Shown here: positions 1 to 64,000 of the stretch, in pieces | How the letters are laid out: the number at the start of each line of letters is the position of its first letter | Position numbering within the stretch: the first letter of the stretch is position 1 | Assembly (NCBI GenBank): GCA_013416795.1 | Contig: RQSC01000011.1 | Coordinates: 50,721-114,720, forward strand | Source of the DNA: Prasinococcaceae sp. CCMP 1430 | Taxonomy: Eukaryota; Plantae; Prasinodermophyta | Direction: 5' to 3' | Length of the DNA: 64,000 nt | Notes under the pieces: model-generated | Told to the model about the DNA's origin: nothing | Databases searched by the model: none | Seen by the model: the letters and a program-made list of their open reading frames with translations, nothing else | Position numbers and translations under genes: made by a program

Positions 1-99
1 CCGCGCGGTTGCGCCGCGCCGCCGGCCCGTCTGGCGTCGCCGCGCGTGCCTGGCTTGGGTCGCGCGCTCGCGTCGTCGGCTCCGCCGCCCGCCGAGCAG

Positions 100-813
100 A
101 AGGTCTCCGCGACCAGCACCAAGAAGGCGGACTCCATCGGCCATGAAATCAAGGTGAACATGTCGCCCGCGAGCGGCGTCGCCGTCGAGGGCAAGGTCGA
201 CGCCAGCGGCAAGATTGGGTTCAAGGTGGACTACACAGACATTAAGAATGTGAAGGTGACTGCCAATGTGGCGGTGCCGGACGTGCTCGCCTCGGACGTC
301 GACCTGGTCGTCACGACGGGCGGCTCCACCGCCACCGAGACCACCATCGGCCTGTCCTCCACGCCGAAGGTGCACTTCGTTGCGTCGAACTCGGGCTTCG
401 TCTCGGGCATGACCTCCGCGGCCGAGCTGTCCTTCGACATGGCCAAGGGGGGCCTCTCCAAGTACGGCTTCGCGACGTCGTACAAGCAGGGCGACATGAC
501 CGCGGTGGCGCAGGCGACGGACAAGCTCGACACCGTCAAGGTGGGCCTGGTGCACAACTACTCCGACGCCTTCAGCTGGGCGGCCGAGTACGCCAAGAAG
601 CTCTCCAAGGACAGCAGCACCTTCACCGTCGGTCAGTCGTTCAAGATCGACCCCAGCAGCAGCATCAAGGCAAAGCTCGACAACAACGGCGTGCTCTCCG
701 CCGTGTACAAGCTCGAGGTCAAGAAGGGCACGAGCTTCGCCGCCACCGCCGAGATGTCCGCGCTGAACCTGGAGAAGGCGCCCAAGCTCGGCTTCACCGT
801 CTCCATGAAGTAG
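100..813 (+). CDS. VDAC: Voltage-dependent anion channel (mitochondrial porin), last exon; 5' exon(s) lie outside the window
   Basis: Beta-strand-rich porin-like translation ending IKAKLDNNGVLSAVYK...KLGFTVSMK. Acceptor CAG at 97-99 opens the in-frame exon at 100. Confidence 0.85.
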   Translation, partial: KVSATSTKKADSIGHEIKVNMSPASGVAVEGKVDASGKIGFKVDYTDIKNVKVTANVAVPDVLASDVDLVVTTGGSTATETTIGLSSTPKVHFVASNSGFVSGMTSAAELSFDMAKGGLSKYGFATSYKQGDMTAVAQATDKLDTVKVGLVHNYSDAFSWAAEYAKKLSKDSSTFTVGQSFKIDPSSSIKAKLDNNGVLSAVYKLEVKKGTSFAATAEMSALNLEKAPKLGFTVSMK

Positions 814-1140
814 GGGGGCGGCGAAGCAGGGCGGCGTGCGAGCGGCCATGCACGCTACGAGCGCCGCGACGAGGCTGATGCCCCCCTCTAGAGACACACA
901 CTTCGCGGCACGTAACGAACGCCATTTTTTGCACCGCGGCGACGGGCCCCCGCCGCCTCACCACTCCTCCCACGTGCGCACCCACTCCTCGGCCCTGCCC
1001 CGGCCCTGCGCCTGAGCAATTGACCACAGGCGCGCCTGTCTGCGCACACGCGCCTGCGTGTGCTCGCGGCATAATGAGCTGAAAATTAATCACTGCACTG
1101 ATCATTTGCGGCCTAACCCTGACGCCCAAGGGAAACGCGT

Positions 1141-3837
1141 TCACTCGCGCTTCGGGACGGCGGCCTTCGGGTGCGAGCGCATCTGTTGCTGCTGCTGCTG
1201 TTGCATCATGCGTTGCTGCTGCAGCTGCCGTTGCTGCATCTGCATGCGCTGCTGCTGCTGGATGGATACTTGCTGTGGCTGCGCCGCGCCCATGGCCCCG
1301 GGCGCCGGCGCAGCGGCGGCGTTGCCTTTGGCCGCCATCTGCATCCCCGCAACGATGGCCTGCGCGGCGGCCGCCGCCTGTGGATTGCCGTCGCGCGCTT
1401 TTTGCTGGAGCTGGTGCAGCATCTGGCGCTGCTGCACCGTCAGCCGGCCTGTGGTGGCTGCCTGCACGAGCGCTGCGACGCTGTGCGAGTGCGTACGCTG
1501 CCCACTCGTAGTGCCTCGTGCGGCCATCGCTTTGCGCTGCTGCTGCAGTCGTTCCTCCTCGTGCTGCGCAGCCATGTTGCGCATCGCGCGCTGCGGCACA
1601 GGGCGCAGCAGAGGGTCGCAGCGACGCGGTAGCACCATCCCCGCCGGGCCACAGGGCGTCATGTCCAGCAGCTGCATGGGAGTGAGTTTGCCGCCATTGC
1701 CGAGTTGCCTGACGGCGTTCATGTGGCTCTCGTGCATTTGCACCGTCGGCTGGTCCATGATCTGCTTCAGCTCCGACTCGCGCTTGGCGCGTGAGCGATT
1801 GTGGATGAATATCAGGCGCTCGGCGTGGCCCTTGAGGTCGTCGTCCGGGATGGGCAGGTAGCGCGCGAGCCACGTGCGCGCGTGCTGCTTGTTCATCTGC
1901 ATTTGCGCGAGCTGGGACTTGGTCATGTCCTGCGAGCCATCGGCGGGCGTCGCCAGGAACTTCCAGCGAGCCTTGCAGTGCGCCGGTGGGCGATATTTGC
2001 CCGTCATGGCCGCCTTGCCACCCAGCACGTCCGCAACCAGCCCCCAGTTTTGCCCGAACTCATGCACTATCGCCGCCAGAATATGGTCCTCTTGCGTATC
2101 CCAAGGGTGCGCCTGGGCGCGCGCGTCGGTGGCCTGCTGCGGTTGTGCCTTGGATTTGGACGACCTCTTTTTGGCGACGGGCTTTCCGTCCTTGCCCTTC
2201 TTTGCTGCGTCGCTGGCGCCGCCCGACGGCTTGTGCGAGCGCAGGGGCAGGCCGGTGCGCGCGGCCTCTTCGCGCGTCTCCGCGAATTGCTGCTTCCGCT
2301 TCTTGCCCTTCTTCTCTGGACCGCCAGGCTGCAAACCGTCGGCGCCCGGCACGCCTGGCCGGCCCTGCATCGACGTTCGCATGCGTTTCGGCGGCTGGAG
2401 CGGCTGGCCGCCCACGCCCTTGCGCTTGAGGTCGCCCTCCGCCCCCTCTGAGTCCTCCAGCTCTGACTGCGACGGCGCCGCCGCCGCCGCAGCTGCCGCG
2501 GCTGCCGCGGCCTTGCCCCTGCGCTTCTTCGGCTTGGCCTCCCCAGCCTGCGCCGCGTCGTTCGCTGCCTGGTTTGCGGCGTCCATCTCCGCCCGCTGGC
2601 GCGCAAGCTCGTCCAGCTCGGCCTGGCGCGCGCGTGCAAGCGCCTGCTCCCTTGCCTTGCGCTCGTGCTCATTGAAGGCCTCGAGGGCGGCCGCCTCCGC
2701 CTGCTCTGCCGCGCGCAGCGCCGCCTCAGCCTCGTTGAGGGCGGCGGCCGCGGCCACTCGCGTCGCGTTGCGCTCGAGCGCCGCATTCGACAGGACCGAC
2801 AACGACAGCGAGACGCCGTCGCTGCCCCCGTCGAAGAACAGAGGGCTATCGGGGCTCGGCGGCGAGGCGTCCTCCTCCTTCGGCTCGGGCGGCGGGATGA
2901 GCGGTAGCGGGCCGGCAATCGTGCGCACGAGGAACTCATCGTCCTTGAGGGAGCTCGCCGGAAGCTCATCGCAGATGACCTTCCCGGATTTCGCCTTTTC
3001 GTCCTTCGTGGTGCTCCTCGTGCTCTTGCGTCGCGATGAGCGCGGCGTCGGCGTGGCGTCGTCCTTGTCGGATGCCGCGTCGCCCCCACCCGCCTGGTTT
3101 GCAGCCTTCCCTTCGCCCTCGGGCACCACCTTGCCGTGCTCTTCCGCGTACTTCCGCAGTCCCTCAAGCCCCCCGACTGCGGCCGCCTCCCGCGCCAGCC
3201 GCGCGGCGATGCTGACCTTCCATCTCCTCTCCTGGATCACGTCAGTTGAGAGCCACCGCATCTCAGAGAGTACGAAATCCCAGTGCGCCGTGCACCGGCC
3301 TGGCACCGCCGCCGCGGGCGTCCCCGCGCCCGCGGACTTCACTACGCGCGCCAGCAGGGCCGTCCGCTGCCGTTCCTCCGCCAGCAACTCCTCCGCTCGC
3401 TCCAGAATGGTCGCCTCCCTATTCCGCCGCATGCGCTCGGCCACGAGCGCCTTCGCGCGCGCCTCCTGCGTCGTTGCCTCTGCCGCCGCGCCCGCTGCGC
3501 CGTCGGCAGTCGCAGCCTGCTTGGCGCCAGCCGCGCCGCCCTCAGCGCCATCTTTGGCGCCTTCCTCGCCGCCCTTGTCGTCGGGGGCAGGCTCGTCGTC
3601 GCGGGCGTCGAGCACTTCGACCTTCTCGTCGAACGCCACGCGCTTGTTGCCCCCCTTTGACGCGGACTCCTTCACCGCGGCCTCGACGTCCTTCTTCGTC
3701 GCCGCCGCGGGCTTGTCGAGCACCGACTCGCCCTTCTCATGGGCTGCGAGCTCAGCGGCGGCGTCTGCCTTCGCGGCCTCTGCTGACGCCGCCGCCGACG
3801 CCTTCTCCTTCTTGCTGCTGCGACGTGCCGAAGGCAT
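1141..3837 (-). CDS. EAF1: EAF1-like NuA4/SWR1 scaffold (HSA domain, SANT/Myb domain, Gln-rich tail)
   Basis: HSA motif HWDFVLSEMRWLSTDVIQERRWK and SANT motif WDTQEDHILAAIVHEFGQNWGLVADVL...CKARWKFL. First plausible ATG is at 3837 (MPSARRSSKK). Confidence 0.8.
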   Translation of the reverse strand: MPSARRSSKKEKASAAASAEAAKADAAAELAAHEKGESVLDKPAAATKKDVEAAVKESASKGGNKRVAFDEKVEVLDARDDEPAPDDKGGEEGAKDGAEGGAAGAKQAATADGAAGAAAEATTQEARAKALVAERMRRNREATILERAEELLAEERQRTALLARVVKSAGAGTPAAAVPGRCTAHWDFVLSEMRWLSTDVIQERRWKVSIAARLAREAAAVGGLEGLRKYAEEHGKVVPEGEGKAANQAGGGDAASDKDDATPTPRSSRRKSTRSTTKDEKAKSGKVICDELPASSLKDDEFLVRTIAGPLPLIPPPEPKEEDASPPSPDSPLFFDGGSDGVSLSLSVLSNAALERNATRVAAAAALNEAEAALRAAEQAEAAALEAFNEHERKAREQALARARQAELDELARQRAEMDAANQAANDAAQAGEAKPKKRRGKAAAAAAAAAAAAPSQSELEDSEGAEGDLKRKGVGGQPLQPPKRMRTSMQGRPGVPGADGLQPGGPEKKGKKRKQQFAETREEAARTGLPLRSHKPSGGASDAAKKGKDGKPVAKKRSSKSKAQPQQATDARAQAHPWDTQEDHILAAIVHEFGQNWGLVADVLGGKAAMTGKYRPPAHCKARWKFLATPADGSQDMTKSQLAQMQMNKQHARTWLARYLPIPDDDLKGHAERLIFIHNRSRAKRESELKQIMDQPTVQMHESHMNAVRQLGNGGKLTPMQLLDMTPCGPAGMVLPRRCDPLLRPVPQRAMRNMAAQHEEERLQQQRKAMAARGTTSGQRTHSHSVAALVQAATTGRLTVQQRQMLHQLQQKARDGNPQAAAAAQAIVAGMQMAAKGNAAAAPAPGAMGAAQPQQVSIQQQQRMQMQQRQLQQQRMMQQQQQQQMRSHPKAAVPKRE

Positions 3838-4463
3838 CGCGGAGGCTGGCCTGCAGCGTCCCACTGAGCGATCGAGCGAGCGCGCGTTGGGGGATGGATG
3901 GGGGAGGAGACCGCAGAGAGGTGAAGGGGGAGGTGAAGGGGGAGTGGGACGCGCTGCTGTCAGTTTTTGCGGTGCTTCGAATCGGGGCGGGCGGGGGTGG
4001 ATGGCAAGGCGCGGACGGGGGCGCTCAGCGACGCCTCGATCGCCGATCGCCAGCGCACGTGACGCCCGCCGGCGGGCTGTCGTGCGCGCGCGCCCCGGCG
4101 CCGGCCGCCCGGCCNNNNNNNNNNNNNNNNNNNNNNNNNNNNNNNNNNNNNNNNNNNNNNNNNNNNNNNNNNNNNNNNNNNNNNNNNNNNNNNNNNNNNN
4201 NNNNNNNNNNNNNNNNNNNNNNNNNNNNNNNNNNNNNNNNNNNNNNNNNNNNNNNNNNNNNNNNNNNNNNNNNNNNNNNNNNNNNNNNNNNNNNNNNNNG
4301 CGGCGCGCGCGCTGTGGCGCGCGGGGCTCGCGCGCTCGCGCGTGCGCCGCCAGGGCTGTTGTGGGCGCACGGGCAACCCCCGCAGCCGAAATATCGCGCG
4401 CCACTTTATTTCAGCCAGGTCAAAACGCATGTCGTGGCATGATATAAACCCTGAAATGGGACA

Positions 4464-4472
4464 AAACCCTAA
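4464..4472. promoter_or_regulatory. Telo-box-like motif AAACCCTAA upstream of EAF1
   Basis: Exact 9-mer in an AT-enriched intergenic patch. The telo-box is an established plant promoter element; function here is inferred. Confidence 0.4.
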
Positions 4473-4932
4473 ACATGCGCGCACGCGAAGTGCGCGCCCT
4501 GGAGAAGAAGGAGCGACCCGTGCATCCTGGCTGATGATAGACAACAGAAAATGCTCCGGGCACCGTTTTTTTTTTTTTTTCACAGGCCTCCGGCGCTTTC
4601 TTCCGGCGTTTGTTGGCCCACGAATCACCGTCAAAACAGCGCAGGCAAGCAGCGGCGCCCACCCCTACTGTGCACGCGCTCATGGGACGGAGCAGGCGCG
4701 GGAGCGGGGCGGCGGGAGCGGAAGTGAAGGCGCAGCGCATGGCATGCTCGCTCGTGCCGCAGCCCCCGGTCCGCCGCGCCGCGCGCAGCCCCTCCTTGCC
4801 TCTCATGTGGGCGAGTCTGGCGCGCCCGCTGTGTGTTGACAAAAATGTGAGGTCGGGTTACGGGATGCAGAGGCGTGCGGGCGTGCCTCCGCTCCGACGG
4901 CCAGCCTCGAGCCGGCACCCTCGAGGGTGCAA

Positions 4933-5690
4933 TCACCGCTGCCTGTGTGCGGGCTCGGCAGCCACCGCCAGGCCGGGCAGGCCGTTCTCGTAGCCCGCGT
5001 CGCGCGCGCGGCGGAGCCAGTCGAAGGCGTACATGCCGCCCCCCATGCCAATCGACGTCGCTGCGAGAACGCGGTTGCTCTTGACTGCGAGAGGGCCGAG
5101 TGGCGGGTGGCAACGGCGCGCGGAGCGCGTCATCGAGCCGTGGCGCGTCAGAAGCGAGACGCGGCACGTGCGTCGGCGGCGTTGTGGCGCACGCGCGCAG
5201 CGCGCACTCGGCGCACATGCGGCGCCCCGCAACGATGCGCGGGTTCGGCTTTTAGGGTTCGGCCAAGCTCGGAGCAGCCCGCATGTGGTGCAGCGGCGCC
5301 TGGCTGCGCGCTCAACGCACATGCAACACCGAAGAGCGCCGCCATGGCCTGCGCGCCGAGGGCCGCGTTCAGGGGATCGTCCTTCCCACGCACGGTCTCC
5401 GCAATCCCCTTGCCTGCCACATACGCCGCGCTCGCTGCGCCCATGAACGCGCCGTACTTCGCGACAGTGCCTGCCATTTGCGCACGCGCGTTCCACATGT
5501 ATGCGCGCACTGCCTCGGGCCCCTGCGCGGCGACCGCGCGCGCGGTGGCACCCTTGCCGCTAGTCTCCCTCCAATTGGCCAGGAAGAGCCCCAGGATGCA
5601 CCCGTAGGCGAACCCCTTCACGCCGGACTCGCCCATCTTCGTGCCGACATCGCGGTAGTCTGCGTCCTTGGACGGCGCCTCGGACGCCAT
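4933..5690 (-). CDS. Tim17/Tim22/Tim23-family membrane protein (possibly complex I B14.7/NDUFA11-like); exons 5690-5321 and 5084-4933
   Basis: Gly/Ala-rich TM helices with the family motif AETVRGKDDPLNAALG. A GTGCGT...CGCAG intron (5320-5085) joins in frame to FKSNRVLAATSIGMGGG. Confidence 0.7.
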
Positions 5691-6456
5691 CGCGGAAAGG
5701 CGCGCCGCGCCGCGCGCCGCCGCGGCGCCGCCTCACTCGTGCGCCGCGCCTTTTGGGCGCGGAGGGAGGGGGATTGTAGGGATGCGCGGAGGGGCTGGGG
5801 CAGCGGCGCGTCGCCGCGCTGCGGTGTGGCGCCCCCGCGCCGCTGCGCCCGTGGCCGGGTCGTGCACCTGGCCCCCACCTGCCCCACCGTCCCCCCCGCA
5901 CCCCGCGATGCTTTCGCGAAATCCTTTCCGCGAAAACGCACGCGCCCAGACGCGGACCTGACCACGCCCCGAAACCGCGGGAGTGTCCGCGCAACCGCCC
6001 GCAGGATTGCTGCGCATGCATGGCAAAACCAAAACGCACCCGCCGAACACCGGAACACGAAACACCCGGGAGCTGGCGGAGTTGCGGTTTGACCGGGCGT
6101 ACTTTTCAGTGTTCATGACCATGACCCAGCACCTGAATGCCATCCTTTTGTGCGCTCCCAAGTCCATCATTTAAGGTTCCTGTCGCCGTGGTCGGTACTG
6201 TGAACGAAGTGATATGCCATCCTCAGAAAAAGGGTTTGCATTATTTTTCTAAAAAAATCCTGGTCACTTCGAAAGCGATGAACAGGGAATAAAAGGGGAC
6301 ATCAAAAACCCGCCTGCGGCGAGGTCAAAGCGCAGGCGCAGGTCGGAACGCAGGCGGAGGGACCCGAGCGGCGGCGGCTGGCGGCGGCGGGCGGCGCGCG
6401 CACGCCCTGCGCGCCACACTGCGCGAGCGCTACGTTGCGCTTGTGCGGCTGCAGCC

Positions 6457-7344
<888 letters not shown>

Positions 7345-7583
7345 GCGCAGCACGCTTAAGAAATATCGGCCATTCCAGGCGGATCTAACTACATACAAGG
7401 CACCGTGCTGTGCTGCGCTGCCGCTGCCGAGGCGCTTCACAGCCCCGCATCGCCCAGCCCAGCCCAGCTTTGCACGACGCCGTGCATAGCACACGCGCCG
7501 CAAGCGCATGGGAGGGTCGCGTGGTCGCAGAGTACATTCTTTTCACAGGAGGGAGCGGACATGCCCGTCGAGCCCTGCAAGGC

Positions 7584-9647
7584 TCACTCGCGCATGCCGC
7601 TGTAGGTGTTCGGCCCGGGGGCGTTGCCCGAGGCCCCCTGTCCGCGCCTGCTCGACTTGGGCTTGGATCGCCACAGCATGCGGATGGGCGCGCCCGGGAA
7701 ACCGATGTCCTGCCTGAGCTGCTTCTCCATGTAGCGTCGGTAGTTTTCGGGAAAGAGGTCCGCGTCGTTGACGAAGAAGACGAAGGTGGGCGGTCGCGTA
7801 GCTGCCTGCGTGGCGTAGTAGATGCGCCCCTTGCGCCCGCCCTTGCCCGCGGGCGGCGACTTCCACGACGAGGCGTCGCGCACCACCATGTTGATCGTCG
7901 CGGTCGAGATGCGCCGCCGGTGCTCCGCCACGGCGTCGGCGGCGGCCGCCAGGACCTTGTCGACCCTGCTCTGCCGCTGCCGCTCCGACTGCGCGCTCGT
8001 GAACACCACGGTGGCCCAGTTGAGCTGCCGGAGGAAGATCTCCTTGATGTTCTTCTCGTACTGCGCCATCGTGGAGCTATCCTTGAGCGGCACCAGGTCC
8101 CACTTGTTCACCACCAGCACGCAGGCGCGCCCCTCGCGCTGGATGTGCTCGGCCAGTCGGCGGTCCTGCTCGGTCACGCCCTCCATCGCGTCAATCACCA
8201 GCGCCACGCAGTCGGAGCGCTTCACCGCTCGGAAGGCGGCCTCGATGGCCTTGGCCTCCAGCTTGGGGTCCATGCCAAGCCCACCACCGGCCAGCGCGGC
8301 GTCGCCCTTGGCCTTGGCCACCTTCGCCCTCTTCCTGATGCCCGCCGTGTCCACCAGCGTGAACTGCTGCTCCGCGTGCACGACGTCCGTGTCGCCAACG
8401 TCCATGGTGGTGCCGCCTACGTCCGACACGGCGCGCTCCTCTCGCCCCACGATGGCGTTTACCAGCGAGCTCTTGCCCACGTTGGGGCGCCCCAGGATGG
8501 ACAGCCGCACCGGCCCGGCCTCGCGCGCGGGCACGACGCGCCCGGCGAGGTCCCAGCCGTCGTCCGCGTCGTCGGCGTCGAGGCCGGCGCGCGCGTCGAG
8601 CTCCGCGAGCTCGTCGTCGTCGAGCTCGATTTCCACGTCCACGGCGTTCAAAGCGGGGGGCACGGCGTCGTCGTCCGCACTCACGACGTCGGTGCCCTCA
8701 GCTCCGCCCTCCGGCACCAGCTCGGCCTCATCCTTTGGCAGCGCCTCGACGAGCATGTCGAGCAGCTCGCCCGTGCCGGAGCCGGATATGGCCGACACAG
8801 GCACAGGCTCGCCCATCGAGAGCTCCCAGAAGGCAGCGGCTTGCACGTCGCCCTTGCTGAGGCTCTCGCACTTGTTGACAGCGAGCAGCAGCGGCTTGTC
8901 GCTGTGGTGCCTGCGCAGGTACGCCGCCACGTCCTCGTCCGCGGCCGTGGGCCCCGCCTGGCCGTCCACCACGAAGAGCAGCACGTCCGCGTCCGAGATG
9001 GCGCGCTGCGCGTGGTCGCGGATGACGCGCGGCAGCTGCGTCTCAGCGATATCCCTCCCGCGTCTCCCGCCCTTACCGCCGCGCAGCTTGTTGGTCTCGA
9101 AGGCCGCGGCCCCGCCGTCGGCGTCGTCGCTGAGGCCACCGCAGTCCACCAGCGTGTACGTGCGCCCGCACCACTCCGCCTCGCGCGCGAGCCTGTCGCG
9201 TGTCACGCCCGGCCGCCCGTGCACGATGGCGAGGTCGGAGCCCACAAGCCTGTTGAACAGCGCAGACTTGCCCACGTTCGGCCTGCCGACGAGCGCCACC
9301 GTCGGCAGCGGCCCCGCCGGCGCGTCGCCGCCGCCATTCTCCACCCCCGCCGCCGCCACGCCCGACCGAGAGGCCCGCGCGCGCGCGGGTGCGCCACGTT
9401 TGAGGAAATCGTCAGCAAATCTGCGGGCCGGCAAGCCGCGGACACCCTCCTTCCGCAGGCCCGGCGGACCCTGTACGGAACCAAACACATGGAGCGGCGC
9501 CGCGGCGGAACCGCGGCCCGCGCCGGACAAAATTGTGCACGCGGTGCCGCGGGGGAACCGCCGGACAAAATTGTGCACAGCGGTGGTTGCGTGTTGCCAA
9601 CGCACGGCGAGAAGCAGTTCTGTCGGCATATTCTGAGTGCGTTTCAT
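7584..9647 (-). CDS. der: Ribosome-biogenesis GTPase Der/EngA (two G domains plus KH-like domain), probably organellar; start uncertain
   Basis: Two GRPNVGKS P-loops, DCGG/DTAG and NKCE/NKWD motifs, C-terminal YYATQAATRPPTFVFFVN...GFPGAPIRMLWR. The N-terminus above ~9420 is unresolved and may be spliced. Confidence 0.92.
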   Translation of the reverse strand: MKRTQNMPTELLLAVRWQHATTAVHNFVRRFPRGTACTILSGAGRGSAAAPLHVFGSVQGPPGLRKEGVRGLPARRFADDFLKRGAPARARASRSGVAAAGVENGGGDAPAGPLPTVALVGRPNVGKSALFNRLVGSDLAIVHGRPGVTRDRLAREAEWCGRTYTLVDCGGLSDDADGGAAAFETNKLRGGKGGRRGRDIAETQLPRVIRDHAQRAISDADVLLFVVDGQAGPTAADEDVAAYLRRHHSDKPLLLAVNKCESLSKGDVQAAAFWELSMGEPVPVSAISGSGTGELLDMLVEALPKDEAELVPEGGAEGTDVVSADDDAVPPALNAVDVEIELDDDELAELDARAGLDADDADDGWDLAGRVVPAREAGPVRLSILGRPNVGKSSLVNAIVGREERAVSDVGGTTMDVGDTDVVHAEQQFTLVDTAGIRKRAKVAKAKGDAALAGGGLGMDPKLEAKAIEAAFRAVKRSDCVALVIDAMEGVTEQDRRLAEHIQREGRACVLVVNKWDLVPLKDSSTMAQYEKNIKEIFLRQLNWATVVFTSAQSERQRQSRVDKVLAAAADAVAEHRRRISTATINMVVRDASSWKSPPAGKGGRKGRIYYATQAATRPPTFVFFVNDADLFPENYRRYMEKQLRQDIGFPGAPIRMLWRSKPKSSRRGQGASGNAPGPNTYSGMRE
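9521..9578. repeat. Short direct duplication, CGCCGGACAAAATTGTGCAC x2 (9521-9540, 9559-9578)
   Basis: Identical 20-mers read directly; the flanks are also partly duplicated. Confidence 0.9.
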
Positions 9648-9747
9648 CTGATGTCGCACCAGACATGAACTCGCGTCGGCTCAAAGAGGCACGGGACGAG
9701 GCGTCGGTGGGCGCGTGGCGTGCGGGAGGGCGGGCGCAGATAAATGT

Positions 9748-9756
9748 AAACCCTAA
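9748..9756. promoter_or_regulatory. Telo-box-like motif between Der and the small + strand ORF
   Basis: AAACCCTAA in a divergent intergenic region. Confidence 0.4.
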
Positions 9757-9978
9757 CCTAAATGTACCCAGGATGGGTTCGCGCGCGGGCGGCCCGGAGC
9801 ATGGCTGCCCAGGGCACTTGACCGTGGAACCCCCCGTGGCGAGGGGTGCGCGGCCGCGAGAGCGCGCGGCGGCGGGGAGGCCCGCGCGGGCGCCAGAGCG
9901 CGGGCGGTGCGCGAGGGGGGAGAAGAGGGGCGAACGGGGACGCGTAGGGACGGTGGGGGGGCGGAGGAGCCGGTGGCG

Positions 9979-10508
9979 ATGGAGGACTTCGAGGTGCGGG
10001 CGCGCGGCCGCCGCGCGACGCCCCTCGCAACCCCTTTCTCGGCACGCCTCCCTGTGCGCGCTGCGCTGCAGAGGCGCGAACGATGCGGAGGGGGTGGGGC
10101 GGGGGACACGGGGGATCAGGGGATGTGCGCGGGGCGAGCGCGGGCGTGTCGAGGATGGGCCGGTGTGCGTGGTGCGTCTGCGCGTGCGCGCGCTGACCCG
10201 ACGGTATCGCGCTCTTGTCCCTGCGTCCGGCGCGACGGGTGCGTGCTCAGGTCGAGGAAGCGAAGCAGAGCGCAGCGGACGCGCTCTCGCAGGCGTCGGT
10301 GGTGTCGATGCTTGCGATGGCCTCGGGACGCTCACCGGCACGCGTGAGGATCGGTCTCATGCGTGAGCTCGCGGGCATGGCCGATGTGGAAGCTCAGCGC
10401 GAGGAGGCGCGCCAGCAGCACGCGCGCGAGCATCCGCCGGCACAGCAGCAGCAGTGGACCTCGGCTGCCGCGCAGACGGACGACGCGGCAGTCCAGCCGC
10501 AGACGTGA
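9979..10508 (+). CDS. Small hypothetical protein (~90 aa); exons 9979-9993 and 10251-10508
   Basis: ATG GAG GAC TTC GAG, GTGCGG donor, CTGAC branch-like motif, CTCAG acceptor, then in-frame VEEAKQSAADALSQ...QPQT*. GC3-rich codons; no family recognised. Confidence 0.5.
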
Positions 10509-10746
10509 CGGAACGCGGGTACCCTCAGGAACCACACCCTCTTGCGCCAGCCCGCCGGCTCGTCGCGCGCGCGTTGTATTATTACTGTATTTGATTTACA
10601 TCCTGCGAGCGCTCGCGCTGCACACTGGCGCCCCCCTCTCTTTCCGAGCGCACATGCGACACGCTGCACATCGCGCCACTACCGGGAGCACGTGGCGAGC
10701 GCGACCAGGCGCAGCAGCGCGAAGCGTGGACGAGAGTGCCCTCGCA

Positions 10747-11234
10747 TCACTGCGCATCCCCATCGGCCTTTGCCAGCGCCGCGCGAATCTCGGCGAGCGT
10801 CTCAGCCTTGATGGCGTCGGGCACACGCGCCTGCGCCATGGGAATCACTTCCTTCACAAGCTCGTCGACGGAGAATCGCTCCAACCCCCGAGCCTTGACG
10901 AGCTCTTGGCATTGCGCCTTGAGCTCGTCGCGCCAGCCGCATTCGACGAGCCGGCTTCGGAGCTGCGCCTTGAGCCTGCGGGCAGTAGCGGGCACCACGG
11001 ATGGCAGGTGGGGCGCGGTGCGCGGGCGAGGGAGGCAGCGAGAGGGGGACCCTCGAGTGTCAGAGGCCTCGCGCGCGACAGAGGTGCCGCCATACGCCCC
11101 ACAAGAGCGCACGCACGGGGGGTGGGGGTGGGCAGGAGAGGCGCAGCGAGCGCTCACCTCTCCTTGTCGCCTGAGGCGATCATGGACGCGTGCACGCGGC
11201 CGTCGAGCGCCGGTGCTGGCGTGCGGCCCTCCAT
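10747..11234 (-). CDS. ENY2: ENY2/Sus1 (SAGA DUB module and TREX-2 subunit); exons 11234-11158 and 10975-10747
   Basis: Spliced product ...MIASGDKER/LKAQLRSRLVECGWRDELKAQCQELVKARGLERFSVDELVKEV matches the ENY2 consensus. Confidence 0.9.
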
Positions 11235-11465
11235 CCTCCTCCCAAGCCCCCACCAACCCCGCCCCACCCCACGTCACTTCCCGGGCCCGTCCGCCCGCCC
11301 CTCACGCCAAAGCGCCCCCCCGACCCCCAAACCGAACCCTTTGAGTAGCCCCACCCTCGCCCTCGCTGTCTGCTCGGCGCCCGGCGACCCGCCGCCGCCG
11401 CAGCGCGTGCGCTGTGGCGTGGGGAGGGTGCGCCCCTGCGTCTCCTCTCCCATGTGCACTGGTTT

Positions 11466-11483
11466 GATACAAAATTTTGTATC
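11466..11483. promoter_or_regulatory. Perfect 18-bp palindrome GATACAAAATTTTGTATC in the ENY2/TBCB divergent intergenic region
   Basis: The sequence equals its own reverse complement; a regulatory role is inferred. Confidence 0.45.
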
Positions 11484-11796
11484 TGCCGTGCAAAAAAACG
11501 GGACTTGGTAATTTTGGCGGGTGTCTTCCGGGGTTTCGCACGGCCGGCCGAGGGCGTTCCCATTGCATTTTTGGTTCGGTTGCGAATTCGCGGTTTTGGT
11601 TCCGGCGCGCGGCAGCGCACACCGCGAGACCTTCCGGAAAGAACAGCGCCCGCGCAGCGATCGGGTGTTGACCGGCCGCCGCGAGCGGGGGGGAGGGAGG
11701 GGGGGAGGGGGCCGCCGGCGTGCCGCCGCTGTTGCCACTCGCCGCGCGACGCGCGACGCCCCGCCGCGCCCTCGTAAGGAGGCGCGCCCCGGCTTG

Positions 11797-11832
11797 GACC
11801 CGACCGGACCGGACTGGACCGGACCGGACCGG
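11797..11832. repeat. (GGACC)n-type microsatellite just upstream of TBCB
   Basis: ggacccgaccggaccggactggaccggaccggaccgg. Confidence 0.85.
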
Positions 11833-11855
11833 CGCAGCACGCTCCCTCGGCAGCC

Positions 11856-12719
11856 ATGCCGAACGCCGCGGCGATGGCCGCCGGCATGAACATGCTCGAC
11901 CACGACGACATAGCTGCGCTCAAGGCGTACGTGCGGGCGCCCACCGGCAACAAGCGCGCCGAGGGCACGGTGCTGCTCGGCGTGACGCACTCGAACCTCC
12001 AGGCAGCGCTGATGGAGATCCGCTTCGACCGGCACATGACCATCGCCACCGTCAAGGCCAAGCTCGTCAGCCACACGGGAACAAACATCTCGGCGATGCG
12101 CCTGCTGCTGCGCGACGAGAACAGCAACACGCTCGCTGCGCTTGACGACGACTCCAAGATGCTCGGCTTCTACTCGCCGCAGGACGGCATGTCCTTGCAC
12201 GTCATCGACACCGACCCGACCTCGCTCTCCGCCGGCGGCTGGCTCGAGGACACCTCCAAGGTGGAAAAGTACAAGCTCTCCGAGGAGGCGTACGACGCGC
12301 GCGAGAAGTCCTATCGCAAGTTCAAGGCCGAGAAGCTGAAGGAGGACCCCGAGTGGTGCATCAAGAAGGAGATGGCCATGCGCCGTGGCGAGGAGTACGT
12401 CCCGCCCAATCCGGAGCTGCAGAAGGAGGAGGCCGATCAGATCAAAGTGGGCGACCGCTGCAAGGTCGAGCCGGGGGACAGGCGCGCGACCGTCCGTTGG
12501 GTGGGCAACCAGCTCAAGGCGCTGCCGGCGGGCTACTGGGTGGGCGTGGAGTACGACGAGCCGCACGGCAAACACAACGGCACGGTCAAGGGGAACGTGC
12601 TCTTCGAGTGTGCTGAAGGCCATGGCGCGATCGTGCGGCCGGTGCACGTGACCGTGGGCGACTTCCCGGAGGAGGAGATCGACTGGGACAACCTCTCGGG
12701 CTCGGACGACGAAATTTAG
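11856..12719 (+). CDS. TBCB: Tubulin-folding cofactor B (Ubl domain plus CAP-Gly domain)
   Basis: N-terminal Ubl (LDDDSKMLGFYSPQDGMSLHVIDTDP), VEKYKLSEEAYDAR, and CAP-Gly WVGVEYDEPHGKHNGTVKG...F.CAEGHG. Confidence 0.93.
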   Translation: MPNAAAMAAGMNMLDHDDIAALKAYVRAPTGNKRAEGTVLLGVTHSNLQAALMEIRFDRHMTIATVKAKLVSHTGTNISAMRLLLRDENSNTLAALDDDSKMLGFYSPQDGMSLHVIDTDPTSLSAGGWLEDTSKVEKYKLSEEAYDAREKSYRKFKAEKLKEDPEWCIKKEMAMRRGEEYVPPNPELQKEEADQIKVGDRCKVEPGDRRATVRWVGNQLKALPAGYWVGVEYDEPHGKHNGTVKGNVLFECAEGHGAIVRPVHVTVGDFPEEEIDWDNLSGSDDEI

Positions 12720-12975
12720 ATTGAAGGAGGTCGAGCGCAGACCCTCCTCCCGACTGCCAGGATACGGGGTAGCTGCGCAGACGGGCAGGCCTGTAACATA
12801 GCTCTGCACGAATCCCGACATATTCTGTGCCGCACCTGGCGCCCACGCACGCGCGACCTCGGAACGTGCCGTGCTGGTGCCGCCTTTACAACAACAGCAT
12901 GCGCAGGGGGCGCACGCGTTCGCCCCGCCGCAGCGGCAGCGTCGCTCAGCCGCGCATGCGCATCGCTCCGCGCCC

Positions 12976-14526
12976 TCACCCGTCGAGCAGGGAGGCGAGC
13001 TCGGCTCTCTGGCGGTCGACGAGCGACCAGATCTCCGAGACGCGATCGCGGTTGCGCTTGTACTCCCACGCCTTGTTTTCTGCCACGAGCTCGTCGAATG
13101 CCTTCACCTCCTGCGAAACGAGCTTATCCTCGAGGGCGTCGAGCTTGGATGTGTGCACATCGTGCGAGCCCTGGACAGAGTTCATGAGTGTGTCCTTGTC
13201 GGCAAGCAGCGCCTGCCCGACGTCGTTGCCCTCGAGGTCGACCTCGCCCGCGGCATGCTGCTCGAGCATTTCGAGCGCTGCGCGCGACACGCCCTCGAAG
13301 TAGGCGGTCTCGGCATCGCGCGCAGCCGCAAAGAAACTCGCGTAGTTCTGCTTGTTCCGGTCGACAATAGTGGAGTAGTGACCGTCAAACTCGCTCGAAC
13401 ACTTGGCAAGCACCTCCACGGTGTGCACCTCGAGCTCCATCAGCTTGTCCAGCAGTGCGTCGTTCTCCGCGCGGGGCACCCTCAGCAGCGATTCGGCCCT
13501 GCCCGGGTCCTCCTTGAGCTCGCGCAGCGCGCGCTTCTTGAGACGCTCGTATGCGACCACGGAGTCCTTGGCTGCATCATCTTGCCGTCCCATGAAGGCA
13601 GCCACCATCTCGCGGAACTCCGTCACCTCCTCGCGCTTGCGCTCGTGCTGCTCCAGCACGGCCGCCTGGAATTCGTTCACCAGTCTTGCGAACTTGTCGC
13701 GCAGGTCGCTCCGGCTGTCTGTGAGCCCAGGCAAACGCGCAAGCTTGTTGTACTCCTGGTCCTCGGCAAACATGTCGTCTATCAGGGTATCCACGCCCAC
13801 CATGTTCGCCTCGGCAAAGAACGCCTTTTGCTTCTTGCGCTCGCCCTCCTGCTGAGCCGCCTCCGCGGCCTTCGCCTCTGCCTCCTCCACCTCCATGAGC
13901 TCGTCTTGGTACTGCTCACGCGCCGCGGCCACGCTGTCGGGACGCACCAGTCGATAGTCCAGGTATCTGAGGTGCTTGAGGTGCGCCAGAACGTACGCCT
14001 GATACTCGGGGTCCTTGCACACGGGGTTGCCGCTGAGGTTGACCAGCCGCAGGTGGTCAAATCGCCGCAGGTACATGACGTTCTCCAGCTCGGCGATGGC
14101 ATTGTTGCCCACCGACAGCGCGTTGAGGCCCGTGAGCGCGTCGAGTGATTCGAGCCGTGTGATGCGGTTCGAGAACAGGCTCAGGTCTTGCAAGCGTGTG
14201 AGAGTCTCCAGGCCCTCGATGCGCTCTATGTTGTTGAAGGACAGGTCCAACCACGTCAGGTTGGTCAGGTGCCCCAGGTTTTCGATCTTCGAGATGATGT
14301 TGTTGTCCAGCTGTAGCTTGGTGAGCGCGGACAGCCCCCTCAGGTTGTCCACGCGACTGAGGTTTTTGAAGGAGAAGATGAGCGTCTCGACCTCGTGCAG
14401 CGCTGTCTCGCGGCGCTTCTCGTCTGCAGCCTGCGCATCGGACGAGGCGGGCGCATGCACCGGGATGCACGACTGCAGCAGTGCCTCGCTGATGACGTTG
14501 GGCTCCATGTTGTCAGCGATCGCCAT
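12976..14526 (-). CDS. DRC3: Dynein regulatory complex subunit 3 (LRRC48)-like: SDS22-type LRRs plus coiled coil
   Basis: MEPNVISEALL start, LSFKNLSRVDNLRGL...LTKLQLDNNIISKIENL, LRR cap LSGNPVCKDPEYQAYVLAHLKHLRYLDYRLV, long helical C-terminus. Confidence 0.8.
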   Translation of the reverse strand: MAIADNMEPNVISEALLQSCIPVHAPASSDAQAADEKRRETALHEVETLIFSFKNLSRVDNLRGLSALTKLQLDNNIISKIENLGHLTNLTWLDLSFNNIERIEGLETLTRLQDLSLFSNRITRLESLDALTGLNALSVGNNAIAELENVMYLRRFDHLRLVNLSGNPVCKDPEYQAYVLAHLKHLRYLDYRLVRPDSVAAAREQYQDELMEVEEAEAKAAEAAQQEGERKKQKAFFAEANMVGVDTLIDDMFAEDQEYNKLARLPGLTDSRSDLRDKFARLVNEFQAAVLEQHERKREEVTEFREMVAAFMGRQDDAAKDSVVAYERLKKRALRELKEDPGRAESLLRVPRAENDALLDKLMELEVHTVEVLAKCSSEFDGHYSTIVDRNKQNYASFFAAARDAETAYFEGVSRAALEMLEQHAAGEVDLEGNDVGQALLADKDTLMNSVQGSHDVHTSKLDALEDKLVSQEVKAFDELVAENKAWEYKRNRDRVSEIWSLVDRQRAELASLLDG

Positions 14527-15287
14527 GACCCGACGGGGCCGCGTGCGCTGCCACGTGCACTGCCGCCAGGCCTCCGCACGCGTCCGCGACAGCTCGCACA
14601 GGCTCCCGTCGCTCGTGCACTCGCGAGGCGGCGATGCCTCGCGCGCTCGAGCGGCCTATGCCGCTTCGCTCTGGGGAGGCGCCGCTGCTTGGCGGCGCAC
14701 AGCCTGCCTGCCGCCCGCGGCGCTGGCCAAATCGGCGCGGGCGCACAAGCGTGGGCACGCAACGGCACTCGCGCGCGAAGCGCGTGAAGAGGCGTGCAAG
14801 CCCCACCTCCACCCGCCCTGTCCCTGCGTGCGCTTCCGTTTCCCACCCCGGCCCCTTCCGGGTGACGCTCCCACGCGCCTGCCAGCGCCCACCCTCGCGC
14901 GCACCGAGCGAGCACCGACCGCCAGCCCGCGGGGCCGGTACTGCGCTCTGCCCGCGTGCGTATGCGTGTGCACCGGCGGCGCACCGAGTGGCGCACACTC
15001 GTGTGCCACGCCATGCGCTGCCCCTCCCGCGCCTTCCTTCCTCTTCCTCCCTCCACCGCCGCGCGTCAGTCCAGCGCGCGCCGGGCTAGGCACGCCGTTG
15101 CGCTCCTCCCTGGACGGCGCGGCGCGGCGCCCGCGAACCGCTTGCGTCGCGGCCTCGTGCGAGCCCGGCCGAAAGCCCGGCCGGGGCGCTGCACAGGACC
15201 GACCACCGGACGGGTTGCGCGCCGCGGCGCCCCCCCGGCGGCGGCAGCCCCGGTCCGCTTTCGGCGCGCGGCGTTGCCCGCCGCGCA

Positions 15288-15314
15288 GTCGGTCGGTCGG
15301 TCGGTCGGTCGGTC
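15288..15314. repeat. (GGTC)n microsatellite
   Basis: gtcggtcggtcggtcggtcggtcgg. Confidence 0.85.
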
Positions 15315-16300
15315 GGGGAACGCGCAGAACGTGTTGGCGGGCATGGAATTCCCCATGTAAACCTCAGTGAATCCGAAGAGGATCGAAGGAGCTGCGACGG
15401 GGAAAACGCGCAAACCCCAAAGAAAACCCGGGGCGCAGGCCCGACCGAGGCACCACTGACGGACGGCGATGCCCTGCCGGCCAGCTGCAGCCAGCCTGAA
15501 GACCGACTGAGCCCGGCCGGACGCCGCTCCTTCCATGGACGCGGTCGGCTTGCGAATTAGGATCAGCAGAGCTTTGCAGACTTGCAAGATCGATCGACGA
15601 ACGGATGGCGCAGCTGACGCCACGCCGCGGCGGGGCGCAGACCCGAATGAAAAGGGCGATTGAAAGTGTGGACCACCTCCGCGCTTCGGGGGCACTTTTT
15701 TTTCGCCGAATTCGAAGGTGGCCGACAAACGCGAATGTCCCGTGGGTTGATGTGATGTAGATATAGATCTGATATCAAAGTTGGATGCGTTGAGGCGAAA
15801 ATCAACGCGAAGGGGGCACAGGTGGGCCGCGTGGGCGTCGAATGGGCGCCCGTTTTATTGTTGGGCCCTCGGAATGCCCCCCAAACAAACGCTTTGCGCG
15901 GATGCGCGCGCGCCGCGAAACGGGGCGGGGCGGCCCATCGCGCCGCATGCGCAGAGGCGGCGCGCGGCGCGCGGCAGGAGTTTCGGCGCTCGCCGTCCGT
16001 TTTTTTTTTTCGTGCGCGCGCGCGCGCGCGATTCATTCCGAGTGGTGCAGAGCGAGCGCGCGGGGTGGGCGGTGAGGGCCGGTGCCGGGAGTCGCCGAGG
16101 ATGGGTGGAGGGGGGAACGTGCGGGCGGGAGGGCGGAGGAACAGGCCTCGTGCCACTCCCCGCCGCGCGCGAGCGCGCGTGCCGCCGCGGCCGGCGTGCC
16201 GCGCCGCCCACGCGCCCGTCTGAGCCCGCGTCACTTCGCCCCACTACCCCCACCCCTTGCCCCCCGCGCCTGGCGCGCCTGTGCCATCGCGTGAGCAGCG

Positions 16301-17679
16301 ATGGCTGCGGCGGTGATGGCGCACGGCGCCTCAGCGGCGGCGACGGCGTCAGCCACTGCGCAACCCGCGGCTGGAGCGACACGGCGCGTGGTCGCAAGGC
16401 CGCCGCCCCGCGCGCGCCGCGCAGCCACGAAAGCTGTGCTGCGCTGCGTGCCGCATCGCATCGCCGCCACCGAGGCCGTTGCGCCTGAGGGCGGCAGCGA
16501 CAGCGCCAAGCCGTCGTGGTTCGAGGCGTACATGCGCGTGTCATCGATGGTGACGAATCTCTTTCCCGTGTGGACGGTGATCGCGGCCTTGCTCGCCCTC
16601 AAGCGGCCCGAAACCTTCCTCATGATCTCAACCGACAAGTTCACCGCCGCGCTTGCCGTGCTCATGTTCTCGATGGGCATCACGATGACGGTCGAGGACT
16701 TCAAGAGGGTGGTCCGCCAGCCCAAGCCGGTGGCGATCAACTTCGTTTGCTGCTACGTGGTGCGTGCGAGCGCGCGCGATCGCGGCCGAGCGCAGCGGTG
16801 ATGCCGCTCCTTCTCCGCGTTCCGAGAGCACGACTTCGCCCGCGTCGGTCGCACCATGCTGACCGCACCTGCCGCGCTGCCCTGACCCCCCCAAATCCCT
16901 TCGTGCGTCGTGTCCCCCGTGGCGCCCTCGCGCACGCCATCGCCGGTCCTGGCGCGGCGCTTATCGTGCAGATCATGCCACTCCTCGGCATGCTCCTGGG
17001 CAAGGCTGCTGGCCTGAGCCCCGCGCTGGTGGCGGGCCTGGTGCTTGTTGGCTCCATTAACGGCGGGCAGGCGTCGAACCTGTGCACGTACATCGCCAAG
17101 GGCGACGTCGCCATGTCGGTGCTCATGACGACCTCGACGACGATCGGCTGCGTGTTCATGACGCCCCTCATCGCCAAAGTGGTGCTGGGTGCCATCGTGG
17201 CGGTGGACGCCATGGGCATCGCCATGTCGACCCTCCAGGTGGTGCTCGCGCCGATCGCGCTGGGCGTCACGCTCAACGCGACGGTGCCGAAGTTCTGCCG
17301 CGCGGTGGAGCCCATCTGCCCGGTCATCGGCGTCGCCGCTACCGTCCTGCTCGTCGGCGCGTCGGTCGCGCAGTGCGTGGAGCCCATCATCAACGCTGGC
17401 CTCGAGCTGCAGGTGGCCGTGGCCTTGCTCCACCTGCTCGGCGGCGCGATTGGCTTCCAGCTCGTCAAGCGGCTCGGCTTCGACGAGACAACCGCGCGCA
17501 CCACGGCCATTGAGACGGCCATGAAGAGCTCCGCATTCGGCTTCCTGCTGGCGTCGCAGCACTTCTCCGAGTACATCGTGCGCGTGCCCTCGGCCGTGTC
17601 AGTCGTGTGGATGGCCGTCATGGGCAGCAGCATGGCTGTCTTCTGGCGTTTCAGCGGCCCCCCCAGCGATGCAAAGTAG
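16301..17679 (+). CDS. Bile acid:sodium symporter (BASS) family transporter with a plastid-like transit peptide; exons 16301-16759 and 16972-17679
   Basis: LMFSMGITMT, GGQASNLCTYIAKGDVAMSVLMT and ARTTAIETAMKSS motifs; GTGCGT...GCAG intron in phase 0. Confidence 0.9.
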
Positions 17680-17732
17680 GGCGAGGGCCGCGGCGGCGCG
17701 GCGCCCTCGCCCCGCGCTCCGTCTCCCCCTGA

Positions 17733-17753
17733 CACACACACACACACACACAC
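17733..17753. repeat. (CA)n microsatellite
   Basis: Read directly, downstream of the BASS stop. Confidence 0.85.
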
Positions 17754-18178
17754 ATAACCCCGGAGGCGAGCGTGCGTGCGCGCGCGAGCCCGCGCTCACT
17801 CCGGCCGGGGCGCCGCCCCGCCCCTGCCGGGGCCATTTTAAGCGCACAGGCAGATTTATTTTTCGTCGCCCGTCCGAGCCCCCCTCGGGGCCCCCTGCCC
17901 TGCATTGCCATTGCGCCCCACCGCCCCACCCGCCCCATCAAAAACAAAGTCCCACCCACCCATGCCACCCAGCCGGCGAGCCAGCCAGGCCCCAGCCGAG
18001 CGCGGGCGGCCCGCGGATATTTCGGTCGGCGCGCGCGCTTGGGCCGCCGCCGCGCGCGTGAGAGTCCATCGTTCTGCATGCGGCCGGCGCGCGGATTTTT
18101 CGCACGCGCCGATTCGGATTTTTTGCGGCGCGCTCGCTCGGGGCGGCGAAAGTTTTCGAATTTCGGTGCGCGCGCGCG

Positions 18179-20399
18179 GTTCGCTTCGGCCGCGTCGAGG
18201 GCGAAAACCGCGGCGCCGACGGCGCGGCGCTGTTCGACCCGCCGCGCGAGCGCACGGACGACCTCTTCTGGCTGCGCGACGACAAGCGCGAGGACGAGGA
18301 GGTGCTGGCGCACCTGCGCCAGGAGGTGCGTGTCGATCAGGCGTGTCGATCAGGGGACCGTGCGCTGGGGCAGGCTTGCTGACGCGCGCGGCGCGGCGCG
18401 GCGCGCGCTCGCGCAGAACGCCTACTTCGCCTCCGAGGCCGAGGGCGCGCTCAAGCCGTACCATGACACCTTGTACGCCGAAACCAAGGCGCTGCTGAAG
18501 GAGACCGACGTGGACGCGCCCGTGCCGCGCGGCGATTGGGAGTACTACGCGCGCACAGTGGAGGGGAAGTCGTACCGCATCCGCTGCCGGCGGCCGCGCG
18601 GCGGCGAGGGGAGCGAGGGGGAGGAGGTGCTGCTGGACGAGAACGTGCTCGCGGCCGCATCCAAACACTGCGAGGTGGGCGCCGTGGCCATATCGCCTTC
18701 GCAGAACCTGATGGCGTACAGCGTGGACCGCACCGGGTACGAGACGTACACGGTGCACTTCCGCGACCTGCGCACGGGCGAGGAGCACGCCGACGTGCTC
18801 GAGGGCGAGGTCGACTCCGGGATAGTCTGGGGCCCCGATGACACGTGCGTGTTCTACACGACCATGGACGACCAGCACCGCCCCTTCAAGCTGTGGCGCC
18901 ACACGCTCGGGACGCCGCAGGCCGATGACGAACTGCTCGTCGAGGAGTCCGACGAGCTATTCTGGATGGGCTTCTTCAAGAGCCGCTCCGGCCGATTCCT
19001 CTTCTGCCAAGTGGAGGCCAAGGAGACGGGCGAGATGCGCGTGATCGACCTCCACGCGCGGACGCCCGAGGAGCGCGCCCCGCGCCTCCTCGCGCCGCGT
19101 GAGGAGGGCGTCCTGGTAGAGGCCGAGCACCTGGGCGGCGACACGCTCGCAATCCTTACCACGGCCGACGACGCGATCAACTTCAAGCTGCAGACCGCCC
19201 CCGTGCCGCCCGTCGGCGGCGCCGAGGACCGCTCGGCCTGGAGCGACGTGGCGTCGCTCCCGTATGCTGGCGAGCGCAACCTCATATCGCTGGAGCCTTT
19301 CGAGAATGCGCTGCTCGTCGAGGGTCGCCGCGCGGGGTACACTCGCGTGTGGCGCATGGATGTCGAGGACGGGCAGGTGGTGTCGCCGCCGAAGGAGGTG
19401 GAGTTCGAGGCGGAGGCGTGCGAGTGCGGCGTAGGGAGCAACCTCGAGTTCGCGACGGGCACCGTGCGGTTGCACTACAGCTCGCTGGTCACCCCCGCGC
19501 AGGACATCGACTTGTCGCTCGCCACCGGGGAGATGGCGGTGGTGAAGGAGAAGGAGGTGCCCGGGTACGACCCCTCCCAGTACGAGGTCTCCTTCGAGAC
19601 GTGCGTCGCCCGCGACGGCACGGAGGTGCCCATCTCGCTCGTGCACCGCAAGGGCGCGCGCGGCGCCGACGGCAAGACCCCCGCGCCGATGCTGCTGTAT
19701 GGCTACGGCTCTTATGGCATCTGCATCGATCCCAGCTTTGACTACAAGGTCGTTCCGCTGCTGGACCGCGGCATGGTGTTCGCGATCGCGCACATCAGGG
19801 GCGGCGGCGAGCTCGGTAGGCCGTGGTACAAGGAGCAAGGCAAGTTCCTGACGAAGCTCAACACCTTCACTGACTTCGTCGACTGCGCGCAACACCTCGT
19901 GGACAACAAGTGGACGCGCAGTGAGGTGCTGGCCATCAACGGGCGCTCGGCCGGGGGGCTGCTGATGGGCTCTGTGATCAACATGGCGCCGTCGCTGTTC
20001 AGGTGTTGTGTCGCAGGGGTGCCGTTCGTGGACGTGATGACGACCATGTGCGACGCAAGCATACCCTTGACGATCGGAGAGTGGGACGAGTGGGGCAACC
20101 CGAACGCGCCGCAGTACCATGATTACATGCTGTCGTACAGCCCAATGGAGAACATCCAGGAGGATGCCTCGGACTATCCCACCGTGTTCATCACGGCAGG
20201 TCTGAACGACCCCCGAGTGGCCTACTGGGAGCCCGCCAAGTGGGCCGTGCGCCTGCGCGACGCCGGCGCGCGCGTGCTCGCGAAGTTTGACCTCGACTCC
20301 GGCCACTTCTCCGCCTCGGATCGCTACAAGTACATCTCTGAGCGGGCGTGGGACTACGCGGTCGTGCTGCGCGAGTTGGGGCTGCCCCCCGAGAAGTGA
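18179..20399 (+). CDS. ptrB: Oligopeptidase B (prolyl oligopeptidase S9A); intron 18326-18416; true start unresolved
   Basis: DDLFWLRDD N-terminal motif, beta-propeller, LLYGYGSYG, AHIRGGGELG, catalytic GRSAGG, TAGLNDPRVAYWEPAKW, SGHF. Confidence 0.93.
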
Positions 20400-21456
20400 G
20401 CGCGCGAGTGGCCGCCGCCGCAGCGGCGGCGGCGGCGGCGCTCGCGCGCGCGCGTCCCCAGGTGTAACGCGCGCTGCCTGGATGTGCGCGCTGCCTCTCG
20501 CCGGCGCCGGCACTGCCGCCGCCGCCGCCGCCGCTGCGGCGCCGCGCCGTGCGCCTCGCTCGGGAGGGAGATTCGCCAATGTTCGTCGTACACCCTCACT
20601 TTGAATAAGTTCCGGTTGATGCCGCATGCATTTGATACAGTAGGACTACGTACGTACAGTCAAGTCCTGGACGCGCGAGTCGGCGCTGCGCGCGCGCGCG
20701 CGCGCGCGCGGCCAACCGCCGGCGGTTACATTGGAAAATATGCCGTCAAAAAACATGTTCTCACGTGCCCAGGACGTAACGGTACTACAGCACAGTACTA
20801 CCATCCGGATGGTGGATGTGTCCAGAAGAAGAAACTGCCTCATCAGAGTCTCTCGCCGAAACAGCGAAACCGCCAACCACCACCGCGCGCCGTAGCGACC
20901 TGCGGGGGCGCCGTAGCTCGAGCGGCGAGGCGCCCGGGGCGCGGTGGGGGCGCGCCACGCGGCGAGCAGGGCGCGCCTCGGGGCGATCTCCCGGGCCGAG
21001 GCGCCCGCCCCCGAGGCGGGTGGGTGGGCACACGCTCCGGCTCTCGGCTCCGCCGCCCTCGCGTTCGTCTGGCGCGATGGGGCCCGCACCGGACCAGGGG
21101 GGCTCTGTGGGAGGTCAGGCTGTGCAGCGCCGCGCGAGTGCGAGCCTGGGCGCCGCGTGGCGCCGCACGAACGGCACCGCTGCGCTGCGCACGCTGCCGT
21201 GCGCGGGCATCGGCGAGGCGTTCCCCGCGGGAGCGCCCCCGCGCGCGCTCCCTTGCGGGCCGCTTCGCCCCCGCGACGTGCACGGGGGGCGTTCTCAGTG
21301 CCTTGCTGTGGCGATAGCAAAGCGACGCGGCGCGATGGCTCGACTCGTGCGCGTGGCGCGACCTCAGCGCGTCCGCCCAGTCTGCTGCATCTGCTGCTGA
21401 CGCGTGCCCTCTGCCACCCCGCCCACCTCTCCGTGTGCCCTAGTCCCTGTGAACAG

Positions 21457-24382
21457 GTTCCCCCTGGAGGTGCGGCGTTACCTCGAGGCCTTCGACACCA
21501 ACGGCGACGGCATAGTGGACGTGAGCGAGCTGAAGCGCGCGGCGCAGCAGCTGCAAGACGCGCGCGAGGGCAAGCTGACGGTGGGCATGTTCCCGGAGCG
21601 GCTGCACGAGACGGTGCGCGCGCTGGACGACGAGGGCAACGGCGTGCTGGAGATCGACGAGATCACCGACATGGTCGAGACCTACGCCGCGCTCAAGGAG
21701 GCCAACCGCAAGGGCGAGATTAACATAAGTACGCTGCCGCGCGAGATCCAGCCCACGCTCAAGGTGTTTGACATGGACGGCGACGGCACGGTGGCGCCAA
21801 TGGAGCTCGCGCGCGGCGCCGAGCTCTACCTCGAGTCCAAGAAGATGGTCAAGAAGCTCAGCAAGCTCGCTGTCGCGCTGCTGCTGCTAATGGGCATCAT
21901 GCTGGCGGCCATTGCCGGCATGACCATCGCCGTGGTGGAGATGGCCAAGGAGACGAGCACGGCGGCCGATGGCAAGATGACGGTCAAGAACTCGGGCGGC
22001 AAGGAGACGGCCGTGGCCACCAACCAGAACGAGCTGGAGCTGCCGCTGGGCGCGATGCCCTTCATGCCGACGGATGCGGGCGTCGCCAGGAACATGAAGC
22101 GCATCTCCGTCGTCAACAAGAACACGGGCCTGGAGCTTGAGCGTGAAGTGGCGGGCGTCGACCTCCTGCGCAACGTGTCGCTGCGCATCGTGACCACGAT
22201 GGGCGACTCAATCACCTACGAGGTTGATGGCAGTTCCGACATGAACGTCACCCTCGCCTCGGGCGAGTGGTGGGAATCCAACGCGCTGTGCGGCCACTGC
22301 CAGTCGATCAACGTTATTGCGACGCCAGAGATCCTCGAGGGTCTCGAGCGCGCTTACGCCGCCATCGATGAGGAGGTGGACGCGGAGGTGCGCCGCACGC
22401 TGCTGCACACGGTGGGCGAGACGCCCGATGACAACGCGCATTGGGCCGAGCACGGCTCCAGGAACAACATGGCGCCCGCCCACCTCGCTGTCACCTCGGC
22501 CGAATACCTGGCTGCGCGCGCCGCGTACGACGCGTGCAACTGCGCCTTCGAGGGTGACCCGTGGTGGGCCATCTGGTCTGGCAAGTTCTGGTGGCGCGAC
22601 CACTCGCACGCATTTGCGTACACTGACGCCACCGGCATCGAGCACACGGTGTGCAGCTACGCCAAGCCGCTGTGGGGATGGGTGTGGTCGCCCACCGAGC
22701 GTGGCCAGCCCACGTACTGGTGGGATTGGTGGGGTTACGGCTGGAGATGGCGCTATGTGGCATGCCTCGCAGACTCGGGCTGCGCCTACGGCCAGTGGAA
22801 CCGCTGGACGGGCTGGTGGTTCGTCACCGGCGGCGAGTGGCAGTGCTACGACGCGGCGCGCGGCGCAGGCGCGCACGCCTTCTTCCACAACGACTGCGAC
22901 GGCAGCGAGTCGGATGAGGTAAAGATCGAGTGCTGCTGGGCGCAGTACAACTCGCAGGACACCGACGGCGATGGTCTGAGCAATGCCGCGGAGATGCGAC
23001 TGGGCAGCGACCCGTACGATGCTGACACGGATGGGGACTACGTCCCGGATGGCGACGACCCCAACCCGCTGACCAAGGACAGCTGGCCGGACTCTGACGG
23101 CGACGGCCTGAATGACGAGCAGGAGAAGCGCCGCTACGGGACCGACTGGAATGTGTCGGACACGGACGGCGATGGGCTGTCGGATTTCGAGGAGGTCACG
23201 CGTGCGCAGGCGACCGATCCCTTGAATAATGACACCGACGCAGATGGCCTCAGTGATTCTTTTGAGCAAGGTGGGCAGTATAGCACTGATCCGCTCAATG
23301 CCGATTCCGACAACGACGGGCTCAGCGATGGCGACGAGGTGAATGTGCATTTTACGAGCGCGAGAGACGCAGACTCAGACGGAGACACGCTGAGCGACTC
23401 GAAGGAGATCGAAATCGGCACCGATCCGAACAACGCGGACACAGACTATGACGGTCTCTTTGACGGCGCGGAGCTCTCCATGGGCACCGACCCGAACAAC
23501 CCGGACACGGATGGCGACGGTCTCTTTGATGGTGAGGAGAAGAGCGTTCCTGATCATCTCTTCGAAGGCTCTAACCCTAGTGCTATGAATTGCGACAGCG
23601 GCAATGGGTACTGCGCTTTTGCGAATCCTGCACAAGGCATGCAGCGAACGGGCACGGATCCGCTGAAAAACGACACAGATGGTGATGGGATAGGCGATTT
23701 GGACGAACTCAACAGGACACAGTACACATTGGGTACTCGCTGGCGACATCCCCAGCGGCCGTCCGGCACCGGCACCGGCACTGACCCCAATCAGCATGAC
23801 ACGGACTCGGATGGGCTGTCAGATAGTGAGGAGGTGGACCTTGGCACTGACCCCAACGATCGCGACACGGACAAGGATGGCCTTTGGGATGGTGCGGAGG
23901 TCCATCAGCTCAAGACCAATCCGCTCAACTACACGGTGCTCTCACCGCCTCCGTCGCCTCCACCGCCTCCCGTGCCGCCACCACCGGACGCTCCGCCACC
24001 GAAGGCGCCGCCACCGAATGCTCCGCCACCAAACGCGCCGCCACCGAAGGCTCCGCCACCGAAGGCGCCGCCACCGAAGGCTCCGCCACCGAACGCGCCG
24101 CCACCGAACGCTCCGCCACCGAAGGCGCCGCCACCGAACGCTCCGCCACCGAACGCTCCGCCACCGAAGGCTCCGCCACCGGACGCTCCGCCACCGAACG
24201 CGCCGCCACCGAATGCTCCGCCACCGAATGCTCCCCCACCGAACGCGCCGCCACCGAACGCTCCCCCACCGAACGCTCCGCCACCAAAGGCTCCGCCACC
24301 GAACGCGCCGCCACCGAACGCGCCGCCACCTAACGCTCCGCCGCCGGACGCGCCGCCGCCGGACGCGCCGCCGCCGTTCTAA
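21457..24382 (+). CDS. Type II membrane protein: EF-hands, TM helix, Trp/Cys-rich domain, 12 TSP3-like Ca-binding repeats, Pro-rich tail; 5' exon unresolved
   Basis: EF loops DTNGDGIVDVSE, DDEGNGVLEIDE and DMDGDGTVAPME; hydrophobic LAVALLLLMGIMLAAIAGMTIAVV; repeated D[TS]DxDGL.D..E...GTDP. Acceptor gaacag ends at 21456. Confidence 0.8.
23978..24378 (+). repeat. 15-bp coding minisatellite (~26 units) encoding PPP[N/K/D]A
   Basis: Unit of the type ccgccaccgaacgct, read directly. Confidence 0.95.
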
Positions 24383-24590
24383 GTCGACCTCGCGCGCGAT
24401 GGCAGCCTGCTGGTCGCGACTGCGCCGCGCCGCTTCGTGGAGGGGCAATTGCTGTATGAGTATTGATTGGCCGACAAAGGATGGCGTCGCGCGGTCGTAC
24501 GTCGTAAGCTGCCAACGTGGCCATGCAGAGAGGCGCTCTGCGATCCGGTGCCTTGCGCATACTGCTGAGGATGCGTGGCTAAACTTACGA

Positions 24591-24610
24591 CAGAGAGAGA
24601 GAGAGAGAGA
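24591..24610. repeat. (GA)n microsatellite abutting an assembly gap
   Basis: Read directly. Confidence 0.85.
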
Positions 24611-24988
24611 NNNNNNNNNNNNNNNNNNNNNNNNNNNGGCGGCCGCCGCCGCGGTCGCGCGTGCGGTGGCTCCCGCGCGACAGGGCGTACGCGGTCGCCC
24701 GTGCGTCGACGCATGCTAAAGGCGCCAGAGCTCACCAAGTCGGGGCGCTTCGACCAGCGCGGCGCGGCCCTACCACTTGCGTGAAAAGCGCGCGCGGTAT
24801 TCAGTCCACAATTCCACATCAATTTGCACTAAATGCGCTTTGCTCGGGTTGCGCCCGACCTTGCACGCCTCTCCGCATGCGGATGGATGTGTGCGCGGGG
24901 TCCGCATGCGCGCCCCCGCTTGCACGCGCCCGCTTTGAGTTGCCCGCGTCAGCTAGGACGGGGGAGGGAGGAAAGGGAGACGCACATA

Positions 24989-25070
24989 CACACTCGTACG
25001 AGCAGCAGCAGCAGCGAAGAGGGTGCGATTAAAGTGAAGGAAGACGCAAGCGCATGGTTGCGTAGCGCGC
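24989..25070 (+). repeat. Dispersed direct repeat, copy 1 (core AGGGTGCGATTAaAGTGAAGGAAGACGCAAGCGCAtGGTTGCGTAGCGCGC, with a CAG-rich 5' extension shared with copy 3)
   Basis: Aligned by eye to the copies at 25283, 27202 and 27696. Confidence 0.9.
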
Positions 25071-25084
25071 CTGCCAAAGGTCGA

Positions 25085-25152
25085 TGGCCGCGCGCGCGGT
25101 GTGGCCGCGCGCGCGGTGTGGCCGCGCGCGCGGTGTGGCCGCGCGCGCGGTG
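25085..25152 (+). repeat. 17-bp tandem array, (TGGCCGCGCGCGCGGTG)x4
   Basis: Four exact units read directly. Confidence 0.95.
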
Positions 25153-25284
25153 TGTATTGGCAGGCAAGAAGCTCGCGATGGCAATTGCGTATACGCCCTG
25201 CGAGGAGTTCATGGCAAGCAGATGTACCTCGGCAGCTTTCCAATACAGGCTGACGCCATAGAGAGTTTACTTCAAGTAGTGTAG
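25153..25284 (+). pseudogene. Truncated AP2-domain-like fragment
   Basis: VYALRGVHGKQMYLGSFPIQADA resembles AP2 strand 3 plus helix start (GKxxYLGxF...EEAA); the first half of the domain is missing. Confidence 0.45.
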
Positions 25285-25337
25285 GGTGCGATTACAATAC
25301 GAGAAGACGCAAGCGCAAGGTTGCGTAGCGCGCGTGT
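25283..25337 (+). repeat. Dispersed direct repeat, copy 2
   Basis: agggtgcgattacaatacgagaagacgcaagcgcaaggttgcgtagcgcgcgtgt. Confidence 0.9.
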
Positions 25338-25352
25338 GTAAGATCTAGGTGC

Positions 25353-27200
25353 ATGATGTGGCCGCGCGCGCGGTGTGGCCGCGCGCGCGGTGTGGCCGCG
25401 CGCGCGGTGTGGCCGCGCGCGCGGTGTGCGCGCGCGCGGTGTCAGGAACAAAGTGTCGATGATGACGTGATCTTCATGGGCGTCGTCACTGCAGACGAGG
25501 CCCGCTCTCGTCGCAAGATCCAGGATGAGGCGGATGCAAGGCTCGCCAGAGAGGCTGCACAGGCCCAGCAGAGGGCCAGGGCAATGGAGCGGGAGGAACG
25601 CATCGCGGCTGGCCGGGCAGAGGACGCAGCACGTAAGCGCAAGTTGCCGACCCCTGACGGAAAGGAGTTTTTCTGCTGCACCCACTGCGAGGCAATCAAC
25701 CGCTACGTAAAGGCCACCAATGTGTGCAACACATTCACCTGTTCCAGGTGCGGCCAGGTCTCGATTGCGTGGCGGAAAGAAACGCGTGCAGCCTCGAAGG
25801 CACGACAGCACCAGAAGTCGCAGTTTGCCCAAGCTGTTGCAACAAGCGCCAAGGCAGCGGCTTGGGAAGGGGAGACGTCGTTGTCGAAGAAGAAACAGCC
25901 GAAGAAGCAACAGTGCACAGGCGGCTCAAGGAAGTCGCCTTTGACCGACGCACGCCTCGACACCAAAGACAAGCACGCGCACGAGTTTGCTGGCCACACT
26001 CTGGGCAAGCTAGACGAGCGCACCACTCAACATGTGGGGGTCATCGCCGCTCGCATTGTTGATGAAAGCCATCTTGTGCGCAAAGCGGCACTAGACGCTC
26101 TCGGCAAGCTTGGTGAACACGCCACACCGCACATTGGTGCCATCGCCGCACGCCTGGAGGATGCCAGATCCTTGGTGCGTACAGCGGCTATTGGTGCGCT
26201 TGGTCGGCTTGGTGAGCACGCCGCCTCGCAAGTGCATGCGGTAGCCGCATGCATCGACGACAAGGACTTGCAGACGCGTGAGGCAGCCATCAACGCACTT
26301 GGCAAGCTCGGCAAGCATTCCGCGTCCCATGTGGAGTCAATCATCGCATGCCTCGGCGACGACAGCATGCGAGTACGTAAGGCGGTTGTTTCCGCGCTCG
26401 GTGAGCTAGGTGAGCACTCCTTGCCACACGTTGATGCTATTGCCGCACGCGTTGAAGACAAGCACTGCGAGGTGCGCGATGCGGCTGTTCAAGCTGTTCA
26501 AGCCCTTGGAAAGGTCTTGGAGCGTGCTGTGCGTGTCGCTGATATCAAGGCGGACAAGAATGCAAACGAAGAGTGCGCGCAAGGAGGGAAACCCGCGCCG
26601 CTGCCGCCTCCGCCAGAGCCCGAGGCCGAGGCCGAGGCCGAGGCCGAGGCTGCGCCCGAGGCCGAGGCCGCCGCGCCGAATCACAAGCCGGGCCAGCAAA
26701 AGCGGCAGCGGGCGCCCAAGGCGCCCGCCTACAGCGGGCGGGGCCGCCCACGCGGCTACAAGACAGCAAGGACGCGGGACAGGGAGCGGCGACATGAGCT
26801 CGCGGCCAAGCTTCCGCGCGACGCGAGAGCGCGCTTCGTAAAAAAAGGGAAAGCAGCCATAAACTCGAATTCCGCCCGCGACAAACGCGAGAGGGGCATG
26901 CACGGCGAAGAGAGGCTGCCATCAACAGGCGCGGGCAAGAACGACAGCGTGGGCGGCGCGCCGGCGCAGAGGGCCGCGCAGGCGACCAAGCAGACCATCA
27001 CCGCCACCGCGGCGCTCAGCTACATTCACGACGTCAAGAACAAGTTCAAGGACAACATCGGCATCTACTACAAGTTCCTCAAGATCATGACGCAATTCAA
27101 GGCGCAGGATATCACGCCTCAGCGCTTGATTAAGCAGGTGAACGAGCTCTTTGCAGACCACGAGGATCTTATTCAGGGCTTTGCAGCTTTCGTGCCATAG
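25353..27200 (+). CDS. 615-aa mosaic protein: SIM-like motif, coiled coil, C4 zinc ribbon, ~6 HEAT repeats, AT-hook, C-terminal PAH (Sin3-type) domain
   Basis: DDDVIFMG; CTHC-x17-CSRC; 31-aa repeats such as IAARLEDARSLVRTAAIGALGRLGEHA; GRGRPRG; ALSYIHDVKNKF...YYKFLKIMTQFK...VNELFADHEDLIQGFAAFVP. Confidence 0.7.
   Translation: MMWPRARCGRARGVAARAVWPRARCARARCQEQSVDDDVIFMGVVTADEARSRRKIQDEADARLAREAAQAQQRARAMEREERIAAGRAEDAARKRKLPTPDGKEFFCCTHCEAINRYVKATNVCNTFTCSRCGQVSIAWRKETRAASKARQHQKSQFAQAVATSAKAAAWEGETSLSKKKQPKKQQCTGGSRKSPLTDARLDTKDKHAHEFAGHTLGKLDERTTQHVGVIAARIVDESHLVRKAALDALGKLGEHATPHIGAIAARLEDARSLVRTAAIGALGRLGEHAASQVHAVAACIDDKDLQTREAAINALGKLGKHSASHVESIIACLGDDSMRVRKAVVSALGELGEHSLPHVDAIAARVEDKHCEVRDAAVQAVQALGKVLERAVRVADIKADKNANEECAQGGKPAPLPPPPEPEAEAEAEAEAAPEAEAAAPNHKPGQQKRQRAPKAPAYSGRGRPRGYKTARTRDRERRHELAAKLPRDARARFVKKGKAAINSNSARDKRERGMHGEERLPSTGAGKNDSVGGAPAQRAAQATKQTITATAALSYIHDVKNKFKDNIGIYYKFLKIMTQFKAQDITPQRLIKQVNELFADHEDLIQGFAAFVP
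25359..25441 (+). repeat. 17-bp tandem array: 4 exact units plus one 15-bp degenerate unit
   Basis: Same unit as 25085-25152. Confidence 0.95.
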
Positions 27201-27201
27201 G

Positions 27202-27260
27202 CACACGAGTACCAGCAACAGCAGCGAAGAGGGTGCGATTACAGTGAAGGAGGACGCAAG
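27202..27260 (+). repeat. Dispersed direct repeat, copy 3 (3'-truncated, carries the CAG-rich 5' extension)
   Basis: cacacgagtaccagcaacagcagcgaagagggtgcgattacagtgaaggaggacgcaag, aligned to 24989-25050. Confidence 0.9.
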
Positions 27261-27693
27261 GTCAAGTTCAGTTCCTCCACAGCGTCGATGATGGAGAGGA
27301 CCATGGCGTCGGGGTCCAGCTTGCGGATCTCGGTTGTACGTGCGAAGGGTGGTCTGCTCCGCACGCTGCAGAGCGTCGCCTGCGTGTGCGAGGAACGCGT
27401 CAGCGAGTTAAGCAGCGCGGTCATGGACCGCGGTGCGTTGCGAGTACCCCCTTACCGCCCCCTGGGGGTCGTCGGGCAGGGAGGTGACCGCCGTCAGGTC
27501 CGGCAGGGGGGCTGCGGTCGGCGTCGACGCAGACGATGCTGCGGCGGGCGGCGCAGGGGGCAGACGGGTGAGCGCCTGCTGCAGCTGCTGCAGCAGCGGC
27601 TGCAGCTGCTGCATCTCCTGCCGCTGGTGGGCGATCAGCTCGCTGAGCTCGCTGAGCTGGGTGTTCTGGGTGGTCTGGGCCTCCTCCAGCTGC
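27261..27693 (-). pseudogene. Fragment of a spliced gene on the minus strand (Gln-rich coiled coil, Pro/Ala linker, 76-nt intron at 27455-27380)
   Basis: QLEEAQTTQNTQLSELSELIAHQRQEMQQLQPLLQQLQQAL...DDPQGA, then GTAAGG...GCTGAC...CACGCAG, then ATLCSV...EIRKLDPDAMVLSIIDAVEELN. Confidence 0.5.
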
Positions 27694-27695
27694 TA

Positions 27696-27750
27696 AGAGT
27701 GCGATTACAGTGCAGGAAGACGCAAGCGCAAGGTTGCGTAGCGCGCGTGT
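27696..27750 (+). repeat. Dispersed direct repeat, copy 4
   Basis: agagtgcgattacagtgcaggaagacgcaagcgcaaggttgcgtagcgcgcgtgt. Confidence 0.9.
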
Positions 27751-28141
27751 CTGAGATCGAGCGCGGCGCGCGCGTGTTTTTTTCGCGTGCGGTACGGAGG
27801 GCGCGAGCGCGTGCGCGCGCCACTGTGTGGTCGTAATACACGCGGGCTTGAGGGGGAGCACGACCGTCCCCTCGCGCCCGCGCGCGCGCGCCCGCGCGGC
27901 ATCCTCAGTTCCCTCTCACACAGCGCATGCGCGCAGCGCACGCGCGCGCACGCGCGAGATTCCGCTCGGGGAACGCGCGCGCGGCGGAAAGCAAGACACT
28001 GCCACTGTCGCACCCTTTGCAGCAGTCACTGTTGAAGCACGTTCTTACTTCCGCACGAATGCTAAAAGCGGGGGCCATGAGTGATAACCTACGAAAATGA
28101 GGCTGCCAACGATTCCAGCCTCGCGCGCACACAGCGCTCGT

Positions 28142-30130
28142 TTAGACAGCAGAGTCGCCGTACGTGGCGCTTCTGGCAAGTTCGGTTGACTTGCGCTTGC
28201 GCGCGGCAGCCACAGATGCGCTTCGCGAGAAGGTGAGTTTGATGTCGATCGATGCTCCTGGTCCCGAGTTGTCAAGGGGGTACTCGCGTTGTTGCGAGCT
28301 CGTGGTAGCGCCATCGTCGCCATGGAAGGCAGCGTCGGCTACGAGAGCGGCGAGAGGCGCGCGCACGCTCCCAAGACTCCTCCGGAAGAACTTCATTTTG
28401 GTGTGCTGGAAAACATCTACCACGAGGGTCTTCGTGATGTCGGGGTCAACGCCGACGAACTGGTATACTTCGTCGATCTCATACTGGTCGTTCGAGCCGG
28501 CCACAGGCTGTCCGATGTGCGACTTGTATGACTTGCTCCCGAGTGTGATGCGCACACGCGGCTGCAGCTGAAGAGGGTTTGCCACAGGCCCCGAGCTTGC
28601 GAGGCCGCCGCCCGGGAAGATTTGCGGCAGCTTGCGCAGCCTCCGCACGTGCACAGCGAGGATGCCTGAAGGGGGGAGCTCCCAGTCCGCTGGCAGCTCG
28701 AGCACAGCTCCCGCGGCCTTTTCACTCACAAGACCGCCGTTAGGCGGCGCAGCGCCGTTTGCATCGCCTCCACTCCCCTCAGCACACTGCTTGTAGCGGT
28801 CGAAAGGTGCGTAGAGGGCTTCGACGCGCAGTGCAGCATTTGATCCCTTGTACTTCGAACTCTTGAAGTCCTCCTCCGGTGTCAGGGGCAGCCACAGGCG
28901 GCACACCGTGCCGGGCTGCTGCGCCAGCCTCTCAATTCCAAGCTTGGCGGTCGCGACATGATCGTCCGAAAAGTTGTCGGCGTCCCACAGCTGGAGCGTC
29001 AGGCTCTGGCTTGCCGCCTCATGCACTGGAAAGCTCCACACATCCACGTCACTGGCATCACTGGCTTTCCCTCCCAACTTGCCAAACTTGGGGTTGCGGT
29101 CATTGGTGCGCATGTCCGTCTGCATCTGCAGGTCGGGCTGAACGAACGCGACGACGTACGGATCGATGCCGCCTCCCGCGCGATTGAAGACCACTAGCGA
29201 GTCGGCCCTTGGCAGTTCTCGCCCGCCGACCACCTTCACGTACAGCATGCCAACAATCTTCGGCTGGAGCGCGAGTGGGTCGATCGCGTCGCTGAGTGGC
29301 ACCACGATGCGCTGCGGCCATATCATTTTCTTGTGCAGGATGGAGGAAATCGCGTGTCGTACGGCCTCGTTCACGCCGGGGAGCGCCGTCACCTCGCCGC
29401 CCGCGACTGACAGCTGGAAGTCGACGGACGGCGCCTCGAGCAGGGATATGCGCACTGCGCCCAGGCAGGGGATGCGTTCCTGCAGGGGTCCGAACTGTAT
29501 TCTGAACCGCCCGAAGACCTGCAGCTGCCGCAGGCGCGCCCTCACCTTGACCATCGCCGAGGTCCTCACCCCAAGGGTCACCGTCGGGTCTCCCGCCCAC
29601 CTGAAGTCGGTCATCATTGAGATGAAGGTGGCGTTGGAGCCGCCTGCGGTGCTCGGCGGTTCGAGTGCGATGCCTCCGAACGCCACGGGGATTTTGCCCA
29701 GCGTGAACTCCTCGAGGCGCATCGTGCGCACGCCAGGCGCCTTGATGCCCTGGAGCAGCTCGTTCACGCGCGCAAGCACGATCTCGCTCAGCGCCGTGTT
29801 GTAAAAGGGCCACAGCTGCTCCATCATGCCGTTCAGCCAGTGCACTCGCTCCGCGCCGGGCGTGAGCATCCAACTGGGCAGGTCCGCCAGCGCGCACGCG
29901 TGCGAGTTGAGGTCGAGGCCATCGACGCCCAGCGCCTCGATGTCCCTCCGGGTTAGCGCGGCGTCGGCCGCTGCGCGCGCCGCCCGCCGCCTCTTGAATG
30001 CCTCGTGCCGCCGGCGCACGCGGCCGCCAAATAAGATTGCGGCGGCGGCGCCCGCCCACCAGTCGAGCGACAGCGGCAGATTGAGCACGGAGCCCATCAC
30101 GCCGGCGGTATGGCCTCCCCTGGGCGCCAT
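28142..30130 (-). CDS. Synaptotagmin / extended-synaptotagmin-like protein (N-terminal hydrophobic segment, SMP domain, two C2 domains)
   Basis: SMP motif LPSW...ERVHWLNGMMEQLWPF...FTLGKIP; C2A (IDPYVV...WDADNFSDD); degenerate C2B. Start at 30130 is inferred; the upstream part of the ORF-track ORF looks non-coding. Confidence 0.85.
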   Translation of the reverse strand: MAPRGGHTAGVMGSVLNLPLSLDWWAGAAAAILFGGRVRRRHEAFKRRRAARAAADAALTRRDIEALGVDGLDLNSHACALADLPSWMLTPGAERVHWLNGMMEQLWPFYNTALSEIVLARVNELLQGIKAPGVRTMRLEEFTLGKIPVAFGGIALEPPSTAGGSNATFISMMTDFRWAGDPTVTLGVRTSAMVKVRARLRQLQVFGRFRIQFGPLQERIPCLGAVRISLLEAPSVDFQLSVAGGEVTALPGVNEAVRHAISSILHKKMIWPQRIVVPLSDAIDPLALQPKIVGMLYVKVVGGRELPRADSLVVFNRAGGGIDPYVVAFVQPDLQMQTDMRTNDRNPKFGKLGGKASDASDVDVWSFPVHEAASQSLTLQLWDADNFSDDHVATAKLGIERLAQQPGTVCRLWLPLTPEEDFKSSKYKGSNAALRVEALYAPFDRYKQCAEGSGGDANGAAPPNGGLVSEKAAGAVLELPADWELPPSGILAVHVRRLRKLPQIFPGGGLASSGPVANPLQLQPRVRITLGSKSYKSHIGQPVAGSNDQYEIDEVYQFVGVDPDITKTLVVDVFQHTKMKFFRRSLGSVRAPLAALVADAAFHGDDGATTSSQQREYPLDNSGPGASIDIKLTFSRSASVAAARKRKSTELARSATYGDSAV

Positions 30131-31331
30131 CGCCGCCAGCCGTCTCTGCAGCGTGGAACGTTCCTCCCCTCCCCTGCGCTGCCTCCCCCCCCCTTCCCCC
30201 TCGTGCTCTGTGCCCGCCGACCTGCGGTTTCGGCTTCGGTGCCGGTTCCGTCCCGGCGCCGGAGTGCTTCGGACTCCCTCGGATTTGGTGGGGTTCGAAG
30301 ACGGATTCCAGCGGATAAGGGAGCGCAAAAAGACCTCGTTCGAGGGGGCACACCGGAATACTTTCATCGAATCCATGCGAATCCATACTGAGGTCAAAGC
30401 GCAGGCCAGCGCACGCCGAGTCGAACTCCTGCTGCAGGCGCGCGCGGGCGCGGCGCGCGGGCGATTGGGAAATCCGCGGAAGGCATCCAATCCGATGCGC
30501 CTTCCGTCGAGTGGCGCGATCGGTGCGCGATGGTGGTTGCCGTCCCCACGGGCTTCGCGGATCGACATTTCGGCAGGCGCGCCGGCGCGCGGGCCTGCCG
30601 GAGGACGGATTCCGCTCGATTGGGTGGAATCATCGTAACGTCGCATTTTTTGGAATCCACTGTATGTCAAACGGCGGGTGGTCGTGAGGGTTCCGCCGAT
30701 GTGTGGGGATTTTTGTGCGTGAGCGTTTCGCGTGTGGGGGGGCGGTTCGGCGCGCGCGCACGGCGTGGCCGCCCGCGGGCGCTCCCCCGCGGCGCTGGGC
30801 GCCGCGAGATGACATGTCCGGGGAGAGTGGCGCCGCCGCCGCACCCCGCACGCGGCGCTGCGCCCCGCCTCTCCGCGCCGCCGCCAAAAAAGTCAGGCAG
30901 CGAAATCCTTTAATTTCATCAACGCAAAGGAAGCCATCGATCGCTCCCTTTCAAATTCGTCTATACTTGGTATCATACCCTCGGACACTGCCCCCTGGGG
31001 GTCTCTGCGTCGATACGGCATCCTCACTCGAGCATCCGGCGGAGGGAGAAGATGAGGCCACGCCCGGGCGCGCCTTGCAAGCAGTGGCGCACCGCCGCCA
31101 CCGCGCCGAGCGAGGATGAGGGGAAGGCGTGCGCGCGCTGCAGCTCGCGTGGCGCGCGATGCGCGCTCCGCTGACGGGCTGACCGATGCTGCTGGCCAGG
31201 CTGCCAGTGCACGTAAATGCGGAGGAGAAGGGGGTCCCGCCCGGGTATTGGCGAGGTTCGCACGTCGCACACGTTTTACTCGCTGGTTTGAACTCGCTCT
31301 GCCGCGCGCCGCGCCGCGCATACTACTACTA

Positions 31332-33018
31332 CTACGCCGTGGCTGCAGCCGCGCTTGACTCGCGGCCGTAGATGCGGGCGCCGCTGATGTCATCGTACGC
31401 CTCGCGCATGCTCCTCTCTACAGCCTCACAGAAGGCCTTCGAGTTCGCGAAGTCCTCCGGGTGCACGGCATCAGGAAACTTCACCTTCACGAGCATGCTG
31501 CGGTTGAGTATGTTGGCCGTGCCGCCGATGTTGTCGGTCGCGGGGTCCAAGCCGATGTCCTCCGAGTACCACAGCGCGACGGGCTGCACCGGCCGCCCGG
31601 CACTGTACGCCACCTGGAACGAGCCCTGGCGCAGGGGCATGGGCTCGCCGCGCACCTGGGAGGTGCCCTCCGGAAACACCAGGATGGGGTTCGTGGAGTC
31701 CTCGAGTCCCTCCCTGAGCGCTGCGCGCGCCGCCGCCCCGCTCGACTTGTCGCCGCGCCTGTACGGGATGCCGTCGAAGCGCTTGACCACGAAGTTGAGC
31801 AGCCATGCGCCGAGGCCCTCCTCGGCAATGTTCGACTTGACCAACACGCGAAGCATCATGTTCGAGCACATGCACAGCACGCCGTAGTCGAGCCACGAGT
31901 AGTGGTTGGACACCCACAGGCAGGACGTCGCTGGCCTACCGGCCGCGCCGCCGCTACGCCGCGTCATGGTGGCCGCGTTGGGCGAGGGGAGGCCGCCCAG
32001 CGGCGCCGCGCGCACGCCGCCGGCGCCGCCGTTGCCGTACGGCACGCCTTCCACCTGGATGGTGACGTCGTTTGAGCGCATGTACGACCGGAAGACGCCC
32101 ACGAGCAGGTCAACCCTGTCGATCGCGAGCGCCAGGAACATGCTCGGCATGTGCGCCAGGAACATGGCGGTGCACACCGCGGCCTTGAGCGTGGGCGAGG
32201 CGCGCATTGCGCTGCGCGCGGCCCACCGGAACAGCTGGCAGCGCCCCACGTGGAAGATCTCGTTGGGCGTGCCCTGGCCGCCGAGGCGGTGCTCGACGAA
32301 CTCGTTGACGCGCGACGTGCGCGAGCGGCGCGTGGCGCCGTGCCGCACCAGCGCGGCGCTGCCCCCGCAGCCGTTGTTCGACCCCCGCACGACGAAGCTG
32401 TCCACATCGAGCGACGCGTCGTCGGCCGTGCCGAAGTCCTCGCGGTGGTGCGCCATCATGAAGCACGCGATGTCGCGCTGCCAGCCCTCCGCTCGGCGGC
32501 AGGGCTCGCGGTAGCTGGGGTAGCAGGCCGTCATGTTGTCGCTGACGATCTTGGTGTTGCTGGGGCTGTCCGCGATGTCCGTCATGACGAAGTCCACCGA
32601 CCAGTACGTCAGGCAGCAGCACATCATGTTGTACAGGCACACGCGCTGCAGGTGCTTCCCCTGGTGCTCGGGGAGGACCATCACCAGGCCGAGGTGGAGC
32701 ACGAGCTCGTGCACGTACGCTGCCTTGAAGGCCATGTGGAACATGGCGGGCTGGCCGGTGCGAGCGTCGTACACCACGAAGACGATTTTGTCGCCCATGT
32801 GGCGCGCGTCGTGCAGCGCGCGGTGCGGCAGCACCGAGCCGATGGTGCGCTGCGACATGTCGGCCATCAGGCGGCGCAGCCTCTCGGCGGCGGGGCCGGC
32901 GGGCGACGCCCAGCGCCGCGCGTAGTAGCGCCCCTTGAGGCCCGGCAGCGGGAGGTATCCGCCGTTGTCCGCCCACCGCCTCGCGGCGAGCAGCGTCGCG
33001 GCCGCCGCGGCGGCGGCG
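31332..33018 (-). CDS. GNAT-like domain fused to a PlsC/LPAAT-family acyltransferase; 5' end lost in the N-gap
   Basis: C-terminal NHYSWLD, FPEGT and GSFQVA...PVQPV acyltransferase motifs. N-terminal LHLGLVMVLPEHQGKHLQ resembles GNAT motif A. A hydrophobic segment lies between the two. Confidence 0.8.
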
Positions 33019-33946
33019 NNNNNNNNNNNNNNNNNNNNNNNNNNNNNNNNNNNNNNNNNNNNNNNNNNNNNNNNNNNNNNNNNNNNNNNNNNNNNNNNNN
33101 NNNNNNNNNNNNNNNNNNNNNNNNNNNNNNNNNNNNNNNNNNNNNNNNNNNNNNNNNNNNNNNNNNNNNNNNNNNNNNNNNNNNNNNNNNNNNNNNNNNN
33201 NNNNNNNNNNNNNNNNNNNNNNNNNNNNNNNNNNNNNNNNNNNNNNNNNNNNNNNNNNNNNNNNNNNNNNNNNNNNNNNNNNNNNNNNNNNNNNNNNNNN
33301 NNNNNNNNNNNNNNNNNNNNNNNNNNNNNNNNNNNNNNNNNNNNNNNNNNNNNNNNNNNNNNNNNNNNNNNNNNNNNNNNNNNNNNNNNNNNNNNNNNNN
33401 NNNNNNNNNNNNNNNNNNNNNNNNNNNNNNNNNNNNNNNNNNNNNNNNNNNNNNNNNNNNNNNNNNNNNNNNNNNNNNNNNNNNNNNNNNNNNNNNNNNN
33501 NNNNNNNNNNNNNNNNNNNNNNNNNNNNNNNNNNNNNNNNNNNNNNNNNNNNNNNNNNNNNNNNNNNNNNNNNNNNNNNNNNNNNNNNNNNNNNNNNNNN
33601 NNNNNNNNNNNNNNNNNNNNNNNNNNNNNNNNNNNNNNNNNNNNNNNNNNNNNNNNNNNNNNNNNNNNNNNNNNNNNNNNNNNNNNNNNNNNNNNNNNNN
33701 NNNNNNNNNNNNNNNNNNNNNNNNNNNNNNNNNNNNNNNNNNNNNNNNNNNNNNNNNNNNNNNNNNNNNNNNNNNNNNNNNNNNNNNNNNNNNNNNNNNN
33801 NNNNNNNNNNNNNNNNNNNNNNNNNNNNNNNNNNNNNNNNNNNNNNNNNNNNNNNNNNNNNNNNNNNNNNNNNNNNNNNNNNNNNNNNNNNNNNNNNNNN
33901 NNNNNNNNNNNNNNNNNNNNNNNNNNNNNNNNNNNNNNNNNNNNNN

Positions 33947-34410
33947 CCCGCGCGGCCGCGCAGCAGCCCGCCGCAGGACAAGGCGGCCCGCTCGCGGCCC
34001 ACGCGCTGGAGCGGCGCCAGTGGCGCGAGTACCACGCCGCGCAGCTGCAGGCGCAGGCGGAGCGGCAGCAGCGCGCGCAGTCGCCGGGCAAGCCTTCGGA
34101 GCCCTCCAGCCTCGAGGTGCGCAGCGGGCACTTCCGCGCGCCCGAGGTGCTGCCGCACCCCGACGCCGAGGCGGCACACAACGTCGCGGTCGGGGCGCAC
34201 CTCAGTGCGCTCCCAGGCCCGGCGCGAAAGTCGCCCGTGGCCAGCCCGCCCGCCGCGTGCCACGCCACCGCCACCGCCCACGGCAGCGGCGGCGGCGGGG
34301 ACGACGGCGAGCTGCTCTTCGGCGAATCGTTCGATGGCGCGCGCACGCCCCCGCAGCCGACGTCGCCGGCGCGATGCCCGCGCTCGCCGCTGCTCTCGGA
34401 GATCATGGCT
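33947..34410 (+). other. Coding-like segment after the gap; gene and strand assignment unresolved
   Basis: GC3-rich open frame LERRQWREYHAAQLQAQAERQQRAQ...; the in-register antisense frame is also open. Confidence 0.3.
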
Positions 34411-34664
34411 GAGGACCGCGCGCGCGGGGGGCGGGGCGGACCTAACCCGAACCCATCCGCGCGCGTGTTGGGGGTTTGCGCGTTTTGGGCGGTCGATGCG
34501 GGTGTTAAGTGAGGATACTTTCAAACCCTGATGCTCGGCGGTGCTGCGGGAGCCCGCTTCCTCGCGGGGCGCGTGGCGCCCGGCGCCGCGGCGCGCGCGA
34601 GGCACGCGCGAGGGCCGAGGGGGGATGGGAGAGGAGGGGGTAGAGGGGTCTTGGGGGATGAGGG

Positions 34665-35996
34665 ATGGGGGGCGCTGAGGACACCATCTCGAAGCTGGAC
34701 GCGCTGCTGGCGGGCAGCTCCAACCCGCTTGAGCCGCTCAAGGCGTCGCGGCCGCCCAAGGGTGAGCTCAATGAGGACGGCTCGGCCGCCGGCGGCGCCG
34801 CCGCCGGCGGCGGCGGCGGCGTGGGCCTGGAGTCGTGCGTGACGTCCCCCGTCACCGCCTCGGCGATTCACCGCACGCCGTCGGCCGCAGACCTGCTCCG
34901 CAAGGTTGGCCCGGAGGACTTCGAGGTCCTCTGCGTGGTAGGCCAGGGCGCCTTCGGCAAGGTGTACCAGGTGTACCGCGCGATGACCGAGGAGGTCCTG
35001 GCCATGAAGGTCATGCGCAAGGACCGCATTCTGGGGAAGGACCACGCAGAGTACGTGCAGACGGAGAAGTCCATCCTGACGCGCATCAAGCACCCGTACG
35101 TGGTCGAGCTGCGCTACTCGTTCCAGACGCCGCAGAAGCTCTACCTGCTGCTGGAATTCGTCAACGGCGGCCACCTGTACTACCAGCTCATCCGCCAGGG
35201 CATCTTCTCCGAAAAGGTCGCGCAGCTCTACGCGGCGGAGCTGGTGCTCGCGCTGGAGCACCTGCACTCGCAGGGCATCGCCCACCGCGACCTCAAGCCG
35301 GAGAACATCCTGCTGGACGTCGACGGGCACATCAAACTCACGGACTTCGGGCTCGCCCGCACGATGGGTGACTCGACGCGCGAGACCAACTCGATGGTGG
35401 GGACGGTCGAGTACATGGCTCCGGAAATCCTGACGGCCAAGGGCCACGGCAAGGCGGCCGACTGGTGGTCGCTGGGCGTCATCATCTGCGAGATGCTCAC
35501 CAGCGAGGTGCCATTCAAGGCCAAGAGCAGGGCGCACCTGCAGAAGGCCATCGTGTCGTCAAAGCTCAAGCTGCCCGCATTCCTCAGCTCGCAGGCGCAC
35601 TCGCTGCTCAAAGGGCTGCTCGCGAAAGACCCCGCCAATCGGCTGGGTGCCAAGGAGGGCGCCGCGGAGCTGCGGCGCCACGCCTTCTTCAAGGGCATCA
35701 ACTGGCGCGCGCTCGAGGAGCGGCGCGTGCCCTCGCCCTTCAAACCCGAGGTGCAGTCGGAGCTCGGCCTGCGATGCACCAGCAACTTCGACGAGCAGTA
35801 CACGTCGATGCCACCGCGCGACTCGCCCATCAGCTCTCCTGCGGACGGCTTTGTCTTCGCCGAGGGTCAGAAGGACCCCTTCGAGGGCTTCAGCTACACG
35901 TGCCCCTCGGTGCTCACTCGCGTCGCCAGCACGGGCAAGTTCTCGCTCGGCGAAAGCTCCGACGACGGCAGCGCTGCCGCGGGCGTCGGCGCCTGA
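34665..35996 (+). CDS. S6K: Ribosomal protein S6 kinase (plant-type AGC kinase)
   Basis: VVGQGAFGKVYQV, AMKVMRKD, HRDLKPEN, DFG, NSMVGTVEYMAPE, AGC C-tail with hydrophobic motif FEGFSY. Confidence 0.92.
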   Translation: MGGAEDTISKLDALLAGSSNPLEPLKASRPPKGELNEDGSAAGGAAAGGGGGVGLESCVTSPVTASAIHRTPSAADLLRKVGPEDFEVLCVVGQGAFGKVYQVYRAMTEEVLAMKVMRKDRILGKDHAEYVQTEKSILTRIKHPYVVELRYSFQTPQKLYLLLEFVNGGHLYYQLIRQGIFSEKVAQLYAAELVLALEHLHSQGIAHRDLKPENILLDVDGHIKLTDFGLARTMGDSTRETNSMVGTVEYMAPEILTAKGHGKAADWWSLGVIICEMLTSEVPFKAKSRAHLQKAIVSSKLKLPAFLSSQAHSLLKGLLAKDPANRLGAKEGAAELRRHAFFKGINWRALEERRVPSPFKPEVQSELGLRCTSNFDEQYTSMPPRDSPISSPADGFVFAEGQKDPFEGFSYTCPSVLTRVASTGKFSLGESSDDGSAAAGVGA

Positions 35997-36320
35997 GCAG
36001 CGGCGCTCGGGGGCGGCGCTACTGAGCTGGGCCAGTCCCGTGTATTTTGAAACTTTGTGACAGATTTCCCTTGCTCGAGCGTCTCACAGCGCGCGAGCAC
36101 GCGGGCGCGTCGACGAGCCCGCGCGGGGGGCCCGCAGGCGCCCTGGGGCGCGCGAACGTGCCACACGGTACCCGCAGCGCAACGGCCGGGGCGAGGTCCA
36201 TTCATCCCAGCAAGGCCGCCCGTGTCCTTCGCTGCCGCCCCCATCCGTGTCTCTGCACACCCCTTCCTTCCCAGCTCCTGTCTCTCCACCCGCGCTGCTG
36301 CGCGCCCTCGCGCGCTGGCG

Positions 36321-37171
36321 ATGTTCGTGGACGCGCTTGCGGACACGCTGTACGCGGACGCGGACGCGCGCGTCGAGCTGTTACAGGCGCTCGCGGCCGC
36401 AGGGCTCAGCGATGAAGACCTGCGCGCCGTCTTTGCGAGCGCGCTGCGTAGGTGGGCGCCCACCGCCGACGCGAGCGAGGGCGGCGAGGCCGACCGTGAT
36501 GTCGCGGTGCTCGACGGAAGGGACATGCGCCTGCGCGCGATGGCGTGGGCGGATGTGCGAGTTGATGACGCAAAGAGACTCTCGACGGCCGCGCGCGCGG
36601 CGTTGTCCGCGTCGGGCTCCGTCACTGGCGTCGACGGCCGCGGCATGCAGTGGGTGGAGGTGGGCGCAGGCTCGGGCTTTGTCGCGTGGTTGCTCGAGAA
36701 GTACTCCGACGGCGAAGGCGGAGACCGCGTGCGCGCATACGACAGCATGGAGGTGAGAGCGCGCGCAGCCAGCGCCGCTCCTTCGCCACGCGCAGGCGTT
36801 CGCAGTGCCCGGCACTGACCCGAGCCTGCGCGCAGGGCCACACGTACGTCTCCGCGTGGTCGCGCCATCAGTGGCCATGGAGTACGGCCGTGCGGCGCGT
36901 GGCAGACGCCGAAATGGCCGAAGAACTGCGATCGTGTGAAGCCGACGCGCTGCTGCTGGTATGGCCCGAGGGGGACAGCCCGATGGCAGCCGACACGCTC
37001 GCGCGCTTCGGTGGCACTGTGCTGGCCTACATCGGCGAGGACGAGGGAGGCGAGACGGCCGACGCGTCGTTCTTCGCGGTGGTGGCAGCCGGCTGGGACG
37101 AGGTCGAATCGTGGGAAATAGAGGGCACTCCGGGGACGCACGCGCGAGTGTACGCGCGGCGCAGGGGCTGA
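36321..37171 (+). CDS. Class I SAM-dependent methyltransferase-like protein; exons 36321-36752 and 36836-37171
   Basis: Motif I VEVGAGSGFVAWLL, then LLLVWP and LAYIGE segments; GTGAGA...GCAG intron in phase 0. Confidence 0.7.
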
Positions 37172-37346
37172 GGCGCGGGGCGGTCTCGGCGCCTTTCGCG
37201 CCCTTGCTAATAATACAAGTCCAATCGCCACAAAGTGTACACGGTGATGACGCGCACTGTACAGGTGCACGGCCCGGCCGCGATTACAGGTCGTGCGAGC
37301 GCGTCGCCGCGCCAGCCCGCCTCCTTCGCACAGCGCCCGTAGGAGC

Positions 37347-38951
37347 CTACCCGATCTCCGTGGTGATGGGATACATCACGTCGCGCTTGTGATACAGTCG
37401 GCGCGTGAGACGTTCCTGGATGGGCGGCTGGGGTGGCCGGGAGCGCGCCGCGTCGACGCCGTCCGGCAAGAGCTCGAATACATCTTGCGCGTGCTTCTCG
37501 CTTGGGTTCAGGGGCGCGCCGCCGGGGCCCTTCTCGCACCAGACGCGCTGCGCGTGCGGGTCGTGCTGTCTCTCGTACGCCATCGCGCAGGCGTCCTTCG
37601 CCTGCCGCCACGCCGCGGCGCGCACGGCGAGCAGGCGCGCGTTGAACTCATTTTGCATGTGCGCCAGCGGGAGCTCGTTCGGCCCGTAGACGAAGGGGTC
37701 CTCGATCTCCCTCGCGCTCTCGTTCATAATCCAGTACGCGAACACTGCCAGGAAGCTGAGCACCGCTGCGAGCGGCCCCGACCTGCACCTGCTCTCGATG
37801 AGCAGCGGCACGAGCAGCGTGTACAGCACGAGAAGAATGGACACAGAGACGGCCATCGGGTACGCGAAGGGCACGTCGGCGATCTTCTTGGCGTTGTTGA
37901 AGCCCAGGTTGCCGTCGGAGAGGAACTGCGGGATGCGCGACACGATGGGCGGCGAGCACGTGCCCAGCCCGCAACGTGTGTCACGCTGGCGCGCCTGCCA
38001 CGCTGACTCGAGTAACACGCGTGCAGCGGTCACGCCGTCGGGCGTGCTGCCGCGCCTGCCCAACGCGCGCCGCTCGGAGGCGCTCAGGGGGCCGAGGACC
38101 GCCATCTGGCGCGCCGCGTTGTGCGCGCGCGTCACGCGATTGCTGTACGGCCCAAAGATCAGCTGGCGAATTTGGCCCTCGCACGAGGTGGGCGAGCAGC
38201 ACCTCCTGAGGTAGCCCTCACCCTCTGCGTCGCTGTCGCTCTCCTCGTCCCACCCCTCCCCATGGCCGTCCCCTACCGGGATGCCGCTCAAAGCGCCATC
38301 GGCGACGCCGGCGGGCGCATGCACCGTGCCGGCGCTGTCCCCGTTGCCGTTGCCATCGCCGTCGCTATCGCCGGTCCTCGCTGCCGCCGGCACGCTAGCG
38401 GCTCGCCAGCCCCACATTTCCCCGGACGCGGCGGCGCTCATGTTCACGCAGCGTATGTTGCGCCCGCCGGCGTCGTCCCTGCGCAAGTAGAGCAGCGCCG
38501 ACGCGCTCAGCAGGCTCGCCGCGTGGCACACGCGGTCGTGGAAGGCCGCCATGCGGCGCAGGCACTCGAGGGCGTCCGCGCGTACGACTTCGTCGTCGTC
38601 GCCCCCGAGGGGCGCCACCTGCAGGCCGGCCGCGTCGAGCGTCATGGCTTCGAGCGCCGCGTCCATCCACTTGGCCTGCATCTGCTGCAGCGCGGCGCGC
38701 CCCTCCGCGTAGCGCGCGAGGCTCTGGTTGGAGCGGAAGACGATGACGAAGCCCACGACGAAGGCGAACACCTGGAAGATGTACGGGTGCACCACCTGCT
38801 CCTCCAGCCACTCCTGCACGCCGCCTATCGAGTTGAGAATGATGCTTATGACCGCCGCGAGCAGGCCGTACGGCAGCGCGCGCCACACGGGCGAGCCGTG
38901 CAGCCGCGCGAGCAGCCCGATCCCGGTGAGCTGCTTGCTGTAGATGATCAT
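37347..38951 (-). CDS. Bestrophin-like (UPF0187/YneE) anion channel
   Basis: FVVGFVIVFRSNQSLARYAEGR; KKIADVPFAYP...; ESAREIEDPFVYGPNELPL. Confidence 0.85.
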   Translation of the reverse strand: MIIYSKQLTGIGLLARLHGSPVWRALPYGLLAAVISIILNSIGGVQEWLEEQVVHPYIFQVFAFVVGFVIVFRSNQSLARYAEGRAALQQMQAKWMDAALEAMTLDAAGLQVAPLGGDDDEVVRADALECLRRMAAFHDRVCHAASLLSASALLYLRRDDAGGRNIRCVNMSAAASGEMWGWRAASVPAAARTGDSDGDGNGNGDSAGTVHAPAGVADGALSGIPVGDGHGEGWDEESDSDAEGEGYLRRCCSPTSCEGQIRQLIFGPYSNRVTRAHNAARQMAVLGPLSASERRALGRRGSTPDGVTAARVLLESAWQARQRDTRCGLGTCSPPIVSRIPQFLSDGNLGFNNAKKIADVPFAYPMAVSVSILLVLYTLLVPLLIESRCRSGPLAAVLSFLAVFAYWIMNESAREIEDPFVYGPNELPLAHMQNEFNARLLAVRAAAWRQAKDACAMAYERQHDPHAQRVWCEKGPGGAPLNPSEKHAQDVFELLPDGVDAARSRPPQPPIQERLTRRLYHKRDVMYPITTEIG

Positions 38952-39217
38952 GTCGCCCGCGTCGCGGCGGCGAGGCCGCGCCTGGTGCTGCCCACGTGAC
39001 CTGCGTGGGCGCGTGCCCAATAATAATGACAGCCACTGTGACACTGGCGCGCGGACGGCGCGCCGCGCGGCCGTGGCGCGCGCGCCCAGGCGGGTGTGGT
39101 TCTCTGCTACAAAATTTATGTGTACAGCGCGCGCTCGGCGACGTGCGCGAGCATCATGCGGGCTGGTGCGACCGCGTGCGTGCGCGCATGGCTGCGAGTC
39201 CGCGAGCAACGCGCGGG

Positions 39218-40255
39218 TCATTGCGCGCAGCCGACGTGGATGAGCGAGCACAGATCGTCGTCCTGGAGCCCCCCGACGTCCTCGCCGCTCCGCACGAACT
39301 CGCCGAAGTTGGCGTGCGCGTCGTTGAGCATAAGCTCCAGGCAGAAGAGAGGCTCGGCCGCTCCAGCGTCAATGCCGTGAAGGCGCCCGGGCGGCATGAT
39401 CACCAGGTCGCCAGGGGCGACGGCAACGCGCTCGGAGCCTTCGCAGTACGCCTCGCCGTCGCCCTTGAGGATGAAAAAGAGCTCGTGCGACTTGGCGTGC
39501 ATGTGCGGTGGTGTGCGGTGACCTGGCTGGAAGATCTCGAGCGCGAACGTGAACGGCAACTCCTGTGTAGAGCCGTCATACACGAGCGCAATTCGGTTCC
39601 TGTCGCCGTTGGGGGGCTTGAACGACACGAGCTCTGCGAGGCCGCGCTTGAGCAGCGCGGCCTCGCCGCTCGCCGTGCCTCCCCCGGCCCCGTCGTCACC
39701 CGCCTCGTCGTCACCCTGACTGTCCACGTCATCGTCCGCGTCAATGCCCAGCAGGAGGCGGACGTCCGCTTCTGTGAGCTCGCCCACGCGCTCCTTTTGC
39801 GCCCAACCGGTCGCGTACTCGCGCGCCTCGGTGAGGCCTCCCGCGCCCGCGGGCAGCACGATCGCGAGCGTCGCAATGGAGCCTACCTCAGCATCCGGTC
39901 GAATGACGTGCGCGGCGCCTGGCGGGAAGAGCACCGAGTCTCCCGGCTGCAGCGGCGAGAGCGTGGGGTCGTCGCAAGGCGCCTGGTCGTCGGCATCCAG
40001 CCCGCCCCTGCAGGCGACCGCCGTGCCGTGGCCAGCAAGCACGTAGTGGAGCGAGTACGCCTCCGCGTGCGTGATGGGCACGCGCGCAGGTCCGTGCAGC
40101 TCGACGGTTGCGGCGAGGGGCGGGGTCGTCCCGCCTTGGCCCGACCCCACGTCTTCTACCCCGCCATCCTCGCCACCGGGCGCGGCGAGCACCGCGCCGA
40201 AGCCCGCCCTCTGCCGCCGTCGCACGGCCGCCCCGCACAGCCGGCTGTACGTCAT
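39218..40255 (-). CDS. Tandem (bi-)cupin protein; start uncertain
   Basis: C-terminal cupin TPPHMHAKSHELFFILKGDG...PGDLVIMPPGRLHGI; degenerate N-terminal cupin HYVLAGHG...PGDSVLFPPGAAHVI. Confidence 0.75.
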   Translation of the reverse strand: MTYSRLCGAAVRRRQRAGFGAVLAAPGGEDGGVEDVGSGQGGTTPPLAATVELHGPARVPITHAEAYSLHYVLAGHGTAVACRGGLDADDQAPCDDPTLSPLQPGDSVLFPPGAAHVIRPDAEVGSIATLAIVLPAGAGGLTEAREYATGWAQKERVGELTEADVRLLLGIDADDDVDSQGDDEAGDDGAGGGTASGEAALLKRGLAELVSFKPPNGDRNRIALVYDGSTQELPFTFALEIFQPGHRTPPHMHAKSHELFFILKGDGEAYCEGSERVAVAPGDLVIMPPGRLHGIDAGAAEPLFCLELMLNDAHANFGEFVRSGEDVGGLQDDDLCSLIHVGCAQ

Positions 40256-40336
40256 CGCCTCGCCGCCCCCGCCAGCGCAGCCAGTCACCGCAGCACCACC
40301 GGCCGCAATGCCCACACAACCAGCTCCGATAGCGCC

Positions 40337-42287
40337 ATGGTGGGCCCCGCAGCAGAACCTAGAGCTAGGCCGCGCGCCGCCCGCGCCTCGGTCTCGGCTT
40401 CTGCCGAAGCTGCAACGCGAGTCACGGCGCGTTCGGCGGATGCCGCCGAAGGAGCGCGCTCTGCGGCATGGGGAGCGGTGACGGCGCTCGGTGGCGTGCG
40501 CGCGAGGGCCGCGCACGCGCTCGGCAGCGGCTCGCGCGGCGTAGCACGGAGTGCGGCGCTGAGGCCGTTCGCTTCTGCCGCGGCCGCCAGCGGCGGCATC
40601 ACGACGGCCGCGCATGGCCCGATTCCGGGCTCGCCGCAGGCGGAGTACGATCGCCGCATCACCGATGGTACCATCGAGGGCGGCGACGCCGAACAGGCGC
40701 GCACGGTTCGCGCGCTCGAGGACCTCTGGGAGCGCATGGAGGGGGCCGTGCCCGGCTGGGGAGCCGTGCAGGCAGGCAGCGCGGACGACGGCGGCAGCGC
40801 TGGTGGTGGCGGCGGCGGCGGCGGGGCAGGGACCGCGGGCGAGGGCGAGGGTGGTGGGGATGGCGCGGCAGAGCATGCGTCCAACTCCCCTGGGCGCGCG
40901 CTTGTGCAGGAGGAGGCTCGCCCTGTGTCCATGTGGGAATCGCTCTTTAGCGGTGGCGGCGGCGCGGGCGCCGGGGGCGAAAGCTCGCTCTTCGGCAGCG
41001 GCGGCGCACATGTGCGCGGTCTGTACCTCTGGTCGCGGTCGCCCGGCACCGGCAAGACCATGCTGATGGACATGTTCTTTGACGCCGTGCCGCTGGCCGC
41101 CAAGCGCCGCGTGCACTTCCATGACTTCATGCTGGACGTGCACGGGCGCACGCACCGTGTGGGTTCTGTTGCCGACCCGCTCGCGACCGTTGCTGACGGG
41201 CTCGCCGCCGAGGCTAGGCTACTGTGCCTTGACGAGCTCATGGTTACCGATGTTGCTGATGCAATGATGATAGGCCGGCTGTTCGACGCGCTGTGGGCGC
41301 GCGGTGTGGTGGTGGTAGGCACCTCAAACCGCCACCCCACCGAGCTCTACGAGAATGGCTTGCAGCGCGAGCTCTTCATGCCCTTCATCGACGCGGTGCA
41401 GGAGCGCTGCGTGGTGCACGAGATCGCCAGTGGTACCGATTATCGCCACCGCGCGACGCTTTCTAGCGCGTCGACGTACTTTGTCGGCGAAGATGAGCAC
41501 GAGCGCCTGAAGGAGCGCGTGAGACTTACGTCGGGGGAGCCGTGTGTGCTTGAGCCCGACGAGGTTGCCGTGCAAATGGGAAGGACGATCAAAGTCCCGC
41601 GGGCGGCTAAGCTCAATCGAGCGGCGCTCTTCCGCTACGACGAGCTCTGCGGCGAGCCCGTGGGCGCGGCTGACTTCCTTGGTCTGCTCAAAGCGTACCC
41701 CACGCTGGCGCTGAGCGGTGTGCCGATATTTGACGCTGGCAACAAGCATACCGCCTACCGCTTCGTCACGCTGGTTGACGTCGCGTACGACCAGCGCGCC
41801 AAGCTGCTCATTGGCGCTGCGGGCACACCCCTTGAGCTGTTTGAGAACGTTGTCACGGTGAGCCAAGCGCGGCGTCCGTCGTATCCTGCCCCCCTCGTCC
41901 CGTTCGCGTCGCTCCCCTCTGTCTGGTCAGCGCGCGCACACACACATACACACGTGCTGACGTCGCGTACGCACAGGTGAAGGAGGCCAGGGAGACTGCG
42001 ACGTCGGGTGAGACGCCGAACCCCTACCAAGGTGCGCGCGACAGCGCTCCTCTCGCTCGCGAGCGTCGCGTCAGATTGGCAGCACATGCCGATGATGCTG
42101 AACGCGGCTGACTCTCGTCTCCTCGCCGCGCCCTGCAGTCGTCGACGACAACCTGGGCTTCGCCAAGGAGCGGACCATCAGCCGCCTCACCGAGATGCAG
42201 ACCAAGGAGTACATCCTCACGACCAAAGCCATGGCGCACGAGCACCTCAAGGAGACAAGGGAAACAAAGCGGAGGAGGGCCATTTGA
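40337..42287 (+). CDS. AFG1: AFG1/ZapE-like AAA+ ATPase (mitochondrial); exons 40337-41857, 41977-42031 and 42139-42287
   Basis: GLYLWSRSPGTGKTMLMDMFF, RVHFHDFM, LCLDELMVTDVADAM, TSNR, DYR; spliced C-terminus VDDNLGFAKERTISRLTEMQ. Confidence 0.92.
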
Positions 42288-42458
42288 TGCCCTCGTGGGC
42301 TGCGTGCGCTCACGCCTCTCTCTCCTGTATGCAATGTAATATTCATCCCTGCCATTCCGCGCACGCGCGCCGGTGGCGCGAGCACCGCTGGCTTTCTCGA
42401 GCGCCTACAGCGCGCGTGCACTGCTTGCACTGTGGTCCGAAGGCACGTTACAACCAGA

Positions 42459-45406
42459 TTACTCTACCCACAAACTGACGGCGTTGTCCACACCGGCCGT
42501 GAAGAGCCACGGTTGCCGCGGGTGGAAGGCGCATGCGAGCACACCCTCGCCCTTGTTGGTCGCGTGGCCACGCAGTACGCGCAGCGGTACGATGAGCGCG
42601 CTCTGCAGGAGATCGTCGAATACGCGCCCGTGGAGTACGTGCGCGGCGCCATCGTCCGCGCAGCTCGCGAGCAGTGGCAGGCGGGGGTGGAATGCAACGC
42701 TGCGCACGCCTCCCGAGTGCGCACGAAGCGCTTTGTACGGCTTGGTGCTCAGGTCCATGTCGAACCAAGACACACGCGAGTCGACCGTGCCAACCACGAG
42801 GTTGTCACCGCCGGGATGCACCGCCATGCAGCTCACGCCCGAGCTGCCAGGCATGAGCTTCTTTGCCAGACTCTGCTTGAGAAGGTTGTAGCAGCGCACG
42901 TGGTGTTGCGTGGCCACGAACAAGAAGGGCTTGCTCGGGTGAAAGCACGCGGCGGACACGCGGCCCTTGTTCTTGCGGAAGGGGTTTTGCGACGAGCGCC
43001 GCGAGAGCTGGTGCACCAGCACGCTCGCAGACGCGCCCGCAGGCGCTGTGTGGACGAAGTAGTCGCCGCGAAAGTGCCAAGCCACGCTTGACACTGCGTG
43101 CTTGCAGCGTACGCGGATCGCGGCGTAGCGGTCGGCGCCACCGCCGCTTCCGTCGCCCTCGCCGCTGCTTGGGTCCGCTGCGCCGCTGCATCCCTCGGGG
43201 AGACCCTCTTCCCAGCTACAAAGGCCACCCTTCTCACCTCCGGCGTCCTCGTCAGCCCCGCCATCGCCCGCCCCCAGCAGCTCCGCAGCCTCTGCGCGAG
43301 CCTCTGCGGGACCCGTTTCGGTGGCCAGCAGGAAGACGCTCGCGCCCACGCCGACGGCCAGCACGGGCAGCCGAGGGTTCCACGCGAGGCACGTGCAGAC
43401 GTCGCTGAATGCATCCACTGTGGCCAGCCTCCACGCGTGCACGCAGCGCGCGGTGGACACCTCGAACACCCGCACCACGCCCGCACGGTCGCACGACGCT
43501 AGCCATTGGCCCGTGGAGTCCGCGCCGAGCGCGGACACTGGCGCCGCGTGCCCCTCGTACACCATGCCGCTCTGGCACGGAAAAGGGCGCAGCTCGCGTG
43601 GCTTGGGAAGCTTTGGGAGCAGGTCCTTCGGGTCCATGTGAATCCTGGACTTGCGCTTCCGGTGGCATAGGTAAAGGTCCAGGCAGCGCTCGAAGCGTTC
43701 GTGGATGAATTGGCCGTACGCGGGCACATGGCGGAGCGAGCCGAAGCGCTGCGGCACGTAGTCTGGGCGATCGTCATCGTCGACGAGCTGCAGCGCCGCG
43801 CGCTCCTCCTCGGTGGGCAGATACTCGTCCGGCGGATTGTAGCTCTCCTCGTGCCCGGGGAGCTTGGCCTTTGGAGCTGGGATGTACGCGAGGCCTGCAG
43901 ACGGTTCGCGCGAGCAGTCGCGGGCATTGTCAGGGTCAGCGCGCCGGCACATGGGCTCGACGGCGGCGGCGAGGGTGTTGCACGCGCCAGCAGCATAAGA
44001 TGTCGCGATAATTGGAGGCCCCTGGCCGGTGCTCGCCCAGCACAGTCCTCTTGATGAGGGCCGCGAGGACGCATGCCAGATGCACCATGACAACGCGGTA
44101 TTCTCTTTGACAGATCCCTTAATGGCGGCGGCAGGGAAGACCCCCGCCGCACGAGCGGGCCACTGCGGCTGCCCGGCCACTTACACTCACTGTCCGAAAG
44201 GCATGCGCGCGCGCGCGCGCCCCGCCAAAGAGCCCGCGCAGGTGCGCCCCCGCAACAGAGCGCGCACGAAATCGAGCGAGGAGGAGAGGCAGAAGCGATG
44301 GGCGGCTGGGGCTGGTGCCGCGCAACGCAAAAGGGCGCGCTCGCAGGCGCGCGCGCGCGCCGCATACCGTTCGCTGCCCGCGTGGTCTCCTCGTCGCCGC
44401 CCTCGTCCCAGATGAGGTAAGGTCCGCGCGGCTTCTCCGCCTCCTTCTTCTCATTCTTGATCCAGCCGTGGCGAAGCGCGCGCACGAGCTTGACGACCTT
44501 CTGCGCCTCCCACTTGGACGGGATGAAGCGCCGTTTCGGCTCCGGCGCGCTTGACAGCGGCCCGCCTTCGTAGTGGAACGTGTCCTCCCATTCAGGGTAG
44601 GGGTCGACCTCGGCGTGCGGCATGGCGCCCTTGCGTATGCGCTGGATCATGCCAATCTCCTCGCGGCTGAGCACGATGTGCTCGTCGTTCTTCTCGTCGT
44701 AGAGCGTGCGCCAGGCAGAGGGGTCCGCCGAGCGCGCGACGAGTGCGTCCATCGCGTCCGGGTTGCCCTCGCGCCGCTTGATGCGCTCGCCGTGCTCGTC
44801 GTAGCCGATGTGTTCCTCGTCACGATACCACGCCATCGGCACGCCCCCCACGCGGTTGCGGTCGATGTGCTCGTCCTCGCTCGAGTCGGTCCCAGGATCG
44901 GACTCACGCTCGGACTCGTCTCCGCTCCTCGCGTCGCCCTCCCCATCGCTGCTGTCACCGTCGCCCTCGCCCTCGCCCTCGCCGCCGCCCGCCAGCCGCC
45001 GCTGGCGCTCCACGACGTAGTCCACGATTGCCTCCGACACGCGCGGGTCCTCGTCGTCTTCCTCATCGTCTTCGTCAGACTCGTCGCCCTCGGACTCGTC
45101 GTCGGCGTCCTCGTCCGCCTCCGCCCCGCCCACGCCGTCGCTCCCCTCCTCATCGCCGTCGCTGTCGTCCCCCTCGCTGTCGCTCCCCTCGGGGAACTCG
45201 AGCTGCTCGACGGCCGCGTCGACTGCCGCGTTGCGCTCGCCGTCGGATTCGGCGTCGGACTCGCTCACGTCGCCCAGGTCGGACGCGCCCACCGCGACGC
45301 CCGCGTTCCCCCTCGCGCGCGCTGCGCCCGCCCGCCCGCGCGCGGGCGCCTCCGCGGCCTTGTCCTTGCCCTTGCCCTTGACGAGAGGCCCACTGAGGAG
45401 CGTCAT
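42459..45406 (-). CDS. BOP1: Ribosome-biogenesis protein BOP1/Erb1 (BOP1NT plus WD40); exons 45406-44368 and 43894-42459
   Basis: NRVGGVPMAWYRDEEHIGYD, PEPKRRFIPSKWEAQKV, LPGHEESYNPPDEYLP, FIHERFERCLDLYLC, WD40 repeats ending FHPRQPWLFTAG. Confidence 0.95.
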
Positions 45407-46042
45407 GGCGGCGGCTCGCGAACCCGCGGCCGGGGGGCGCGCGCCCCCGCCCGGGTCTGCGCGGGCCTTCCCCGGGTCTCTCCCCTCGACATCCCGCTCG
45501 AACCGGAATCACCCTCCGCTCATCCGGATTCGACCACAGCCCGTACAGAAGGCACGCGTGTGCGACGCACCGACGCATCGACGCGGACGCGGTTCCGCAC
45601 CCAGGGGAAAAGGAGGAACAAAAAAAAAAAAAAAGGGAGCGGCGGCGCCTGTCGCGTCGGGTCTCTCCCTGCCCTCGCGGGCGAGTTCGCGCGCCGTTTC
45701 CGCGCGCGGCGTCCGTTTTTTTTTTACGGTTTCGGAAGCGCGTGTTTCCGCGGCGGGCGCGGGCGCGGGCGCGGCGCGGCGTCACGCGGGTGCGTTTTGA
45801 TTGCGAATTGCGTCCCCGGGGCTCGGCGAACGCGCGCTTCGTCGCGTTTCGGACGCGACTCGGGAAAAAATGTAAAAAAAAGGAGGGGAAAAAAAGGCGC
45901 CGACCGGCCGGCCGAGCCGCCGCGGCGGCGGCGGTGGCGGTGGATGTCGGTGATCTTCTTGCCGGTGAGCTCCTCGAGCTCGGCGATGATTCGCGCCCCT
46001 CGCCGGCCGGGGCCCGCCGACGTCGCAGCGGGCGCGCTCGCG

Positions 46043-47670
46043 ATGGGGGGCACCGACGGCGCGGGCAAGGCCAAGGGCGGCCGGCTCGGCAGCGTCAAGG
46101 GATCGGCGCCGTTCGGGCTCAAGGTGTCCGCCGCGGCGCTCTCGGCCGCCAAGGAGAAGGAAAAGAGGATCGCGGCGGAGGGCGGCGCCGCGGGTGGCGA
46201 CGCAGCCGCCGGAGCCAAGCAAGAGAAGAAGTTCAAGGTGCGGCCGCGGCGAGCAGGGCGCTGTTTTCCGGCGCGAGCGCACAGGCGCGCCACCGCCTGC
46301 GCTCTCCCTGCGCGCGCCCGCGCCCCGGCGCCGCCGCCACCCGCCGCTGACAGCTCGCTTCCGACTCGCGCGACTCGCGCGCGCCCACAGCCCATCGCGC
46401 GCGCGCAGCGCCGCCCCGCGCCCGCCAAGGCACGGAAGGAAGCCGAAGAGCGCAAGGAAGCCGAGCGGGCAGCCGCGGCCGCTGCCTTGGCGGACGCGGG
46501 CGGCTCCAATCCCCTCGGCGGCGGCGCGGCTCCGGGCGCGCGCGGTGCCGGCAAGCAAGCGCGCACGACCTACCAGCAGCCCAAGTTCGGCCTGCCGACG
46601 GCGCGCGTGCAAAAGTATGCGACCCAAAGCGGTGGCGGGAGCGGGGGTGGAGGAGGCGGGGGGGGCGGGGGCGGCGGGGGCGGTCGAGGGGGGGGTGCCA
46701 GTGGCGTGGCCAAGGCCAGGGCGGCCGCCGGTGGCGACAGCAGCGACGAGGAGATCGTTGAGCGGAAGCCAAAGGCGGCGGCGAGCGCATCATCAGCTCG
46801 TGCGAAGAAGGAGCGCGAGCGGGAAAAGGCGCTCACGTACGATCCGGTATTCGTCCACATGCTCAAAGATGAGGCGAAGGCGGCCGAGGCCGAGCAGACA
46901 AGGTGAGCGAGCGCGAGCGTCCGCTAGTCCGCGTGGGCGTCAGCGAAGAGGACGCGCCTGCGAGCACGAGCGCGCGTGTGCCGAGGCGCACTGCGCGGCC
47001 GTGCCGATAGCACGTGCTGATAGACACCTCATGCACCGCCTCATCGCGCCTCGCCTCGGGCAGGGACACGACCGTCGATACAAAGGCCGGCATCGTGCGC
47101 GGCGACGACGCTGCGTTGCCCGAGGTCCAGGCGCCACTGCAGCTGCCACTGCGGCCCGAGGTGCAGGCTGTGCCGCAGGATGCCGAGATGGCGCCCTTGT
47201 CTTTGGGCGCCATGCGCGATGCCGACCAGGGCAGGACGGCGGAGGTGCTTGCCGTCGCGGACGCAATGGACATCGATGGTGACTGTGCTGAGGCCAAGAT
47301 GCTCTTAATGCAGTTCCCAAAAGTCCTGCCGTTCAACAAACCATCGCGAGACGACGACGACAAGGCGTGCGTGGTACTTTCAGACGACGAGGATGATGAG
47401 GATCGCGAGTACCTTCCCGCGGAGCTATGCGACTTGCCCCCAGGCACCCAGGTGGGCAAGCTGCTTGTTTACGACGACGGCAGTGTCCGCATGGAGATGG
47501 GTGGCACGGCAGTGCCCTTTGATATTAGCGCGACGGATGATGTGGCCTTCGCCGAGGACTTTGTCGACGTAGACGCCGACGAGGGGACCGCAACGTTCCT
47601 CGGCTGCGTCAAGGGTCGCGCCGTGGCCACTCCGGTTGTCCGCGAGCTGCTCAAGCAACAAGCGCGCTAG
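46043..47670 (+). CDS. RPC4: RNA polymerase III subunit RPC4/C53; exons 46043-46237, 46391-46902 and 47064-47670
   Basis: EKKFKP..R N-terminal motif; C-terminal LLMQFPKVLP...LPPGTQVGKLLVYDDGSVRMEMG...F...LG.V..RAVATP. Canonical introns keep the frame. Confidence 0.85.
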
Positions 47671-47834
47671 CTGGTGAGCCGGCTGGCGCAGCAGCGTCGA
47701 AAAGCAGCAACTCGTCGCACACAATACACATAATGAAACAGGCGCCTAAAAGATGGCCGCTTTACACAGCTTGCGTCGGCCACAGCGCTCGTCACCTGTC
47801 GCTCAGCATCGATGGTCTGCCAGGCGTGAGAGTG

Positions 47835-49811
47835 CTACGACAGCGCCGGCATCTTCCTGTACTTGACGCGAGTGGGGTCGGCGTTTCCATTGCGCTTCCT
47901 CAGGTCGGCGGCGTAGTCGCTGAAATTGCCCTCCCGGAAGACGATGGAGCCATCGTCCTCGTACGCGAGGATGTGCGTCGCTACGCGATCGAGGAAGTAA
48001 CGGTCGTGGCTCACGCACAGCACGCTCCCCGAGAATCCATTAATGGCGCCCTCGAGCGCGCGCAGGGTGTCGGTGTCGAGGTCGTTCGTGGGCTCGTCGA
48101 GCATTAGCAGGTTTCCCGGGTTGCGCAGGGCGCGGGCGAGCTGCAGCCGGTTCCTCTCTCCTCCCGACAGGTCCTTGACCTTCTTGGACTGCGACGCGCC
48201 CTTGAAATTGAACCAGCTGCAGTACGCGCGTGACGACACGTCCCGCTCGCCGATGTCGAGCGTCTCGATGCCGTCGCTCAGCATCTCGTACACGGTGAGC
48301 TCGTCGTCCAGCTCTTCGCGCGACTGGTCGACGTACATCGGCACGACAGTCTCCCCAACCTTCAGCTCGCCGGCATCCACGGTCTCCTCGCCAATGATGC
48401 AGCGAAACAAGGTCGACTTGCCTGCCCCGTTACCGCCAACGATGCCGACGATGGCGCCCGGGGGCACGTCCAGGTCGAGGTCTTCGATGAGGCAGCGGTC
48501 ATCGTACCCCTTAGTGACTCCCTTTGCCTGCACCACGATGTCACCCAGCCGCGGACCGATGGGAATGGTGATCTGATCGAGGGAGGCCTCACGCGCGAGC
48601 GACTTCGCCTCGCGCTCGAGCTCCTCCATGCGACCCACGCGGGCCTTGCCCTTCTTCTGCTGGCCCTTGGCCGACGACCTGCTCCACTCCAGCTCCTCGG
48701 CGATCTGCTTCTGCAGCGCCGCCTGCTTCTGCTTTCCGGACTCGAGGCGCGCCTGCTTGGATTCGAGCCACGCGCTGTAGTTGCCCTCGAAGGGGATCCC
48801 CTTGCCGCCGTCCATTTCGAGGATCCAGCCGCACGTGTTGTCGAGGAAGGAGCGGTCGTGAGTGATGGCCACCACGGTCCCCCTAAATTCGTAGAGGAAC
48901 CTCTCCAGCCACGCCACGCTGATTGCGTCGAGGTGGTTGGTCGGCTCGTCCAGCAGGAGCACGTCCGGGTTGGACAGCAGCAGGCGGCAGATGGCGACGC
49001 GCCTGCGCTCGCCTCCGCTGAGGTTCTCGACCTTGGCATCTGGCGGCGGGCAGCGGAGCGCGTCCATCGCGCGCTCGAGCTGGTTGTCCACCTCCCAGCC
49101 GTTGCACGCGTCGATCTTCGACTGGAGGTCATCCATGCGCGACATCAAAGCGTCCATGTCCGCGTCGGGATCGCCCATTTGGAGGCCGACCTTCTCAAAG
49201 TCCTCCAGCATCTGCTTGATCTCCTTAACGGCAGGCTCGATGTTGGACAGCACGGTGTCACCGTCGTTGAGCTCCGGCTCCTGCGGCAGGTAGCCAATCT
49301 TGATGTTGTTGTCGACGAAGTAGTCGCCCTCGTACGCGTCATCCTCGCCGGCCATGATGCGCAGCAGCGTGCTCTTGCCAGCGCCGTTGACGCCGAGCAC
49401 GCCGATCTTGGCGCCCAGGTACATCGATAGCGACACGTCCTTGATGATGGGCGTGCCGTTGCTGGCCGTCTTCGACACGCGCCCGAAGGACAGGATGGTC
49501 TTGCGCGTCTCCTGGTCGTACGCGGCGCCCTCGGACACCTGGCTCTTCTTCTTCTTCTTCGCCTGGCAGCGCGGCGCGCACCGCCGCGCCCGCGCCCGCG
49601 CCGGCGCAGCGGCTGCCGCCGCCGGAATACTTCGAGGCCCTCTCCAGCGCTGCCGAGGTCGCCGAGAGAGAGGCCGTGCACACCCCGCGCGTGTGTGTGG
49701 CACGCGCCCGCGCGCGCAGCGAGGGCTTAGCGCGATCCGCAGGCCGCGATGAGCTGGCGCCGGCACTCCGCCTCCGCCCCGGGACGAGAGGGTCCGGAAC
49801 AAGCCATTCAT
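47835..49811 (-). CDS. ettA: ABC-F energy-dependent translational throttle EttA/ChvD, with a transit-peptide-like N-terminus
   Basis: GAKIGVLGVNGAGKSTLL, two LSGGE(R) signatures, LLDEPTNHLD/NDLD, EELEW...KGQQKKGKAR linker, no TM segments. Confidence 0.92.
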   Translation of the reverse strand: MNGLFRTLSSRGGGGVPAPAHRGLRIALSPRCARGRVPHTRAGCARPLSRRPRQRWRGPRSIPAAAAAAPARARARRCAPRCQAKKKKKSQVSEGAAYDQETRKTILSFGRVSKTASNGTPIIKDVSLSMYLGAKIGVLGVNGAGKSTLLRIMAGEDDAYEGDYFVDNNIKIGYLPQEPELNDGDTVLSNIEPAVKEIKQMLEDFEKVGLQMGDPDADMDALMSRMDDLQSKIDACNGWEVDNQLERAMDALRCPPPDAKVENLSGGERRRVAICRLLLSNPDVLLLDEPTNHLDAISVAWLERFLYEFRGTVVAITHDRSFLDNTCGWILEMDGGKGIPFEGNYSAWLESKQARLESGKQKQAALQKQIAEELEWSRSSAKGQQKKGKARVGRMEELEREAKSLAREASLDQITIPIGPRLGDIVVQAKGVTKGYDDRCLIEDLDLDVPPGAIVGIVGGNGAGKSTLFRCIIGEETVDAGELKVGETVVPMYVDQSREELDDELTVYEMLSDGIETLDIGERDVSSRAYCSWFNFKGASQSKKVKDLSGGERNRLQLARALRNPGNLLMLDEPTNDLDTDTLRALEGAINGFSGSVLCVSHDRYFLDRVATHILAYEDDGSIVFREGNFSDYAADLRKRNGNADPTRVKYRKMPALS

Positions 49812-49846
49812 GGATTCATTTTGATTAGGTCTTCCGGGGTAGAAGG

Positions 49847-49855
49847 TTAGGGTTT
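49847..49855. promoter_or_regulatory. Telo-box-like motif (TTAGGGTTT) between EttA and the ANK-LRR gene
   Basis: Exact reverse telo-box in a divergent intergenic region. Confidence 0.4.
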
Positions 49856-50099
49856 TTCGTCATTCATACTCGCCCGTGGGTATTTTATACATCTTTACAT
49901 GAATACTGTCGACGTGCGGACGGGTTCTCGTGAGGCCGCTGCTGCTGCTGCGCGAGGCGCAGCCAGCCGCCGGCGGCAGCGGGGGCCGCGGCGGGAAGGG
50001 GGGGCGGCGGCAGCGGGGCGACGCGCTTGCCCCCCGCCACACACACACAGACTTCCCGGGCCACACTGCGCGCGCGGGGCGCGCTCCCAGGCGGCCGCC

Positions 50100-51842
50100 A
50101 TGGCGCCGTCCAAGTCGAACCAGAGCGCCGCGCAGAAGCGCGAGGCGTTCTTTGGCTCGATCAACAAGGAGAAGGTGCGCGAGTGAGAGGACACGCGCGC
50201 GGGAGACTGGGGGGGGGGGGGGGGGGGAGAGAAGGGAGCAGGGGGCCGGGGAGCGCTGCGGCCGCCCCCGCGCGCTGTGGCACCGCTAACGCGCAGCTGG
50301 CGCGCGGCCGCCGCTGCGACCGCAGCTCGACACGCTGCGGTGGTCGGTGCGTCATGGCGGGCTCACGCCAGCGACGCGCGACGCGCACTCGCGCACGGCG
50401 CTCATGCTCGCCGCGGCAGGCAAGCCGCGCGCGCTGCGCGAGCTGCTCGAGGCGGTGCGCTACTCGAGCGCCATCGACCGCCGAGAGATGCTCGACGCGC
50501 GCGACGACGATGGCCGCACGGCGCTCATGGTCGCCGCTAACGTCGGCGCATTCGAGTGCGTCGAGCTGCTGCGCGAGGCCGGCGCGAACGTCGGCGCGAA
50601 GGACGAGCGTGGCCGCGACGCCCGCTACTACGCGGCAGCTAAGGTGGCGGCGCCGGGCGCGCGCTCGCAGGCCGCGCGCGCCGAGGAGAAGAAGGTGGTC
50701 GACCTTCTGGACGGCAAGCTCGACGAGGAGAGCGAGGAGGAAGAACAGGAGGAGGACGTGCCCGACGACGGCCTCACGTCCACGCAGCGCAACAAGCTCA
50801 AGAAGAAGCTGCTCAGGGAGCAGGAGAACAAGGGCGCGGCTGCGGCGGAGGCGCAGAAGAAGGCGGCGAGCGGTGGCGACGATGGCGGCGATGAGGGAGC
50901 GGAGGGCGACGCAGCGGAGGAGGATGCTCCGAAAGAGCCCCCTGCCGAACCCAAGTGGGAGGAGATCGCGCAAGCGCTCGCGAGCGGGAAGAAGGAGATC
51001 AAGTGCCTGCGCGCGGGCGACGTCGAGGACGACGAGGGAGTGCCCGCAGGCCAGTGCGACGCCGCGCTGTGGCGCTGCACGTCCGCCAATCGCGTGGAGC
51101 TCAAGGTACGCAAGCCTTCGCGCTCGCGCGGACCCGCGCCAGCGCGCACTGCGATCGCATCTCCACACGCCACAACTCCTGCGCACACTCACACCGCGCG
51201 CCTGACGAAACCCCACCGCGCGCACGCTCCGCACAGTGCGGCCTCGCTGGCGATGGCAGCGCGCTGGCGGGCATCGCCGCGCTCACCGGCCTCACCACGC
51301 TCGTGCTCTCAGGAAATGCGCTCACAGGAATTCCAGCCGCCATCGGTAAGCTCAAGGCGCTCAAGACGTTCGAGTGCGAGGCCAACGGCCTCACGACGCT
51401 GCCGGACGAGATGAAGAAGCTCAAAGCGCTTGAGGTGCTGCGCTTGCAGCGCAACAAGCTGGCCAGTCTTGCGTCGCTGTCCAAGTTGACCAATCTTGTG
51501 GTCCTTGACGCGAGCTTCAATGCGCTGGCCACACTGGACTTCGACCTCTCCAACAAGACGCGCCTCGGCACGCTGCTGCTCAAGGGCAATGAGCTCACCG
51601 AGCTGCCTGAGGACGCAGGTGATCTGGAGGCGCTGCAGTCGCTCAACGTTAGCGACAACAAGCTCACCGAGCTGCCGGCGTCTATGGGTGGCCTCGAGAA
51701 GAAGCTCAAGGAGATTGTGTGCGACGGCAATGAGTTCGCCGACCCCAAGCTCCGAAAGCTCGTCGGCGGCAAGGTCAAAGATATCCTCAAGTACCTGCAG
51801 AAGGCGGGCAGCGGCAAGGGCAAGGGTAAGAAGAAAAAGTAA
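50100..51842 (+). CDS. Ankyrin-repeat, acidic-linker, leucine-rich-repeat protein; exons 50100-50174, 50326-51105 and 51237-51842
   Basis: DDDGRTALMVAANVGAFECVELLREAGANVGAKD ankyrin repeats; LxxLxLxxNxL repeats; canonical introns in phase 0. Confidence 0.8.
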
Positions 51843-52008
51843 AATTCCCTGACGTGGTTGCATCACTGCACGCGGCATCGCACACCGCTGCGCGGCGGGC
51901 GGCGCGCGTGTTCTCTGGTAGTGCGAGCAAGTGCAACGACGTGCCACACCGAGCAGGTAGCCCGCTCGCACCGCGCGCTTCCCCGGTAGCCCACTCCTTC
52001 TTCACCTA

Positions 52009-53274
52009 CTACTCCCTCTTTGTGCCGGTGACGCACGCCCATTCCCCCATGGTTGCTACTTCGAGCCGATCGAAGTGCGCGGCATATGCAGCGAGCACTT
52101 CTTCGGCCTGCGCGCCGGCAAGGAGTCCTGACAGCACCAGCTTGGCGCCGGGACGCGCGTACGCCGCCAGGGCTGGCTCAAGCGACAGGAGTGGCCCGCG
52201 AAGGATGTTGGCCACGACGACGTCAAAGGTCGTGCTGGCCTCTGCGGACAGCGGGCTAGCGTGGGGGTCCTCCGGGTCGACAATATAGCAGCGAAAGGCG
52301 TCCTCTTGGAAGCCGTTGAGGCGCGCGTTGACCTCTGCGACGTTCACCGCCATCGGATCGATGTCGACGCCCACCGCATAGCCTGCGCCCATGCGCAGCG
52401 CGAGAATGGCCAAAACGCCCGACCCGGCGCCGTAGTCCAGCACACTGTCGCCCTTGCAAACCATTCGCCGCAGTGATGCCATGCAGAGTCGCGTTGTCGG
52501 GTGGTCGCCTGTCCCGAAGGCCACCCCGGGCTGCAGGATGAGCTCCATCGCGCCCTCGGGTGCCTCGAACGTCTCGCCCTCGTCGCTTTCTTCGTCCTGC
52601 CAGTCTGGCACGATCCACACGCCAGGTACGGCCTCCGTCGGGCGGTACGACGCCTTTATGTGCGCCACCCAATCTTGCGGTCTGCAGTCTGTATCGTCCG
52701 CCTCCCATGGCGGTGCGCCGCCCTCGAGCTCGGCCGCATCGGCGGCTGCGCGCACGAGCCACCCGATGTTTGTGTCGGCGGGCGCGAAGAAGCGCAGCTG
52801 AGTGTGGCCGAGCGCAAGGGAGACATCGAGGCAGCAAAAACGAGAGATTGGGCGGCAACGCGCGTGCCAGTCAGCCACACACGCCCTACGCGGCCAGCGT
52901 ATGGCCGGCGCCGGGCGCTCTGCGCGCATCGACGCACCAGACTGTCGTCCCACAAGAGCTCTCTCTTGCGGTCGGCCTCGTCCATGGCTGGGGGCGAGGG
53001 GCAGAAGCGCAGCAGGCGTCAGACTCGGCGTCCAAAAAACGTCGCAGACGGCTGCGCGCGCGCGTGCGCCTGTAGTGTGCGTACGTGTGTGTGTGCGGCG
53101 TGTGTCAGTCCCGCGCGTTCCTGCTGCGCACGCACCGAGCCAGTTGGCAGGGCCCCGCGCGATGCGCTGCTCCCTGTCGCTGCCAGCGTTGCGGTCGGTC
53201 ACGGTGACCGAGAGCGCACCAAGCGAGAGCAGACAGTCTGCCATGTCATCTGCGCGTGAGCCTGCGACGGGCAT
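52009..53274 (-). CDS. prmA: Ribosomal protein L11 methyltransferase PrmA; exons 53274-53136, 52987-52938 and 52797-52009; start may lie further upstream
   Basis: QDWVAHIKASY, LQPGVAFGTGDHPTTRLC, VLDYGAGSGVLAI, DIDP, DVVVANIL, LVLSGLL. Confidence 0.92.
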   Translation of the reverse strand: MPVAGSRADDMADCLLSLGALSVTVTDRNAGSDREQRIARGPANWLGACAAGTRGTDTRRTHTRTHTTGARARAAVCDVFWTPSLTPAALLPLAPSHGRGRPQERALVGRQSGASMRAERPAPAIRWPRRACVADWHARCRPISRFCCLDVSLALGHTQLRFFAPADTNIGWLVRAAADAAELEGGAPPWEADDTDCRPQDWVAHIKASYRPTEAVPGVWIVPDWQDEESDEGETFEAPEGAMELILQPGVAFGTGDHPTTRLCMASLRRMVCKGDSVLDYGAGSGVLAILALRMGAGYAVGVDIDPMAVNVAEVNARLNGFQEDAFRCYIVDPEDPHASPLSAEASTTFDVVVANILRGPLLSLEPALAAYARPGAKLVLSGLLAGAQAEEVLAAYAAHFDRLEVATMGEWACVTGTKRE

Positions 53275-53981
53275 CGTCACCGATATGAGCGGCGCGGCCG
53301 CGCCAGACTCATCCGCTGGGAAGAGCGCCGCGCTCGCCCCGCCCGCCGCTGCTGCGCCCGCGTCTTCCGCTGGCTGGCTTTTTTTTAAAGGCTTTTTAGT
53401 AGGGTGTCACGAAGCCTAAATCTTTTTTTATTTATGGAATCTTGAAGCAAGCAGGAAAAAAGACCGCCCGCGGCAGCACCCTCGTACGGTGTGGTCTTCG
53501 TGTGACTCGCCCGTGGCTAGGTTTGACCTTATCATTTTTTAATACTGTACTGTACAGCACTTGACGTTTTTTTAGGGAGTGTGGGCGCACGCGTGCCGCT
53601 GAGCGGAGGGAGTTCGGGGTGCGCCGGAGCCCGAGCTCGCCTGCGCGTATTTAGGGGAGGACGAGCGTTTCAGGGTTTGCATGATTTGGATTCGCGCACG
53701 CGCGCGCGCACGCAGGCGCGTCGCGCGGCGCACGAGTGCGCGCGCGCGTGTGGGCCGCTGGCGCCTTGGTACCAACTGGAAGAAGCAATGCTGGGGGCAT
53801 GCGCGCGCTGCGGCGGGCCCTCAGGCGCCGATGCGGCCGCCCGAGCGCCGTCGGACCAGGCGCCACCAATGCAGACAGGCCAAGCCATGCATTACTGTCG
53901 CGCGGCGACACACGCGGCGCACGCGCCGGGCGCGGCCCGCGACGGCAGGCGCCCCCGGCACTCCTCGTGCGCGCGTGCGTC

Positions 53982-54828
53982 TCACGCGCGGCAGTCCTCG
54001 GGCTTGGGCGTGTGCGTGATCGGACGAGCGATGAGATACGCGTCCGGCGGGTCTAGCCGCTTGTAGTAGCCCTTCACCGTCTCTCGCACCTCGAAGCCGA
54101 GCTTCTTGTAAAAGCTCACCGCCTCATCGTTCGACGTCTGCGCCCGGCGCGCGCACACATGTGCGAACAGATCGCACCCGCGTCAGCCCGCGCAAAGAAA
54201 ACAACAAAGCACAGACGCAGGTGGCAGTCAGCAGCGTGCAGTGGCATGCATGCCCCACTGGCACGCGTGCTGCACCGAGGCACACTCGCGCGGCGTGCGC
54301 ACGCGTCTCAACGCGCCATGAGCGCGCCGCCGCTGACGCACCTGTACGTGCAGGTACACGTCGAGGAAGTTGGGATCCTGCTCGGCGAGCTTGATTGCAT
54401 TGCGCACCATTTGCGAGCCGACGCCGCGGCCGCGGTACGCAGGCAGCACGCCGAGCGTCATGATGTACAAGCGCGCGCCGCCGCTGGCCTTCTCGCAGCG
54501 GCACGCGATCCCTCCGACCACGATATCCGTGTAGTGCGCTGAGGGAGGCGGCCGCGCAGAGGCGCGCGGTCACACACGAGCGCGGACATGCGGTCAGTGG
54601 CAGTCGCTTTGGAGCGCGCAAAGGCCCGCGCGCAGGCCCGCGCGCGCGGTGCGACTCACCAAGCGACGAGAATTCCCCCGCCGTCATCGCGTCCGCGTAC
54701 ACCTTATCCTGATAGCGCACAGGGAAGATGCAGCGGTTGAGCGTGCGCAGCTGGTTCACGTTGCGATCGTGCACCGGATCGAGGCTCACATCGAGCACTG
54801 CTGCAGGTTGGCCGTCCACCGCCGCCAT
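53982..54828 (-). CDS. NAA50: N-alpha-acetyltransferase 50 (NatE catalytic subunit); exons 54828-54660, 54538-54342 and 54137-53982
   Basis: NVNQLRTLNRCIFPVRY, LYIMTLGVLPAYRGRGVGS, VYLHVQ/TSNDEAVSFYKKLGF...YYKRLDPPDA. Confidence 0.93.
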
Positions 54829-55134
54829 ACCTGCGACGAGGGTGGCCGGCGCCCTCCCCACTCACCACCGGCTTGGCGAAACTCCAACGCACGCCGCCCG
54901 GCCGCCCACCTGTGCGCCCTCGCGCTCGCTCGCGCACTCGTGCGCCTCCACCGTCCGGAGTTCGCTCGGCGCGAGGCGACGTGCCTCTCCCCCCTCACTC
55001 CAACCACCTTCTCCGCCTCTCCCGCCACACGCGCGTCCGGGAGCGCGGACGGCGCGCCCGCCTGCAGCACCCCGAGTGGCGCACACGCGTACGCGCGCGC
55101 GGGCATGCGCGCTCGCCCCACGCTCCGCACAAAT

Positions 55135-55142
55135 TTAGGGTT
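55135..55142. promoter_or_regulatory. Telo-box-like motif (TTAGGGTT) between NAA50 and the SPG11-like gene
   Basis: Partial telo-box in an AT-enriched divergent intergenic region. Confidence 0.3.
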
Positions 55143-55800
55143 AACCACATCCAAAACATGCATTTGTTTGCAGTACTCCCCCGCGGAACATGTTTGGGTT
55201 GCGATCGCCAGCCGCCACCACCTCTGCATACATTGTGACTTGATTTCCCAGAGGCATGTTTGGGGTCGAGCGGCGATTTCGGATGCGATGCATCGAGGGG
55301 CATTGCCTTCTAGAATTGATACGGGAAATGCGGCCTGCCTGCGCTTTGATGGTGCGCGTTCGGCGCCTGCTCGTCTGCGTCGGCGGCGTCGGCAGCGGCT
55401 CGGCCCCTACCCCCGGCGGGAGCGGCGCGGAGGCAGGCGGGGCTCTGGGCGGCCCCCAAGGCCTTCGCGAGGCCCTCGAGGCGTGCCGGCAACGCGCTGG
55501 CGCCGCGTCGGGGGGGGGGGGGAGCCTACCGCGCCCGCCGCGCCCGCCACGCCCGCCCAAGGCTGAGGCTCATCAGCTTCGAAACGCTCGCGCCGCCGGT
55601 GGGGGGGAAAAAGCGCACAAAAAAGACGCGGCGCATGTACAGTACCGGGTCGCGCCTCGCTCGCCGCCACAGCGCGTGCGCACGCGATGGTGCCAGCCCC
55701 CAGCCCCCTCTGCGGGGTGGGGGGGCTGGCGGGTGGGGGGTGAGGGCCGGCTTCGGAGCGACAGGGGTGAGGTGGCCAGGGTTCGACGAGGGCGCGGTCG

Positions 55801-58800
55801 ATGGCGACTGTGCGCGTCGCTGCGTGGGATGAAGGGGCGCTGCCGGGCGCGGCGGGCGGCGCGCGGCGCGCGGCGCACGCAGTGCATCTTCGGCGCTCGC
55901 GCCGTCGGGGAGGTATGCGGCGATGCTGGACGCCGCGGGCAGCGGCGGTGGCAGCGCGGGCGGCGGTGCGCCTCCCGCGGAGACTGGCGGGGTGGTGGCG
56001 GTGCAGCTGCCCGCGATGGGCGCCTTGCAGCGGCAGCTGCGCGCGGTCGAGCCGGGGATGCCTGGCACCGGCGCGGCATGGCTGCTGGAGAGCGAGGACG
56101 CAGACTTTGCGACAGGCCGAGACAAGTCGCCGCTCGAGGTGCTGCTCGTGGCCACCGAGGGAGGGCTGCGTGCATTGTCATTTCCACCGGATGCAGGCCG
56201 CCGCGCAGGTCGGGAGGAGCACCCACCTCTGCCTGCCGCCGGTGGCGGCGGCGGCCAGCAACGCGTCCGCCCGACCTGCCGCGGCGCTGTTCGGCTGCCG
56301 CTCGCAGGCGCCGATGGGCAAGCGGCGGCAGTCACGTTCCCCAGCGGATCCGCAACGCTTGCTGCGCTGGCGAGCCTTCCGGATAGCACACATGTCGAGG
56401 TTCGCAGTGTCGCAGCGTGCAGGGGCGGCACCGCAGTGGTCGTGCGCGTCCGCTGCACGTTGCAGCCGCTATCGTCCCCTGCGCGGGCCTCCGAGTACGC
56501 CGCATCGAGCAGCGAGATACAGAGCGACAGCGACGGGGACAGCACGGACGCGGCCCATCCAGGCGACGGCGACAAGCTGACGGATTGCGAAGGGGCGGCT
56601 TTCCTGCTGCTCCAGGACGGCGAGCTCTTGCCGGCCGGGTTCGTCGCTCTCGGCGGGATCGACGAAGACCCATGGACGGCGTGCGAAGTGTCGGGGACGG
56701 CGTTGCTTCTGCTGCATCGCAGCGGCGAGCTTCACGCGTGGGCTAATGCGTTGCGAGCGGGCGCCGGAGCGGAGAGCTCGGCACGGTGCGCCATAGGGGT
56801 GCCACCAGTCGTGATTGCTAATCCGACGGCCTCCATGGCAGACCACTGGCGCGCGCTGGCAGTGCTCGCCAGCGAGGACGGCTGCGTGGCAATAGTATCG
56901 GCTGGCACCGTCACCACCAGTGTGCCAATAGATGACATCATGACGATAGACACGTGCGACGCCAGCATCGACGACACGGGCGCTGGCTCCCTGACTGGCA
57001 ATTCTCCCGAGCAGCTGTTTTGGTGCGATAGGAGCACCTGCAGCGAGTGGCAGGGTGGCCCCGGCCGCACGGAGGCCATGATGCGACGCGCGGATGCAGC
57101 CTTGGCGATAGCGGCGCGTGCCGAAGGCGGGAGCACATGGGCACCGACGACGTCGTTCGCCGCTGGTGGTGAACGCCGGCGAAGGCGTGCTATGCGGGAG
57201 AAGCAATCACGGGCGGCGTCAGCGGGCAGGCGGCGGGTGCTGTTGCCGTTGGTGGCGCACTCCCAGGAGGTGGACACGCTGTTGTTCCCAGGCGAGCGAG
57301 ACAGCGTCGCCATCGTCACAGTCTCGAAGGCCTCAGGTCGCGCACTCTCCATTGCATTCAGGCCTCTGTGCGATCGCGACGAGCGCGAGAGTGGCGGTGC
57401 CGACGTGCGCGATGTTGAGACTGACATTGCCAGCCTCGATGGCACGGTGTGCTCGCTGGGTTCTTGCGTGTATCTTCTCACTGCCACTGGGCTCGTGGCC
57501 GTCCTCCCCTCGACAGACAGCGGAGCGTCGCAGTCGCAGCGCGGACTCCGCGCCTTACTGGAGCGCGGTGGGGCCACCGCGGCGGTGGCTGTGCGTTCGC
57601 TGAACAGATGGAGCGCCGAGCTAGTTGCTGAGTGTTTGCTTGACCGTGCCCTCAACGAGGTCATGGCCATTGAAGCCCAGGATGTGCTGGACGTGAGTGC
57701 AGGGTTCTCGATGACCGCGCGTGAGCAGCTCCCTGCCGTCCTCGCGGACGTCTCTCGCGCACTGGACAATGCCGTCGATGCGAAATGGGTAGTCCCCGCG
57801 CTCCGCAAGGTTCTGCGCGTCGCCGCGTCATCGCCATCATCGATGCGCGACAAGCTGCTGAGGCTGGGCGCGCAAACCATCCCCCGCGCTCTGCGGATTT
57901 TCTCTGAATCAAGTGATGGTTCCGCGAGCGAGCTTTGTCATTACTTGGTGCTCATCCGACGGCTCCAGCACGAGAACGCGAACGACGGTGATACCACTGA
58001 GATCGGCATCGCGACCATGGCCACGCCCTTGCCGCACAATACCAGGAGCGGCGGCGAAGCGGCGCCGCACACGGCGCCCCCTGCAATGCCATCGTCAACT
58101 GCTATGCGCCATCTGAGTGGCACGAGGAAGCTCCGCAGGTCTCTGTTCGGAGCGGAGTCAACTGGCGACAGCCCGCCGGCACATGCAATGTCTGCCACGC
58201 AAAGGCAAGAAGGGCGAAGGGTAGCGCCATCTGCGGGAGAGCGAGAAGACCATGAGGCGCTCGTCACGCGGTGGCAGCGCGGGCGGATGAATGCCATTGA
58301 GATAGTTCAAGAGGCTCTGCTGACGAATCGCCTATCCACGGCCATGGCCCACCTCGTCGAGAAAGGTCAGCGCCTGGGTCCCGAGCGCGTGATCGAGTTG
58401 GCGCGTGCACTGGCTTACAGGCTCATTTGGCAAGCTAAGGGCGACAAGGCGGTCTCCACGCTGTGGCGAGCCGGCGATCAACCAATCAAGGCGCTGAAGT
58501 GGTTGCGGGAGGCCACCGTGTATCGAAGGTTGCGCCGACTCCTCCGAGACCTGTTGGGTAGGATCCATGATGGGGCGGAGAGCACGCGGACGGACGACGA
58601 ACTCTGGCAGGCGATGGAGCGCCTGGAGGCGTTGTACCCCAACGAGAGCTACGCCCGTGCGAGCGAGGGGCTGCCGACCAGCTCTCTTGACTTCTTCGCT
58701 TGTGGGGACATCGGGTTTGAGAGCACAGGCAGTGGCAGCTACGAACCGTGGCAGCTCGATGACGTTGCGCACACCGTCGACGGACTCCCGACTCATGCGA

Positions 58801-61800
58801 GCAGCAGCAGCGGCCCATACATGTGTCTGCCGGCGGCATGGGTACGCGAGTGGGATGCAGAGACGTTGGCGCGTGTGGAAATTGAGGGCCGCGCGCTTGG
58901 CCTGCTCTCACATGGGGCAGGAGCTGACGCGCATCGGAGGGCGTGGAGCCCGCCATCACGACCAATGCTCCCACACGAGTGGACGGGCGGAATGCAGATT
59001 TTAGTGGAGAGGCCAATGCCGGCCGAGCTCGAAGCGTGGGTGAGTGCTGTGCCACAGTCCTCCCTGGTGAGGCAGAGTGTGCACACCCCTGAGGGCACGA
59101 TTCAGATGTTGGCGCTGCCCTCCGGCGTCTGGGAGAAGATAGCCGCAAGAGCGCTGCCGTCGCAGCGAGCCGTGCTCGAGCAGGCCTTGCTGCGCGAGGG
59201 GGTGATCAGCGATGAGATGCTAGATGCTCAGGACGTGCCCCTGCATACGCTGGCTCGTGCAGGCCTCGTTTCTGCCGACGACGTGCCCAGCACTGCTTGT
59301 CACCTTGGATCGGCGAAGCTGGCGGCAAAGGTGGCGTCGCTTCGCCTCGCGCACACACTCGGGGCGTGCGTGCGCTGGAATGGACCCGCGCAGGTCTTTG
59401 ACGTCCTCTCGCATGACAACTGGGCTGCGTGGCAGATCCTTGCTCGCTGGGATGGTCGTGCTCTCGACGCCGCAGTAGAGAATATACGGTGGTTGGACAA
59501 CGAGGACTCTGATGTCCCGAACGATGCTTTGCTGGAGGGACTGGCCAAGCGAGAAGGCGGTCCTTTAGCTGTCCTGTGCATTCTTTCGCAGTCGACCGTC
59601 GCTCTGGAGGAGTGTCTCTCGTCGCAACACCGCGCCATTGCACGGGACGCCTACGTCCCACACGTGCGTCTGAATAGCCTCGCATCGCTCGCCGACACCC
59701 ACCCAGTGCTCTGGCACGTGCTAGCCGCGTGCGCCAACCCGCTCCCTGAGATGTCGCCTCGAGAGCTTGAATACCAAGCAGTGGACAATGCAACGCCCCG
59801 CGACGTCGCGATCAACGTAGGAGAATCGCAGGTGCTGGACCATTACATTGCATGGCGGCGCAGGCAGTTCCTGTGTTCTGGTGGCGACGCGTCGCTTGTG
59901 GATCTCGTGCGGCACGACGTCCCGGAGAGCATCCGGAGCATGCTGGAGCGGGCCACCAGCTGCCCTCGCGAGGCTGGCGCAATCGCAGCGGCCGGCGATG
60001 GCTTCGAGCACAGTGCGCTTGCGCTCATTCACGAGTGGGAGGACACATGCTGGTCAGAGATCGATCGCATCGCTCTGCCTGATAGCACTCCACCAGACTC
60101 GCCGATAAGCGAGCTTGAGGACCTGCTGGTCGAAGGGCGTGCCCTCGCCGCGCTGGAGGTCGCTCTGTCTAAGGACCAGCACGGCGTTGCGATGGACCTG
60201 CTCATAGCGGCTTCCAGAGCTGCAGCCACCCGTGCCTTCTCGGAGGACTGTGCCGTTGCAGCTGCGGTCGTAGCAACGCTGCTCGCCGGCGACAACGAGG
60301 CTGCGGCATCCATTCGTTGCGACGTGGCAGCGCTGCGGCGCGTTGCGATGATAGACGCCCCGCGCTCTGCCTTCATTGCAGCCGCCCTTCGCGACAGTTT
60401 CGCACAGACGGTAGCATCGCCTCAGACTCGCCCGTCGATCAGTGCAGCTGCCACGGATCTTGTCAAGGCGCTGCTCGAGTGCGAACTTTCGCACGAGGGC
60501 AGAAGCGCGGCCAGCGTGAGCCGCATGGCTCTCCCTGCCGCCGTCATCAAGCGCCATGGTCTCGACGGGCGCATTGTTGAGTCGCACCTTCAGCGCCTCG
60601 CTGCCGGAGACGACTGGTTGTCCGTTCTCAGCGAGGCCGAAGTCCTTCGTGTACCACGACAGGCTGTGCTGGATGTGATCAGCGCGGCGCCGGGGAAAGG
60701 GGTCAATCGCGCCAACAAGGATGACTCCCACGCGTGGTGGCGCCACCATGCAACTCGAGCGCTCGGTGGAGACAAGTTGAGCTGGGAGGCGTTCGAGCGT
60801 CGGCCCAAGTACGAACTCCTTGCCCTTGCAGCGCGTGTTGAAAACGGGAGCATGGGGACCACCGAGCTCGTACCGCTGTGCCGCTCCCTCGGCTGGCCCG
60901 CACTCGCCGTCACCGCGGCTGCCTTGGGCGTCGATCCTGCCAGCGCTGCAGCGGCATGGATGGAGGCAACGACGGGAACACAGGGCAACGCAGTGTTGTT
61001 GCAGTGCAGAAACTTCGTGATGCGGCGCTGGCGCGCCTGGCCAGCCGGCGATGAGGACGCAAGCACACAGATGGGTGCTCCTGTCGAGGCGAAGGCAGAC
61101 CTGGCAGCCACGACTTCAGCGCTGTGCGCGCTTCGCCTCCACACACCCGTGGCACGGGCGTTCGAGATATTCAAGCCGTGCCCCGTTCTCGCGCTGGCGG
61201 CCGCCAGCGTCCGATGCGCATCGACCAGACACTCGGAGGCCGTTGCCGACGCGCTGGAGCGGTTGCACGCCGAACTCTGCAAACTCGCTGGCGACGGCGT
61301 GAGTGCGGAGGATACCTCATCCCTCGAGTCGAAATTCGACGCCGTCGCCCGCCAGGCAAAGTGCCGGACGGCGTGCATTGGCGTGCTCTGCATCTTTGAC
61401 ACGTACCTCGCGCGCACGCGTTCCGTGTGGGAAAATCGTGGATTCATCGATGCGCTCCAGGCGTCGCGGCTGTGCGACGCCAGCTCGGCCCCGCGTACGT
61501 TCGCGCGCGCGATCGAGAGCACAGTCGTCAGGTACAACGCGACTTGTACGTTGGCTGCTGCCGGCGGAGGCGTCGGCGACGCTACAGCAAGTGGTACGCT
61601 TCCACTGGCAGAGGTGTTGGAGGGCCGTTCCAACTTTGATGAAGGGCTGCTGAAGAGACTGACGAGTGCTGGCGAATGGGACCGAGCCTTCGAGTGGGCA
61701 GGGGTGCTGGACGGCGTCGAAGGGGCGTGCGTCATTGCAATGGAAGCCGATGGTGATGCTGAGCTCCTGGATGGCTGGATGCCGCTGGCATGCGATAGAG

Positions 61801-64000
61801 AGGGCGTAGATGACAGAGCCCGTGACTCGGATGGCAGGAGCTTATCCCTGAGCGATACCACAGGCAAGCAGCGCCGGTCGAAGGCCATTGCGCGCGTGTG
61901 CGGTCCACGTGGCAAGGACGTGGCCATCGCAGCTGCGTCCGAGCTCGTGGAGGACTGGCGCACGTGGCTCGGTGACACTGCCGATGCAGAGGACGTGACC
62001 ATGTGGCAGGAGATCAACGAGCTCTTCACGAGCAGAGACGTCGATTCCGCGACTGCTGGGCGCTTTGCCCTAGCGAAAGCGGATGCCCTGCGCGAGCGCG
62101 GCGCGTCTCCTGCTGCCGAGCGTGCCGCCGCCTCCGCGGCGTATGATTGGCTCGCATCCGGACCGCAAGATGTTCTCTCTGATCGTGCCGTCGAGCTCTT
62201 GCAGCGGCGGGTGTGGCTACTCGGCGCAAAGGGCGCGACAGTCCCTACGCCCGAGGCGGAGAACCAGAGTCTCGTGCTGCTCGCCATATGGAGGCTCCTC
62301 GAGGAGGGTCAGGTTGGGGCTGCGGCACGTCTCGCGCAGGAGTGCGACTATCTGCCCCGCGAGCTGGCGCTGTGCGAGGCGGCGGCTGCGGCGGCCGCGT
62401 CGCCCCTCCCGCCCGTCACATCCTTGCCGTCGCTAGGCGAAGAGGCAGTGTCGCACCTCCCCCCGGAGGCCCTGACTGTCGGAACTGACGCATTGGCGGC
62501 GGTCCGTGCCATCAGCGAAGCCATTGAGCCGGGGCGCGGGCGCTCCTTTGTTGAGAGGGTGGGCGCTGCCCTGGCTGCGGCCAGGGTGCTCGAGAGGACG
62601 TACCCCGAGGCGATGGCGGCCGAGCCCCAGGCTTTGCTCGAGGATCTGCTGAGATGGGCGGCCGCGTTCGAGACCGTCATCCCGCGTGAAGGCGAAATCA
62701 GCGAGGAGTGGGCTCTGTGTCGCCGCTACGTCAATGCGCACGCGTCGAGCGGAGCGGGCGCGCGCCCGGCGGACGCGCTCGCCTCGCTGCTGCTCGAGGG
62801 CTCCCTCGGCGGCGCGGCCCCTCGAGGGGCTCCTTGCCGACGCCTCACGAGGCTGGTTCGGTCGAGTGCTGCGTTGGCCAGGTCGGTGGCCACCTGCGCT
62901 GGCACCCATGCTGACGAGGTGGCGCACGCGCTTGTGAGGCGCACCCTGGAGCGCCGCCAGCAGCTGTCCGCGCCAGTCGAAGCCACTGCACTATCGGTGG
63001 CCGCTAGGCTATACGAGAGTGCTGGCGCTCGGGGCCTCGAGGGCGCCGACGTACTCGTATCTATCGCGAGTGCGCAAGCGCTTGACTGGTGTCAACAAGC
63101 GCTTTCGCAGCATCTGAACGATGGGCCAGACCTGCATCGAAAGAGGGACTCCGACGACTGCGCCCCTGCCATGGTTGCGCTTGCCCGCATCGCTTCTGTG
63201 GTGGTAAGCGACGCGCGTGCGCACACGGCCGGGATCGTCGATGCTGTCGTGCGAGGTCGTGCTGTGCGTGAGACGATCAGCGAGTTCCTAGCGCTCGCGG
63301 CGGATCTGGATGCCTTCGAAGGGGGCAGCAATGTTGCCAGGGCCTGTGCGAGTCCGCGTGATAGTGAGATGAACACCATGGGTTCCCTTGGAGGGCGTGG
63401 GAGTGCAGATTTTGGTGCAGATTTGGCGGTTGGCACTGGACCTAACGCCGCGCCCAAGCTCTCCACGTCTGTTGGTCGTAGCTTCATCGCGGCGCTGCTG
63501 GCGGCTGCTGAGCGCGTCGGGGGTGATGCGGGCCGCGAGGCGGCCGCGACGCTAAAGGACACGTGTCGCCTTGCACGCCTCGAGGGAGAGGCCCTTCGCG
63601 AGGCGGCTCTAGACATGATTGCAGCGGTCGCCGGAGTTGGCGGCACGCCATCGGAGGAATTCAACGGTGCTTCCACGCCACTAGGCCATGCCGCATCAGC
63701 AGGCGCGCCCGGCGCGGGCTCGCGTGGAGCGGCGGCCGTCGCGACCCCATCGCCCATCGCGGCGCTCAAGGCGCGTTTCGGTCTTTTCGACAGCCCCCGC
63801 CCAGCCACGAGCCCGTCCACAGACAAAGCCAGGGGCAAGGCGCTTCTCGCATCGGCGCACACGAGTCTCGCGGTGGCGTCGAGGCGCCTCGCCACCGCGG
63901 GCTGTGCGCGCGAGGCGGGGCGCTGCGAGGCGCTAGCCGCCGCGGTGGAGATGGCAGTCGACATGGTGCAGGCACCTATGCGCCTCACGCCCAATGTTGC
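55801..64000 (+). CDS. SPG11: Spatacsin (SPG11)-like giant protein; 3'-partial, exact start uncertain
   Basis: Frame +3 appears open from 55833 to the window end (>2700 codons). I spot-checked it, and the ORF track lists nothing in that frame, consistent with a run-off ORF. It has a propeller-like N-terminus (SALAPSGRYAAML), MERLEALYPNES...FACGDI...YMCLPAAWVREWDAETLARVEIE matching remembered spatacsin motifs, and then an alpha-solenoid. Confidence 0.75.

Follow-up and report, generated by a model that had tools for sequence, protein, structure and literature searches.

Short non-coding units with one constant end and a variably truncated other end are known from SINEs and from the 3′ tails of 5′-truncated LINEs, whose young copies are nearly identical, whose insertions are polymorphic and whose target duplications vary in length. 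Template switching by reverse transcriptase generates chimeric retrocopies, such as the U6/L1 chimeras in mammals, in which one RNA, copied incompletely, is fused directly to a same-sense piece of an unrelated transcript. Gene fragments adjoin the element ends in Helitron gene capture and in Pack-MULEs, and unrelated pieces lie between same-orientation repeats in integron cassette arrays. Within the green lineage, Replitron-1 and Replitron-N1 of Chlamydomonas reinhardtii combine one sharp and one "fuzzy" end with variable-length duplications, and Replitrons include short non-autonomous derivatives, according to the original description (PMC10288648).

A locus in 64 kb of DNA from Prasinococcaceae sp. 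CCMP 1430 (the whole stretch analysed, hereafter the window) resembles each of these systems in the respects just named and departs from each in others. Unlike SINEs and LINE tails, its active subtype (type B) has no poly(A) or simple-repeat tail, a CTG-rich tract (family D17) following only the type-A copies on the minus strand, and its copies are known from one locus only. Its head is not tRNA-, 5S- or 7SL-like as in SINEs, and no partner LINE was identified. Unlike chimeric retrocopies, the joined pieces seem to retain introns, and no target duplication could be delimited around a whole chimera. The short direct terminal repeats and RG target of Replitrons were not recognised here, and a non-autonomous Replitron measures about 910 bp versus 50–85 bp for the present unit (PMC10288648). 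Tests for what defines Helitrons and Pack-MULEs (their termini, the insertion-site rule, terminal inverted repeats, duplications of fixed length) were all negative. Compared with integron arrays, the host is a eukaryote, no integrase or attC fold was seen, the breakpoints do not share one crossover point, and there is a target duplication. On balance, the repeat is better read as a family of short, non-autonomous mobile elements whose copies have built up between two ordinary genes, in an interval that is gene-poor and evolves neutrally, and the locus is somewhat more plausibly an ordinary transposon nest in a GC-rich marine alga than a gene-cassette system. It is likely that the unit belongs to some class of mobile element.

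Four same-strand copies of one 40–85 nt unit were found, and none elsewhere in the window. An earlier note on this DNA had placed four direct copies here, and both their number and their starts were confirmed: a 31-nt core occurs three times at ≤1 mismatch versus 0 expected (100 shuffles), its 14-nt left part is common to 4/4 copies, and a profile made from the copies retrieved only those four from the window (E 1e-8 to 1e-24; next best, E 0.5). Copy 1 (25013–25084, plus strand; 24985–25084 including a CAG-rich 5′ extension) is of type A and consists of the core and a 15-nt tail. Copy 2 (25276–25358, plus strand) is of type B, begins with the left end GTAGTGTAGGG and is the longest form of the subtype that was recently active. 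Copy 3 (27223–27260, plus strand; 27213–27260 with the extension), again of type A, is right-truncated past the motif GACGCAAG, about 38–48 nt into the unit, against the core of about 55 bp attributed to it. Copy 4 (27690–27775, plus strand) has the full core, a tail like that of copy 2 and, beyond it, a degenerate GC-rich tract. The CAG-rich 5′ extension said to be common to copies 1 and 3 was recovered (48 nt, 94%; repeat family D17). The downstream GC-rich 17-mer said to lengthen the similarity to about 85–90 bp proved to form perfect tandem arrays (4.1 and 5.2 units) that follow copies 1 and 2 alone, copy 4 having only a degenerate GC-rich tail. A full unit is 85 nt or longer, and one side is truncated in most copies. 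The described coincidence of ORF ends with repeat edges (TAG 25282–25284, TAG 27198–27200 and an antisense TAA at 27239–27241 within copy 3) was also observed, and it arises simply from the stop codons that the element has in more than one reading frame.

No RNA family, tRNA or fold signal accounts for the unit. Rfam searches of the region and of the element alone gave no match (E up to 10 on the element), no tRNA was found by ARAGORN, single-copy folds had no significant hairpin (z about 0), and inverted termini were not found within the unit. The tRNA and Rfam results also led us to reject a pol III head of small-RNA origin, as in SINEs, and a resemblance to U6 snRNA seen by eye (ACAGAGA and GCGCAAGG segments) was likewise unsupported by Rfam. 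The core gave 0 matches when JGI metagenomes and IMG/VR were scanned for its exact pattern, and word-based protein searches with translated copies matched no other locus. Every known copy falls within ~3 kb at one locus.

The comparison set comprised nine independent environmental (Tara) assemblies of the locus, all from short-read metagenomes, whose assembly can follow a chimeric path across an 85-nt repeat (L005 and L006, for instance, have different right flanks). Copies 1, 3 and 4 recur in independent Tara assemblies and are therefore not artefacts of the present assembly; copy 2 and its flanking 17-mer arrays were seen in the window only. Copy 1 is old and was found in each haplotype that covers its site. 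Its orthologues (L001, L003–L006) contain 5 variable sites, a rate similar to that of the flanks, and no function of the copy itself is therefore indicated. Copy 3 is kept in L001, L003, L004, L010 and L011 and missing from L005–L007 and L009, where divergence begins inside its 5′ extension. Copy 4 is conserved in L001, L003, L010 and L011, and its left part is present in L004, whose contig ends within the copy.

The type-B subtype was found to be insertion-polymorphic, with insertions in L005/L006 that are absent at those sites from the window, L001, L003 and L004. One 69-nt copy lies between a duplicated octamer AGGAACAA (8-bp target-site duplication) and has an empty site in L001, L003 and L004, and a 48-nt copy, with an empty site in the other haplotypes, is flanked by a duplication of GG only (≤2 bp), the variable duplication length being read from these two insertions with both flanks resolved (n = 2). 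At a third insertion in L005/L006, an inverted partial copy accompanies a direct copy that directly follows the ORF stop. The terminus GTAGTGTAGGG is constant against four different left flanks, and the right ends of the copies stop at four or more different points. When aligned with copy 2 of the window, type-B copies showed 100% (71/71 and 60/60 nt) or 98.8% (86 nt) identity, versus 94.7% for orthologous flanks, and the three L005/L006 insertions matching copy 2 (100% over 60–71 nt) are at positions other than its own. As read from these assemblies, new copies were shown to have inserted in natural populations with one constant end, variable truncation at the other and unequal target duplications, and this pattern of apparent transposition fits a non-autonomous element with recent activity. 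Segments delimited by copies occur in some natural haplotypes and not in others. One haplotype event is a replacement (207 nt out, 357 nt in), further large indels without the element occur in the wider region, and breakpoints coincide with GC-rich 17-mer arrays and an inverted duplication. Of the fragment shuffling suggested by the earlier note, the tie between the repeat and structural change among haplotypes was upheld, while captured gene pieces were not demonstrable.

The left part of the locus lies beside a scaffold gap of 27 N (24611–24637), ~350 nt upstream of copy 1, and homology to the Tara haplotypes restarts exactly at 24638, directly after it. Array 1, a perfect tandem of the GC-rich 17-mer (25085–25154, plus strand; 4.1 units), was not found in any environmental haplotype, each carrying a 207-nt unique segment there instead. 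Array 2 (25359–25442, plus strand; about 5 units of the same 17-mer) adjoins the point where homology to the other haplotypes restarts. Between array 1 and copy 2, spacer 1 (25155–25275, plus strand) contains a 44-codon frame that ends at the first of the TAG codons given above. It had been taken for a captured AP2-like fragment; no Pfam family matched it at E up to 1, and it was found in this gapped assembly only. It is a short piece of uncertain origin.

The 615-aa ORF (25353–27200, plus strand) contains HEAT repeats and a C-terminal PAH domain by Pfam, and its first ~30 codons come from the 17-mer array. It is present in 9/9 environmental haplotypes that cover it, and its pN/pS was 0.84 against L005 and about 2 against L001, versus 0.22–0.27 for the neighbouring gene. 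A frameshift splits it into 312 + 270 aa in L005–L007 and L009. The ORF is thus a resident of the locus that evolves neutrally, with no protein-level constraint, and not demonstrably a captured cassette as previously proposed. The antisense gene relic (27242–27692, minus strand) has reading frames in exon A (27456–27692), which encodes a coiled coil, and in exon B (27242–27379), whose final 7 codons and stop lie inside copy 3, separated by a putative GT..AG intron (27380–27455). Weak SlyX-type coiled-coil similarity below the Pfam cutoff was detected, together with distant similarity of exon B to a WHIM1-type repeat unit (E 2e-6, 30% identity), and pN/pS of the relic was about 1, on 5 differences. 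Capture of this fragment could not be demonstrated, and no donor was found among 1.84 billion proteins; exon B matched itself and two distant repeat proteins only. The ORF in the right flank of the L005 copy similarly matched only its own contig. For annotation, neither the 615-aa "mosaic protein" nor either of the two small "gene pieces" is likely to be a functional gene. The 25 best-represented Pfam families of large window ORFs comprise housekeeping domains only, with no recombinase among them.

A retroposon mechanism is offered tentatively for the unit, as a possibility that falls just short of probable. Copying would go via RNA, through target-primed reverse transcription, and the sense strand would be the minus strand. 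The constant left end would then correspond to the 3′ end of the element, and the ragged right ends to 5′ truncations or template switches, which might also account for the two minus-sense gene relics abutting truncated copies. The two same-sense joins are those between copy 3 and the antisense relic and between the L005 copy and its right flank. Both relics beside truncated copies (2/2) retain putative introns, so that pre-mRNA templates or a DNA-level process would be needed. The enzyme-encoding partner would be located elsewhere in the genome; none was seen, whether a reverse transcriptase or another enzyme. The "cassettes" would be whatever separates independently acquired copies, namely a decaying resident ORF, a gene relic and a short piece. 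It is very unlikely that the element marks a mosaic-building process, in which a polymerase or reverse transcriptase repeatedly begins at, or extends to, the fixed end, switches templates and joins unrelated gene pieces at one locus; if true, a very compact genome of the green lineage would here have a natural site of exon or fragment shuffling.

A DNA-level rolling-circle (HUH) element of the Helitron, IS91 or Replitron kind, acting on the plus strand from the constant left end with variable stops, would yield ragged right ends and captured flanks by running on into neighbouring DNA, and the constant left end, the variable right end and the unrelated DNA to the right of every copy agree with this. 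The "fuzzy" right ends and variable-length target duplications of Chlamydomonas Replitron-1 offer a parallel, and that paper names Prasinoderma coloniale (PMC10288648). This explanation is nevertheless considered unlikely. The ends read GTAGTG... and lack the TC...CTRR form, insertion does not fall between A and T, and an 8-bp duplication is atypical of Helitrons. No significant terminal hairpin (fold z about 0), no direct terminal repeats and no Rep or helicase gene among the 25 Pfam families were identified, and the right ends are truncated within the unit and do not run past a defined terminus. An origin without any transposon, as a patchwork from error-prone repair of repeated breaks at a fragile interval (template switching, filler DNA, ectopic gene conversion) that recopied local sequence, would be consistent with the confinement of all known copies to about 3 kb, the breakpoints at 17-mer arrays and the inverted duplication, the 207/357-nt replacement in place of a simple insertion, and the large element-free indels. 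It is judged equally improbable: one clean copy is flanked by an 8-bp target duplication and its empty site is intact, exactly the same terminus recurs at four different left flanks, and 100% identity across 5%-diverged lineages argues for a shared active source.

For the copy-2 "cassette" (25085–25441), an assembly artefact, in which an array-flanked short contig was looped into the gapped scaffold, is rather doubtful but somewhat less so than the two preceding explanations. The segment is bounded by two identical 68–86-nt arrays, the scaffold gap is 450 nt away, and 5/5 environmental haplotypes covering the site lack the segment and carry the one 207-nt segment; yet the junction sequences have to exist in reads, the type-B element is real in four independent assemblies, and only 1/4 copies is concerned. 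Site-specific recombination moving cassettes between repeat sites could explain why same-orientation repeats flank unrelated pieces that vary between haplotypes, but is extremely improbable: the 25 families include no recombinase, attC-like structure and significant folds are absent, copies are truncated at differing points and not at the single crossover point expected of site-specific exchange, the rearrangements observed to date map to non-identical breakpoints, a target-site duplication exists, and the largest "cassette" is resident in all haplotypes. The integron-, Helitron- or Pack-type organisation proposed in the earlier note was not supported, with no significant hairpin or inverted termini in the element, no recombinase among the large window ORFs, and unequal duplications (8 bp and ≤2 bp). 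The preferred reading of the repeat is still that of a short non-autonomous mobile element.

The published Prasinoderma genome is compact, with 25 Mb and 6.5% repeats, and belongs to an early-branching green lineage (PMC7455551). No description of active mobile elements of Prasinoderma was found. With its identity across ocean populations that have diverged by 5% and its polymorphism in Tara samples, a 50–85-nt element of this kind would give a handle on current transposition in the lineage and would also serve as a marker of population structure.

Several other identities of the element were rejected or set aside. The 69-nt copy starts with GT and ends with AG as an introner would, but splicing would leave the extra 8-bp duplicate, and the other copies do not end in AG. 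A regulatory or UTR motif was dismissed in view of the de novo insertion of copies with target duplication and of the drift of old copies, which is about as fast as that of their flanks. A UGUAA poly(A) signal was suggested by the minus-strand TGTAA near the fixed end; the two neighbouring genes show none by eye. A DDE transposon, MITE or Pack-MULE disagrees with the lack of inverted termini and with duplications of 8 bp versus at most 2 bp. The sole inverted structure is a partial copy beside one insertion, on the wrong side for classical twin priming; together with the direct copy right after the ORF stop, it forms a predicted hairpin of −65.6 kcal/mol (z −10.4).

The block at about 24985-27775 is best read as a few copies of a short, probably mobile element nested within a neutrally evolving interval. 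The earlier note's four same-orientation copies of the repeated unit were confirmed, all as direct plus-strand copies: copy 1 at 25013-25084, copy 2 at 25276-25358 (the type B subtype), copy 3 at 27223-27260, which ends after ~40 nt, and copy 4 at 27690-27775. The 31-nt central core occurred three times with at most one mismatch versus none in 100 shuffles, and a profile built from the copies matched only these four positions in the 64 kb (next best E 0.5). The CAG-rich leftward extension ascribed to copies 1 and 3 was also recovered (repeat family D17). A GC-rich 17-mer does follow the unit, as a perfect tandem array after copies 1 and 2 only (4.1 and 5.2 units, respectively). Stop codons lie at the repeat edges, as had been reported, and ORF ends meet these edges because the unit carries stop codons in several frames. 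Copies 1, 3 and 4 recur in the ~98%-identical haplotype lineage and are therefore real.

Public metagenomes contain a relative of the 615-aa ORF between copies 2 and 3 at 95% identity, and nine independent assemblies of the locus were reached through members of its cluster and their neighbours. Five are Tara scaffolds ~98% identical to the window (L001, L003, L004, L010 and L011); L005, L006, L007 and L009 are ~94.7% identical. Type B, with left end GTAGTGTAGGG, was found at three positions in L005/L006, with no copy there in the window or in L001/L003/L004. A 69-nt copy carries the duplicated octamer AGGAACAA on both sides, and its empty site in L001/L003/L004 holds a single intact octamer. 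A 48-nt copy 46 nt upstream of copy 1 is flanked by GG only. Immediately after the ORF stop, a direct copy is preceded by an inverted partial copy, the two forming a near-perfect hairpin (-65.6 kcal/mol, z -10.4). The same terminal left base stands next to four different left flanks, and right ends vary, falling inside or beyond the core. The L005/L006 copies match window copy 2 at 71/71, 60/60 and 85/86 positions, although orthologous flanks, at 94.7% identity, predict ~11 mismatches in the 217 nt compared; old copy 1, in contrast, differs between haplotypes about as much as the sequence around it. The new insertions, the fixed left end and the near-identical copies set against a drifting copy 1 suggest mobility with recent activity rather than a motif conserved for its function, and the unit is likely to be a mobile element of some class. 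In these population data, pieces do come and go at the repeats, as the earlier note proposed.

Judged from sequence features, the element would most likely be a retroposon-type short interspersed element. Target-primed reverse transcription leaves one fixed end, ragged truncation at the opposite end, variable duplications and identical young copies. This classical signature applies here provided that the minus strand is sense, in which case the fixed left end would be the element's 3' end. Two minus-sense gene relics adjoin right-truncated copies (the antisense fragment at copy 3 and the right flank in L005) and could represent template switches. The retroposon mechanism is put forward tentatively, at slightly short of an even chance. 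The main alternative, a plus-strand reading as a rolling-circle or HUH element, appears quite improbable; Replitron-1 of Chlamydomonas lends it some plausibility, as its fuzzy right ends and variable duplications (PMC10288648) resemble the ragged right ends and unequal duplications seen here.

Other classes were rejected. A DDE element or MITE does not fit the lack of inverted termini and the unequal duplications (8 versus at most 2 bp), and a Helitron does not fit the lack of TC...CTRR ends and of an A/T target or the presence of an 8-bp duplication. An attC-like site or structured RNA was dismissed because the fold was not significant, and the unit matched no known RNA family or tRNA. An introner is excluded, since removing the 69-nt copy by splicing from its GT to its AG would leave an extra octamer behind. 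The integron, Helitron or Pack organisation previously proposed is unsupported on the same grounds of fold, termini, target and duplications. No mobile-element enzyme was present among the 25 best-represented families of large window ORFs, in line with the earlier remark that no recombinase or transposase is visible. Scans of JGI metagenomes and IMG/VR for the pattern, and searches with translated copies, returned no other copies of the element.

The view of the spacers as captured cassettes fared poorly. The 615-aa ORF, with genuine HEAT and PAH matches, was found in 9/9 covering haplotypes, indicating a resident ORF, not a captured one. Its pN/pS was 0.84 against L005 (60 differences) and ~2 against L001; that of the neighbouring SMP-C2 (synaptotagmin-like) gene was 0.22-0.27. 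A frameshift splits the ORF into 312 + 270 aa in L005-L007 and L009. Its codons 1 to ~30 in the window are translated 17-mer array, and Tara versions begin in a 207-nt segment instead. Its C-terminal end matches the 100-aa EukProt entry P0065 without a difference. The ORF is read as a decaying or, at best, unconstrained gene. Against L001, pS in the SMP-C2 gene (28145-30193) was ~0.05, several-fold above the total divergence of ~0.01-0.015 in the ORF (25476-27197) and spacers, reflecting either unusually mutable GC-rich third positions or a younger coalescence of the junk interval.

Spacer 1, described earlier as AP2-like, matched nothing in Pfam up to E 1. It, copy 2 and the two 17-mer arrays stand where 5/5 haplotypes covering the site keep the 207-nt segment; the arrangement is either derived, having arisen by rearrangement in this strain, or an assembly loop. 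A loop introduced by assembly through the identical 17-mer arrays that bound the segment, 450 nt from a gap, is considered unlikely.

The antisense fragment reads as two exons in frame across a putative 76-nt GT..AG intron, and no donor gene was found among 1.84 billion representative proteins. Exon A, a coiled coil, has a weak SlyX-type resemblance that falls short of the Pfam cutoff, and exon B only distantly resembles a WHIM1-type repeat unit. The fragment is missing in L007/L009, where the ORF end and the 3' region of SMP-C2 are separated only by a 60-nt tract of imperfect, 17-mer-like reverse-complement units (L007:1779-1837, L009:1780-1838). The arrays are thus found at three junctions of rearrangement, perhaps as parts of a longer parent element.

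The window is eukaryotic DNA (GC ~0.62-0.70) with scaffold gaps, and the housekeeping landscape described earlier is borne out by its large ORFs (BOP1, prolyl oligopeptidase, AFG1 ATPase, kinase, PrmA, ABC transporter and EngA-type GTPase domains). The block lies between an EF-hand/TSP3 gene on the left and the SMP-C2 gene on the right. Element-free indels separate the window from Tara haplotypes at 20643-20841, 21087-24637 and 30194-30824, so the lineages commonly differ in structure between genes, and the block does not stand out in its instability. The first is an intergenic ~200 nt missing in L001, in lineages only ~2% diverged. The second, the entire EF-hand/TM/TSP3-repeat gene with flanks, is missing in L001, where ~48 nt of GGC repeats join 21086 to 24638; L005 also lacks the gene (jump from ~20582 to ~24800). 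On the right, the segment ends in the window at a 27-N scaffold gap; either the gene is polymorphic for presence and absence or the contig is misplaced. The third is a 630-nt stretch upstream of the SMP-C2 coding sequence, in whose place all covering Tara haplotypes (L001, L003, L010 and L011) have ~26 nt; it explains in good part why the window's ORF, at 900 aa, reaches further 5' than the 662-aa gene called in Tara contigs. At 33001-34000 the GC fraction falls to 0.065; this is probably a second N run of roughly 1 kb, and several long ORFs listed over 31.3-34.6 kb would thus read through a gap. A further breakpoint, at L004:150-200, joins unrelated sequence upstream of window ~24800 via a short stretch weakly like the element's left part (GGGTGCGAT once, GTGCGAT again 6 nt on; profile E 0.067).

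Follow-up and report, generated by a model that had tools for sequence, protein, structure and literature searches.

A lineage-restricted HEAT-PAH open reading frame in Prasinococcaceae sp. CCMP 1430 looks like a gene being born or dying

Positions 25353-27200 on the forward strand of a 64-kb stretch of Prasinococcaceae sp. CCMP 1430 DNA (the window; contig RQSC01000011.1) form, as an earlier note on this DNA had claimed, a single uninterrupted ORF without introns, with 615 codons (615 aa) followed by a stop codon. The explanation that we consider probable is that this is a lineage-restricted chimeric ORF, located in an intergenic stretch repeatedly remodelled by repeats and not now maintained for the protein that it encodes. 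It has the look of a gene that is either emerging or dying out, rather than of a conserved chromatin regulator. An orphan N terminus, a HEAT array with a 33-aa period, a disordered basic linker and one Sin3-PAH1-like domain share one frame, and in the scenario that we favor, small foldback/MITE-like repeats and 17-nt arrays have remodelled the surrounding intergenic stretch again and again. The ORF would then be either a once functional lineage-specific gene that lost its constraint and is decaying, or a fusion that was never essential.

Two parts of the ORF are backed by Pfam: a HEAT array and one C-terminal PAH domain. The HEAT array (25986-26531, forward strand; aa ∼212-393) matches HEAT (E = 3.6e-20) and HEAT_2 (E = 1e-18), with scores well above the Pfam gathering thresholds (70.6 vs 23.5 for HEAT, 67.8 vs 27.7 for HEAT_2, and 42.7 vs 27 for HEAT_EZ). 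Its matches in the PDB are HEAT chains of the alphaRep/PBS type, with E-values down to 6e-39. The array of about six 31-aa repeats that had been noted earlier is therefore genuine, but self-matches at offsets of 99, 198, and 297 nt give a period of 99 nt, i.e. 33 aa, and ∼5.5 units. Among natural proteins, its nearest relatives come from marine metagenomes, have HEAT repeats only, and are 34-46% identical across the array. Membership in the phycobilin lyase and NblB equivalog families was rejected; because the scores are far under the NCBIfam cut-offs (54 vs 300 and 33 vs 600 bits), a bilin-lyase function should not be inferred.

The PAH domain (26991-27197, forward strand; aa 547-615) is PAH1-like as assessed by Pfam, PDB, and an AlphaFold model. 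PF02671 matches one stretch, aa 571-614, with 50.1 bits against a cut-off of 21.3 (E = 2e-13), and a Pfam scan of the protein reveals no further PAH domain, which bears out the single terminal PAH domain reported earlier. In the PDB, the domain is closest to the PAH1 of Sin3 from yeast and mammals and of Pst1/Pst3 from S. pombe (8e-18 to 1e-16), and the stop codon comes directly after the terminal F-V-P of the domain. No match to Sin3_corepress/HID (PF08295) or to the Sin3 C-terminal region was found in the ORF at E ≤ 1. SID helices of transcription factors are bound by PAH1, which folds as a bundle of four helices (PMC6168491). By analogy, the PAH1-like bundle encoded here could bind amphipathic SID helices without an HDAC-interaction region, an activity that would not be preserved in our favored explanation. 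Among the 62 short PAH proteins of the best PAH matches, 51 have no Sin3 co-repressor domain, a few join PAH with RING, PB1, or PHD, and none has HEAT repeats.

Both the 195-aa N-terminal segment and the linker of the ORF are orphans. The N-terminal part of the conserved ORF body (25443-26027, forward strand; aa 31-225) has no homologue beyond its own locus and no Pfam or PDB match above chance level. It holds the SIM-like string DDDVIFMG (aa 36-43; 25458-25481), a long helix predicted for aa 47-95, RKRK (aa 94-97), the pattern C109xxC112-x17-C130xxC133 (25674-25751), and a Lys-rich linker. DDDVIFMG, which is a string only, precedes the one internal Met that is conserved, and depends for its translation on upstream ATGs that are not conserved. 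Family matches of the four-Cys region, which the earlier note had labelled a Zn-ribbon, are at chance level (E = 0.16-0.7). In a single-sequence AlphaFold model of the ORF, which has a mean pLDDT of 59 and is useful for the helix, HEAT, and PAH parts only, the N-terminal helix has a pLDDT of ∼80 and the Cys region is <50. Between the HEAT array and the PAH domain lies a disordered linker (26532-26990, forward strand). It contains the (EA)n microsatellite that had been claimed, i.e. (GAGGCC)n encoding Pro/(EA)n at 26616-26670, whose length varies between alleles, and an AT-hook-like GRGRPRG (aa 462-468; 26736-26756), which is too short a motif for statistics and has no Pfam match even at E ≤ 10. 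The SIM-like, KRK, CxxC-x17-CxxC, and AT-hook motifs of the earlier note are thus present as strings, but lack statistical support. A basic stretch, RHELAAKLPRDARARF, follows at aa 480-495 (26790-26837). It had been read as NF-YA/CCT-like, a reading that we rejected since no Pfam family, CBFB_NFYA and CCT included, matches aa 393-546 at E ≤ 10 and an indel falls within the stretch in one lineage, the third described below. That all five alleles retain the AT-hook string and the four Cys without change speaks against neutral evolution. If the ORF is translated, its basic patches and AT-hook-like motif would most plausibly make the product nuclear. As previously suggested, codon composition breaks between the HEAT and PAH blocks, with a GC3 of 0.58 in the former and 0.80 in the latter (0.98 at most in a 50-codon window). 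The likely real genes of the window have a GC3 of ∼0.79-0.94, and that of the ORF is lower than this host coding norm.

The unfamiliar architecture proved to be unique to this locus. The only full-length relatives among 5.8 billion clustered proteins are alleles of the same locus, rather than orthologues across algae, and the HEAT-PAH fusion is confined to one species complex, recurring at 95-98% DNA identity in contigs of that locus from Tara and other marine metagenomes. A HMMER search with the C-terminal 176 aa recovered the linker nowhere but in the same gene, and a protein language-model atlas offered no usable match. Outside the locus, the best relatives share 46% identity for HEAT and ∼43% for PAH, and there is no close donor for any block, which leaves the claim that the protein was recently assembled unsupported. 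Viral contigs contain no relative of the ORF, and a viral origin was rejected on this basis.

In all contigs with informative flanks, the ORF is at the same chromosomal locus. Four alleles are intact over 1.8 kb, and all their indels are in frame and in tandem-repeat contexts; this intactness runs against a neutral reading, though divergence is only ∼1%. A third lineage (L002-L005), represented by eight contigs from several samples, is disrupted: a repeat insertion of 75 nt has brought in a 7-nt target-site duplication and an in-frame TAG, Met42 is lost (ATG to ATT), and a 4-nt deletion (26302-26305, forward strand) shifts the frame in HEAT unit 4. This lineage keeps a 270-aa ORF that ends in the PAH domain. 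The earlier note had held that an unexpressed ORF broken by long reads would count against its proposal; the break was found, in spirit, in these wild alleles.

We found no detectable protein-level constraint on the ORF, in which nonsynonymous and synonymous changes accrue at the neutral ratio. The four intact alleles differ by 20 nonsynonymous and 5 synonymous changes, where the neutral expectation is 3.2:1. The counts are 15 to 2 (omega 2.35) for the window and the Tara allele, and 45.5 to 16.5 (omega 0.86) when the window is compared with the third lineage; all of these are within-species comparisons, without an outgroup, and such comparisons inflate nonsynonymous counts. For the pair of window and Tara genomes, the neighboring SMP-C2 gene shows 15 nonsynonymous to 26 synonymous changes (omega 0.19). 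Fisher p-values were 4e-4 and 8e-4, and omega ≤ 0.5 was rejected (p = 0.04 and 0.02). Changes are evenly spread across segments and include conserved PAH positions. For the PAH domain alone, the window differs from the third lineage by 8.5 nonsynonymous and 1.5 synonymous changes, and three PAH singletons among the alleles are nonsynonymous, e.g. Q608E in the conserved LIQGF motif. Considering that the domains still score strongly, loss of constraint would be recent, or constraint merely weak. Divergence between the window and the Tara allele is ∼1% in the ORF, 1.5-4% in the flanks, and 5.4% at SMP-C2 synonymous sites. That the ORF is less diverged than its flanks is not what pure neutrality at equal coalescence depth predicts.

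These results bear directly on the proposal that the ORF encodes a chromatin protein or Sin3-partner decoy. In its fullest form, the ORF would be a young gene, functional and specific to this lineage, for a nuclear adaptor or Sin3-PAH1 "decoy", whose PAH1-like domain captures repressor SID helices, whose AT-hook and basic patches tether it to chromatin, and whose HEAT solenoid binds another partner; having no HDAC-interaction domain, the product would compete with Sin3, and the high rate of nonsynonymous change would be that of a new gene evolving adaptively or under relaxed constraint. The intact frame of four alleles, the genuine PAH1-like and HEAT domains, the conservation of the Cys and of RGRP, and a divergence that is lower in the ORF than in its flanks are consistent with this proposal, and the omega of the closest pair could hint at positive selection. 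However, omega is not significantly >1, and changes fall evenly over segments rather than sparing conserved PAH positions. In addition, the frame is no longer open in the third lineage, the region of the start codon is non-conserved and in this genome repeat-derived (see below), and the ORF has neither a Sin3 HID nor a further PAH domain. With no purifying selection (20:5; omega 0.86 against 0.19 for the neighbor), a non-conserved 5′ end, and broken natural alleles, we consider a functional adaptor or decoy unlikely, and an ORF not now maintained for its protein better explains the data.

The sequences that flank the ORF contain a family of small repeats, with four copies near the ORF and none elsewhere in the 64-kb window. 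Copy A (24989-25084) is followed by four units of a 17-nt tandem array (25085-25154), and copy B (25273-25356) by five units (25357-25442), all on the forward strand. Copy A is shared with the Tara alleles, which do not have the array, and copy B is identical to a copy in L002 (71/71). Between them, a spacer (25155-25272) is specific to the window genome, and metagenome alleles have instead an unrelated 208-nt segment that holds their in-frame ATG. The possibility that the 128-nt spacer between repeats A and B is a relic of a duplicated ORF was rejected because local alignments were no better than those of shuffled sequences; the spacer does not significantly resemble the ends of the ORF. Importantly, since the ATG of the ORF (25353) and codons 1-30 are inside copy B and its 17-nt array, the annotated N terminus is repeat-derived; these codons are missing from every related allele, which have unrelated sequence in their place. 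Downstream, a truncated copy C (27202-27266, forward strand) begins 2 nt past the stop codon, and copy D (27687-27774, forward strand) follows. On the reverse strand, a coiled-coil gene piece (27239-27693; exons 27693-27456 and 27379-27239, with an inferred GTAAGG...CAG intron), whose exons were scanned one by one rather than as a joined product, has its TAA stop within repeat C. The window and Tara alleles have this piece, and L004/L005 lack it.

The flanking repeats fold as a perfect hairpin of ∼36 bp (dG -45 kcal/mol, z = -10), and L002 contains a 68-nt insert with a 7-nt AGGAACA duplication where L001 has the empty site. They qualify as MITE/foldback elements by their inverted repeats, target-site duplication, and insertion polymorphism. 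The repeat core has no match in JGI metagenome contigs or in IMG/VR, and Rfam connects the repeat with no known RNA family, spliced leader, or snRNA. Introners have been described in GC-rich picoalgae. AG|G precedes the conserved ORF body in all alleles, and GT-like starts occur within the repeat element; an introner reading of the repeats was considered, and not adopted.

Another explanation is that a mobile or recombining unit carries the ORF body as cargo, either as gene fragments that foldback/MITE-like repeats captured between them (Pack-MULE-like) or as a cassette that lineages exchange. Homology between lineages starts exactly at 25442 and ends at 27216/27217, within a few nt of the ORF ends, and outside these limits repeat arrangements differ. 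In L002, the ORF body lies between direct and inverted copies of the same repeat, and repeat copies are 100% identical between lineages whose ORFs are 5% different. The cargo explanation would account for the sharp breakpoints at both ends and for the lower divergence of the body (∼1%) than of the flanks (1.5-4%), and it is consistent with the GC3 break within the ORF. However, the chromosomal locus is always the same, neither a second copy of the ORF body, looked for in the window, JGI metagenomes, and viral contigs, nor any donor gene was found. Moreover, flank variation may be partly artefactual, because 60-90-nt repeats can cause breaks or misjoins in metagenome assemblies from short reads. 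We therefore view this explanation as doubtful. We are equally hesitant about gene birth by transposon-driven domain shuffling, in which the repeats would have joined the orphan N terminus, HEAT, and an exon resembling Sin3 PAH1 in one frame, giving a new nuclear adaptor or competitor of Sin3 whose intact, 5′-remodelled, and frameshifted alleles now segregate in the wild. Least probable, and in our view quite improbable, is that only the 3′ end is a gene, a ∼100-aa single-PAH mini-protein from Met516 preceded by 515 codons of untranslated leader or non-genic DNA open by chance: a public eukaryote protein set does contain exactly such a 100-aa PAH-only model from this genome, and not the 615-aa ORF, the PAH part has a host-like GC3 (0.80-0.98), long spurious ORFs are frequent in the window (65-70% GC), and the 270-aa ORF of the frameshifted lineage is still open, but the bona fide upstream HEAT array in the same frame is not a product of chance, the PAH segment is itself unconstrained (8.5 to 1.5, plus the three singletons), and the model may just reflect a homology-guided call that was cut back to the first Met.

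If the neutral reading, i.e. an ORF not now maintained for its protein, is true, it would be wrong to regard this "mosaic chromatin protein" as a conserved regulator, and in a GC-rich genome a long frame with two real domains can lack constraint. At this locus, several natural alleles of a unique HEAT-PAH fusion (intact, 5′-remodelled, and frameshifted) lie beside active small repeats, which makes the rise and decay of chimeric genes in marine picoeukaryote populations tractable here. A PAH1 domain on its own would also serve as a simple reagent for finding SID-bearing factors in this alga.

How does the ORF compare with known systems? Its array resembles PBS-lyase/alphaRep-type HEAT arrays (HEAT_2, HEAT_EZ, HEAT_PBS; NblB, CpcE/CpeY) in its regular short units, its A-L-G-x-L-G ... 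V-R-x-A-A signature, and its strong Pfam, NCBIfam, and PDB matches, but it has a period of 33 rather than 31 aa, and is fused to PAH, a fusion that none of these relatives has. Its last 69 aa can be aligned over their full length with PAH1 of Sin3 (Pst1/Pst3, yeast Sin3, Sin3A/B), with ∼45-50% identity by eye, and are predicted to form a confident helical bundle (pLDDT 76-91). Unlike Sin3, which has three or four PAH domains, Sin3_corepress/HID, and a C-terminal region, the ORF has a single PAH and neither of the others, ends at the last PAH1 residue, shows no detected constraint, and is at most 43% identical in its PAH to any sequenced Sin3. It resembles short non-Sin3 proteins with a single or double PAH in that its PAH lies outside canonical Sin3, but none of the 62 best-matching short proteins has HEAT and none shares the linker or N terminus of the ORF. 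Finally, the flanking repeats behave like MITE/foldback elements and like those in TE-driven chimeric genes (Pack-MULE-like), with a hairpin, a 7-nt target duplication, polymorphism between lineages, and the start codon of this allele supplied by a repeat. Unlike in MITE/Pack-MULE systems, the locus has no transposase, defined family, or second cargo copy, and domain capture by the repeats is at most putative.

We consider it reasonably probable that the 615-codon ORF at 25353-27200 (+) is a lineage-restricted chimeric ORF lying in a transposon-remodelled intergenic region and at present not maintained for its protein. G+C is 63-71% across the window, and long ORFs are densely packed; this composition, together with the Tara matches described below, points to a GC-rich marine picoeukaryote as the source. 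As an earlier note on this DNA had proposed, the ORF encodes HEAT repeats and a single terminal PAH domain, both of which are matched by Pfam: a HEAT array (HEAT 3.6e-20, HEAT_2 1e-18, HEAT_EZ 7e-11) and one PAH domain at the extreme C terminus (2.1e-13, 50.1 bits against a cut-off of 21.3), with the stop codon immediately after its terminal F-V-P. The HEAT block is of the PBS-lyase/alphaRep type, with short regular units, as assessed by NCBIfam and by matches to alphaRep chains in the PDB (down to 6e-39). Its unit is 33 aa, and not 31 aa as previously proposed, because the ORF DNA matches itself at offsets of 99, 198, and 297 nt. The codon contrast described between the two blocks was also found, with a GC3 of 0.58 in HEAT and 0.80 in PAH (peak of 0.98 in a 50-codon window), next to 0.69-0.74 in the N-terminal part, 0.78 in the linker, and ~0.79-0.94 in likely real genes elsewhere in the window. 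In a single-sequence AlphaFold model, the confident regions are a long helix (aa 47-95), the HEAT solenoid (pLDDT ~70-80), and the PAH bundle (76-91); the rest, including the four-Cys region, has low confidence.

The short motifs listed in the earlier note are all present as strings, i.e. DDDVIFMG (aa 36-43), RKRK (aa 94-97), C109xxC112-x17-C130xxC133 (aa 109-133), GRGRPRG (aa 462-468), RHELAAKLPRDARARF (aa 480-495), and a (GAGGCC)n microsatellite (26616-26670), but none is backed by a profile match. Pfam returned nothing, or chance-level families only, for the N-terminal 195 aa and the linker even at E ≤ 10; neither NF-YA nor CCT was matched at this threshold, and an NF-YA/CCT-like stretch is not supported. 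The PDB matches of the Cys region have E values of 0.2-0.3.

When 5.8 billion clustered proteins were searched with a word index, a single cluster of full-length relatives was returned (P0001, 97% identity), every other match being to the HEAT array only (17-45% coverage). Whether queried separately or within the complete protein, the N-terminal 195 aa had no relative beyond this cluster. Exhaustive HMMER analysis of the last 176 aa against 1.84 billion representatives showed that the linker is common to one protein only (P0105, 90% identity), the remaining ~1,500 matches consisting of the PAH domain alone at ≤43% identity. HEAT repeats occur in none of the 62 short proteins (≤800 aa) among the best 150 of these matches, a few of which pair PAH with RING, PB1, or PHD. 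Taken together, these comparisons indicate that the HEAT-PAH fusion, the N terminus, and the linker are restricted to this one gene. Viral contigs contain no relative, the exact 615-aa product is absent from the protein collection, and the public eukaryote set contains no more than a PAH-only model of 100 aa from this genome, identical to aa 516-615. As every block lacks a close donor (best relatives 46% for HEAT and ~43% for PAH), the fusion is not demonstrably recent, contrary to the proposal of recent assembly; it could be an older lineage-specific gene with recent loss of constraint, or the donors may be unsampled.

The related proteins are encoded on metagenome contigs. P0001, P0257, and P0259 lie on Tara scaffolds (L001, L009, and L010) that follow the order of the window, at ~98% identity, from the ORF into the downstream SMP-C2 gene, whereas P0105 and P0256 are encoded by eight contigs that derive from several samples (L002-L005, the third lineage) and share ~95% identity with the ORF body. 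All appear to be alleles of the same locus, and the allele comparisons use contigs that are possibly population consensus sequences. Homology to the window starts at 25442-25445 in all of them and ends at 27216 in L002-L005; outside these limits, arrangements differ. Such breakpoints agree with an origin by capture or as a cassette, which would be compatible with our main reading, but there is no second copy and no donor, and we regard this origin as rather unlikely.

Codons 1-30 of the ORF are a translated 17-nt tandem repeat (25357-25442), and its ATG sits within the tail of a repeat element. This repeat of ~50-90 nt has four copies in the 64-kb window, every one around the ORF: A (24989-25084, followed by four 17-mers), B (25273-25356, followed by five), C (27202-27266, beginning 2 nt past the stop codon), and D (27687-27774). 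In the Tara alleles, copy A is followed by an unrelated 208-nt segment whose in-frame ATG and 30-aa N terminus differ from those of the window. In L002, a 68-nt repeat-B copy accompanied by a 7-nt target duplication (AGGAACA) splits this segment, giving a clean filled site compared with the empty site in L001. An inverted and a direct copy 3' of the L002 stop codon form a hairpin of ~36 bp (dG -45 kcal/mol, z = -10), and in L004/L005 an inverted 17-mer array abuts the 3' end of SMP-C2, with window 27217-28079 missing. On these grounds, the repeats seem to act like small foldback/MITE-like mobile elements. Part of the flank variation could be a short-read assembly artefact at repeats; we argue that much of it is real, given the filled and empty sites and because the same contigs recur across several samples. 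Between lineages with ORFs that are 5% diverged, some repeat copies are 100% identical. Searches of JGI metagenomes and IMG/VR with the repeat core gave no match, and no Rfam family matched the repeat.

Several further features of the locus were observed. The 17-nt unit TGGCCGCGCGCGCGGTG has a near-palindromic core and forms window arrays of four (25085-25154) and five copies; its array is inverted and at another position in L004/L005 (L004:1780-1838). The arrays thus move either jointly with the repeats or in the same manner. A possible fifth copy, inverted and degenerate, is a short stretch at 28015-28035 (-) that looks like the repeat's 5' core (GGGTGCGA..CAGTG). Repeat-B copies (L002:257-304, 633-703, and 2449-2544; window 25273-25356) are 98-100% identical across lineages amid DNA differing by ~5%, and one of them forms a near-perfect 95-nt foldback, which suggests a small mobile element family active now or recently. 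Between repeats C and D, 27239-27693 (-) is a host-like, high-GC3 coiled-coil coding piece of two exons around a ~76-nt GTAAGG...CAG intron, lacking an ATG, with its TAA stop within repeat C and a YAG acceptor right at the edge of repeat D; when its exons were scanned apart, the sole Pfam hint was a sub-threshold SlyX coiled-coil match. The window and the Tara alleles carry this piece, which L004/L005 lack. Downstream of the ORF in L002/L003, L002:2545-3079, which includes a 135-aa gene call on the minus strand, has no match in the 64-kb window or the other contigs, and L004/L005, with an identical ORF allele, run on into SMP-C2. Either the ORF of that lineage occurs in a second genomic context, or the assembly is chimeric at the repeat. 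Upstream, window ~20450-21086 is followed in the metagenome contigs almost immediately by the sequence from 24638 on (L001:436-485; L002:75-86), and these contigs therefore lack the 3.5-kb EF-hand/TSP3/Pro-rich gene (21404-24382). This junction coincides exactly with an assembly gap of the window (N run, 24611-24637), and the missing stretch reflects either a true insertion/deletion polymorphism or a problem of scaffolding.

Codons were aligned in the frame of the window, and changes were counted by Nei-Gojobori. Between the window and L001, nonsynonymous:synonymous changes are 15:2 in the ORF (omega 2.35, dS 0.005) and 15:26 in SMP-C2 (omega 0.19, dS 0.054). For the ORF, the ratio is 20:5 (omega ~1.25) among four intact alleles hand-polarised with L002 and 45.5:16.5 (omega 0.86) between the window and L002, the neutral expectation being 3.2:1. 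In the latter comparison, omega is near 1 per segment (N terminus 1.03, HEAT 0.60, linker 0.77, PAH 1.43). The ORF differs from SMP-C2 in Fisher tests (p = 4e-4 and 8e-4), omega ≤ 0.5 is rejected for the intact alleles (p = 0.04) and the third lineage (p = 0.02), and neutrality was not rejected. Conserved PAH positions are changed in singletons, e.g. Q608E in the L-I-Q-G-F motif and R591L. The third lineage carries three disabling changes, i.e. a repeat insertion whose in-frame TAG separates the upstream ATG from the conserved body, ATT at Met42, and a 4-nt deletion (window 26302-26305) that shifts the frame in HEAT unit 4 and leaves two overlapping ORFs of 312 and 270 aa. Divergence between the window and the Tara alleles is ~1% in the ORF body, 1.5-4% in non-coding flanks, and ~2% in the neighbouring gene, with ORF synonymous sites ten-fold less diverged than those of the neighbour (p = 2e-5, window against Tara allele). 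This low divergence is a poor fit to simple neutrality, but there is no such deficit relative to L002-L005 (3.7% in the ORF, 4-5% in flanks). Possible explanations are shorter local coalescence, inter-lineage recombination or exchange of the repeat-bounded body, or fewer mutations at less GC-rich third positions.

The substitution pattern, the unstable start, and the broken alleles oppose the preservation of a functional Sin3-PAH1 decoy, the role previously suggested, for which domain content is the sole positive support and which we consider improbable. A PAH-only mini-gene is less probable still, the PAH block itself being without constraint. PAH1 domains bind the SID helices of transcription factors (PMC6168491). 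A decoy mechanism would be conceivable because the 615-aa product has a PAH1-like domain and, unlike Sin3, no HDAC-interaction domain; its last 69 residues align over their whole length with PAH1 of S. pombe Pst1/Pst3, yeast Sin3, and mammalian Sin3A/B (8e-18 to 1e-16).
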